A program made the translations under genes and the position numbers. The notes under the pieces are model-generated. The model searched no databases. It was not told the origin of the DNA and saw only the letters and a program-made list of their open reading frames with translations. Source: Heptranchias perlo (taxonomy: Eukaryota). From it: DNA of 64,000 nucleotides. The stretch covers positions 27,962,001-28,026,000 of the forward strand of contig NC_090349.1 of NCBI RefSeq assembly GCF_035084215.1, read 5' to 3'. Below, piece after piece: positions 1 to 64,000 of the stretch (positions within the stretch are counted from its first letter, which is position 1; each line of letters begins with the position of its first letter).

Positions 1-189
1 CACTGGACCTGGAGACACCACAGCAAGGGAGGAGTTGCCCTGAACAGTTTCTAAAAAAATGGATTTAAAATGAGCCTTATGGTAAAAACATTACTCTCAG
101 GAGGGATTTAGCATCTTTCTGTAGTGTCCCAGCTCTGCTGTACCTACACTCAGAGTCTGATCAGTGCGGGTATATCCTGATTTATTTTA

Positions 190-560
190 AAGGGAGCCAG
201 TTCCGAAGCTCACTGACAGCGGTTTGCAGTTCGGTGCATCTCCTCGCTTCTGTTGGCCATTGATTTTGGGGGGAAGGAGGAGGCGGAAGCGCCGGGTTTG
301 GTGCAGCAGCTGCCGGAGGAGGATCGGACCCGACCCGACCCGACCCGCCGGGGAAGATGAGCAGCCTGGGACCTCCGGAAGGCAAGCAGGAGAAGGTCGA
401 CATCTACCGGGACACTTGGGTCCGGTTTCTGGGTAAGAGACGGCGAGGAGGTGGTTAGCGTTTCGGGGAAGGAGAGTCACCGGCCTGGGTTAGTCAGAGA
501 GGGAGATCCGGCTCATCTCACTCCGAGACCCCCGGAGCCTGGACCTGCATCTAATCCCCA
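190..560 (+). promoter_or_regulatory. CpG-rich promoter / first-exon region of MTFP1, with an ETS/GABPA-type CGGAAG at 284-289
   Basis: High GC and CpG density around exon 1 against a CpG-poor background; CGGAAG motif upstream of the ATG; short (CCCGA)n run at about 327-346. Confidence 0.55.
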
Positions 561-3500
561 ATCTTAACGGATCAAATCACCGCTTTTTGAAATTAAAATA
601 TTAATTATTCGCCCTCCAAACGTTTAATAATATTCAGCGCCATAAATAACCTTGAGTAAAGTTGGTGAAACTCCACACCCACCGAGCCAGGGCGGCTGCT
701 ACTCACATTTCACACTAACAGACTTGGTGATTCAGAAAGGAAGGTCATTTTAATCACTGCTTCCTCAATATCATTTTCGGAGTTCCCTTCGTCCGTGTGA
801 CCCTGTTAAATGTGTAAGGATACCCCATCTGTGCTTCTCTCACCCTTTCCCCTTCCCCTCCAAGCTATGCAGAGTTGAAGGGCCTCCTCTCCCAGATCAT
901 ACTGTCCCAAGTTTCTGAGCAAAACAAACATGGTTAGAAAATGTGAGAATAGCCAGGAATTTACTGGCTAAGCACCCATCAGTGGCGGCTACCTTGCTCT
1001 TTATTGCAACTTCTCCACAGAGACCCAGTTCTATCATTCATACTTGGTATAAAAGGATGTGTGGAGGGACCCTGATTTCAGTGAATACCTGCAGCTAGGT
1101 TACCCCACCCATAAACTCCTCTCTCTCTTTCTACCCCCACCCGTTTGTATCTGTCTGCATAATCAAAACACTTTCACTTAGTGTTCACAGACAGAAGGAA
1201 ATCAGGAAGATTCCTTATTCAGCAAAGACTAGAGAGATTTGAGTTGTGGGACAAGATTTTTTTTAAAGCTGTCTAACACTCCCATCCCCTCCCTAAGAAA
1301 AAACAAACCCTAAGAGGGATTAGGTCCTGAAAGGGAAGATGAGCTGGATGACTTTTCTTGTTCATATATTTAAATTCAAAACAAAACAAAAAAAACACTT
1401 AGTGCATTCATACCACAGGTATAGTGTTGGTGTAAAGTGATTTCAGCTTTGCACTGCCGCTAAACTTGTGGGTTATAAATTAGGTGTGAAGGTCTGAAGT
1501 AAAGCAAAGTGAGACTGCCTATTCCAGGGAACCTTACTCCATTTTGCTCTGGTTTGCCCCTGACTCCCGATTCAAGCTATGTTTACACTATAACTGCAGC
1601 ACTGGTGCAAAGCTATACCACTTCACACCAACACTGCAGTTGTATTGTGCTAATCTTTAGATAAAATTTTAAAAATTGCATGCAATGCTGTATGCCCAGA
1701 CTTATTTCAATATATTTGTAGAGCCAAAGTGCGGTAGCAGCAAAACAAAAATCATAGAATGGAAAGATCACAGCTAGATCACAGTACATGGTTAGTTTTA
1801 ATTCACTTGTAAAAGGGAATCCTAATTAAGTTATTTGCCAGCAAGGCTATTAATCAAGCCCAAAGCTGCGGTGCTGCAGGAAAAATCTTGGGAATGGATT
1901 AGAAATTGGTCAACAGGTACTTGTTAGAGAATTATGTTAGGGTGAGGGAAGTACTAAGTGGGGTGCCCCATGAATCACTGTTGGGGCCACTAATCAATGC
2001 AAACTGGTTACATTTGCAAATGATACCAAACTAGGAGGGGCAGTGGAATTGGACGAGGCAGCACAAAGAAAATTAAAGGAGTTGGACAAAATATGTAAGT
2101 GGACAGAAAAATGGAAGATAAAATTTAATCCAAACCAATGTAAGATACTGCAGGTAGAAAGGAAAAATAGGCGGCACATGTACTCCGTGAATGACATTGA
2201 AATAGATAAGGATGAAGTTGAAAGAGACCTAGGAGTCTTAGTAGACTCAATTTTCAACATAGCCAGCCAATGGAGAGCAGCAGTGAACAAAGCCAATAGA
2301 ATGCCGAGCTGTATAGCCAGAACATTTGAATAGCCAGAGGAAGTTATGCTCAAACGGTATAACGCTCTAGTCAGATCACATTCTGAATACTGTATCCAGT
2401 TGTGGTCATTGAGATACAAGGGAGACATCCAGGTGCTGGATGCAGTGCAGGGTAATTCCTAACATCAGAGGTCTGAGCAGCGAGGAACGATTGAAGAAAG
2501 TTGGGCTCTTCAGCCTCGAAAGGAGATGTGTAAAAGACCATCTCATTAGAAGTATATACAATATAGTATATAACAGAATGGAAAAAGTAAATCTGGAAAA
2601 TCACTTTAAAGTATCTTGCCAGTAGTATAAGAAGACATGGGTTCACACTAGTAAAAGGCAAATTTAGGATTGATATCAGAAAGTTCTTCACAGAGAGTGA
2701 TCAAGACATGGAAAGGATTTCCAGAGAGGAGGTGAAACACTGGAATCATTTAAGAACTAATTGAATGCTGTAATGTGGGAACTTTAGGGTATTTCTGGAT
2801 GGATGAATTAAGGTCTGAATGGCCTCCCTCATTATAATTATCTTGTGAATACTCACTGCAATGTGTGAGTGCATGTCAAAAATGTAGTAAAATACCACAA
2901 AAATGCAAAAATACCCAGACATTAAAGTCATATTTAAGTGATTTCAGTGGCTGAAAGGCTCAGGTATGCTTGTCTGTAGAAGCTCATTATTGGTTAGTTA
3001 GTAAGTTGTGCACAAACCTCAAAGTATGTAATAAATACCACTCAGACAGGTAAATCCACAGCTTCAAGTGCTGGCAGGCAAGTGCATGCAAATGTAGTAC
3101 AGGGTAGTTTTTTCTCATTCGTTCGGCAATTTAAATTGTAGAAGTGACTTGAGCTGTTTCGGGTTTAGCTCCTTTCATATTGTAGAACACGTTTTCAAAG
3201 CAAATATTGGGGATAAAAATGGAGATAGCAGATAAGTTAACTAATGGCATTCACATTGCCTACTCTCCAGCCTTTGGCCCTCCATTCACCATGACATTTC
3301 TGCAGTTACCGATCTGTTTAATCACACCCTCACCTCCAGCTTTGATGCCCTTGTCCTCGTTAAAACCATTAATCTCTCTCACCCTGGTCATTGCCCCTGG
3401 AAAGGCCCTCATCTCCACTCCCTTAAGTCCAAGGGACGCAGACTTGAACACTTATGGCAGATAAGTGGTTTAGCCATTCATCGCCAGATCTGGCGGGATC

Positions 3501-6489
3501 ACATAAAGCACTATCGAGTCCTGCTCTCCTCTGCCAAAACTGCTCACTATTCCAGTTCATTCTGCAATGCAAAGATAACCCCCGGTTTCTCCATCACAAA
3601 CTGTCTTCTTCAACTCCTCTCCCCTGCTCCCTCCACCCTCAACCCTCACCTCCAACAAGTGCAAGGAGATCACGGACTTCTTTGTCACTAAGATTGAGAC
3701 CATCCATTCAGCTCCCTCTATCAGTTCCCTCCTTTCCGCTTGCCCATCAAGCCAAACTTCCCCTAAGGTTCTCCCCTGCCCTAGCCCTGAACCCGCATCT
3801 TTCTCTAGTTTCTTTCCTGTTTCCCCTCATGCCCTCTCAGAGCTCACCTTGTCCATGAGATCCACATCCTGCTCCCTCGACCCTATTCCCACCATACTGC
3901 TGACCACCCAACTTCCCTTCCTGGCCCCCATGTTAGCTGATATTGTAAATTGTTCCCTCTCCTCAGATACTGTCCCCCTCCCTTTCAAGTCTGCCATCAC
4001 CCCCTCCTCAAAAAAACCCACCCTTGACCCCTCTGTCCTTGCAAACTACCGCCCCATCTCCAACCTCCCTTTCCTCTCCATAGTCCTTGAACGTATTGTC
4101 GCCTCTAAAATCTTTGTCAATCTTTCCCGCAGCTCCATGTTTGAACCCCTCCAATCAAATTTCCATCCATGCCACAGTACTGAAACGGCCCTTATCAAAG
4201 TCACAAATGACACCCTATGTGACTGTGACCATGGTAAACTATCCCTCCTCATCCTTCTCGACCTGTCTGCAGCCGGTCCCACGGTTGACCACATCATCCT
4301 CCAACACCTTTCCTTTGTCATCCAGCTGGGTGGGTCTGCCCTCGCCTGGTTCCATTCTTATCTATCCAGTTGTAGCCAGAGAATCACCTGAAATGGCTTC
4401 GCTTCCTGCTCCCGCTCTGTTACTTCTGGAGTCCCCCAAGGATTGATCCTTGTCCCCCTCCTCTTTATCTACGTGCTGCCACTCGACGACATCATCCGAA
4501 AACACATCAGGTTCCACATGTACGCTGACAACAGTCAGCTCTACCTCACCACCACCTCTCCCGACCCCTCCACTGCTGCTGATTTGTCATGCTGCTGGTC
4601 CAATATCCAGTACCGGATGAGCAAAAATTCCTTTCGACCACCTACTTCCACCTCCGTAACGTCGCCCGTCTCCGCCCCTGCCTCAGCTTATCTGCTGCTG
4701 AAACCCTCATCCATGCCTTTGTTATCTCTAGACTTGACTATTCCAATGCTCTCCTGGTCGGCCTCCCATCTTCCACAGACCATAAACTTGAGCTCATCCA
4801 AGATTCTGCTGCCCGTATCCTAACTCGCATCAAGTCCTGTTCACCCATCACCCATGCTACATTGGCTCCTGGTCCAGCAACGCCTCAATTTTAAAATTCT
4901 CATCCTTGTTTTCAAATCCCTCCATGGCCTAGCCCCTCCCTATCTCTAACCTCCTCTTACAACCCTCCGAGCTCTCTGCGCTCCTCCAATTCTGGCCTCT
5001 TGCGCATCCCTGATTTTTATCACTCCACCATTGGCAGCTGTGCCTTCAGTGGCCTCGGCCCTATATTCTGGAATTCCCTCTCTACCCCTCTCTCCTCCTT
5101 TAAGAAGCTCCTTAAAACCTACCTCTTTGACCAAGCTTTTGGTCACCTGTCCTAATACATCCTTATGTGGCTTGATGTCAAATTTTGTTTGATAACGCTT
5201 CTGTGAAGTGCTTTGGGACGTTTTACTCTGTTAAAGGCACTATATAAATGCAAGATATTGTTATATACCTGAAACATTAATTTGTCTGTTTTCTCTACAG
5301 GTGCTGAAGGTTTCCAGCATTTTCTGTTTTTATTTCAGATTTCCAGTATCTGTAGTTTTTTGCTTTTTATTTATATTGGAAAAAATTCTAGTTTCTGATA
5401 AAAGATGTTTATCTTCCATCAAGAAACTTAACTATCTTGTGGCTAAAGTTCAGTATAAATTCAGCAGTATTAAAAAAAAAACTTAGTGTTTTATGTAAAT
5501 ATGTGCTTTCTCCTCCTAAGCAACAAAAAACTTAAATTATAGAGCTGATAATGTGCTCCTGTGATCCAGTAGAACTGCTGCGCAATGGGCACTGGCTGGT
5601 TGAATTATCTGGGAAGAGAGAAGTCTACTCTGCTCCTCTATCACACAGAGTGGTGCTGAGGGCTTGCGCACCGGTCTTGGCTAAGCCTCATTAAAGTCTC
5701 AAATTTCATGCAAAAATATTTTTTAAAATCATCTAGAACCATAATGCACACTTTTCCAATATTTGCTTAAGAAATGTGTTCTTCAAAATGAAAGGAACTA
5801 AAGCTGCAGCAGCCTGAGCCACTTTGCTCTTTCTACCCATTGCATCCACTACCATTGGAAGGTAATGAAGCTTATTTCAATACAGTGTTGGTAGAAATTG
5901 CTAATATATAAATACTACCAGTAACGTGCAAATTAAATTTAAAGGAACAGATAAGAAGCTCCACTGATCATTATGGGAGCCCAGTGAGTTGGAGCCTGCC
6001 CAAATCCAATGACAACACATGCAACATGACAGTGAACTTATCACATTAGTGCCTAAACCAGGATGACCAGGAGGCTGGTAGGAAGAGTTATACAGAGGGT
6101 GGCTGAGTTAAACACATGTAAACGTAAAGTGAGGGCTAACTGAGTTTATTTGAACAGGCAGGGCTCCTTATCACAAAAATTTCATTTTTTCTTTTTGGTG
6201 GATTAAGGATATGCTAATGAAGTTGGTGAAGCCTTCCGGGCACTAGTACCTCGGGGCCTGGTCTGGGCCAGTTACGGGATATCAACTGCATATGTGACAG
6301 CTGATGCAGTCGACAAAGGGAAGAAAGCGGCTGCTGTAAGTACTGGCTTTATGCAAATATGTTATCATACTGAACAATCCTGCTCTGCTTACTACACTCC
6401 CATCAGTGTTATGTTTTAAATTAGGATGGTCACAAGCACCTTTCTGCATTTTGTTAGACAACTACACAGGCACCTAAGATTGAGGCACA

Positions 6490-6526
<37 letters not shown>

Positions 6527-9500
6527 TGCCTACTGTTCCACACTCTGCAACCTGTCCCTGAACTTCATCCCATTTGTCAAGTATATTTTGCAAAAGTTCA
6601 CTTCAGACACAAGCTACAGAGTTGAGAAGAAAAATTGCACCCATCTGCCTCTCCATTGTTTGCTCTAATCACTTTATCGTTCCTCTGACTCAGAGGGTGG
6701 GACAGTCTAGGGAATGTGTCTCCATGGTTGCTGATCACTAACAAGAACAGATCTTCAGTGTAGTGAGACTCGTCATCACATTTCCTCCACTCCTTCCTAA
6801 TCCTCTCCCCCCAAATTCTCTTCCAGAAAACCATTCTGTTGCATTTGACCAGGACTATCCTAACTTGCTGTTTTTGGAACTATTTAGGAGCTATCCATGA
6901 ATTATCAGAGATTTTGACAATTTTTTTTTAATATACAAATACTCTTAACAGTAAATGTTTTGGAAGTGGTAAAGGATGGGTATGGTTTCTGCTTGTGGAG
7001 GTGACAGTTCTATTTGCCATCAGTACACCCAGTTTTAAATAATTCTGTTCCAGAAAAGCAAAGTTGTAACTTCAACAGCCAGTAGCTGGTTTGTAGGCAA
7101 TTCCTGTGCACACAGGACAACGCTGCTCAAAATTGACTGCACCCTTGGGAAAGTTCCCCACCCATCAACAGGGCTTGGTTATGGTCGAACTCTAATCCAG
7201 GAGTAATGGGCTGAGCATTATAAATTAACTATGAATAATAACGAGCTATGAAACATACTGCATTTATTCTGTAGCAAAATACCCCCATAACTATGTTTCC
7301 CTACTATAGGCTGCGTTTAGTTTTTGACAGCATGTGGGAAAAATACTTGAAACTGCAGAGGAAAGATTTGAATAAAAAATGTTTAGCATATAGGAGCTGT
7401 CACTTTGGATCTGTCCTTCCCAAAAAAGGTTTAATTCTGATGGGATTATGATTACTGAGATTTCCACAATTGCTACAATCTGTGCAGTTGCTATGTAGCA
7501 CCCAGCAAGGAGGAGTCAAATGTAACAATAGACATCACCACAATTTTTAGTATAATATATATAATGCCCAGAGGCTGGCCTGGTGATACAACTTGATTGT
7601 GCATTAAGCCACAGAGTTCTATCTCTGATTCCTTGTATCAGCTGGGCTACCTTAGAGGGAAAAGGTGATTTAAAGTCTGGGTCAGGGTTAACCCATGGGA
7701 AGTACATAGAGGAATTGAGAGGCCTGGGAACAGGTTGTCCAAATGACCTTAGAGCAAGGAAATTGGGCTCTAGGGTAGCAGAATTGGGGTAGGTTATCTA
7801 GGAGAGAGCCAGCATAAGAGGAGAAAAGATACCGATGGGGAAGCAGTAGCCAGACACTAACTCGGCAGGAGAAAGCAACAATAAAAACCACCAACAGTAA
7901 TGGAGACCCAAAGCTCATCAATTGTAAACCTCCTCAGTGCACCAAAATGTCGTGCAGCATTGAGTCTCAGCCTTCCCAGCCATCTAAGAGAACTCTTTGA
8001 GCTTAGTTTATTGTCAAGTGTAGGTCTGCCCCAAGCAAGGCATTATTTATACTGCTTTTTAAAACTTGCAAGCTACCAAGAATGCCAATTTAATATTGTT
8101 TTTAAAAAAAGTGCTTCAAATGCCTAACAATCCTCACTTTACCCCCACTTAGGCTCATGGAGACAACCCTGGAAAAACCATGAAGGTGGGTGTAGCGGTG
8201 GTGGATACTTTTATCTGGCAGGCATTGGCCTCAGTTGCAATTCCAGGATTCACCATCAATCGATTATGTGCAGCTTCTCTTTTCCTACTGGGGAAAACTA
8301 CGAGGTGGCCACTGCCGATGAGAAAGTGGACAACCACCGCTATCGGGCTGTCCGCCATTCCTGTCATTATAACTCCCATTGACAGGTAAGACCTTGCCTT
8401 GGTGGGACAATTAAGTGTTTCAGACTTTGTAATTGGTTTAAAAAGCCTAGGTGGTGGATGTATCAATAACCCACTTTGGGGGCGGGGTTACCTTGTCATG
8501 CAAATTTTTCAAACTATCAATGAAAGCAATTGGAGAAAAAAAGGGAAAGAATTGTGTCGCGACCAACGTGATACCTGCTTGACATAAACTGACGTGGGAG
8601 AAATACTGTGGTCAGTGTATATCATAACATCATAAAGCTGCCACTCTTGCCAGGGAGCTGAGCTCCATAGCATTAGCCAAGCGCTCATGCTTTGTCATTT
8701 AGTTCAGTACAATCTGTAGCAAGGCACAGGCAGCAGTATAACTCGAGCCTACTAGCTGCACATTGCATTATATAGATACTGGTCTGAGAATTATATCTGT
8801 ACTATAATGGTAGTTGACATTGCAGGTATACCATGGCGATAACAGATTATTCTCTATTTTAGATCCAGTACCATTTAAGTCCTATAGACTCAGTTTACAG
8901 ATTGAACTTCAATCACTTGTACTAACGTGCAGTATATAGTAAACAAAACAGTTTACAGAAATAGAAGCCATCACTGATTAGATCATGGCTTTGTGTCACA
9001 AATCATTTAACCATTTTTAAAGACCGTTCTACTCCTTTGTATACAGGAGATAAATTTTAATCTTACCCGACCAGTGGAAATCAGGCAGGTGGGCGGCTAA
9101 TACTAAGAACTCCCATCCTCACCGCCTACGATCTTAACCTGCAGGCAGCTGAGGTGCTTCATAAATTTATTAAAATCGGAATCCTATTATGTCAATAGGA
9201 GTCTGATTGCATTTTAACCCGGATCTCAGTGGGGGAGCTGTTACTTCTTTGCTGCCAGGTGAAAGCAGGTCAGCAGCTGTCGGGAAGGAGGGAGAGGCCC
9301 AAAACGTAAGTCAGAAATGTTCCTTTTTGGGGCCAGGAGGAGCTATATGGTTCCAGCTATGTCATTCTAGCAACAGTTATAGATTAAGGAGACAAGTCTG
9401 GTAAGAAAACAACAGTCCAGGTGGTTATTTTATCTTGTTCTGTTTTCTGTAAGGCATTTTACAGTTCATTAACACATTCCTATTACTCTTTCCAGGTCTG

Positions 9501-9565
9501 TGGACTTCCTTTTGAATTCTACATTAAGAAAGTTGTATGGAGCAGAAGAAAAGCACAAACCATAA
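357..9565 (+). CDS. MTFP1: Mitochondrial fission process protein 1 (MTP18), 168 aa; exons 357-432, 6208-6335, 8153-8385, 9496-9565
   Basis: Spliced translation MSSLGPPEGKQEKVDIYRDTWVRFLG|YANEVGEAFRALVP...DAVDKGKKAAA|AHGDNPG...VVDTFIWQALASVAIPGFTINRLC...PIDR|SVDFLLNSTLRKLY...KP*. All introns GT-AG with consistent phases (76+128+233+70=507 nt). DIYRDTWVRFLGYANEVGEAF and WQALASVAIPGFTINR are MTP18 signature motifs. Confidence 0.96.
1399..1653. mobile_element. Degenerate palindromic MITE-like element in MTFP1 intron 1
   Basis: AGTGTTGGTGTAAAGTGATTTCAGCTTTGCACTG (~1423) is a near reverse complement of CTGGTGCAAAGCTATACCACTTCACACCAACACT (~1602); outer ends are also weakly inverted. Confidence 0.55.
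1880..2840 (+). mobile_element. CR1 LINE 3' fragment, degenerate RT
   Basis: Broken RT/C-terminal peptides FANDTKLGG, KFNPNQCKIL, ERDLGVLVDS, LFSLERR; CR1-type 3' end. Confidence 0.85.
3259..5262 (+). mobile_element. L2 LINE fragment with 3' tail
   Basis: Peptides [57 protein letters not shown]; tail ending GGCACTATATAAATGCAAG. Confidence 0.9.
5267..5372 (+). mobile_element. Truncated Penelope-related short repeat end
   Basis: TCCAGCATTTTCTGTTTTTATTTCAGATTTCCAGTATCTG resembles an abundant shark Penelope-derived repeat terminus (from memory); only the GAAAC half of a hammerhead core remains. Confidence 0.45.
6493..6525. repeat. (TG)16 microsatellite
   Basis: Read directly from the sequence. 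Confidence 0.97.
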
Positions 9566-9695
9566 CAAAAGGCAATTTGTAAAAGTGCCATCTAACCAGT
9601 TTAAGATTGGTATTACAGCTTTAAATTACATTGCAAGGCAATGAACTCTGTACTCCAACTCTGGAGACTAGTCTCCATTTTAAAACAATGGGTGT

Positions 9696-9885
9696 GGGGT
9701 GAAATTCCTCTCACTGAAAGGTGGTAGGTGCTTGTTTTTCCTTGTAGTTAGAAATCTGCCAGCAAAGTTTTGGAACATGTGGTTTTCCAACACATGATTT
9801 CGGAGTATCATTTTGTTAGCAGGTTGCTAATTACACAGAAAAAGAAAGAGGCATTCTCCTTGTTTTTAAAGAGGCTTTTCACCCC
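9696..9885. mobile_element. Palindromic MITE (probably Harbinger-derived) in the MTFP1 3' UTR
   Basis: Terminal inverted repeats GGGGTGAAATTCCTCT / AGAGGCTTTTCACCCC (14/16), plus a long internal imperfect inverted repeat. Confidence 0.7.
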
Positions 9886-9910
9886 AATACTCGTATAACA
9901 ATTGAAATGA

Positions 9911-9916
9911 AATAAA
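9911..9916 (+). terminator. Candidate MTFP1 polyadenylation signal AATAAA
   Basis: AATAAA about 345 nt after the stop codon, followed by T-rich sequence. Confidence 0.55.
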
Positions 9917-12543
9917 AAATTGTATAGATTTGGTCAATTATTTTCTTAACTTTTTAAACTTTACAACTTAAACATCTGACCAACAAACTTCTGTTTCATT
10001 GGCCACATGCCCATTTCAAATCAAGGATTTAAACCATCTCCACTTATTCTAATAATGCAGGATACTGTAGAGCATGACTGGCTGGGCTGGTCTAGGCATC
10101 TACATATGAACAGGCATGGGACAGCACTCCAAAGTGATCGTAACTTACGACTGGAGCAGTTACTCGGATCTGGCTTTTCCACTAGAAGCGGAGGGTAGAG
10201 CAATATAATAAAGCACATTTGAATTTAGCCAGTTCTATTTACAGTCATTTCCTTTCACCCTCAAGACAACAAATGGGATTTACTTCAGGAAATTTGCTGT
10301 TTGAAAGGAAGGGATAGAAAATATCTTCTCCCATTAATGAGTGAGGAAACTTTAAAACAATGTGATTTATAAATCATGCAGAAATAGTGAGGAAGCCACC
10401 TGACACAAGCTCTGTCCATCCCTGAAGTCACTCACTCCTGTAGCAGGTACAGGAAACTGGTCACCCTAGACTCTCACTTCACATAGGAGGACATATTCTC
10501 TTTACATTAACTAACCCATTTCTTGAAGGACTCAAGGACTTAGTGACTTCTAATATCTGATACTTTTGGCGTTTCACAAGCTTCCCTGAAAATTCAGGTG
10601 TCAAATGTACTCAGGATAGGTTACCACTTAGATTATTGAATTGCGCATCTGCTTCCTTTAATAGCATGAGGAAATGTACATCATAACATGATCTTTCATT
10701 GCATCGTAAAACTGGTTTGATATTGTAGGAGTTTAAATGCTTATAATCCAACTTCTTGTGCTATCTATGTGGGTATGCTCCAGTCTCAAGAGAAACACAA
10801 TTTAAGGAAACTGCTGCTCAGTCTCCTTGGCCTTCTCGCTACAAAGGCCTTCTACTTTAAATCCCATGAAACACAATATTTCCGTTGCCTGGAGATAAGA
10901 AAATTGGATAGGTATACTCTGCAATATCAACCTTTTCTCTGAGAGAAACCAGATATAGATCTGTGCAGTAGCACAAGTAAGGAAGCACAAAGCCTTTGCA
11001 TGCAAAATATGGTTAGTTGTTCAACACGTTTGCAGCCAAAGTTTGATCTTTTAGAGTTATTAGAAAGGAGAATGATCATATCTGTACTGTTTAATATGCT
11101 TTTTTTAAAATCAAGAAAATGTTACTTTTATACTAAGGGCATGCAGATAGGTATATCAACATAAATTCCTATTAAAATATATTAGGGTTTTCCCTGTTTT
11201 TATTATTCTATATGTAATTAATCTCATTTGCAAAACAGTAACCACTAGTAATCTATTGAGATATATTGTTGATATGGTATAACATTTTCATATTACACTA
11301 TTTATCTGATGCTGTGCCCATGTTCCTGGCTCTTACCAGCAAGGTTAATGCATCAAAGGAATAGGTTCTAAATTTATCTAACTAGAAGAGAACTTTCTCC
11401 CCTCAGTTTTCATGTTAAGCTTTTGGCCCATCTCCAAGACCATATGTTAGTCCCAAGGATAGAACAGAATTCTTTTGAAGCTCGACATAATGAAACCCTA
11501 CAGTGAGAAAATCTGCCTTGCTTATATTATTAGTCTCTCGGCAAGACTCCTGTTGTAGGTTCTAAATTGTCGCAAGGTGACCTAAAAAGCTTCAATTAAG
11601 ACACTGTACGAAACAACAACTTCCTCTTGTGTTTCAGGTAAACTTAGCCTCTGCCCTGAATTACTTCCCTGCTCTCTATTACACAGTTTCATTCACAAAA
11701 AAAAATTATCTGCTGCAGATCATGCCTCCTGTTTCCTTGAGTTAGAATGAAAGTGTTGTGTGTTAGTTTATCATCACAGTGAGAACAAATACTGCTTGTG
11801 AAAAAGGCATTGGATGAGACCTGGACTCGAAACAAAAAAGGTCTTGTATCAGTACTGATCCACTACTGTCCAGATGCATTGACTGTAAAGTAGAATTAAG
11901 TTTATTTCTACATAGCTAAGACTTTTAAAAGATAGATTGTATCTAAAATATACCACACCATGTGTTATTAAAATCTTGAACATTCAAAAGGTAGTGTCAT
12001 GGTGGTACAATGTGTTAAGAGTCCTTGGAATTGCAAGATACTCACTGCCTAGACTCACCATAAATAATACTCACTTGGGACAGAATACTCATGAACCTTA
12101 CGCCAGCAACAACTACCAGTTGATAATGAGATCGAACTTGACCACAAGTACCTATTGAGGCAAAGGCTATAACATCATTTCAAATACTTATCCAGTTCCA
12201 TTTTAAAAGAATTTAAACAATATGGTGAAAGAGCAGCAAAATGGGATTAAGTAGAGATATCTGTTTGGAGAACTACCACCGCACTAGCACGATGGGCCAA
12301 ATGGCCTCCCTGTTCTGTAATTTCTACGATGACTTATAGAGAAATGAAGGATGAGGGAAAAAAATTAGCAAGAATAAAAGGATGAAATAAGTAACCATTG
12401 CTTTGTGTTACAGTAGCATATTTGGTAACTGGCTATAGAATGACATTGGCAATCAAAATTCAACAGGCATCCAGCTATTCCTTTGGATGGAGATGATGCC
12501 TGGTACAGTGGGATTTGAGTGGAAGAATAACAAAGACAACATT

Positions 12544-12641
12544 TTCACATCGTTCACCTGACGAAGGGGGAAGCCTCCGAAAGCTTGTGAATTTAAAATA
12601 AAATTGCTGGACTATAACTTGGTGTTGTAAAATTGTTTACA
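12544..12641 (+). mobile_element. 98-bp Penelope-like element terminal fragment with 12-bp TSD
   Basis: Flanked by the direct repeat AAAGACAACATT (12532-12543 and 12642-12653); contains a hammerhead core and AATAAA. Confidence 0.75.
12553..12591 (+). ncRNA. Minimal type I hammerhead ribozyme motif (dimer-type)
   Basis: TTCAC-CTGACGA-A-GGGGG-AAG-CCTCC-GAAA-GC-TT-GTGAA: stem I TTCAC/GTGAA, CUGANGA and GAAA core boxes, stem II GGGGG/CCTCC with one G-U pair, palindromic AGCT in place of stem III. Confidence 0.75.
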
Positions 12642-13025
12642 AAAGACAACATTGTAAGGGAATGTTTACATTTAATAGAAAAATTAATTCATTCAATACA
12701 GATGAAGGGACCGGATGTATGATTGCTAAATTTGCAGATGGCACAAAGGTAGGCAGGAAAGTAAGTTGTGATGAGGTCATAAGGGCCCTGATATTACCAA
12801 GGAGGTGGGTTGGCAACGGGGGGGGTCGACTGGGCACGTGGGTAACCCGCTCAGTAAAATTGGTGGCTTCCCTACGCGATCGCGAGTAAATTGAAGCCAC
12901 TTACCTTGGCTTCCGGGTTTCCAGTTGGAAACCTGCACAGCATCGCAGGCTGTCAGCTGGAGGAGCCCTATTTAAAGGGACAGTCCCCCAATGCTGCTCC
13001 TGCAGCAAACAGCCAAAATTACAGC

Positions 13026-13268
13026 ATGGAGCAGCCCAGGGGAAAGGCTGCTCCCAGATTTAATGATGCCTCACTCCAGGTCTTACTGGATGGGGTGAGG
13101 AGGAGGAGGAGGGAGATCTTCTACCCGTCGGACGGGATGAAGTGGTCTGCCTCTGCCAGCAAGAAGGCCTGGCTCGAGGTGGCAGAGGAGGTCAGCAGCA
13201 CCAGCAACATATCCCGCACCTGGATACAGTGCAGAAAGCGCTTCAATGACCTAACTAGGTCAGCTAAA
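13026..13268 (+). pseudogene. Harbinger Myb/SANT-like (trihelix) DNA-binding protein, first exon
   Basis: MEQPRGKAAPRFNDASLQVLLDGV...KKAWLEVAEEVSS...RTWIQCRKRFNDL; donor GTGAGC at 13269; TATTTAAA at ~12969; no convincing downstream exon seen. Confidence 0.8.
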
Positions 13269-13890
13269 GTGAGCACACTTATTCTCCTACGCTCCGTCTT
13301 CCACATCACCGCCCCCCACCCCATAAATCCTTCTGAACTGTCAACACTATCACATCACTTCTCACACCCACTCAAACCTCATCCTCAACTTACCTGCACT
13401 TACTCACCTCCACAGTACTCATCCCACCATTACCACTCAACTCAATCCTCATGGCTCTGTCTCATACCCTCTGATGCATCTCTTTTACGGTCAGCCTCAC
13501 CCAACCTGCCACTACCTCTACTGCAGCCACAGGGGCTGCATCACATATGAGTAGTAGGAAGCGTAAGCCAAAGGTTATGTGAGCACAAAGGGGATGCACA
13601 AGGGTGTTTGACGCTTTGTCATGTTTTTTTATTTATATTTGTTTTGTTTTCCATTCACAATAAATCTTATTATCACCACTACTGCCACATCTTGCCCATT
13701 CTTGACTGGCTTGTGCAATAACTCCCTTTCATGAGGTTCATCATGAACACCCACACTTGATGCCACCCATTGGGTCAGTCTACAGTGGCTGTAGGTGTAG
13801 TTGTATGACTATTTTGTGCAGGGGGAGGGGGCTGGTGTGGCCGCTCCTCTGTCCAGGTGGCGAGGACTGGACTCTTCACATTGTCTGATG

Positions 13891-15056
13891 TTAGGAGAAC
13901 CGTTCACATATCAGTGACTCCCTGGCCTCACGAGCAGCCAGATGAGCCGCTGTTCTGCCCATGGGTTGCTCCACCTCCTCAATATGGGTGGCAGATGTGG
14001 ATGGGGCCTCCTCCAGCGGCACCCCTCTCTGTTGTGTCATGTTGAGCAGGGCACAACAGACGACTATGATGCATCCCACTCTGTCAAGTGCATATTGAAG
14101 CGCTCCCCCAGAACGATCAAGGCACCTGAAGCGCATCTTAGCAGCCTATAGCCTGCTCAATGGTAGACCTAGTAGCGATGTGGCTGTCGTTATATCGACG
14201 CTGTTGCTCGGTGGTGGAGTTCCTCAGAGGTCATGAGCCACGTGTGCAGGGGGTATCCCTTGTCCCCGAGGAGCCAGCCCTTGCGGGTGTTGGGTGTGTG
14301 GAAGAGGGGCGGGACGTTGGACTCCCGGAGGATGAAGGAATCGTGGCAGCTGCCAGGGTATCTGGCGCACACGTGAAAGAATCTCTTGCGGTGGTCACAG
14401 ATGACCTGAGTGTTGGAGTGATAGCCCTTCCTGTTGATGAACAGTCCTAGCTCGTGTGGAGGTGCTCATATTGCTACATGGATGCAATCGATTACACCCT
14501 GCACCCATGGGAAGCCAGCCACAGCATGGAATCCGACTGCCTTCTCCATCTGGCTGAGGTCATCCATGGGGAAGTTGATATAGTGCGAGGCCCTGCAAAA
14601 CAAGCTGTCGGTGTCCTGCTTTATGCACTTGTGTGCAGACGACTGAGACCCCGGCAATGTCCCCTGTGGCACTCTGGAAGGATCCGGAGGCGAAGAAGTT
14701 GAGGGCAGTGGTGACTTTGACAGTGACAGGCAAGAAGATGCTGCTCGGGCCAGCCGGGAGCAGCTCGGCATGAAGAAGGCTGCAGATGTCCGCGACTACC
14801 TGGTGACTGACTCTGAGCCTCCGTATGCACTGCTCCTCAGAGAGGTCCAGGAAGCTGAGCCTCGGTCTGTAGACCCTGTGGTGAAGGTAGTGCCTCCTGC
14901 GATGCCGCTCTCTGTTGTTGCCCTCCGTGCTGTTGTGCAGGTGCCTGTGACGCAGCACTGTGTTGTGAAGCTCTATGTGGCAGAGGTGAACGGCGTGCCT
15001 GGTGATGTTGCTCGTCCTCGGATCAAGTGATGAATGCAGCTATGGTGCCCCCCCAT
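13891..15056 (-). pseudogene. Harbinger (HARBI1-like) DDE transposase, frameshifted
   Basis: Pieces in different frames: VTTALNFFASGSFQ, GFPWVQGVIDCIHVAI, ARYPGSCHDSFIL, LLGDKGYPL, MRFRCLDRSGGALQY. Confidence 0.88.
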
Positions 15057-17454
15057 CCTGACGGTGTGAGTTTGAGGGGGTGCACAAAGTAGGTAAGTAT
15101 GTTTGCACAGCAGAGTTTAGGGTATAAATTAATAATTGAGTGTAAAGACAAAGGAGTTGCAGCCAAAACTTTGTCTGAAGTGACAGACTGCCCTGCTGCA
15201 ATAAATGAGGTTTTCCCCCCACCTGTCAAATAATCCTTTGCATCGCCCACTGGCTGCTGGCTGAAACACGTCTGCTTAAACAGGGAGTGTTTCCCACAGC
15301 ATGGGAAACATGCTGAGAATACTTGAAAATTCCACCCGTCAATGAGGTCTAGGACCTCAACTAGGTAAGCAAGTATCTAAATTGTTATCCCGCCGGCTTT
15401 AATTGCTGATGGGAGTCCTGCATGGGGCTGCGCACGCACCCGAGTGCGTTACTGGGCAACCCGGGAGGGAGTGGGTTGGAGCCGGGCTCTGGACCCGCTC
15501 CGGGATTCCCAGATTTTACGAGCCCCCCCCGCCCCCAACACACCCGCTCGGCCTTCCTAAAATCGACCCCAAGGAGTCTGCAAAGGGATATAGATAGGTT
15601 AAGTGAGTGGGCAAAAATTTGGCAGATGGAGTATAATGTGGGGAAATATGAACTCGTCCACTTTGGCAGGAGGAATAGAAAAGCAGTATATTATTTAAAT
15701 GGAGAGAGATTGCAGAACTCTGAGGTACAGAGGGATCTGGATGTCCTAGTACATGAATCACAAGTTAGTATGCAGGTACAGTAAGTGATTAGGAAGGCAA
15801 ATGGAATGTTGTCATTTATTGCAAGGGGAATGGAATATAAAAGTAGAGATGTTTTGCTACAGTTGTACAGGGCATTGGTGAGACCACATCTGGAATACTG
15901 TGTGCAGTTTTGGTCTCCTTATTTAAGAAAGGACATAATTGCTTTAGAGGCAGTTCAGAGAAGGTTCACTGAGGGGACAGGTTGGGCCTGTGTACATTGG
16001 AGTTTAGAAGAATGAGAGGTGATCGTTTGAAACATATAAGATCCTGAGGGGACTAGAAGGGGTGGTGCTGAGAGGATGTTTCCCTTTGTGGGAGAGACTA
16101 GAACTAAGTGCCACAGTTTAAAAATAAGGGGTCTCCCATTTAAGACGGAGATGAGGAGAATTTTTTTCTTTCAGAGGGTCATGAGTCTGTGGAACTCCCT
16201 TCCTCAGACAGCGGTGGAGGCAGGGTCATTGAATATTTTTAAGGCTGAGTTAGATAGATTCCTGATTAACAAGGGAGTCAAAGGTTATAGTAGGTAGACA
16301 GGAAAATAGGGGTGAGGTCACAATTAGATCAGCCATGACCTTATCAAATGGCAGAACAGGCTCGAGGGGCCGAATGGCCTACTCCTGCTCTTAATTCGTA
16401 TGTTCATATGTAACAGCAGCACCACAGCAGTAATAACTTTGAGGATGCAGTTTAATATCACAACCAACCTAGAAACAAGTCAACTGCACATATCAGTGCT
16501 GAATCATGGATAACTCATAATGCAGATCCTTTATGCTGTTGCTCTTACGGTTATCAGTGCTGACGCCAGCATAATCAAAACACTGCCACTTCACTTGTCC
16601 CGGTGTGCCAACTTGAAGCACACTTTGAACTTTTCCTGGAAACACAGTTGTACGGGCTCAGTAGTGCTCAGAATTTTGAATGAGACTGGAGCATTCAATG
16701 TTTACTTCACCAGCTGCACACATACAGCAGCCTTGCTACTGGTGACAGCCTATCAGCTATAGCATGAGAGGAGGGTTGAAATCATGCTGATGTTGACTGG
16801 ACCACTTTCACAGTCTATCAGCTGCTGGTGTTAGACTGGAGCTGATTCAGTGCTCGGAGGGAATGAGAGCAAGTGATCAGGGTATTGATCGGCTATCGGT
16901 AAATTTGGTCCCAGGTTGCTGTTATGATGCCATTAGATTTCCTAAAATGCAAGTTTGAATTAATTGAGACAAATTAATGTTGACTTATGGGAGGGCCCTT
17001 CAAATAGAAATGAACAGAAATACTTATTTTAAAACATATTTGAACATACCCTAGCAGCTAAATACTGAGCAGCAGCTGGAGCGATCAAGACATTTAATTT
17101 GACAGTAACATAACTGCTACTGCAGTTTAAAGTAGCGTCAGTTGGACCTATATAAAAATAAAGCCTAGCCCATTGCTAACCCTAGAACTCACACTGTTGT
17201 ACTGGGCATTTCCCTGGGGTTGACCGCTCTGCACTACAACCTTGAGTATTCAGGGGTGGGAAGGGTTTGATGACAGAACGTGTTGAGCCTCACCAGAAGT
17301 TTCAAGAACCAGGATGCCGCTGTGAGCGAGCAAAGAAAGTCCACAGCTACGTGCAAACTACAGGCACAATGCGCAAACTCTACTTCCCTATTTGCCCCAG
17401 GGTTGGTCACAGTCGTGCCCAGGAGATTAATCTTTCATTCCTGGAGACTGCAAA

Positions 17455-18012
17455 AATGAAAGCGCATGGAATTGGGGGCAACCTTGTGTAATGGGTTGGA
17501 AATTGGTTGGGATGTAGGAGACAGCAAGGATAAAGGGAATGTACTCTGATTGGCAGGATGTGACAAGTGGTGTTCCCCAGGAATTTGTACTGGGGCCTCA
17601 GCTTTTCACCATATATATCAATGACTTGGATGAAGGAATAAAGAGTTGTACATGCAAGTTTGCAGATAACATTAAATTAGGAGGGATAGTAAATAGTGCA
17701 GACAGGAGCAGGAAGTTACAAATGGGCATAAGCAGATTGGGTGATGGGCAAAACTCTGGCTAATGGAGTTCAATACAGGGAAGTGTGAAGTCATCCACTT
17801 TGGATCCAAGAAAGACATCAGTATTTTCTTAGTGGTGAGAAACGAGAAGCTCTGGAGGAGCAGAGAGATTTGGGTGTCCATGTATAAAGAAATCAAAAAG
17901 GCTAATGGAATATTGGCCTGTATTTCAAGGGAGCTGAAATGCAAAGGGCAGGAAGTTATTCTGGAGAGGCTTGGTCAGACCCCATCTGGAGTACTGCATT
18001 CTGTCCTGGGCC
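17455..18012 (+). mobile_element. CR1 LINE RT fragment
   Basis: VTSGVPQEFVLGPQLFTIYINDLD, KFADNIKLGG, MEFNTGKCEVIHFG. Confidence 0.85.
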
Positions 18013-18464
18013 TACATTTCTTTCCCTATGGAAAGAGCAAAGCAGGATGAGAGCATGCACTTGGCTTCACTTGCATGGCAGGTTTCCCCAGGGTACTAGG
18101 TGCCATAGATTGCAGTCACATCGCCTTGCATGCATCCCATCACCATCCTGGCATCTTTCTGAATAAGGGATTCCACTCCCTAATTATGTAGCTGGTTTAT
18201 GACCACAGACAGCATTCATATGGATCTGTGGCTGGTTTCCTAGCAGCAGTTGCAGTTCAATCACCCTGTGCCAGTCCTCTGTACTGTTTTTATTCCAACC
18301 AGGTTACAGGCTGCTATTGGGTGAGAACACCTATCCCCTTCAGACTGGGCTCAAGTCACCTGTCATGATTCCAAGCAGAGCTGGCCTACAAGTCATTTAA
18401 ATGTTCCCCATGGGTTTGAGTGGGGGGGGGGGGGGGGGAGACACAGAAACAGAATAGTGTGAGC

Positions 18465-18865
18465 ATGCTTCAGTTGGTAATGCTCGTGCCTCAAGAGGTT
18501 ATGGGTTCAAGCCCCATTTCAGGGCTTGAGTACCTAATCTAAGCTGACACTTCAGAGAGTACTGAATGCTGCACAGTTAGCAGTGCCATCTTTTTGATGA
18601 GACATTAAACAGAGACCCTGTCTGCCTGTTCAGGTGGACATAAAAGATCCTAAGGCACTATATGAAGAGGAATGGGGGAACTGTTCCTGGGTAATGTTTG
18701 TCCTTCAATTAACACCAAACAGATTGTGATTTCTCCAATTGGTACGTTGGGGTTTGGCTGCCACCTTTGCTTTCTAACTACACTTAAAAAGTAATTCATT
18801 GGCTGTGAAGCACGTTGAGAAAGCCCAAGACTGTGAAAATTGCTGAATAAATGCTAGTTCCTACT
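18465..18865 (+). mobile_element. tRNA-derived DeuSINE (SacSINE1-like) with L2-type tail
   Basis: A/B-box-like head (CAGTTGGTA...GGTTCAAGCCC); Deu-domain-like GATGAGACATTAAACAGAGACCCTGTCTGCCTGTTCAGGTGGACATAAAAGATCC; tail TTCATTGGCTGTGAAGCAC...ATAAATGC. Family recognised from memory. Confidence 0.7.
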
Positions 18866-19525
18866 TTCCTTTCTAGTGACTCTCCCCACACTGGTGGGGA
18901 GATGAGTCATAGGAGAAAGGATTGAACCTTCAGACGAGGACAATGACACACCAGAACTGTGCCAATTACAACATTGCCAACAGGGTGTCTGAGCAATGAT
19001 CCAGATGAAGGATCATTAAAAGTCACAGAGAAAGCACCGACCTGAAGGATCAATAAAAGGCAGAGAGAGTAGTGAAAGCAAAAAAAAACAAAAAGTGATG
19101 TCAGAGAGAAGCAGCAAGGGTAAGTCAGTGTAAGTGTTTAGATTACTGGCAAGTATTTTTAGTGGTTATAGTGTTTAGTCTGTTAGTTTAAACTAACAGA
19201 CTAAACACTTTAAGTAGATTAATCTGATCAATTTAAAAATCTAAACAAAACCAAGTCAATTAGTTACATAAAAACTGTTTAATTAAATATGTAAAACAAG
19301 GTTAGATAGAGATGGCAGGACAGGTGGTGTGTCGTAACAGCAGCACGCGGGAGTTGTTGGAGACCAGCGAGATCCCGAGTAACCACAACTCCAGTAAGTG
19401 TCTGCAGCTCGAGGAACTTTGGCTCAGTTATTGAGCTAGAGTCAGAGGTGCAGACCTTGCAATGCATCAGGGAGGGAGAAGAATTATCTGGACACTGATC
19501 CAGGAGGCAGTCACACCTCTTAAGT

Positions 19526-19811
19526 TAGCCTTCCCGCCATTGTAAACCGAGGGGCTGCAATCAGGGGAAACCCTACCCCGGGCAGAATGTAAAATTCAAA
19601 TTGATGTAATGTAGCTGTAATCAATAATCTTAATTGAGTGTAATGCAATGAGACACCCTGAGTGTCATGAACTGTAATTATGTACAACGTGTCCATTGAA
19701 CTGGACTTACATAACCTGCAAATTGTATAATCTATTGTGTACATTTGGAATATGATATAACAACTGTATTGCTGCAAATTTTATGAATAAAGTATATTTT
19801 AAGAAAAAAAA
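19526..19811 (+). mobile_element. Tx1/L1-clade 3' UTR with A-tail (tail A)
   Basis: Ends TTATGAATAAAGTATATTTTAAGAAAAAAAA; shares GCAATGAG..CACCC..GAGTGTCATGAACTGTA and the terminal 20-mer with tail B. Confidence 0.65.
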
Positions 19812-19936
19812 GGTTCTCCCAGGACAAGGCTAGCCCATTGCACTTCGGATGTGCTGACGCCTGCGCTGTCCCCAAACACGGGATACTCGACTGCAAAATA
19901 TGTGGTAGTGGGGGATTGTGTTCGCGCTCGCCCCGG
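19812..19936 (+). ncRNA. RNU1: U1 snRNA-derived sequence, nt 40-164, 5'-truncated pseudogene
   Basis: Colinear without indels with human U1 as recalled (about 104/125 matches by hand); U1A loop ATTGCAC intact; Sm site altered to AATATGTG; stem-loop IV present; 5' splice-site-pairing end and stem-loop I loop absent. Confidence 0.92.
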
Positions 19937-20150
19937 TTTACAACTAAAAACAGAAATAATACGCGCTCTGTGTGGTGAGTTTTTTTTTAAAGCTCAACTT
20001 CCAAGCTCTAATCACTGTCTATCCGAGCGATCAGCGCTAAGGACTTGCTGGCCGATTAATAGTGGTGTTCGTCGTTTGCGTCCCGTTAGTTTTTCAGCAA
20101 AATACCTAGCAACCCTTAGATATTAAAGCATTTCCAGGACTGGATACCGA

Positions 20151-20434
20151 GATGCAGCTGCCGCAAAAACTCGATGGGGAAAGGCCACAGTATAGGACAC
20201 TCTCGCCATCGTACGCGGAGGGACTAGCAACCAAAAAAAACTCCTCGTAATGAATGTGTAATGACTATAATTGATGTACTGTAACTAATCTGTACTGATT
20301 ACAAGTGCAATGAGGCACCCTGGAGTGTCATGAACTGTATTTATCATGTATGACCTGTAGTTGTATTGTGATAGTTGCATTGTACTGATTACCTTTACAA
20401 ATGTTATGAATAAAGTATATTTTTGAAATATAAA
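20151..20434 (+). mobile_element. Tx1/L1-clade ORF2 C-terminus and 3' UTR (tail B)
   Basis: DAAAAKTRWGKATV* (stop 20193-20195), then a UTR ending TTATGAATAAAGTATATTTTTGAAATATAAA. Confidence 0.65.
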
Positions 20435-21783
20435 TAAGTAGTTTAGATTTGGGCAGTGGTCAGGGACAGGATATGACTGCAAGTCAGGCAGGCATGGAGA
20501 CCCAGGATGTAGTAATGGAGGAGCCTCAGCCTTTGACCTTGTCCAACAGGTATGAGGTACTTGCTACCTGTATGGATGAGATCAAAGACCACAGGGAGGA
20601 TGGGCAAACTGATTACAGCACTGTGGTACAAGAGGCCATTCAAAAAGGAGGTGGAAAAAAAAAGGGACATGGTAGGGGACTGTTCTCTGCAACTGCACCC
20701 AGGCATCCCAAGCCTGTGTTACCTGCCTGGTGCCAGGGTTAAGGAGATCCTCTTGCAGCTGGAAGAACTTGGAGCATTGGGGAGGGTGGGAAGGATCCAG
20801 TTATCATGGTCCACGTAGGAATCAATATCATAGGTAGATCTAGGAATGAGGTTCTGCTGAGGGAGTTTGAGGAGCTAGGGTTCAAATTAAAAATCAGAAC
20901 CTCAAAAAAAGTCATCTCTGGATTACTACCTGAGCCATGTGCAAGTTGGCATAGGGACAAACAGATTAGATGGTTAAGTGTGTGGCTCAAAGAGTGGTTT
21001 GGGAAGCAGGGGTTTTGATTCAAGGAACACTAGCACTAGTACTGGAGAAAGAAGGAGCTGTTCTGTTGTGATGGGCTCCACTTAAATGGGGCTGGAACCA
21101 GTGTCCTGGAGGATCAAATAACTAGGGCTTTAAAAAAAAATGGGGTGGGGGTTCAGGCAAGGGTAATTTTATTAGTCAAGAGAAAAGTCAAAGCTGTAGA
21201 GCAGAGTAGCAATTTGGGTAAAAACAAGCAGAGTGTTTCAGGAAGGAACAGAGTGCAACAAAAGGTAATAGGGCATTAGTGACTAAGGTCACATCAGGGA
21301 AAAAAGTAAAAAGTCAAAATTAAAGGCACTGTATCTGAATGCACAAAGCATTTGTAACAAGATAGATGAATTAATGGCACAAAGATAAATGGGTTTGATC
21401 TAGTAGCCATTACTGATGTGTGGTTGCAAGGTGACCAAGGTTGGGCACTAAATATTGCAGGGTACTTGACTGTTCGAAAAGATAAGCAAAATGGAAAGGG
21501 GGGAATGCCCTGATAATAAAGGATGAGATTAAAAAGACAGTAGTGAGATGAGATCTTAGCTCAAAATAAGGATGTAGAATCAGTATGGGCAGAAAACACT
21601 TAAGGGTCAGTAAACTACTCCCACACCAGTAGTTAGTTAGTGTTGGACAGTCTAAATCAGGAAATTAGAGGAACATGCAAGGGTAATGCAAATCATGGGA
21701 CTTGAATTTCTGTAGGAAACCAAATTGGCAAGAGTAGTTTGGAGGACATGTTCATGGAATGCATCTGAGAGTTTTCTAGAATA

Positions 21784-21891
21784 TAGAGTCATAGTCATAC
21801 AGCACGGATAGAGGCCCTTTGGCCCATCGTGTCCGCGCCGGCCATCAGCCCTGTCTACTCTAATCCCATATTCCAGCATTTGGTCCGTAGC
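21784..21891 (-). mobile_element. Short CR1-type 3' end inserted antisense in the long CR1
   Basis: CATAGTCATACAGCACGG...GGCCCTTTGGCCCATCG is the reverse of a CR1-type tail; it interrupts otherwise colinear CR1 sequence and retains CpGs. Confidence 0.65.
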
Positions 21892-23864
21892 CTATATGTT
21901 GAAGAACCAACTAGGGAACAGGCTATTTTAGATCTAGTATTGTGTACTTATAATTAAAGGATCTGGGGAAGGTGTGTGGGGGGGGGGGGGGGGGTGAAGA
22001 AGAGAAAGGAAGAGAGGAGAAGGAAAGGAAGCAGCATGATCATATGATGGAATTTCACATGAAATTCTGAGTGATGTAGTTAAGTCCAAAACTAGGGTCT
22101 TTGATTTTAAAGGCGGCCAATTATGTAGGTATGAGGAGGCTAAGGTAGATTGAGAAGTTAGATTAAAAGATAATGGGAAACATTTAAAGAAATAATTCAT
22201 AATTCCCAACAAATATACATACCCTTGAGGAATAAAAACCTCAATGGGAAGTGATCCAACCATAACTAGAGAAAGCAGGGATAGTATTAGAATAAAAGGC
22301 TTACAATGTTGCCAAAAAGAGAGGCTTGGAGGATTTAAAAAACCAAAAAATGATAACCAAGAAATTGACAGGACAAAAATTGAAGAGTAAACAGCAGGAA
22401 ATGCAAACCCAGATTGGACGAGCTTCTACAAGTAAATATGGATCCCTTAGAGGCAGACACAGGAGAAATTATAATGGGGAATAAGGAAATGGCAGAGACG
22501 TTAACAAATTTTATTTCTGTCTTCAGAGTAAAAAGACAAAACATGCTGAAAATAAATGGGGAACCAAGGGTGTAATGAGGGGGAGGAACAAAGTGATTAA
22601 GATTAGTAAAGTATTAGAAAAATTAATGGGACTAAAAGCCAATAAATTCCATGGACCCAATGGCCTACATCCTAGGGTTTTAAAAGAGGTGGCTGCAGAG
22701 ATAGTGGATGCATTGGTTTGATCTAGAATAAGTCTCTGGATTGGAGGGTAGTAAATGTAACCACTATTCTAGAAAGGGAACTATAGGCCAGTTAGCCTGA
22801 CATTAGTAGGGAAAATGCTAGAATCTATTAAGGATGTAGTAACAGGGTATTTAGAAAATCACAATTACAGTCAACATGGTTTTATGAAAGGGAAAGTGTT
22901 TGACAAAAGTTGAGGGTGTAACTAGCAGGGTAGAAGGGGAGGGGTAGAGAAACAGAAGATGTAGCATATTTGGATTTTCAAATGGCATTCAATAAAGTGC
23001 CACACAAGATTAGGGAACATGGGACTGGGGGTAATATATTAGCATGGATTGAGGATTGGTTAACAGGTCATTTTTGGATTGGCAGGTTGTAACTAGTGGG
23101 GTGCTGCAAGGATTGGTGCATGGGCCTCAGCTATTTACAATCTATAGTAATGACTTAGATTGAAGGGACCAATGTATCCAAGTTTGCTGACAATATAAAG
23201 CTAGGTGGGAAAATAAGCTGTGAGGAGGACAGAGTCTGCAAAGGGATATAGACAGGTTAAGTGAGTGGACAAGGTGGCTGATGGAGTATACTGTGGGAAA
23301 TCAGGTTATTCACTGATAGCAAGAATAGAAAAACAATTTAAGAATGTTGGGTGTCCTTTTACATGACAGGAAGTTAACATGCAGGTACGGCAAGCAATTA
23401 GGAAGGCAAATGGTATGTTGGCCTTTATTGCAAGGGGGTTGAAGTACAATAAGGAAGTCTTGCTGCAATTGTACAGGGCTGGAGAGACCACACCTGGAGT
23501 ACTGTACAGTTTTGGTCTGGAAGGAGATACTTGCCTTAGAGGCAATGCAACAAAGCTTCAATAGATTGATTCATGGGATGAGGGTTGTCCTATAGAAGAG
23601 ATTGGGCCTATCCTCAAGTTTAGGAAAATGTGATCTCATTGAAACAAGATAGAGGGGAATTTTGCCCTTCACTAGTGATCATAGATTCCAGGATGCTGCC
23701 AAACCCTGGATCACCCACCCCTTCAAAATACTGAAAGACTTGAAATCCCCATCCCAGTGCTCCTGGAATCCAAGGCCACCCCCACTGCTGATAAGTCAGT
23801 GTCCCTGGTAATACTTTGCACAACACCCCTATCTTTTGAAGAGGTGACTCCAGTGTACAGGGGG

Positions 23865-24875
23865 ATGTCTATATGGACTTTAAGACATTTGATAAAGTCC
23901 CTCATAAAAAAAGAGATGGTTATCTAAAGTTGAATCTAATGGAATTGAAGCTGGTTAGGAAATTGGCTGAGCAGGAGACAGTGTAGGGATAATGGGCAGG
24001 TTCTCAATGGCAGGATGTGATTAGTGATGTCCCACAGGGATCTGTGTTGGGGCCTCAACCATTCACTATTAATGACTTAGATGGGATAGAGCACCACAAA
24101 TCCAAGTTTGCCAATGCCAGGTAGCATTGTAAGCATTAAATTACAGCTAGATTAAGTGAACTTGCCACAGTTTTTCCCTTGGATTTCAGTGTAGGCAAGT
24201 GTGAGGTCATTCAAGGATAGATCAGAGTACTTTCTAAATGGTGAAAAAGTAACAGTGGAGGTCTAGAGTCTACTAATTAAAAATGTCAGATGGGTACAGA
24301 AAAATCAAAAAGGCTAATGGAATGCTGGCCTTAATATCTAGAAGACTAAAATACAAGGGGATAGAAGTTATGCTACAGCTAAAGAGCTCTGGTTCGACCA
24401 CACCTGGAATATTTGCGTTCAGTTCTGGGCACTGCACCTTAGACCAATATATCCTTCCTTTGAGCGAGTTCAGATTTACTAGAATGATACCTGTATTCCA
24501 AGGGTTAAATTACAAATGAGAGATTATACAAACCAGGGTTGTATTCCCTGGAATTAAGATTAAGGAGTGATTTGATCAAAGTTTAAGATATTAGGGGGAA
24601 CTGAAGGTAGAGAAACAATTTCTGCTGGTTGGAGAGTCTAGGAGACAGCCTAAAAATGAGAGCCAGGACTTGAGTAAAGTTAGGAAACATTTTTACATGT
24701 AATGTGGGGAACTGGCAGAAGATGTTAGCTCAATTCATTTTAAATCTGAGATTGATAGATTTTTGTTAATTAGATGGTATTAAGGGATATGGGACTAAGG
24801 AGTTGGCTCACAGATCAGCCATAATCTCTGAATGGTGGAACAGGCTTGAGGGGCTAAATGGCCTACTCCTTATTC
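23865..24875 (+). mobile_element. Second CR1 3' fragment (duplicated at ~38563-39585)
   Basis: DVYMDF..FDKVP, VPQGSVLGP and KKANGMLA remnants; tail CTAAATGGCCTACTCCT. Confidence 0.8.
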
Positions 24876-27211
24876 TGACACCATGAGCAATGCGATGGGA
24901 GATCTGCAAGTAGATCTTGCCTTTATCTTCAGTTAGTCAAAACTTGTCCATTTTAAATGAAATATGTTTCCATTGCTGTTTGTGACTGGATAGTCTTGGT
25001 GGACTTTCTCTCCTAAAGCACACATCTTCAGTTGATCATGGAGCTTTAAATTTAAGCTCACTATTAGGTGTGCTGGAACTTTGATATGGTCTCATTTCAA
25101 GTCCCCATGATACTTTTTCCACTTCTCTCCAGGGCATTGAAACTGGAGATTCCAGTCAGACCCAACACATTCTATTGACTGCAGCATTTGACAATGAAAA
25201 AGTTTTAGTTGTATGCAGCTATATTCTATGGGTGTGTTCAAGAAGTGACCTAAAAAAATTAAGAAAGGTGAAGGTACTGGCACAAAAGTAGACAGTGTTA
25301 TAAATGCCAGTCACAAGCCACAGCTCAGCACCAAAGAATCATCCCTTTAGTGCAAAGCATTCAGGATAGCAGTATGTGCTTGAATTAATGGAAGTCAGCA
25401 GGCTTCAACCCAACCAGTCATAAATATTTCATCTAACAAAAAAAATGTCCAGGCCTCAAATAACTGAGTTGATACTTGATGTACCAAGTGGTTAGTTTAC
25501 CAACTTGCTGCTTTTACACACTATGTCCAATAATAGAGAATCAGAAAGGATTGCAAAATCATTCATACAAGTCTGTATAGAAATAAAATTCTATGTACAG
25601 CATTCATTCAAGGGCAAACATTAAAGATCACCACATCCCAAAAGAGTAAATCCTGTTTGGCTGATCAATACTGCTTAGCTGAAATATCAGAATGTGAAGC
25701 AATCAAAAATTACCTTCATTCACTACCAAACCACTTAATTTGTTTCACAAAACTAGCAGCTTCCACAAAGTGAATCAAATAATTTCTAGTTTATAAACCA
25801 TCATTTTCTTTCACTCAGGTCAGCATGTAAAGCTTAAACCAACATCCATAACAATGCACTGACAACTTGACCAGGTTTTGTCAAGTGGTGAATATTAGAT
25901 GGGTTAAGTCAGTGTCTCAGCAAGATATTTTCACTATGTCAGTTATGAGGTAAATTTCCTGTATTACAGCAATTGACAGACCAGCATATCTAGATCACAG
26001 GATTGTGGAGGACATTAGAAATCACACTTGAAGTCCTGAACTATGCAAGCAGTCACATGAAATCTACTGGTGATTAAATCTTTAGTGGGAATTAAGTATT
26101 TTGCCTCATAGAACCTTTACCACAAGCTGCATCTATGAGTGATAAGAGATTGAGGCTCATTACACAGATGGGCTCGTTATTTAAGATTACTAGGAGAGTA
26201 GAGTATACATTGAAATTAATTTATTTCCCTATACTCCACCTAGTGAGTAGCCTTGCTTGGATCTTATATCTTGCATCAGGTGAGTCTGTTGCTATGCCCT
26301 GACAAACTGCTTAAAAGTAAATCCTATATAAACTCCTAGCCTGGCCCTTTGGTCTCTACCTAATTTTCAACTTGAAGCAATTGGCATCTCCACTCATTAT
26401 TCTGAAGAATCACATCTAAATTAAGTCAAAAAAAAAAGCTTATGGTTGCCAGGGTCACTTTACACTTGCAGCTGTAGAAAGGCTAGAAGCTCATGATGCC
26501 TTGCTTTTGTGTTTAAAGAACAAACATATGGTACAAGTCAGTTCATTAATGTTTGTGAAGGAAGCCCCTTCAGCTTAAGCTCACAACCAGTCAGATTCAG
26601 AGGGATAATTGACTAGAATAGTATTTAGCCCAAATCACAAGGACTGAATCAAGTTGAATAAAGGTTAAGATTACTATACACATTACAACTGGTGTCCCAC
26701 TGAAGTTAAATCACCTTGATTTGAGAAGCACAAGATATATTTTGGTATCCAGTTCATGGAGGGTTTCCTCTGTTACATTAGGGGTGGGGATGAAAGATGT
26801 TAAATACAGGGTCCACTTGCATGCAGGCCAGTGATACCACCCCAGAGACTCCAAATCAGACATGTTTGTAATGTTCAAAGTGTATGGACCAGCATATAGG
26901 CTATTTGTCATATAGGCTGCAACCCAGAAACTAGTTTATCTTTGGAAGTGGAAAAGCAGCCAGATAGAGAAAAGGGCAAGACGGCATTAGAACTTAGTCT
27001 AAGATTAAAGCTAAATTACCTATTTCAAATGATTGGGACCTCAAAGCAATATTAACATTGAAGCTTCAGTAATTCTAATTCTCAACTGGTCTCTTGTACA
27101 CTAATATCCAACTACATTTAGAAAAGTGAAATTAATGGAGCTAATACAATTTCAACTGCCACATGATTAATTACATTTTGCAAGTTACAAAAAGGCTTCA
27201 AAATGTAAACA

Positions 27212-27585
27212 CTAGATTGATTCCTGGGGGATGAGGATTGTCCTGTGAGTTAGAGTAGAATATGTGAGTTTAAGAATGAAAGGTGATGTCATTGACATGT
27301 AAAAACTTCTTGAAAGGGTAGCAAGAGGGAAGCCATTTCCTCTGGCTGGATCGAGAACCAAGGGTCATAGTCTCAACATAAGGGATCAGCTATCCAAGAC
27401 AAGGAAAAATTTCATTCAGGAATTCTCTACCCTAGAAGACTGGATACTCATTGAGTACATGCAATGTTACTAGCAATAGATTTTTGGACTCAAGGATAGG
27501 GCAGGAAAGTGGAAGTAGATAGCCATGATTTTATTGAATGGCAGCAGGCTTGAGGGGCCTTATGGCCTACTCCTATTTCTTACAT
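27212..27585 (+). mobile_element. Degenerate CR1 3' fragment (duplicated at ~41613-41997)
   Basis: ACTAGATTGATTCCTGGG...GGTCATAGTCTC...TGGCCTACTCCTATTTCTTA. Confidence 0.7.
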
Positions 27586-27857
27586 ACTTAATATTGGACC
27601 CTGCAAGTGTCAATGCAAGAGCAGTTAACTGCATCTCAGCACCAAAACATGCTCAAGATCTACACTAAGATTGTTTAAATATCTAATTTGCTTGCCAAGA
27701 GTGTGGTTTTAACACTTGATATTTTACCAAGGACCTGCAGACTGCCACAGGCAATCATGCAGTGTTACTTTAGTTCTGTAATCCTAAATCCTGTGTCAAT
27801 AGGACCTCTTCCACCCTTCCTAAAGACAGACTATGCACAAAATCTGCAAAATGTAAT

Positions 27858-27863
27858 TTTATT
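27858..27863 (-). terminator. Candidate polyadenylation signal of ZP3-like copy 1
   Basis: AATAAA on the minus strand 100 nt past the stop codon; conserved in copy 2 (~42271-42276). Confidence 0.6.
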
Positions 27864-27962
27864 TGAGTCAAGAATTACATCTTTTAGAAGTACATTTAGC
27901 ATCAAGGTTGGACACCTTGCTCCAGTTTTGGTAATTAGCCACCTTCAATTATTCGTTCTTGA

Positions 27963-30900
27963 TCACAAGCTACGGTGTACATGCTGGATTTTCCATTTGT
28001 ACAGGCCTAGGAGCAAGACCCCCAAAAAGCAAGCTAGCAGTGGGGCAGCCAAAAGTATTACTCCTTGATTTTCTGTAAAAATGAAAGTTACATCTCAACA
28101 ATTGGTCATGATCACAATGTATCTATGTTAAGATATCTAATGTATTGATAAAATTGAAGTCAGTTAATTTGAGAATTGGTAGTGTGGTAAAGCATTACCC
28201 AAAACAACTAGTAATTATTCACTATAGCATGAACAAGGTTATTTACAGGCTAAGTTGTGTAGGAGCCAACATGATTTGACACTTAAATTTGATGTTACAA
28301 TTTAAGCAGTTGTCAATTTGATCACAGGTTGTTACATTAGTCAGATTTAGCCAATGGTCTGGATACTTCCACTGTTGAGTTAGTAATCAATGTTGACTAA
28401 ACTCAAGTTTATCCTTTACAACAGTTAAGTCCAGAGTAAGAAACTGCTTGAATGTTTTATAGCCTTTAAGGCATGCATTAGCTGTTAAGAGCAAACCCTT
28501 TACAGTAACCTCATTAGCAAGTGTACTTCAAATTTACCTCCTTGAATCTTGGCTGAAGTTCTGGATCCAGACTGGGTACTAAGCACTCTCAATGGACCAA
28601 CTTTAATTATGTGACTAATACCAGTTTTTGATTCTAAAAAAAGTTAAAAGATGGTTAGCACAAATAAAATTCTAATCCCATTAATTTAATAGCTGAATGA
28701 ATGGTACCTTCAGCTCGTTTATGGCGAGATTGGATAGGCTGGCAGATTGTGTTACAGCAGTCACACAGGGAACTTTGTAATGGGGCATCCAAGAGCTGCC
28801 AGCTTTAAAAAAAAACAGAATTATACATGTAACAAACATTCCAGAGGAGATTTATATAAATCTAGTTAAGAAATAAAAATTCCATTGATAAATACTAGGG
28901 AATTACTTCCAGACTTCCAATTGTCTGGAAGCTCAATTGTTTCCTTTTCTCCAAGGAAAAAAAAAAGAGCCAGACAGCAAGTATTCTAGTAGATCCTGAT
29001 CCAGTCTTCAGCTTACATTCATGTGCACTTCCCACAAAAGAATAGGGGCAAGCAGTTGCCTATTTTGGTTAGCAGCTGGGAACCGGACTAGTTCATTGAT
29101 CCTTGCAGCCCATTTAAAGAGAACTTAATCAGTGCTGTCATTGCAATTCCTGGTTTAATTGAATAGGCCAATTTAACTGGTTGCATAAACACAAGTGGGC
29201 TGTCCTGTAGCTAGTTCCATCCATGACTATCCAAAGTAGTGTACATCAGCACTGATGAAGGGCAGATATAACTAGCCATATTTAGGCTAGAGTACAGTCA
29301 AGTGATCTGCTTAAAGATCCTAAATACAAACTAGTCACTGGTGCCAGCAAGTTAGATATCCTTCTAAAAAGGACACAAAATACATTGGCAATGTGCACAA
29401 AATGAGCTTGTTAAAAATAACAATTTAGTTCAGTATCAAATGCATTGTATTTATCACCAAATCAATCAGTTATAATCCCTTCATTCTCTAGAATAACCCA
29501 ACCAGCTCTGTACATTTGCTTTCAGTTTTTGCTATTCCTTCATCAGCACTGGGTCAAAATCCTGAAGCCCCCCCTAACAGCAGAGTCCATTCACCAGACT
29601 GCAGCAGCTCACCACCTTCAAAGTGAATTAGGGACAGGCAATAAATGCTGGCCTTGCCAGTGACAGCCACATCCCTTGAATGATTAAAAAGCTAGGAATG
29701 CATTTTTAGAAAGGCACAAAGACACCACTTGATATTTTAAGTGATTTTTCTTCATCCATCCAACTACAGGACCTGCTAATCAATCATTCAGGCTTTAATA
29801 CTGACCAGAGTTTAAAAACTCCACTCAGGTGACCAAAGCACATCTTTTAATAAAAGGAAACTTGCTAGCTTGTCATGTTACTCACCTTTCAGTTTGCTGG
29901 TCAAAGGAACATGCTTTGTGTAAGAGACTTGCATCCCAATTAGGATCCCAGACCAGAGCTTTACAGTGTATATAAATCTGTAGAAATAGTGAATATAGTA
30001 CATCAAGTGCTAGCCATATTAATACACAACTCTGCATTGTTTACAGTATGGTTTCAAATAAAAATCCTGAAAGCTGGCTATGACCAAGTTGTTTTGACTT
30101 ATAGGATCAGTTCATGATCAAGACTTGGAGGGGATGCTATCTGCTTTTTCATTAGCTTGCCAATCATTACGTGCAAGGAATGGCTACAAGTAGCTTAAGG
30201 TTCTTCTTCAGAAAGTTTAATCTGCCACATTGAAAAGCCAGATAATTCACTCAATTTCAGTGGGGGTGATTTAAAATTAGTCTAAATTAAGGTAGATGGC
30301 AATTGTGCCTTTGGTATAATAGTATTAACAAGCCCACAGAAGGGCTTCTCACAAGTCAGTCTATCTGACCCAATAAGGTAGAACAATCTATTGAAACAAC
30401 TCATTAGTAATAAAGTGGCAGACTGCCATCTTAAAAGACAGTACCTTCAACTGTTCAGTATTAGTGATCTACACTCCAAGGTCTTCAATGAGGATTCACT
30501 ATACAATTTAAAATTTATGGTGCACTATTCAATAAGACAGAAACTAAGCATTAGACTCAAAAGCTTCTTTAATTGTATCCTTAAGTTGTCCCAGACTTAC
30601 ATCAGTTTCTTCCAGACTGATGAATTTAAATGCCTGCACAATAAATTGAAGACGTGATCCATCACTTCTGGGTACGTACTTGGAATTTCCTGTTATCCCA
30701 TCAACAAGACATCTGTGGGAACAGGGAAAAAAGTTAACCCAAAGCCAAGTTACTAATTTTTAAAAATCACTATACTTCAAGTCTCATACCCATAGTTGTT
30801 TATGATGGTATAATTCTCTGGAGATTTGTCCAGTGAGCTTGTCGGGGTGGCAATACATTCTTCCATATAAAGGCGGAGAGCCTGATGATATGTGGCAATG

Positions 30901-33470
30901 GCAGAGGCTTCTATGTTAATGGAAGCTCCCAGGAAGAATACAGAATCTGGCCTCTCAGCAGTCCAATCATCTACAGCAAGAAGTTGCATACATTACTCCA
31001 ACAATCATTTATAGTTAAAATGTGAATTCTCACCTTTTGCTTTTACATCTAGATTAAGCAATATTGATGTCATGGTCTGGCCATCAGTAGATAAGCCAGT
31101 TATCATAGTGCACTTGAACTACATAAAACACTCCCTTTGAAATCAGATCAGCCTATACTGCAGGGATCCAGATCTTTCCACTAGTGGGGAAAAGCCAGTG
31201 AATCAAGGAGTTTAAAATCAATCAGGGGCTACAGGTACAAACAGCATGAATTAGGATCAATGTAGAGGCAGTTTTACCCAATGTGGAAGAAACAGCATCT
31301 TCAAAAAGACATCTATTAAAAGGTGCAGTTATAACCACCACTGCAAAGTGATTGCTGATTTGCAGCACAAGTGACACCATTGGTTCCAAACCAGACTAGA
31401 GCAATTGGAAATTCCTTCAATGAGGAATCCTCACAGCTTGGACTTAGTACCACATTTTAAACCATATAGTTTAAAAAGCTGCTGGGTATGGGGATGGTCT
31501 CCTTGATAAAACCCCAAAGTTAGGATATACTGCTATGCACATCTCAGTAGAAAGAATATGGCTCTGCAGCCATGAGCAGCTCACAGTACAACTTGTGAAT
31601 AGCTCCTTACAACTACAGGTAGCATGATCTAACTATAGCCTAGAAATAACATTTAATTTGGAGTAGACACCAAATTGGTTAAAAGTGTATAGTAACTCAT
31701 TTGAATTATAGCATGAGTTTATTATTAAGCCATCTGCCAACTTTAGAAAATAAGACATGCTACAAGATCTACTTCCAGTGTACTCAATGCAGGGGAAGGA
31801 AAGAAAAAATTACTTCTACCATGCATATTCAAGAATATGCATGAGGTCACTGCACAGCAATTATGTTCTCTTTCTCCCCCCCCCCCCCACTATAGAAAAG
31901 TATCTCACCAGTCATTATTTTCATGGAAAAGACCAAGCTTCCATCTCCTGCCAGAAAACCAATTACTGGAAATGCTGTTGATGGTACAGGTACCACATCA
32001 CTAGAGAAAAGAAAAACAGGAACAGCAATTGCTGAGGTGTCCTGCTCAAGAGTTGAATTGGGACACAAGATGTAGTTACCAACTACTTTAAACTCAATTT
32101 TTAAAAAAGTGTGCACGGGGTCAGAAGTTAACAGCCATGAAGCAACTGGTCAAATATAGCAATTAAAAATCATTTCCAGTTTTCTGGAACTGGGATTTTT
32201 TTTGTCCTATTACTGCAGTTATACAGGGCCTAGGTGAGACCACTCCTGGAGTATTGTGCAGTTTTGGTCTCTACCCAAGAAAGGATATACTTGCCATAGA
32301 GAGTGCAGCAAAGGTTCACCAGACTGATTCCTGGGATGGCAGGACTGTCATGAGGAGATTGGTCAACTTGGCCTGTGTTCACTTGAGTTTAGAAGAATGA
32401 GTGGGGATCTCATGGAGACAAAATGCTGACAGGGCTAGACAGACTAGATGCAGGGAGGATGTTTCCCCTGGCTTGGTGGTGGTGGGGGTCCAGAACAAGG
32501 GGTCACAGTCTCAGAATACAGGGTAGGACATTTAGGACTGAGATAAGGAGAAATTTCTTCACTCCAAGGGTGGTGAACCTGTAGCATTTTCTACTACAGA
32601 AAATTAGAGAGGCCAAGTTCACTGAATATTTAAGCAGCTAGATAGAGTTCTAGACACTAAAGGCATTAAGGGGTACGGAGAGAGCAGAATATGGTATAGG
32701 GGGGGGGGGGGGATCAGCCATGATCATATTGAATGGCAGAGCAGGCTCAAAAGACTAAATGGCCTACTCCTATTTTCTATCTATTACTCGACTTAATCCA
32801 TCCCGAGGAGTGTTAGTCTTTAAAAACAGCCAATATGCACAAAAAACACTTTATAACCTATGAGGCCACTCGGCCGATAGGGAAAGGGATGGTGTGACTA
32901 CGGTTTACTGTTTTAAGTGAGAACCCTTAGACTGGGGTTTGTTTCTTACAGTAGATAGCGACATTCCAGGCGAGTGTTGAGCAGCAGTTGCTCCATCCCA
33001 GGGGCTGGTCTGGCTTCATACTTCAGGTAATTCCAGTAAACTATCTCCTGATCAGTCACCTAGGGGTGAGAAATCAGGACTAGAGTTAGAACAACAGACC
33101 AAGCCGAGCCGTAGAGAGTCTTTCAGACACACACCCACCAGTCGGCCAGCCCGGCAGTCTTCTAGTCCATACTGGAAGGTGAGGACTCTGGCGGAGCTGA
33201 AGCCTGAAGGGGGGCAGTTTCCAAGCCGGAAAGCGGAGGCGTCAACGCTAGACAAAAAATCCATCGACACATACACAGTCAGGGTAGAGTTGTCACAAGA
33301 GTAAGTGATGCCATGTTGAAGAACTGAAATTGAAAGAAAGTTAAAGTTAGAAAGAAGGGAAATGCAACAATTCAGGACTACAAACCATTAAAAAAAACCA
33401 ACAGACCTGTTTGATGTTCTCCCGACACAGTAACTATCAAAAGTATCACTAAACTCCCGAATAGAATCAT
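27963..33470 (-). CDS. Zona pellucida glycoprotein 3-like (ZPC class), copy 1, 378 aa; exons 33470-33407, 33323-33139, 33059-32950, 32000-31909, 30970-30790, 30712-30601, 29977-29886, 28802-28708, 28633-28538, 28072-27963
   Basis: Ten GT-AG exons in consistent phase (1137 nt). Signal peptide MILFGSLVILLIVTVSG; ZP-N with 4 Cys; FSMKIMTDDWTAERPDSVFFLG; YGCLVDG; IYIHCK; KACSF; ZP3-type CDCCNTIC; furin site RHKR; hydrophobic patch KVGPLRV; transmembrane VILLAAPLLACFLGVLLLGLY. Confidence 0.92.
32205..32783 (+). mobile_element. CR1 3' fragment in ZP3-like intron 3 (duplicated at ~46637-47212)
   Basis: LQLYRA*VRPLLEYC remnant; GGTCACAGTCTCAGAATA; tail ATGGCCTACTCCTATTTTCTAT. Confidence 0.85.
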
Positions 33471-33517
33471 TTTGGAGAAGGCTGGGTTACTAACTACAGA
33501 AAGACAGCCCAAGGCTG

Positions 33518-33709
33518 TTTTATAGGAAGCCCCAGTAATTATCTGACATCAGCTCATTCACAGTCATTTAAATTCCGGAGCCAAACCATCACTCAGGCAC
33601 TTGATTCAATTTACAGGGTCATTAAAAATCTCGAGAATTTGTAGTAATCACTCAGGAAATCAACAAGAACAAAAGGGATTTAGGGACAGCGGGTGAGGCG
33701 AGACACGTG
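33518..33709 (-). promoter_or_regulatory. ZP3-like copy 1 promoter: TATAAAA (33524-33518) and E-box CACGTG (33704-33709)
   Basis: TATA box about 50 nt above the ATG; E-box about 215 nt above the predicted start, matching the FIGLA-bound E-box position known for mammalian Zp promoters. Confidence 0.7.
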
Positions 33710-34018
33710 CCGATTCACCGTCAGTTATTTATGCTCAGCAAGATTGAGGATTTATTCATGACCATGTATATATTGTGACAAAAGCAAGTTATAGAAAGTA
33801 GCCCATAACTATTGAAGCTGGAATTTACAGATATTTTCAATGCAATAATTGCCACTATTCTGTGTGGGCCCTGGTGACCTTGAAATGAGACCATGTCAAA
33901 CCCACTGGTTTGCTCGAAGCCTTCAGCAACTGGTGGGTACTGTCATTCATAATAAGACCAATATCACCATTTAATATATGCGTCCATTTTTAGTTTAACT
34001 GAGTGGCTTGTTTTGTAG

Positions 34019-35162
34019 CCCAGCTGGGTGGGACTGCCCATGCCTGGTTCCATTCTTATCGATCCAGTCGTAGCTAGAGAATCACCTGTAATGGCTTCTC
34101 TTCCCGCTCCTGCACCGTTACCTCTGGAGTCCCCCAAAGATCTGTCCTTGGCCCCCTCCTATTTCTCATCTCCATGCTGCCCCTCAGCAACATCATCTGA
34201 AAACACATCGTCAGGTTCCACATGTGCGCTGACGATACCCAGCTCTACTTCACCACCACCTCCTTCAACCTCTCCACTGACTCTGATTTGTCACACTGCT
34301 TGTCTGACATCCAGTACTGGATGAACAAAAATTTCCTCCAACTAAATATTGGGAAGACTAAAGCCATTGCCTTCGGTCCCCTCCACAAATTCCATTCCCC
34401 AGCCACAGACTCCATCCCTCTCCCTGGCCAATGTCTGAGGCTGAACCAGACCATTTGCCACCTTGGCATCCTATTTGACGCTGAGATGAGCTTCCGACCA
34501 CATATCCGCTCCGTCACCAAGACCGCCTACTTCCACCTCCGTAACATTGTGTCTCCGCCCCTGCCTCAGCTCCTCATCCTTGCCTTTGCTACCTCTAGAC
34601 TTGACTATTCCAATGCTCTCCTGGCCTGCCTCCCATCTTCCACCCTCCATGAACTTGAGCTCATCCAAAATTCTGCTGCCCGTATCCTAACTCGCACCAA
34701 GTCCCATTCACCCATCGCCCCTGTGCTCGTTGACCTACATTGGTTCCTGGTCCAGGAACGTCTGGATTTTAAAATTCTCATCCTTGTTTTCAAATCCCTC
34801 CATGGCCTCGCCCCTCCCTATCTCTGTAACCTCCACCAGCCCTACAACCCTCTGAGATCTCTGCGCTCCTCCAATTCTTGCTTCTTGTGCAATCCCGATT
34901 TTTATTGCTCCATCATTGACGGCCGTGCCTCCAGCTGCCTAGCCCTAAGCTCTGGAATTCCTTCCCTAAACCTCTTCGCCTCTCTACCTCTCCTCCTTTA
35001 AGATGCTCCTTAAAACCTACTTCTTTGACCAAGCTTTTGGTCACCTAGCCTAATATCTCCTTATGTGGCTCTTGTCATATTTTGTTTGAAAATCATTCCT
35101 GTGAAGCACCTTGGGATGTTTTACTATGTTAAAGGTGCTATATAAATGCAAGTGGTTGTTGT
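34019..35162 (+). mobile_element. L2 LINE 3' fragment (duplicated at ~48441-49584)
   Basis: [45 protein letters not shown]; tail GCTATATAAATGCAAGTGGTTGTTG. Confidence 0.92.
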
Positions 35163-36529
35163 ATTAGTGGTGCCCTTTTGGTGGGGGGAGGGGGTCACTT
35201 TTAGTGGTATTTGTTCTGGTGACGTTGGACTCACACCCAATGTCACTCTATGTGCCCAGGCAAAAATAAAATAGTGTAGCACAGGGGACCTGCGATGTGA
35301 GATCCCTTGCAGAAGACCTTCCACACTGGTTTGTGTTCACACTGAGTAGTGTGTAACTCCAGTCTCAAGCTGCTTGTACATTGGGTTTAGTGGGGTGCTG
35401 GGGCAACCAGCTCCACCAGGTGGGTCACATGCAACCAATGGCAACCCCAAAGTAAACTTGCTGGGTTAGCTAAAGTCAGTGACTTGGGATGACTTGGTAA
35501 ATACTAAATCCAATTTAAAAGTAGCTTCAAGCCATAATTATTGGAGTATGTGCTGCCTGGGACCTTTGCCAGTTGGCAAAGAAAGTCAGCCCCGTAGTCT
35601 CATTGTATAGGTTTTGCTTCTCAGTGCTTCCTGTACCTTACATACTGTGGCAGCTATTATACTGCCAATAGTGTACAAATGAATAAATGCAGAGTAATTG
35701 ACATTCTACTGTTGTTTGCAAAGGAATTGCATACCTTAATTAAAAAGGGCTAATTTTATGAATCTTTATTCCTCTTGAGAGTACTGTTCTATTAATCTTT
35801 TGCCCTTGTTTTAGTTTATTTTCATTTTCTTCGCTTCTTTTTATGTCTGTCTGTATTAGGCAGCAATCATAGCTGACTGAGTGAGTAACCATCCTACTCA
35901 CAGTCCTCTGAGTGATTCTTTACTTTGACACAGGGTGTCAGAACACTATCATGCCGTGCCATTCACCAGTTTATTGTTTATTTTATAAAGAATCAATTCT
36001 TTGGTCCCATCGATTCCACCTCCTTCCTCAGTGGCTCTGGGTTGGTATGGTGATAAGCTTGATGATAGTGGGCCTATTGTGTCTGTCAATGTACCATGTG
36101 GTATCTGGAAAATTGAGTCAGGGTGCAGATAGGACGTAATGTCTACTGCAGGTTTTGAATGATTAAAAATGATGGTCTTTGTGGGAAATTAAGAATGCCA
36201 CTTTTATATATATTTTGTTATTTGCAATTGTGGTAGATCACAATATGGGTGATTTTACCCCATTATTGCTAATTTAAGGAATAACACCCCTTTGACATCA
36301 GGAGCAATTTTTTTTATACAGGAAACATGTTTCTATTAAAAACAGAGAGGATTATACACTAAATTAACACATTATCCTTTCATCCCAAGGACCTGGGCTT
36401 CAATTCCGTTCACACTGATAAGATAGAAAGTATTTGCATTTATATACCACCTTTCACATTATCAAGGAGCTTCACAGCCAACAAAGTACTTTTGAAGTGC
36501 AGCCATTGTTGTAATGTAGACAAGCAGAA

Positions 36530-36894
36530 TGACAACAACAACAACAACACAACAACAACTTGCATTTATATAGTGTCTTTAACATAGTACAACATCCCAA
36601 GGCCCTTCACAGGAGCGTTATCAAACAAAATTTGACACCAAGCCACATGAGGAGGTATTAGGGCAGGTGACCAAAAGCTTGGCCAAAGAGGTAGGTTTTA
36701 AGGAGCATCTTAAAAGGAGGAGAGGTAGAGAGGCGAAGAAGTTTAGGGAGGGAATTCCAGAGCTTAGGGCCTGGGCAGCTGAAGGCACGGTTGCCAATGG
36801 TGGAGCGATTAAAATCAGGGGTTTGCAAGAGGCAAGAATTGGAGGAGTGCAAAAACCTCGAAGGGTTATAGGGCTGGAGGAGGCTAGAGAGATA
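36530..36894 (-). mobile_element. L2 3' end truncated at the duplication junction
   Basis: Near-identical to 50985-51329 but stops at GCTAGAGAGATA and switches into CR1 sequence. Confidence 0.92.
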
Positions 36895-39800
36895 ATTCAT
36901 AATTCCCAACAAATATACATACCCTTGAGGAATAAAAACCTCAATGGGAAGTGATCCAACCATAACTAGAGAAAGCAGGGATAGTTTTAGATTAAAAGGC
37001 TTACAATGTTGCCAAAAAGAGGCTTGGAGGATTTTAAAAACCGAAAAATGATAACCAAGAAATTGACAGAGGACAAAAATTGACAAGTAAACAGCAGGAA
37101 ATGCAAACCCAGATTGGACAAGCTTCTACAAGTAAATATGGGTCCCTTAGAGGCAGACACAGGAGAAATTATAATGGGGAATAAGGAAATGGCAGAGACG
37201 TTAACAAATTTTATTTCTGTCTTCAGAGTAAAGAGACAAAACATGCTGAAAATAAATGGGGAACCAAGGGTGTAATGAGGGGGAGGAACAAAGTGATTAA
37301 TTTTTCTAATACTTTACTAATCTTAATGGGACTAAAAGCCAATAAATCCCCTGGACCCAATGGCCTACATCCTCGGGTAGTAAAATGTGGCTGCAGAGAT
37401 AGTGAATGCATTGGTTTGATCTAGAATAAGTCTCTGGATTGGAGGGTAGTAAATGTAACCACTATTCAGAAAGGGAACTATAGGCCAGTTAGCCTGACAT
37501 TAGTCGGGAAAATGCTAGAATCTATTAAGGATGTAGTAACAGGGTATTTAGAAAATCACAATTACAGTCAACATGGTTTTATGAAAGGGAAAGAGTGTTT
37601 GACAAAAGTTGAGGGTGTAACTAGCAGGGTGGAAAGGGAAAAAAACAGAAGATGTAGTATATTTGGATTTTCAAATGGCATTCAATAAAGTGCCACATGA
37701 GATTAGGGAACATGGGACTGGGGTAATATATTAGCATGGATTGAGGATTGGTTAACAGGTCATTTTTGGATTGGCAGGTTGTAACTAGTGGGGTGCTACA
37801 AGGATTGGTGCATGGGCCTCAGCTTTTTACAATCTATAGTAATGACTTAGATTGAAGGGACCAATGTATCCAAGTTTGCTGACAATATAAAGCTAGGTGG
37901 GAAAATAAGCTGTGAGGAGGACAGAGTCTGCAAAGGGATATAGACAGGTTAAGTGAGTGGACAAGAAGGTGGCTGATAGAGTATACTGTGGGAAATCAGG
38001 TTATTCACTGATAGCAAGAATAGAAAAATAATTTAAGAATGTTGGTGTTGGGTGTCCTTTTACATGACAGGAAGTTAACATGCAGGTACAGCAAGCAATT
38101 AGGAAGGCAAATGGTATGTTGGCCTTTATTGCAAGGGGGTTGGAGTACAATAAGGAAGTCTTGCTGCAATTGTACAGGGCTGGAGAGACCACACCTGGAG
38201 TACTGTACAGTTTTGGTCTGTAAGGAGATACTTGCCTTCGAGGCAATACAACAAAGCTTCAATAGATTGAGTCATGGGATGAGGGTTGTCCTATAGAAGA
38301 GATTGGGCCTATCCTCAAGTTTAGAAAAATGTGATCTCATTGAAACAAGATAGAGGGGAATTTTGCCCTTCACTAGTGATCATAGATTCCAGGATGCTGC
38401 CAAACCCTGGATCACCCACCCCTTAAATACTGAAAGACTTGAAATCCCCATCCCAGTGCTCCTGGAATCCAAGGCCACCCCCACTGCTGATAAGTCAGTG
38501 TCCCTGGTAATACTTTGCACAACACCCCTATCTTTTGAAGAGGTGACTCCAGTGGACAGGGGGATGTCTATTTGGACTTTCAGAAGACATTTGATAAAGT
38601 CCCTCAAAGAGCCTTACCTAAAGTTGAATCTAATGGAATTGAAGCTGGTTAGGAAATTGGCTGAGCAGGAGACAGTGTAGGGATAATGGGCAGGTTCTCA
38701 AAATTGGCAGGATGTGATTAGTGGTGTCCCACAGGGATCTGTGTTGGGGCCTCAACCATTCACTATTAATGACTTAGATGGGATAGAGCACCACATATCC
38801 AAGTTTGCCAATGCCAGGTAGCATTGTAAGCATTAAATTAGATAGATTAAGTGAATTTGCCACAGTTTTGCCCTTGGATTTCAGTGTAGGCAAGTGTGAG
38901 GTCATTCAAGGATAGATCAGAGTACTTTCTAAATGGTGAAAAGTCACAACAGTGGAGGTCTAGAGTCTACTAATTAAAAATGTCAGATGGGTACAGAAAA
39001 ATCAAAGGCTAATGGAATGCTGGCCTTCATATCTAGAAGACTAAAATACAAGGGGATAGAAGTTATGCTACAGGTGTAGAGCTCTGGTTAGACCACACCT
39101 GGAATATTTGTGTTCAGTTCTGGGCACTGCACCTTAGACCAATATATCCTTCCTTTGAGGGAGTTCAGATTTACTAGAATGATACCTGTATTCCAAGGGT
39201 TAAATTACAAATGAGAGATTATACAAACCAGGGTTGTATTCCCTGGAATTAAGATTAAGGAGTGATTTGATCAAAGTTTAAGATATTAAGGGGAACTGAA
39301 GGTGGAGAAACGATTTCTGCTGGTTGGAGAGTCTAGGAGACAGCCTAAAAATTAGAGCCAGGACTTGAGTAAAGTTAGGAAACATTTCTACATGGAATGT
39401 GGGGAACTCTCCTGCAAATGGCAGAAGATGTTAGCTCAATTAATTTTAAATCTGAGATTGATAGATTTTTGTTAATTAGATGGTATTAAGGGATATGGGA
39501 CTAAGGAGTTGGCTCACAGATCAGCCATAATCTCTGAATGGTGGAACAGGCTTGAGGGGCTAAATGGCCTACTCCTGTTCTTATTCTGACACCATGAACA
39601 ATGCTATGAGAGATCTGCAAGTAGATCTTGCCTTTATCTTCAGTTAGTCAAAACTTGTCCATTTTAAATGAAATATGTTTCCATTGCTGTTTGTGACTGG
39701 ATAGTCTTGGTGGACTTTCTCTCCTAAAGCACACATCTTCAGTTGATCATGGAGCTTTAAATTTAAGCTCGCTATTAGGTGTGCTGGAACTTTGATATGG

Positions 39801-42373
39801 TCTCATTTCAAGTCCCCATGATACTTCTTCACTTCTCTCCAGGGCATTGAAACCGGAGATTCCAGTCAGACCCAACACATTCTATTGTCTGCAGCATTTG
39901 ACAATGAAAAAGTTTTAGTTGTGTTAGCGTGGATTTTGGACTGTTGAATTAAAGGCAACGATGAAGTGACTAATGGGTACACGACAGTGGTATTTACCCT
40001 AAAACCACACTGAAATGCGCTTAGTTCAAAAGAGTAAATCCTGTTTGGCTGATCAATACTGCTTAGCTGAAATATCAGAATGTGAAGCAATCAAAAATTA
40101 CCTTCATTCACTACCAAACCACTTAATTTGTTTCACAAAACTAGCAGCTTCCACAAGGTGAATCAAATTGCTCAAATAATTTCTACAGTTTATAAACCAT
40201 CATTTTCTTTCACGCAGGTCAGCATGTAAAGCTTAAACCAACATCCATAACAATGCACTGACAACCTGACCAGGTTTTGTCAAGTGGTGAATATTAGATG
40301 GGTTAAGTCAGTGTCTCAGCAAGATATTTTCACTATGTCAGTTATGAGGTAAATTTCCTGTATTACAGCAATTGACAGACCAGCATATCTAGATCACAGG
40401 ATTGTGGAGGACATTAGAAATCACACTTGAAGTCCTGAACTATGCAAGCAGTCACATGAAATCTACTGGTGATTAAATCTTTAGTGGGAATTAAGTATTT
40501 TGCCTCATAGAACCTTTACCACAAGTTGCATCTATGAGTGAAAAAAGATTGAGGCTCAATACACAGATGGGCTGGTTATTTAAGATTACTAGGAGAGTAG
40601 AGTATACATTGAAATTAATTTGTTTCCCTATACTCCACCTAGTGAGTAGCCTTGCTTGGATCTTATATCTTGCATCAGGTGAGTCTGTTGCCTTGCCCTG
40701 ACAAACTGCTTAAAAGTAAATCCTACACAAACTCCTAGCCTGGCCCTTTGGTCTCTACCAAATTTTCAACTTGAAGCAATTGGCATCTCCACTCATTATT
40801 CTGAAGAATCACATCTAAATTAAGTCAAAAAGAAAGCTTATGGTTGCCAGGGTCACTTTAAACTTGCAGCTGTAGAAAGGCTAGAAGCTCATGATGCCTT
40901 GCTTTTGTGTTTAAAGAACAAACATATGGTACAAGTCAGTTCATTAATGTTTGTGAAGGAAGCCCCTTCAGCTTAAGCTCACAACCAGTCAGATTCAGAG
41001 GGATAATTGACTAGAATAGTATTTAGCCCAAATCACAAGGACTGAATCAAGTTGAATAAAGGTTAAGATTACTATACACATTACAACTGGTGTCCCACTG
41101 AAGTTAAATCACCTTGATTTGAGAAGCACAAGTTATATTTTGGTATCCAGTTCAGTTAATGGAGGGTTTCCTCTGTTACATTAGGGGTGGGGATGAAAGA
41201 TGTTAAATACAGGGTCCACTTGCATGCAAGGCCAGTGATACCACCCCAGAGACTCCAAATCAGACATGTTTGTAATGTTCAAAGTGTATGGACCAGCATA
41301 TAGGCTATTTGTCATAGGCTGCAACCCAGAAACTAGTTTATCTTTGGAAGTGTATAAGCAGCCAGATAGAGAAAAGGGCAAGACGGCATTAGAACTTAGT
41401 CTAAGATTAAAGCTAAATTACCTATTTCAAATGATTGGGACCTCAAAGCAATATTAACATTGAAGCTTCAGCAATTCTAATTCTCAACTGGTCTCTTGTA
41501 CACTAATATCCAACTACATTTAGAAAAGTGAAATTAATGGAGCTAATACAATTTCAACTGCCACATGATTAATTACATTTTGCAAGTTACAAAAAAGCTT
41601 CAAAATGTAAACACTAGATTGATTCCTGGGGATGAGGATTGTCCTGTGAGGAGTGGAGTAGAATATTTGAGTTTAAGAATGAAAGGTGATGTAATTGACA
41701 TGTAAAAGCTTCTTGAAGGCTTGACAGGGTAGCAAGAGGGAAGCCATTTCCTCTGGCTGGATCTAGAGCCAAGGGTCATCGTCTCAACATAAGGGATCAG
41801 TTATCCAAGACAAGGAAAAATTTCATTCAGGAATTCTCTACCCTAGAAGACTGGATAGTCATTGAGTACATGCAATGTTACTAGCAATAGATTTTTGGAC
41901 TCTAAAGGATAGGGCAGGAAAGTGGAAGTAGATAGCCATGATTTTATTGAATGGCAGCAGGCTTGAGGGGCCTTATGGCCTACTCCTATTTCTTACATAC
42001 TTAATATTGGACCCTGCAAGTGTCAATGCAAGAGCAGTTAACTGCATCTCAGCACCAAAACATGCTCAAGATCTATGCTAAGATTGTTTAAATATCTAAT
42101 TTGCTTGCCAAGAGTGTGGTATAAACATTTGACATTTTATCAAGGACCTGCAGACTTCCACAGGCAATCATGCAGTGTTACTTTAGTTCTGTAATCCTAA
42201 ATCCTGTGTCAATAGGACCTCTTCCACCCTTCCTAAAGATAGACAATGCACAAAATCTGCAAAATGTAATTTTATTTGAGTCAAGAATTACATCTTAGAA
42301 GTACATTTAGCATCAAGGTTGGACACCTTGCTCCAGTTTTGGTAATTAGCCACCTTCAATTATTCCTTCTTGA

Positions 42374-45300
42374 TCACAAGCTAGGGTGTACATGCTGGAT
42401 TTTCCATTTGTACAGGCTTAGGAGCAAGACCCCCAAAAAGCAAGCTAGCAGTGGGGCAGCCAAAAGTATTACTCCTTGATTTTCTGTAAAAATGAAAGTT
42501 ACATCTCAACAATTGGTCATGATCACAATGTATCTATGTTAAGATATCAAATGTATTGATAAAATTGAAGTCAGTTAATTTGAGAATTGGTAGTGTGGTA
42601 AAGCATTACCCAAAATGACTAGTAATTAATCACTATAGCATGAACAAGGTTATTTACAGGCTAAGTTGTGTAGGATCCAACATGATTTGACACTTAAATT
42701 TGATCACAGGTTGTTACATTAGTCAGATTTAGCCAATGGTCTGGATACTTCCACTGTTGAGTTAGTAATCAATGTTGACTAAACTCAAGTTTATCCTTTA
42801 CAACAGTTAAGTCCAGAGTAAGAAACTGCTTGAATGTTTTATAGCCTTTAAGGCATGCATTAGCTGTTAAGAGCAAACCCTTTACAGTAACCTCATTAGC
42901 AAGTGTACTTCAAATTTACCTCCTTGAATCTTGGCTGAAGTTCTGGATCCAGACTGGGTACTAAGCACTCTCAATGGACCAACTTTAATTATGTGACTAA
43001 TACCAGTTTTTGATTCTAAAAAAAGTTAAAAGATGGTTAGCACAAATAAAATTCTAATCCCATTAATTTAATAGCTGAATGAATGGTACCTTCAGCTCGT
43101 TTATGGCGAGATTGGATAGGCTGGCAGATTGTGTTACAGCAGTCACACAGGGAACTTTGTAATGGGGCATCCAAGAGCTGCCAGCTTTAAAAAAAAACAG
43201 AATTATACATGTAACAAACATTCCAGAGGAGATTTATATAAATTAGTTTTAAGAAATAAAAATTCCATTGATAAATACTAGGGAATTACTTCCCATGATA
43301 GACTGTACTCCAATTGTCTGGAAGCTCAATTGTTTCCTTTTCTCCAAGGAAAAAAAAAAAGAGCCAGACAGCAAGTATTCTAGTAGATCCTGATCCAGTC
43401 TTCAGCTTACATTCATGTGCACTTCCCACAAAAGAATAGGGGCAAGCAGTTGCCTATTTTGGTTAGCAGCTGGGAACCGGACTAGTTCATTGATCCTTGC
43501 AGCCCATTTAAAGAGAACTTAATCAGTGCTGTCATTGCAATTCCTGGTTTAATTGAATAGGCCAATTTAACTGGTTGCATAAACACAAGTGGGCTGTCCT
43601 GTAGCTAGTTCCATCCATGACTATCCAAAGTAGTGTACATCAGCACTGATGAAGGGCAGATATAACTAGCCATATTTAGGCTAGAGTACAGTCAAGTGAT
43701 CTGCTTAAAGATCCTAAATACAAACTAGTCACTGGTGCCAGCAAGTTAGATATCCTTCTAAAAAGGACACAAAATACATTGGCAATGTGCACAAAATGAG
43801 CTTGTTAAAAACAAACAATTTAGTTCAGTATCAAATGCATTGCATTTATCACCAAAGCAGTTATTTTTCCTATCAGTTATAATCCCTTCATTCTCTAGAA
43901 TAACCCAACCAGCTCTGTACATTTGCTTTCAGTTTTTTGCTATTCCTTAATCAGCACTGGGTCAAAATCCTGAAGCCCCCCTAACAGCACTGAGTCCATT
44001 CACCAGACTGCAGCAGCTCACCACCTTCAAAGTGAATTAGGGATGGGCAATAAATGCTGGCCTTGCCAGTGACAGCCACATCCCTTGAATGATTAAAAAG
44101 CTAGGAATGCATTTTTAGAAAGGCACAAAGACACCACTTGATATTTTAAGTGATTTTTCTTCATCCATCCAACTACAGGACCTGCCAATCAATCATTCAG
44201 GCTTTAATGCTGACCAGAGTTTAAAAACTCCACTCAGGTGACCAAAGCACATCTTTTAATAAAAGGAAACTTGCTAGCTTGTCATGTTACTCACCTTTCA
44301 GTTTGCTGGTCAAAGGAACATGCTTTGTGTAAGAGACTTGCATCCCAATTAGGATCCCAGACCAGAGCTTTACAGTGTATATAAATCTGTAGAAATAGTG
44401 AATATAGTACATCAAGTGCTAGCCATATTAATACACAACTCTGCATTGTTTACAGTATGGTTTCAAATAAAAATCCTGAAAGCTGGCTATGACCAAGTTG
44501 TTTTGACTTATAGGATCAGTTCATGATCAAGACTTGGAGGGGATGCTATCTGCTTTTTCATTAGCTTGCCAATCATTACTTGCAAGGAATGGCTACAAGT
44601 AGCTTAAGGTTCTTCTTCAGAAAGTTTAATCTGCCACATTGAAAAGCCAGATAATTCACTCAATTTCAGTGGGGGTGATTTAAAATTAGTCTAAATTAAG
44701 GTAGATGGCAATTGTGCCTTTGGTATAATAGTATTAACAAGCCCACAGAAGGGCTTCTCACAAGTCAGTCTATCTGACCCAATAAGGTAGAACAATCTAT
44801 TGAAACAACTCATTAGTAATAAAGTGGCAGACTGCCATCTTAAAAGACAGTACCTTCAACTGTTCAGTATTAGTGATCTACACTCCAAGGTCTTCAATGA
44901 GGATTCACTATACAATTTAAAATTTATGGTGCACTATTCAATAAGACAGAAACTAAGCATTAGACTCAAAAGCTTCTTTAATTGTATCCTTAAGTTGTCC
45001 CAGACTTACATCAGTTTCTTCCAGACTGATGAATTTAAATGCCTGCACAATAAATTGAAGACGTGATCCATCACTTCTGGGTACGTACTTGGAATTTCCT
45101 GTTATCCCATCAACAAGACATCTGTGGGAACAGGGAAAAAAGTTAACCCAAAGCCAAGTTACTAATTTTTAAAAATCACTATACTTCAAGTCTCATACCC
45201 ATAGTTGTTTATGATGGTATAATTCTCTGGAGATTTGTCCAGTGAGCTTGTCGGGGTGGCAATACATTCTTCCATATAAAGGCGGAGAGCCTGATGATAT

Positions 45301-47893
45301 GTGGCAATGGCAGAGGCTTCTATGTTAATGGAAGCTCCCAGGAAGAATACAGAATCTGGCCTCTCAGCAGTCCAATCATCTACAGCAAGAAGTTGCATAC
45401 ATTACTCCAACAATCATTTATAGTTAAAATGTGAATTCTCACCTTTTGCTTTTACATCTAGATTAAGCAATATTGATGTCATGGTCTGGCCATCAGTAGA
45501 TAAGCCAGTTATCATAGTGCACTTGAACTACATAAAACACTCCCTTTGAAATCAGATCAGCCTATACTGCAGGGATCCAGATCTTTCCACTAGTGGGGAA
45601 AAGCCAGTGAATCAAGGAGTTTAAAATCAATCAGGGGCTACAGGTACAAACAGCATGAATTAGGATCAATGTAGAGGCAGTTTTACCCAATGTGGAAGAA
45701 ACAGCATCTTCAAAAAGACATCTATTAAAAGGTGCAGTTATAACCACCACTGCAAAGTGATTGCTGATTTGCAGCACAAGTGACACCATTGGTTCCAAAC
45801 CAGACTAGAGCAATTGGAAATTCCTTCAATGAGGAATCCTCACAGCTTGGACTTAGTACCACATTTTAAACCATATAGTTTAAAAAGCTGCTGGGTATGG
45901 GGATGGTCTCCTTGATAAAACCCCAAAGTTAGGATATACTGCTATGCACATCTCAGTAGAAAGAATATGGCTCTGCAGCCATGAGCAGCTCACAGTACAA
46001 CTTGTGAATAGCTCCTTACAACTACAGGTAGCATGATCTAACTATAGCCTAGAAATAACATTTAATTTGGAGTAGACACCAAATTGGTTAAAAGTGTATA
46101 GTAACTCATTTGAATTATAGCATGAGTTTATTATTAAGCCATCTGCCAACTTTAGAAAATAAGACATGCTACAAGATCTACTTCCAGTGTACTCAATGCA
46201 GGGGAAGGAAAGAAAAAATTACTTCTACCATGCATATTCAAGAATATGCATGAGGTCACTGCACAGCAATTATGTTCTCTTTCTCCCCCCCCCCACTATA
46301 GAAAAGTATCTCACCAGTCATTATTTTCATGGAAAAGACCAAGCTTCCATCTCCTGCCAGAAAACCAATTACTGGAAATGCTGTTGATGGTACAGGTACC
46401 ACATCACTAGAGAAAAGAAAAACAGGAACAGCAATTGCTGAGGTGTACTGCAGGGCTGTAAAGTTCCAGTGTCCTGCTCAAGAGTTGAATTGGGACACAA
46501 GATGTAGTTACCAACTATTTTAAACTCAATTTTTAAAAAAGTGTGCACGGGGTCAGAAGTTAACAGCCATGAAGCAACTGGTCAAATATAGCAATTAAAA
46601 ATCATTTCCAGTTTTCTGGAACTGGGATTTTTTTTTGTCCTATTACTGCAGTTATACAGGGCCTAGGTGAGACCACTCCTGGAGTATTGTGCAGTTTTGG
46701 TCTCTACCCAAGAAAGGATATACTTGCCATAGAGAGTGCAGCAAAGGTTCACCAGACTGATTCCTGGGATGGCAGGACTGTCATGAGGAGATTGGTCAAC
46801 TTGGCCTGTGTTCACTTGAGTTTAGAAGAATGAGTGGGGATCTCATGGAGACAAAATGCTGACAGGGCTAGACAGACTAGATGCAGGGAGGATGTTTCCC
46901 CTGGCTTGGTGGTGGGGGTCCAGAACAAGGGGTCACAGTCTCAGAATACAGGGTAGGACATTTAGGACTGAGATAAGGAGAAATTTCTTCACTCCAAGGG
47001 TGGTGAACCTGTAGCATTTTCTACTACAGAAAATTAGAGAGGCCAAGTTCACTGAATATTTAAGCAGCTAGATAGAGTTCTAGACACTAAAGGCATTAAG
47101 GGGTACGGAGAGAGCAGAATATGGTATAGGGGGGGGGGGATCAGCCATGATCATATTGAATGACAGAGCAGGCTCAAAAGACTAAATGGCCTACTCCTAT
47201 TTTCTATCTATTACTCCAGACTTAATCCATCCCGAGGAGTGTTAGTCTTTAAAAACAGCCAATATGCACAAAAAACACTTTATAACCTATGAGGCCACTC
47301 GGCCGATAGGGAAAGGGATGGTGTGACTACGGTTTACTGTTTTAAGTGAGAACCCTTAGACTGGGGTTTGTTTCTTACAGTAGATAGCGACATTCCAGGC
47401 GAGTGTTGAGCAGCAGTTGCTCCATCCCAGGGGCTGGTCTGGCTTCATACTTCAGGTAATTCCAGTAAACTATCTCCTGATCAGTCACCTAGGGGTGAGA
47501 AATCAGGACGAGAGTTAGAACAACAGACCAAGCCGAGCCGTAGAGAGTCTTTCAGACACACACCCACCAGTCGGCCAGCCCGGCAGTCTTCTAGTCCATA
47601 CTGGAAGGTGAGGACTCTGGCGGAGCTGAAGCCTGAAGGGGGGCAGTTTCCAAGCCGGAAAGCGGAGGCGTCAACGCCAGACAAAAAATCCATCGACACA
47701 TACACAGTCAGGGTAGAGTTGTCACAAGAGTAAGTGATGCCATGTTGAAGAACTGAAATTGAAAGAAAGTTAGAAAGAAGGGAAATGCAACAATTCAGGA
47801 CTACAAACCATTAAAAAAAACCAACAGACCTGTTTGATGTTCTCCCGACACAGTAACTATCAACAGTATCACTAAACTCCCGAATAGAATCAT
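42374..47893 (-). CDS. Zona pellucida glycoprotein 3-like, copy 2, 378 aa; exons 47893-47830, 47752-47568, 47488-47379, 46406-46315, 45379-45199, 45121-45010, 44386-44295, 43184-43090, 43015-42920, 42483-42374
   Basis: Same splice sites and open frame as copy 1. Differences seen by eye: LSSVD>LSGVD, LLLGLY>LLLSLY, HVHRSL>HVHPSL, and one synonymous Leu codon in exon 1. Confidence 0.92.
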
Positions 47894-47940
47894 TTTGGAG
47901 AAGGCTGGGTTACTAACTACAGAAAGACAGCCCAAGGCTG

Positions 47941-48131
47941 TTTTATAGGAAGCCCCAGTAATTATCTGACATCAGCTCATTCACAGTCATTTAAATTCCG
48001 GAGCCAAACCATCACTCAGGCACTTGATTCAATTTACAGGGTCATTAAAAATCTCGAGAATTTGTAGTAATCACTCAGGAAATCAACAAGAACAAAAGGA
48101 TTTAGGGACAGCGGGTGAGGCGAGACACGTG
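47941..48131 (-). promoter_or_regulatory. ZP3-like copy 2 promoter: TATAAAA (47947-47941) and CACGTG (48126-48131)
   Basis: Both motifs retained in the duplicate. Confidence 0.7.
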
Positions 48132-50929
48132 CCGATTCACCGTCAGTTATTTATGCTCAGCAAGATTGAGGATTTATTCATGACCATGTATATATTGTGA
48201 CAAAAGCAAGTTATAGAAAGTAGCCCATAACTATTGAAGCTGGAATTTACAGATATTTTCAGTGCAATAATTGCCACTATTCTGTGTGGGCCCTGGTGAC
48301 CTTGAAATGAGACCATGTCAAACCCACTGGTTTGCTCGAAGCCTTCAGCAACTGGTGGGTACTGTCATTCATAATAAGACCAATATCACCATTTAATATA
48401 TGCGTCCATTTTTAGTTTAACTGAGTGGCTTGTTTTGTAGCCCAGCTGGGTGGGACTGCCCATGCCTGGTTCCATTCTTATCGATCCAGTCGTAGCTAGA
48501 GAATCACCTGTAATGGCTTCTCTTCCCGCTCCTGCACCGTTACCTCTGGAGTCCCCCAAAGATCTGTCCTTGGCCCCCTCCTATTTCTCATCTCCATGCT
48601 GCCCCTCAGCAACATCATCTGAAAACACATCGTCAGGTTCCACATGTGCGCTGACGATACCCAGCTCTACTTCACCACCACCTCCTTCAACCTCTCCACT
48701 GACTCTGATTTGTCACACTGCTTGTCTGACATCCAGTACTGGATGAACAAAAATTTCCTCCAATTAAATATTGGGAAGACTAAAGCCATTGCCTTCGGTC
48801 CCCTCCACAAATTCCATTCCCCAGCCACAGACTCCATCCCTCTCCCTGGCCAATGTCTGAGGCTGAACCAGACCATTTGCCACCTTGGCATCCTATTTGA
48901 TGCTGAGATGAGCTTCCGACCACATGTCCGCTCCGTCACCAAGACAGGCTACTTCCACCTCCGTAACATTGTGTCTCCGCCCCTGCCTCAGCTCCTCATC
49001 CTTGCCTTTGCTACCTCTAGACTTGACTATTCCAATGCTCTCCTGGCCTGCCTCCCATCTTCCACCCTCCATGAACTTGAGCTCATCCAAAACTCTGCTG
49101 CCCGTATCCTAACTCGCACCAAGTCCCATTCACCCATCGCCCCTGTGCTCGTTGACCTACATTGGTTCCTGGTCCAGGAACGTCTGGATTTTAAAATTCT
49201 CATCCTTGTTTTCAAATCCCTCCATGGCCTCGCCCCTCCCTATCTCTGTAACCTCCACCAGCCCTACAACCCTCTGAGATCTCTGCACTCCTCCAATTCT
49301 TGCTTCTTGTGCAATCCCGATTTTTATTGCTCCATCATTGACGGCCGTGCCTCCAGCTGCCTGGCCCTAAGCTCTGGAATTCCTTCCCTAAACCTCTTCG
49401 CCTCTCTACCTCTCCTCCTTTAAGATGCTCCTTAAAACCTACTTCTTTGACCAAGCTTTTGGTCACCTAGCCTAATATCTCCTTATGTGGCTCTTGTCAT
49501 ATTTTGTTTGAAAATCATTCCTGTGAAGCACCTTGGGATGTTTTACTATGTTAAAGGTGCTATATAAATGCAAGTGGTTGTTGTATTAGTGGTGCCCTTT
49601 TGGTGGGGGGAGGGGGTCACTTTTAGTGGTATTTGTTCTGGTGACGTTGGACTCACACCCAATGTCACTCTATGTGCCCAGGCAAAAATAAAATAGTGTA
49701 GCACAGGGGACCTGCGATGTGAGATCCCTTGCAGAAGACCTTCCACACTGGTTTGTGTTCACACTGAGTAGTGTGTAACTCCAGTCTCAAGCTGCTTGTA
49801 CATTGGGTTTAGTGGGGTGCTGGGGCAACCAGCTCCACCAGGTGGGTCACATGCAACCAATGGCAACCCCAAAGTAAACTTGCTGGGTTAGCTAAAGTCA
49901 GTGACTTGGGATGACTTGGTAAATACTAAATCCAATTTAAAAGTAGCTTCAAGCCATAATTATTGGAGTATGTGCTGCCTGGGACCTTTGCCAGTTGGCA
50001 AAGAAAGTCAGCCCCGTAGTCTCATTGTATAGGTTTTGCTTCTCAGTGCTTCCTGTACCTTACATACTGTGGCAGCTATTATACTGCCAATAGTGTACAA
50101 ATGAATAAATGCAGAGTAATTGACATTCTACTGTTGTTTGCAAAGGAATTGCATACCTTAATTAAAAAGGGCTAATTTTATGAATCTTTATTCCTCTTGA
50201 GAGTACTGTTATATTAATCTTTTGCCCTTGTTTTAGTTTATTTTCATTTTCTTCGCTTCTTTTTATGTCTGTCTGTATTAGGCAGCAATCATAGCTGACT
50301 GAGTGAGTAACCATCCTACTCACAGTCCTCTGAGTGATTCTTTACTTTGACACAGGGTGTCAGAACACTATCATGCCGTGCCATTCACCAGTTTATTGTT
50401 TATTTTATAAAGAATCAATTCTTTGGTCCCATCGATTCCACCTCCTTCCTCAGTGGCTCTGGGTTGGTATGGTGATAAGCTTGATGATAGTGGGCCTATT
50501 GTGTCTGTCAATGTACCATGTGGTATCTGGAAAATTGAGTCAGGGTGCAGATAGGACGTAATGTCTACTGCAGGTTTTGAATGATTAAAAATGATGGTCT
50601 TTGTGGGAAATTAAGAATGCCACTTTTATATATATTTTGTTATTTGCAATTGTGGTAGATCACAATATGGGTGATTTTACCCCATTATTGCTAATTTAAG
50701 GAATAACACCCCTTTGACATCAGGAGCAATTTTTTTTATACAGGAAACATGTTTCTATTAAAAACAGAGAGGATTATACACTGAATTAACACATTATCCT
50801 TTCATCCCAAGGACCTGGGCTTCAATTCCGTTCACACTGATAAGATAGAAAGTATTTGCATTTATATACCACCTTTCACATTATCAAGGAGCTTCACAGC
50901 CAACAAAGTACTTTTGAAGTGCAGCCATT

Positions 50930-50994
50930 GTTGTTGTTGTCATTCTGCTTGTCTACATTGTTGTAATGTAGACAAGCAGAATGACAACAACAAC
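50930..50994. repeat. Perfect inverted repeat, 30-bp arms, 5-nt spacer
   Basis: GTTGTTGTTGTCATTCTGCTTGTCTACATT-GTTGT-AATGTAGACAAGCAGAATGACAACAACAAC. Confidence 0.95.
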
Positions 50995-52992
50995 TTGCAT
51001 TTATATAGTGTCTTTAACATAGTACAACATCCCAAGGCCCTTCACAGGAGCGTTATCAAGCAAAATTTGACACCAAGCCACATGAGGAGGTATTAGGGCA
51101 GGTGACCAAAAGCTTGGCCAAAGAGGTAGGTTTTAAGGAGCATCTTAAAAGGAGGAGAGGTAGAGAGGCGAAGAAGTTTAGGGAGGGAATTCCAGAGCTT
51201 AGGGCCTGGGCAGCTGAAGGCACGGTTGCCAATGGTGGAGCGATTAAAATCAGGGGTTTGCAAGAGGCAAGAATTGGAGGAGTGCAAAAACCTCGAAGGG
51301 TTATAGGGCTGGAGGAGGCTAGAGAGATAGGGAGGGGCGAGGCCATGGAGGGATTTGAAAACAAGGATGAGAATTTTAAAATCCAGACGTTCCCGGACCG
51401 GGAGCCAATGTAGCTCAGCGAGCACAGGGGTGATGGGTGAACGGGACTTGGTGTGAGTTAGGATACGGGCAGCAGAGTTTTGGATGAGCTCAAGTTTATG
51501 GAGGGTGGAAGATGGGAGGCCAACCAGGAGAGCATTGGAATAGTCCAATCTGGAGGTAACAAAGGCATGAATGAGGTTTTCAGCAGCAGATAGCTGAGGC
51601 AGGGGCGGAGATGTTACGGAGATGGAAGTAGGCGGTCTTGGTAATGGAGCGGATATATTGTCGGAAGCTCATCTCAGGGTCAAATAGGACACCAAGATTG
51701 CGAACGGCCTGGTTCAGCCTCAGACAATGGCCATGGAGGGGGATGGAGTCAGTGGCTAGGGAACGGAGTTTGCGGCGGGGATCAAAGACAATGGCATCGT
51801 CTTCCCAATATTTAGTTGGAGGAAATTTTTGTTCATCCAGCACTGGATGTCAGATAAGCAATGTGACAAATGAGAGACAGTGGAGGGGTCGAGGAAGGTG
51901 GTTATGAGGTAGAGCTTGGTGTCGTCAGCGTACATGTGGAATCTGACGTTGTGTACTTGGATGATGTTGACGAGGGGCAGCATGTAGCTGAGAAATAGGA
52001 GGAGGCCAAGGATAGATCCTTGGGGGACTCCAGAGATAACAGAGCGGGAACGGGAAGAGAAGCCATTACAGGTGATTCTCTGGCTACGACTGGATCGATA
52101 AGAATGGAACCAAGCTAGCGCAGTCCCACCCAGCTGGAACACGGAGGAGAGGCATTGGAAGAGGATGATGTGGTCAACCGTGTCAAAGGCTGCAGACAAG
52201 TTGAGAAGGATGAGGAGGGATAGTTTACCATCCTCCCAGTCACATAGGATGTCATTTGTGACTTTGATAAGGGCCGTTCCAGTACTGTGACAGGAAACCT
52301 GATTGGAGGGATTCAAACATGCAGTTGTGGGAAAGATGTGTGGTCAGCAGTTTAGTGGGAATAGAGCAGGAAATGGGTCTCATGGTCAAGATGAGCTCGG
52401 AGAGGGCATGAGGGGAGATAGGAGAGAAACTGCAGAAAGATGCGAGTTCAGGCTATGACAGGGGGAACTGTAGAGGAAATTTGGCTTGGCAGGCCGGGGA
52501 AGGGAGGGAAGCTGCAGGGACAGCTAGATGGATGATCTCAATCTTAGTGACAAAGTCGTCCATTTGCTCCTTGCACTTTTCGTTGGAGGGGAGGGCGGAG
52601 GGGGCAGAGGAGAGGGGTTTAAGAAGATGCTTTGTAGTGGAGATGAGAAGCCGGGGTTATCTTTGCATTCTAGGATGATCCTGGAATAGTGAGCAGTTTT
52701 GACAGAGGAGAGCAGGACCCAATTGTGCTTTATGTGGTCCAGCCAGATCTGGCGATTAATGGCTAAACCAGCTGTCCTCCATAAATGTTCAAGTCTGCAA
52801 CCCTTGGACTTAAGGGAGTGGAGATGAGGGCCATACTGGGGGAACGACCAGGGTGAAAGAGAGTAACGGTTTTAATGGGGACAAGGGCATCAAAGATGGA
52901 GGTGAGGGTGTGATTGAGTAGATCGGTAGCTGCAGAAATGTCATGGTGAGTGGAGGGCCAAAGGCGAGAAAGTTGGGAATTTGAAAGTGCCG
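50985..52992 (-). mobile_element. L2 LINE fragment
   Basis: [53 protein letters not shown]; (CAA)n tail. Confidence 0.92.
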
Positions 52993-54737
52993 TTTGGCCC
53001 TATCTCTGACTTCGTACTAGAGCTATGGTGCCAATGTGCAGCGGAAACCACCCTGCATCATTACTTTCTGCTTACTTTATCTTCTCTTTTTTATCCTAGT
53101 GTCCTATGAGCCGTTTGGCTTCTTAATTAAAAAAACTTGCCTCAGCTGACTTCAGTTAACTCAGTGCAGACCTACACTAGGTTTTGATCCTGCGATCTTC
53201 CTATCTCTATGCTGTGTTATGCAATATCCAGCACATTTACCAGATAAGCCATCAGGAGAACACCTCTGTGTTGCATTGTGATCAGAAGAGTGAAGAGAAC
53301 TACTTAACAGGAATTAAAATGGCTCTATAGTATTACTTAATAGAAATGTATACTCTCACTTTAAAAATAATTCTCGAACAAAGTTCTTATTATTGCAAAA
53401 CGTAATTTTTATTGTAATAAATTACATTGCCCATATACATGCAAACAAAAAGTGCTTAAACAGCAGTTGCTCACAAAAATTAATACTGTTTACATGTCAT
53501 GTAATGAATCTTCAGATTATTATCATATAGCAGTTCATGAACGTGCTGGGCTCTGACCAGACACAATCAAAGAGCTTTCTATTGTTTGTTCATTAGTAAA
53601 CAGGACTGCAAAATTTAAATGGAAAGAGTTTAAAGCAAAGAAAATGTGACACAATCAATTGTTTACATCAATAAAAACACAGTATGATTATGAACAGTAG
53701 ATAATAATTATCCTTTGTGAAACTATAGTGTTAGATTGCTGCCTGCTGTTAGAATTGATGTAGCCATAACTAATGTTCATTCAATAGTTGGTTGTACCAT
53801 CACATCTATAAAGTAATATTTACATTCATGAAAATGTTTAAGACAAATGGAGTCGATAGATATATAATAATGAATGCTACTGTGAATGACAATCTGTAGT
53901 CCCATGTTGGTTTGGAACTAAGAGTAGTGTAACCTGTGAATGCAAGTAAAAACTCTAAAACAACCACCCCCCATTGTAATGTAATCATAATTATCATTTC
54001 AGTGCAAGGAAATAATTAATGTATATCCATGCATATAATGTCAGACACTAACCATGAAATGTACAACAGAATTGAAACTTAAAGATGATACATTTATTCC
54101 CTATTACAGATTCTACATTATAACTTTACATGTGCATTTAGCATTCCACCAACAGATGAACATACCAAAACTGAACACAGGACCATGAAGTATGATTACC
54201 TTCCTAGTCATTGTAAAATCTGGTGTATAAGTCACACCTTTGTGCATATTTTGTGTCCTCTAAATATAAGGGAGAGGCTTCTATACTAACACAACTTGTA
54301 GGGTTTCAATGAAATGGCAACTGTAAAATAGGACAGTGACTTATGCACATAGGACTGTGACTTATACATCTAGTACAGTTGCTATTTTTGGTCTAGTATG
54401 TTCTTTACCTTTTAAAAAATTTACACCAAAATTGGTCATTACAATTACAATTTGTTTGGGTGATCTGAAGGGCCAGATCAACTTCAGGCATAGTTTCTCA
54501 TTGCAAATCAAACAAATATTACATACAGTGCAATTATACTATAGGACTATTTTTTATCAGATGCACAAAGGGGAAGTACTTAGCATTTCAAACATAGTTG
54601 TATTTACAGGAAACTAGATCCTCTTAATATTTACATTAAGGTTAAGCAATAGGTACATTCAGTGCGGAAAAGTAAAATTATAAACACATGCTAATTTTTT
54701 GAAACACCTAGTTACCTATTTTGATAAATTATTGTTT

Positions 54738-54992
54738 TTTTTATTCGTTCATGGGATGTGGGCGTCGCTGGCGAGGCCAGGATTTATTGCCCATCCCTAA
54801 TTGCCCTTGAGAAGGTGGTGGTGAGCCGCCTTCTTGAACCGCTGAAGTGCGTGTGGTGAAGGTTCTCCCACAGCGCTGTTAGGTAGGGAGTTCCAGGATT
54901 TTGACCCAACAACGATGAAGGAACGGTGATATATTTCCAAGTCAGGATGGTGTGTGACTTGGAGGGAAACATGCAGGTGGTGTTGTTCCCAT
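54738..54992 (-). mobile_element. CR1-group LINE 3' end (a related fragment lies at ~29543-29690, + strand)
   Basis: TTTTATTCGTTCATGGGATGTGGGCGTCGCTGGCGAGGCCAG...GCCCATCCCTAATTGCCCTTGAGAAGGTGGTG resembles a common shark LINE terminus; CpGs retained. Confidence 0.7.
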
Positions 54993-56287
54993 GTTACCTT
55001 GAAATGTACTTTTTTGGTGTATTGTATTGTTTATTACCAGTGTTTACAACAGATCACAATATTTGAAGTACTCAAATTAGGCTAGAAATGTCGCTGAACT
55101 ATTTGCTGCTTGAAAATCCAATTGCTGTGATTTTTTTGCAGGGTTGCAAATAGTTTTTTGCCAAATTGTACGTTTGCAAATGGCAGGTGCTAGGGCATGA
55201 GGGTTCTGCAGATACGGTATGTTTCAGGGTTGGTTGGCAGAATGAATGATCCACCAACTCAAATTCTCCTTTCACTTGCAAGACAACTGACAATGGAGGC
55301 AAATCCAGATAGAAAGCAGACTTGTCCTTCCTTGAAACAACACAAAAGAATAGAAAGTAAAATGTGTGATGTGAAAATATTCAGTTTCACAGTATTAAGT
55401 CTAAAGAAAAGCCAGTGGACAAATTTACGGATTCAATTAACTGACCATAAACTGAGGGGGTGGGGGGTGGAAGTGAAGGATGAGGGAAAATTGAATCACT
55501 GACAAACACAAGCCACCTAACACAACACAAATGTACTCAACCACATGCAACCCTAATCTTTTCACAAGTCAGTTCTACATTTGTGGCTGTAATTTTTGTT
55601 AAATGTTTAAATAATCCCGTCAATATAGCTTCTGATTGAATTCAGGACTGCTTCTCAACAGCATTATTTATTATTCAATCACGCTCTGTCAAAACCTAGT
55701 GCAGCTTTTCAGCTGAACAGATTTTAAATGGGGAGGGACGAAACATAATCTTTAACGTTAATGGAAAAGATTTATTGTATCAAAAAACACAACATAATGG
55801 TGCATATACAGTGCAGTCAATGACAATCTATTTTATATTCCTCAAAATCCTTTAGTAGCCTTTAAGGAATGACAGGGCCAAAAACACAGTGTGTATTTGC
55901 ATCAAAATATTTTACTGATGACCTGCATTTGTCAACGCCACAATGATGACTTAATGCAGATAAGTCCAAGCTTTTATTTCCATGGGACACTTGGATGTGT
56001 AGCATGGATCCTCGTGGCTACGTTTGAAGATTCAAACAATGATCCCATTAATTTGAATATATCTCACTAACAGATCTCAGTGTTCAGATTTGGATTTTAT
56101 CCATCAAACAAGAACAGCCCTTTGCAAGGCCCACAGAATTGAAACAGGACAAACCAGCAAGTTAGTAATAGAACTGAATTGTTTGGGCTTCATGGGCCGT
56201 ACTGCTTATAGCTGTATTGGTCCACAGTTTAGATAGCGCTGGTTTAATGGCTTTCATTCAAAGTAATGAGTAGGAATACTTTCCAAA

Positions 56288-56560
56288 TTACATAGAATTA
56301 CATAGAAAATATAGCACAGAGACAGCCCATTCTGCCCACTTGGTCTATGCCAGCATTAATGCTCCACACGAGCCTCATTACACCCCTCTTCATCTAACCC
56401 TAACAGCATATCCTTCTATTCCTTTCGCCCTTCTGTGCTATCAGCTTCCCCTTGAATGCATCAATGCTATTCTCCTCAACTACTCCCTGTGATAGCTCGT
56501 TCCACATTCTTACCACTCTTTGGATAAAGAAGTTTCTCCTGAATTCCCTATTGGATTTAT
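56288..56560 (-). mobile_element. CR1 3' fragment
   Basis: (TTACATAGAA)2 tail; GTTCCACATTCTTACCACTCTTTGGATAAAGAAGTTTCTCCTGAATTCC. Confidence 0.7.
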
Positions 56561-59529
56561 TTTTCCGTTTATCACTTTGCTCAATGAAATAAAAGGGGCG
56601 ATGATGTCAAAGCAGCTGTGAAAGCTTAAGGGATTGATTTAAGGGGCTAACTGTTATAATTTAGCATTCCCTGTGCAGGGCTTCACACGACGGGAGCGTA
56701 TATTGGGAATTTAGGCATGGAAGCCAGCTCGCTCAATTCGGGGCCTGCCCAATTTTCCATCCATCTCAGGCTGCACTCTTGCGTTAATTTTTCTTAATTA
56801 AAAAACTGGACTCCTTAATGCTTAACGCTGTTTTGTAATTGAATGGTAGCCATATATAATGTGTACATACATATTATGTATATGTTATGTATTTGAAGAA
56901 AGGCATCTTAATGCCTTTTTGTTCCATTGTGATCATATAAAGGGATCATTTTCCCCGTCACACATTTTGAAGTACTTGATCGCCATCCATACAGTACAGC
57001 CATTACATTTTAAGACTGTGTTGTAACCATTGCTGCAACAGTATATCATCTTCTCAGTGTATCAATTAAACAAGATCTCCGTGTACTACATAGATACATA
57101 ATCTAACTTTTGAACAGTTTGTAATTTTCTTTGATTAGCACCATATGTTTATATTTTTATAAAGACATTGCACTATTTTGTTTATCAATAAGATTAAATA
57201 TAGAATTGCAGATATACAGCTTATGTAATTTTGCAGTATCAAACTTTAAAAAAAAATAAAGTCCATATGACTGGTTCTCTTATTGTGAAATGCTGAAGAT
57301 TTGCATCGCAAACTATATCATACTGCCTCATCCTGATATGTTCCAGTCCTCTTAACTTTTAAATGCTGTGCTATTTCAAAGGGAGCTCATTCACATCAAA
57401 TGAGGAAAATCTACTGTGTAATAGCATTAACAAAGTCTGACCAGGAACCCACAAATGGTTGCTGAAAACACAAATAAATGAATGCATGTTCTATCCATTA
57501 TCCACCTGCGACAGACAATAGCAAACCCAACAGCCCAGGAACCACATCTGAACCTGAGGCTTTTTATATGCTGTCTGTATTTATAAAGAGTAATAATTAG
57601 GTCAGGGTGAGGTGCAAGCTGTCATCAGGTCCACTGATTGTGTGATAGCCTTTCAACAGACTCCAAATCAACTGCCATATCACTAATGATACTCATTTGA
57701 TAAGTGTTCTCTTTGCCACCACAATTATTATATACAAATAATCAGTGCCTCTGCCTTTGAAAAAAAGACAAAATACTGAGTGGTTGATACAGAAATGGTG
57801 AACAGTGTGTTACTCTTCCAACAACTGGTCGTGTATTTTAACAGCATTCACAGAGAGCTCCAGTTATTTTTACCATTCAGTTGTTTGATTAATTATTCAA
57901 ACACATTCAATAAGCGCACAGGCAAATTAATGCTTTTAAAATTAATTTTCTTCTCTTGGGTTATGCATCCTGGTCTCCAGCTGATAGGGTACATAGATGA
58001 CTATGCACAGCTCCATATCTCCCACTATTTGCTGCTGTAAGGGTGTGGTTAAATTGTCTCTAAGATGGACGCCCTGATGTTTTCTTTCCTGCTGACTAGA
58101 AAATTCATCTCTACTCAGTGCTGACCTCTGATAACATTGTCTAGATTTTTGTCTGATTACACTCCTGTGAAACAAAACGCCTTGGGATGTTTTACTATGT
58201 TAAAGGCACTATATAAATGGGAGTTGTTGTTGTAGTTTGATAGCTTATCATAAGGAGAAAACAGGAAAGCAAATGAATCCTATATGTTTGCTAAATGTTT
58301 GTGTATGACTAGGCTGGAAGTAATTAGTGATCAGGGTCTAACTTGTAGTATATGAATGAGTGTCACTATCTACAGGATCAAATGATGATTTACTTAAGGT
58401 ATTAAGCCAATTCATCAATCATCAGCCACTCAGATAATCAAACCATTCTGAAAGATTTGATATACATATACATATATGATATATGTGCACATAAGTACGT
58501 TTTGCTCTGAGTAAAACATGGTACTTAAGAAGCAAGTATTTCGTATTATAATGAGATGCATCCCATCCTGAACATTCCCATTAAGCCATGTCCCATATAT
58601 AAAAACACTCAGCACATAGTGTTATAAATGAGAGCTTTATACGTGGATGGGATATACATATAAAAACAAATTTTATGTAGAGCCCTATACATTCACCAGC
58701 TTGCTTTGCTCAGCCAAATTGTGAGAACTTCATAGTGACTGAAAAATGTGTTATTGTTGTAATAGTTCACAGGAATGATAGGCACTAGCACGATGGGCTG
58801 AATGGCCTCTTTCTGTGCTGTATCATACTATAAACTAGGATTGTTACCCTACAATGTCACAAAGCATTGCCATTGATATGGTCATGCACAGTAAAGTCTC
58901 CAAAAACATGACTGTGCTTTTAATATATGAAAAAGCAGATGTGCATTCCTTAAAGTCATATCTGTCTTGCATGGGATTTTTTAAGTGCTTTCTGGATACT
59001 AAGGATGAGTAAGAGGTTCCTTATAAATATGTAGTAATTCATTATGTAGGTCATATGTTATTGGACAAGCATCAAGTGGGCGATCAATTGCTGCCTTTCA
59101 GGAATAGTCCATATGACTACAGGCATTGGCCATAGATTTCTAAGCACTTGTTTGATGTTCTGATTTCTCTGATCATACTTTTAATTCACAGTTATTTCAT
59201 TTGTGATCCTTCACAGATCATAGTTGCAACTAGAAATAGGGATGGGATATTTTATAGAACATAGTATGGTAGTACCTATTACTCCATATTAATGACTATT
59301 TTACTAATAGAAGTTTAAAGAAAAAAAGCAAAACATTAAACTGTACCCCGGTGTGCTAGATATTACATTTTTGAATGATTGCCTGCGGTTATACGGCAAT
59401 CTGGAATGCCAGCAACATAATGCCCATAGATCTAGTAGTCTGTGGCAGTAATCAAGTTCTGCTATTCCCTGTGGCTGTCATAATGACAGCGTGTGAATAG
59501 GAAACTCATCAAGTTTCAAAGTCAGCCAG

Positions 59530-60685
59530 CTACCATTTTAACAGATCCCTGATATAGGACCATAATTTTGTTATCCAGAGATTAACTCCTAATTCAGTCA
59601 AATATTGTAGCTCAGGCGTGAGCATTTTCCTGCAGAGCTTCCTATGTTTTCGGCTGATGTTCTTCTTGAGGTTGTAGCCCATGATGGAGCGTTCACCTAG
59701 TGGTTGCCATGGCTGCAAGGATGCCTCCTGAATGGCGCTTGCATCCACTGGGCGCCCACCATCTATGCAAATTGACTGCATGTTATCATTGCGCCTGCGC
59801 AATTCTGCCACGTCACGCTCCATGCGATCAAACCCATATTGTTCCACTTTTCTCCAGAAAGTTGCATTAAAGTATTGGTACAACATGGAGTCAATTTGGT
59901 TCCAGTTTGTTGCCTTTTCATATAATTCTCCAGTCATTCTTGATACAGTGGAATCTTTCCTTACATTTAACTTAAAATACAAAATATCATCCAGACCCCA
60001 GCACATTACATCCTTCAAAAGAATGAGCGATTCATCAAAATGTTCTAGAAGCATCACCAGCTGGAATCTTTCATCTATAGTTTTAATGTGCTTCTCTACT
60101 TTGGGATCATCGAGATCCAAGTTATTATCGTAGCCAAAGTCAAAAAATAGCAAATTCTTCAAGTAATGGGAGTTAAAGCCACTTGGATCATAATATTGGT
60201 TGGGTTCCCTGAGGAATTCAGCCAGTTTGTCCTCTCCACTTATTTTCCAGGTGAAAGGGATCACCCGACCAAAATAATGAAAAGATGACTCAAATAAATA
60301 AGCAGGGTTCCTGAGGATGGTGAAATAAACAGTGTCTTCAGGGAGCAGCTTGTGGACCTCTTCATTGTTGAACCTCATATGATTACAGATGATATTGAAA
60401 CATGTGCCCGGCCTGTAATCCTTCACCTGGCTCCTGTCAAAGTAGGATGGGTAGTAGAAATCATTCCTGCCATTGGGAAAAGCAAACTTCAGGCGGTGTT
60501 TCTGCCCAAAACGGAAGAGGATGTTGAGGATAGTGCTACTGGCAGTCTTGTGTGTCTTCATGAACATGATATCTTCCTTAGGGGTGCAGGTTTTGCTTAT
60601 CTCGGAGCTGGAATGGGAGCCATTTACTCGGGGAACATTCCTGGCATGTGCAGGTTTATAGGAGCAGGAATAAGGAACAGGAATT
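59530..60685 (-). CDS. GAL3ST1: Galactose-3-O-sulfotransferase 1 (cerebroside sulfotransferase), last coding exon; upstream transmembrane exon not found in the window
   Basis: FMKTHKTASSTILNILFRFGQKHRLKFAFPNGRNDF (5'-PSB motif), FNIICNHMRF, ILRNP...ESSFHYF, KNLLFFDFGYD, CRKMLTPELQY...W*; acceptor TTTTGCCTCTCTTATTAG ends at 60686; lies near MTFP1 as in human 22q12. Confidence 0.94.
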
Positions 60686-61729
60686 CTAATAAGAGAGGCA
60701 AAATATATAATTAGAAACACTGTACTGATAGTACCAGTTTTAGTAGTATACAAGACCTTTCAACATTCTGCTTATAAATGTATCTGTTAAATGCAGTAAA
60801 GCCCCCATTCATTTCTGTGAAAGGATTTACTGTTGCCTATATACTACATAATAACATGGGTTTCTTGGGATTCTCATAGTAATTTTAGCACTCAGCATGA
60901 AATTTAAACAGTTGATTAACAAATCTCATTTGTCACTTTTCTTTGTGACCTCTCCCTGCACTTCTAAGCAATCCTTTATTGATAATGCAGCATTTCGTAA
61001 ACTGAGATTTCTTTCCTCTGCTAATCTGAACAATGGTTAATGAATCTGATTAATTAAAAGGTGTGAAACGAGATGCCCAGAAATAAGGTCATGTCTTTAT
61101 GAGCATTACCCATAATGATGAGAGGGATATACTAAATAAACATGTATTAGTGTGGGAAACAACTACACACGAAAGAAGACTGCACTGAATAATACAGAGG
61201 ATTATTTTTTCAGCATTAAGAACCAAATTTGATATTGCAAAGCCAGCATTAATGCAACATTACGCCGTCAAAATAATTTCAGTGCCCTAGTGATGGTGCC
61301 AAAACCATGTGGGTCAGTATCAAGTAAATTAGGGACGATGCTGCTGAATCTGTCCCTGGTAGATGGAAACACATGCTGATAGTATTATCGTAGAGACTCA
61401 TATTTACATTAAAAGAAAAACTGTGGTCCATATCAAAGTCTCTAAACTCAAGATTCAGAAGATATTGCTCATTATGGTTGCTTAGAACTCCAGCTACAGG
61501 ACCTTTGCAAACAACACCACAGCCAGTATTGGGAAAGAGAAGCTGAGCAGTTGGAAGTGGAAATGTCAAGCTCTCATTCAGCTGAACTATTCTGTAAGGC
61601 TGCATTTGCATTACAGCTTTAGTACTGCTATGAAGTGGTTTCTGCTTTGCACCAACACTAAAGCTGTAGTATAAATCCAGAGTCAGGGTAAGCCTGACTT
61701 TTGTGCACCCCGACTTCCTTTGCCCCACC

Positions 61730-63192
61730 TTGGCATCCTGACTTCCTTGGCAGCCGAGCCTTCAGCTGTCTAGATCTTAAGCTCTGGAATTCCATCCCTT
61801 AACCTCTCCGCCTTTCCACCTCTCTCTCCTCCTTTAAGAACATAAGAAATAGGAGCAGGAGTAGGCCATACGGCCCCTCGAGCCTGTTCCGCCGTTCAAT
61901 AAGATCATGGCTGAACTTCGACCTCAACTCCACTTTCCCGCCCGATCCCAATGTCCCTGGATTCCCTTAGAGTCCAAAAATCTATCGATCTCAGTCTTGA
62001 ATATACTCAACGACTGAGCATCCACAGCCCTCAGGGGTAGATATTTCCAAAGATTCACAACCCTCTGAGTGAAGAAATTCCTCCTCATCTCAGTCCTAAA
62101 TGTTCGACCCCTTATCCTGAGACTATGTCCCCTAGTTCTAGACTCTCCAGCCAGGGGAAACATCCTCTCAGCATCTACCCTGTCAAGCCCCCTTGGAACC
62201 TTATGTTGCAATGAGTTCACCTCTCATTCTTCTAAACCCCAGAGAGTATAGGTCCAATCTATTCAATCTTTCCTCATAGGACAACCCTCTTATCCCGGAA
62301 TTAATCTAGTGAACCTTTGTTCCACGCCTCTAAGGCAGGTATATCTTTCCTTAGGTAAAGAGACCAAAACTGTGCACAGTACTCCAGGTGTGGTCTCACC
62401 AAAGTCCTGTACAATTGCAGCAAGACTTCCTTACTCTTATACTCCAACCCCCTTGCAATAAAGGCCAACATACCATTTGCCTTCCTAATTGCTTGCTGTA
62501 CCTGCATGTTAACTTTCTGTGTTTCGTGTACAAGGACACCTAAATCCCTCTGAACACCAATATTTTATAGTTTCTCACCATTTAAAAAAAAATTCTGTTT
62601 TTCCATTTTTCCTACCAACGTGAATAACCTCACATTTCCCCACATTATACTCCATCCGCCACCTTCTTGTCCACTCATTTAACCTATTGATATCCCTTTG
62701 CAGACTCTTTGCATCCTCCTCACAGCTTACTTTCCCACCTAGCTTTGTATTGTCATCAAACTTGGACGTTACACTCAGTCTCCTCATCTAACTCATTAAT
62801 ATAGATTGTAAATAGCTGAGGGCCAAGCACCAATCCTTGAAGCACCCCACCAGTTACAGCCTGCCAACCTGAAAATGACCCGTTTATTCCTACTCTCTGC
62901 TTTCTGTCCATTAACCAATCCTCTATCCACGCTAATATATTACTCCCAAACTCATGAGCCCTCATCTTGTGTAACAACCTTTTATGTGGCACTTTATCAA
63001 ATGCCTTTTGAAAATCCAAATATACTACGTCTACTGGTTCCCCTTTAAGACCCTCCTTAAACCTACCTCACCTGTCCTAATGTGTCCTTACGTGGCTCGG
63101 TATCAATTTTTGTCTGATTACCCTCCTGTGAAGTGCCTTGGGACATTTTACTATGTTAAAGGACCATAAACTATATAAATGCAAGTTGTTGT
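61730..63192 (+). mobile_element. L2 3' end split by a CR1 insertion (61730-61839 and 63042-63192)
   Basis: CTCTCTCCTCCTTTAAGA|CCCTCCTTAAACCTACCT rejoins into the L2 tail also seen at ~5090-5250. Confidence 0.8.
61840..63041 (-). mobile_element. CR1 3' fragment with 9-bp TSD CCTTTAAGA
   Basis: MDFQKAFDKVPH, LGPQLFTIYIN, RPHLEYCAQFWS, RTRGHSLRIRG; direct repeat at 61831-61839 and 63042-63050. Confidence 0.92.
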
Positions 63193-63654
63193 TTGTGTTC
63201 ATCTATATTTATCTTGTGATTTTGTGTTGAGTGTTGAACAGATACTGTTTCTGCTGTAAAATGACAAGCGGTCTTCCCTTTTTTTGCCAGGTTCTGTGAC
63301 TCAATGCTGCAGTTCACTTTGAAACATATCACTGTACCAAAAATATCTTTGGAATGAAAATTCCTGCCTACCCTAATTTTAATTCATAAGAACATGAGTA
63401 AAAAGCAATGGAAAAAATAATGGGAAAAAGAATTCTGGCCCTAGTGATGTTGTTGACGTATTAATGTGTTTCAAGGTGAACAGCATTACAGTGTCACAAT
63501 ATTAGGCAAACAGAGAAAAATGTTTTGTCATTTTACAATAAAGATGGTGTCTCGAATTTTCTTTAACTTTAGTGAATGAGTAAACATAAGTATAAAGTAG
63601 TGGAAAAACTGATGAAGACGCGTTGTTGCAATGAAAATAATGCAAGGATAACCC

Positions 63655-63900
63655 TCCGACGATTCAGTGGGTAAATGAGCCCTGCGGTGTGCTATTGAGT
63701 CACACAGACCAGAAAGATCCCAGGTTTAATACCTGGATTGTGCTGAGGTAACAATCTTAGCTGGGATGGCAGTGGGAGCATTATAAATGGCTTCTATTAG
63801 GTCCATTCTGTCTCAGAGCTCTAGAGAATAATGGAGGGGAAACATTAGGCAGAATTTCCAGATCTGTAAGTAGTGACAACTGCCAATTAGACTGAGGACA
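63655..63900 (+). mobile_element. Degenerate tRNA-type SINE (a related antisense copy lies at ~53138-53255)
   Basis: TCAGTGGGTAA...CCCAGGTTTAATACCTGG A/B-box-like head followed by TGTGCTGAG. Confidence 0.45.
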
Positions 63901-64000
63901 GGATTGGAATGGAATCATAATGGACACATAATGGGATTACTGTATTACAATGGTAAGTAGGTTGGAAAATTTTAATTCTATGATTGGAGTGGAATTATGC

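Follow-up and report, generated by a model that had tools for sequence, protein, structure and literature searches.

A 909-bp insert in the first open reading frame of a CR1/L2-like LINE of Heptranchias perlo belongs to a dispersed family of composite retroposons, in which the 3' end of a Tx1-clade element lies directly in front of the 3' part of a U1 snRNA gene. The family probably arose by 3' transduction from copies of a Keno-type element residing within U1 genes, a reading to which a probability of about 0.78 is assigned. The insert is regarded as a 3' transduction fossil within a real dispersed family, neither a SINE nor the product of a strictly U1-specific element. The Tx1 end upstream of U1 is termed tail A, the one that closes the unit tail B and an older Tx1 family found elsewhere in the genome family C; all three names are working labels.

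Structure of the insert

The window, i.e. the whole stretch of DNA that was analysed (64,000 nucleotides, C28:27962001-28026000), was set against a searched genome of 3.25 Gb. The counts given below are lower bounds, since the genome searches scored the best candidates only and the pattern searches counted exact matches only.

Table 1. Features of the insert and of the interrupted LINE, in window coordinates
Feature	Position	Strand	Remark
Host LINE (CR1/L2-like), part of ORF1 left of the insert	19313..19528	+	last 2 nt are microhomology with Keno
Tail A, Keno-type Tx1 3' UTR, 5'-truncated directly past the ORF2 stop	19529..19803	+	
A8 tail of Keno	19804..19811	+	read from the sequence
U1 snRNA nt 40-164	19812..19936	+	Rfam RF00003 match and the genome's own U1
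Native 3' flank of a single U1 gene lineage (~196 bp)	19937..20132	+	common to intact U1 genes
Tail B part 1, last ~20 ORF2 codons of an older Keno-related Tx1	20133..20195	+	stop at 20193-20195
Tail B part 2, 3' UTR and short A tail	20196..20434	+	3' end common to dispersed copies
Host LINE resumes, rest of ORF1 and start of ORF2	20437..21780	+	

That the insert interrupts ORF1 of the host LINE, as the preliminary description had it, is borne out by 11 other copies of that LINE, most of which run uninterrupted across the site. The 5-bp target site duplication (TSD) proposed at the same time (19521-19525 and 20435-20439) did not survive, being a natural short repeat of the host in 10 of the 11 empty copies shown. 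The insert extends from about 19529 to 20436, with 2 nt of microhomology at its 5' side, about two host bases lost or altered and no TSD. Another copy of the host LINE (L296) gave weak matches of its ORF1 to a GDSL esterase (E 0.003) and of its ORF2 to an AP endonuclease (E 0.0003), an esterase and endonuclease combination that fits CR1/L2. More LINE RT fragments were seen near the insert, at 17500-18010 and 21790-21890 of the window, together with a short element lying inside the host LINE.

Tail A has its polyA signal at 19786-19791 and is 82% identical to the full-length copy L202 over 320 columns with indels counted. It abuts U1 nt 40 by way of its A8 run, as originally described, and the final A of that run may alternatively be U1 nt 39. 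U1 then continues to its 3' end, again as described; the match to RF00003 (E 1.6e-13, 57.9 bits) lies below the Rfam gathering score of 69.5, a threshold at which nothing in the window matches, and the identity to the genome's own U1 is 93%. The flank that follows is carried by intact paralogs (L021, L023/L025), including the promoter-bearing one at L021/L037 (C8:60.11 Mb), and the 3' box presumably lies within its first 20 nt. A related LINE 3' end does close the unit, tails A and B being related Tx1 3' ends, but it begins later than had been thought: a start of tail B at 20021 was ruled out, as 20021-20132 is ordinary U1 3' flank common to intact U1 genes. The ORF2 part of tail B has an internal deletion of ~17 nt that is absent at four other aligned loci, and its polyA signal lies at 20409-20414.

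A contig from the DNA run X1, which may derive from the assembly's own sample, shows no differences over 19804-20025, which makes an assembly error at the A8/U1 junction unlikely. Contigs from X5 and X7, runs guessed to be RNA in which U1 may be filtered, cover 20021-20344 at ~85-90%; one has an unrelated 5' end and they are uninformative on a composite transcript. The copy in the window is a fossil and inert.

The composite family and its Keno-type parent

At least 25 dispersed copies of the composite remained after loci within U1 gene clusters had been set aside, all of them 5'-truncated, with staggered 5' ends and a common 3' end. Certain loci were assigned by eye (L041 as not U1, L101 and L026 as not U2, L060 as composite and L016 as a gene-cluster locus). 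The median distance to the family consensus is 3.8%, with 6.4% for the window copy, which in a tree of short segments falls outside the main composite clade. With the 909-bp insert as query 71 matches were obtained from the best 40 candidates scored, and a pattern search for tail B gave at least 36 exact ends. Copies reach up to 4.2 kb and the long ones (L054, L061) extend up to 3.6 kb into Keno ORF2.

The order of parts is that of a transduction, namely a Keno 3' end, an old A tail, U1 target DNA and a new A tail; U1 is internal with Keno 5' of it, and copies with the junction are without U1 nt 1-36. The junction takes about seven forms among 13 copies, ranging from nt 37 to nt 43 and involving two U1 variants. 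The nt 39/40 junction of the preliminary description is present in the window but is a minority form, the commonest in the family being nt 36/37. TSD-like repeats of 10-19 bp were seen at 5 of 23 composite boundaries, the other 18 having no clear TSD and the window copy none; a sixth repeat, of 13 bp, is displaced outwards by 44 nt from the boundary as called, and two matches of 7 bp were left uncounted. Among the best 40 of 699 tail-B candidates there was no LINE copy with ORF2 upstream of tail B, and family C was ruled out as its parent, the 3' UTR being different.

The parent of tail A is a Keno-type, i.e. U2-targeting, Tx1 lineage. Its full-length copies are 5.47 kb long with intact frames of 541 and 1139 aa; ORF1 is of the ZCCHC3 type (CCHC knuckles) and ORF2 has the Pfam domains Exo_endo_phos, RVT_1 and zf-RVT, which is the two-ORF structure with AP-type endonuclease and RT expected of Keno. 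The available parts of PMC4494074, PMC4640811 and PMC6136364 describe Keno as a Tx1-clade element targeting U2 snRNA. In the U2 arrays the parent is flanked 5' by U2 nt 1-34 and 3' by U2 nt 38 onward, a pattern search gave 187 exact junctions of its tail with U2 (nt 37/38), and PMC6136364 quotes the same 3' target for Keno. The RT had no match named Keno, Mutsu, Dewa, Kibi or Tx1L; the best named protein matches are amphibian (45-48%) and from fugu (BAD04856.1, 39%), and short stretches of ORF2 match proteins of Heterodontus (78%) and Scyliorhinus (70%).

Specificity for U2 is not strict, with 551 and 324 exact 3' ends of two Keno subfamilies, the first 100 listed of each being scattered over large contigs. 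None of the first 30 listed of the 551 ends, which come from two contigs, is followed by U1 or U2, and the 551-end pattern misses the young Keno variant of the U2 arrays. Many dispersed full-length copies start with a U2 5' piece, without the array promoter, and the count of 349 Keno 5' ends includes tandem-amplified fragments of ~160 nt. At L191-L196 and L210 (C12:64.3-66 Mb) tandem-amplified units join U2(1-34) to the opening 160 nt of Keno, and each unit also holds several U2(87-191) fragments. A tRNA target for the Keno 5' ends was ruled out by the absence of tRNA genes from 30 loci, as was a common motif behind the dispersed insertions (GTTC in 0 of 30). A full SRP (7SL) RNA gene lies ~0.7 kb upstream of one Keno 5' end, on the opposite strand (L183:2251-2546). 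Directly upstream of ORF1, the 5' UTR of Keno has octamer, GC-box and CCAAT-like motifs (L202:1310-1360), possibly an internal promoter similar to the distal element of snRNA genes or to an H2B promoter.

Dispersed junctions of Keno with U2 are the exact parallel of the window's unit. All 13 of the loci fetched consist of Keno, U2(38-191), a flank of ~95 nt and a new A tail, without the 5' part of U2, many show TSDs, and they are 3' transductions of the target. This parallel family occupies L247-L259 (e.g. C1:10.99 Mb, C1:100.95 Mb and C2:148.81 Mb).

Insertions in U1 and U5 genes and elements with U1 heads

Apart from the composite family, seven loci among U1 genes (L240, L149, L145, L055, L208/L246, L056 and L059) have a Keno end joined to U1 nt 37-41, as compared with 29 intact major-type U1 genes and with 0.04 expected from the local density. 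The junctions fall in three separate U1-flank clades, each with intact paralogs, and occur in both old and young Keno lineages. At L240 a full-length, 99%-identical Keno, known from the assembly alone, lies between a U1 promoter (to -48) and U1 nt 37. The empty paralog of this locus, L155, is 96.8-99.5% identical on both sides; about 83 bp have been replaced or deleted between the two, and on the 5' side of the L240 insertion the first part of U1 is missing. Recurrent independent insertion at one U1 site, in several flank clades, is thus upheld. Strict specificity for U1 is contradicted by the 19 exact tail-U1 junctions of the genome-wide pattern search, mostly in composite copies, as against hundreds of other ends. 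The first of the two options originally offered, a Tx1 element inserted in U1 whose read-through RNA was retroposed, came close in its outline, but the parent is Keno and not a strictly U1-specific family.

Tail B likewise meets U1 nt 37-39, in two locus groups, and family C does so once (U1 nt 39). In the C1858/C1477 and C21 groups an A tail links a unit of promoter, U1, flank and tail B to U1 nt 37; in the C21 group U1(37-55) is followed by a truncated U1-headed Keno. Loci L064 and L066/L245, with promoter, U1, flank and tail B and then an A tail and U1 nt 37 again, look as if a U1-started RNA had been inserted in a U1 gene, leaving an intact U1 ahead.

None of the 19 exact junctions lies in the large variant-U1 arrays (C9, C12), whose gene number of ~330 was obtained by subtraction from 375, not by direct count. 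In these arrays (L065, L141, L142 and L157; C9:1.5-3.5 Mb and C12:67.5-67.7 Mb) tandem variant U1 is linked to U2 with no octamer within 700 bp, and some of the units hold a short old Keno fragment fixed in U2. The octamer and the PSE are read here as elements of snRNA promoters. Tx1 polyA ends number 58 in 250 kb near major-type U1 genes and 14 in 80 kb near the C8 U5 genes, against none in 40 kb of U1 arrays and none in 65 kb of controls, a contrast that is inflated because the regions were picked partly for Keno hits and include paralogs.

At two further loci a Keno end is joined to U5 nt 31-36, and family-C ends meet U5 nt 33 and 41. The U5 cluster is dense in Tx1 fragments, with Tx1 A tails joined to U5 nt 31-41 (L346, L347, L351 and L352; C8:71.6-72.1 Mb). 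A pattern search for a U4 junction near nt 35-43 gave no exact matches. U2 and U1 have only short motifs in common around the site and U5 has fewer; in all three the site lies at +31 to +41.

Five full-length elements, met without selection on the junction, begin with a piece of U1 that ends at nt 55-58. Pattern searches with this end fixed at nt 55 gave 8 matches, mostly in a Keno subfamily, and 19 in the older family C, which is 66-82% alike to Keno (~79% in the ORF2 protein). Family C (L364-L386 and L390-L393, e.g. C4:88.57 Mb) has U1(1-55) heads in several diverged U1 variants, and four of its copies start exactly at U1 nt 1 with no promoter ahead. A search for a source locus with promoter, U1(1-55) and element gave six matches, all of them family C, with no U1 promoter in the six upstream regions; every U1 head seen was on a copy with no U1 promoter ahead of it. 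The two ends, a U1(1-55) head and a U1 nt-37 junction, were not found in any single locus. Both U1 sequences, the major and the variant one, occur among the heads and also among the composite junctions.

Of nine sites diagnostic of the U1-headed Keno, which had been picked on U1-headed copies only, four long composites have 6-8 and 43 copies that are neither composite nor headed have at most two. The sites are ambiguous in the window copy (3/5) and in two short composites (1/6 and 1/4), a fourth short copy having 4/6. In the ORF2 tree the composites L052, L054 and L061 form a clade with the U1-headed L326 and L388 and with L153 (support 0.997), while the U2-headed L201 falls within the wider U1-headed clade. 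The tail variant typical of the U1-headed subfamily is the one with 324 exact ends. U2-headed and U1-headed subfamilies are ~96% identical in ORF2 and differ at 19 residues, four in the endonuclease and none in the RT core, which is at most a hint.

Origin of the composite family

According to the favoured reading of 3' transduction, the Keno endonuclease would nick the template strand near U1 nt 36/37 and a U1 head would pair with the target at the 5' side, the product being U1(1-55)-Keno-polyA-U1(37-164); a head to nt 55 and a junction at nt 37 would give a 19-bp duplication. Transcripts would start at or near the U1 start and mostly end at Keno's own polyA, producing ordinary dispersed copies, and roughly one in 14 (25 composites against 324 exact subfamily ends) may read through U1 to the polyA signal supplied by an older Tx1 tail B fixed ~200 bp behind some U1 genes. 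Keno ORF2 would reverse-transcribe these RNAs in cis at off-target sites, here in the CR1-like ORF1. The number of junction forms and the two U1 variants point to several U1-embedded source genes, although the many forms could instead reflect an RNA-level step. Both the 19-bp TSD and a U1 promoter borrowed by the element are pieced together from separate ends, as heads occur only where no U1 promoter lies ahead, and the genome searches found no filled source locus with promoter, U1(1-55), Keno and U1(37-164), the C21 group coming nearest to one.

This lack of a source locus would fit an improbable alternative, in which the composites are RNA-level chimeras made anew, the Keno RT stalling on U1-flank-B RNA at loop I and jumping to the polyA end of a Keno RNA. 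Loop I (nt 28-37) is bound by the U1-70K protein. The spread of junctions from nt 37 to 43 and the two U1 variants within one Keno clade would follow from such an origin, and template switches to snRNAs do occur in this genome: some U1 heads are doubled (L363, L364), and at L163 (C3:77.08 Mb) U4 nt 1-41 stands ahead of Keno's U2 head, likely through a template switch. However, Keno-U1 junctions lie inside U1 genes with local flanks, in one case with a promoter and an empty paralog, the long composites use one Keno subfamily, and the Keno+U2 transductions show a simpler route in 13 of 13 loci.

Deletions between an upstream Keno and U1 itself, later spread by transduction, are less probable again. 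At 13 of the 25 U1 starts listed, a Keno end on the same strand lies at -330 to -520, the joint at U1 -6 in L009 is of the deletion type, and the 5' truncation of Keno at L055 is that of the undeleted L067; L055 and L145 could be deletions of this kind. U1 genes alternate with full-length Keno of the same orientation ending 330-460 bp upstream of the U1 start at L143-L145, L068 and L158, and upstream Keno ends near U1 genes occupy at least five distinct sites. Deletion does not readily account for break points that cluster at nt 37-43 directly behind the A tail, for the A tail of L055 being longer than that of L067, or for L240, which keeps an upstream Keno as well as a second full-length one at nt 37, and tail-B and family-C ends meet the same part of U1.

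The second option of the preliminary description, a SINEU-like SINE of U1 head and tail B that was hit by, or template-switched to, Keno, has to be considered very unlikely. In its favour, a U1-started RNA could make the arrangement of the C1858/C1477 and C21 groups. None of the 25 dispersed copies, however, begins at U1 nt 1 without Keno in front, long copies reach 1-3.6 kb into ORF2, and in the only dispersed copy that retains a whole U1 (L009/L061), U1 is preceded by 6 nt of its upstream DNA and by 3.4 kb of Keno ORF2. Nor is the composite short (<500 bp), non-coding and free of a LINE sharing its sequence, or provided with an snRNA-derived 5' head, as a SINEU is. A one-off chimera or assembly artefact, for which only the missing TSD speaks, is already refuted by the 25 dispersed copies, the identical X1 contig and a junction that recurs genome-wide, with 19 exact matches against none for a reversed control, uniqueness in the genome being the check suggested at the outset.

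In L1 3' transduction a weak polyA signal is read through to a downstream site, and the new copy is 5'-truncated with a new A tail and a TSD. The composites differ in two ways: what is transduced is the snRNA target of the element itself, and the polyA signal reached downstream belongs to an older relative that is fixed in the U1 flank.

In the available text of PMC4640811 (2015) the snRNA-gene-targeting transposons are Keno and Utopia (U2), Dada-U1 and Dada-U6 only, and U5 appears among the known Tx1 targets in a figure legend of PMC4494074. Literature outside subscription journals and Repbase yielded no report of a retrotransposon inserting in U1 genes, nor of any in sharks. U1, and U5 with it, are further targets of the Keno lineage, U1 not having been found for this group in the literature searched. 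The element resembles Keno in its APE-type two-ORF structure and its insertion 37 nt into U2 in gene orientation with an identical 3' target. It differs from the known U2-targeting Keno in its weak specificity, with hundreds of dispersed ends, in inserting also at U1 nt 37-41 and U5 nt 31-36, in crowding octamer-bearing snRNA genes, in having a U1(1-55)-headed subfamily and in the spread of U1 and U2 3' halves by transduction.

The closest relatives in these respects are crocodilian. The accessible portion of PMC4494074 reports SINEU only from crocodilians, leaves its transcription as a question and places the Tx1-Mar families that have U1 heads in a group that clusters with Keno; Tx1-2_Crp, Tx1-2B_Crp and Tx1-4_AMi are Keno-related with a U1-derived 5' end, and the U1/U2 junction of SINEU-2, at its positions 53-58, is near the nt-55 head ends found here. 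In that portion the heads are ascribed to template switching, the target is Mariner and no U1-gene insertion is reported, whereas here heads coexist with U1 nt-37 insertions and the U1 3' part of the composite sits behind a LINE and is not a head. Dada-U1 also uses U1 genes as a safe multicopy target, but is a DDE DNA transposon of actinopterygian fish with a 6-bp TSD and a different U1 sequence (PMC3706591 and PMC8869645, in the parts available). TRE5-A and Tf1, whose insertions crowd one gene class in a position-dependent manner according to the available part of PMC3706591, differ in that tethering is only hypothesised for Keno, which also has a precise site.

Such tethering is a tentative proposal, on balance doubtful. 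The Keno lineage may find its targets by position, being tethered to Pol II snRNA genes through promoter factors or paused polymerase and nicking at ~+31 to +41; position-based tethering is possible since the U2, U1 and U5 sites are unlike in sequence yet all lie in this interval, and the alternative is loose sequence reading in open chromatin. As part of the same proposal, insertion in U1 with a 19-bp duplication could have given the Keno subfamily and family C their U1(1-55) head and promoter, and the same route, not template switching, might be the origin of crocodilian SINEU and U1-headed Tx1 and of their transcription.

A warning to be drawn is that dispersed U1 and U2 'pseudogenes' in genomes of this kind are in many cases LINE transductions. 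The genome also holds a natural target-switch series, with one endonuclease lineage at U2, U1 and U5 at near-equal distance from the start, and this series comes with filled and empty paralogs, U2- and U1-headed subfamilies and intact young copies. It makes directly testable how APE retrotransposons change target, as well as the question posed in the available part of PMC4494074, namely how snRNA-headed retroposons originate and are transcribed.
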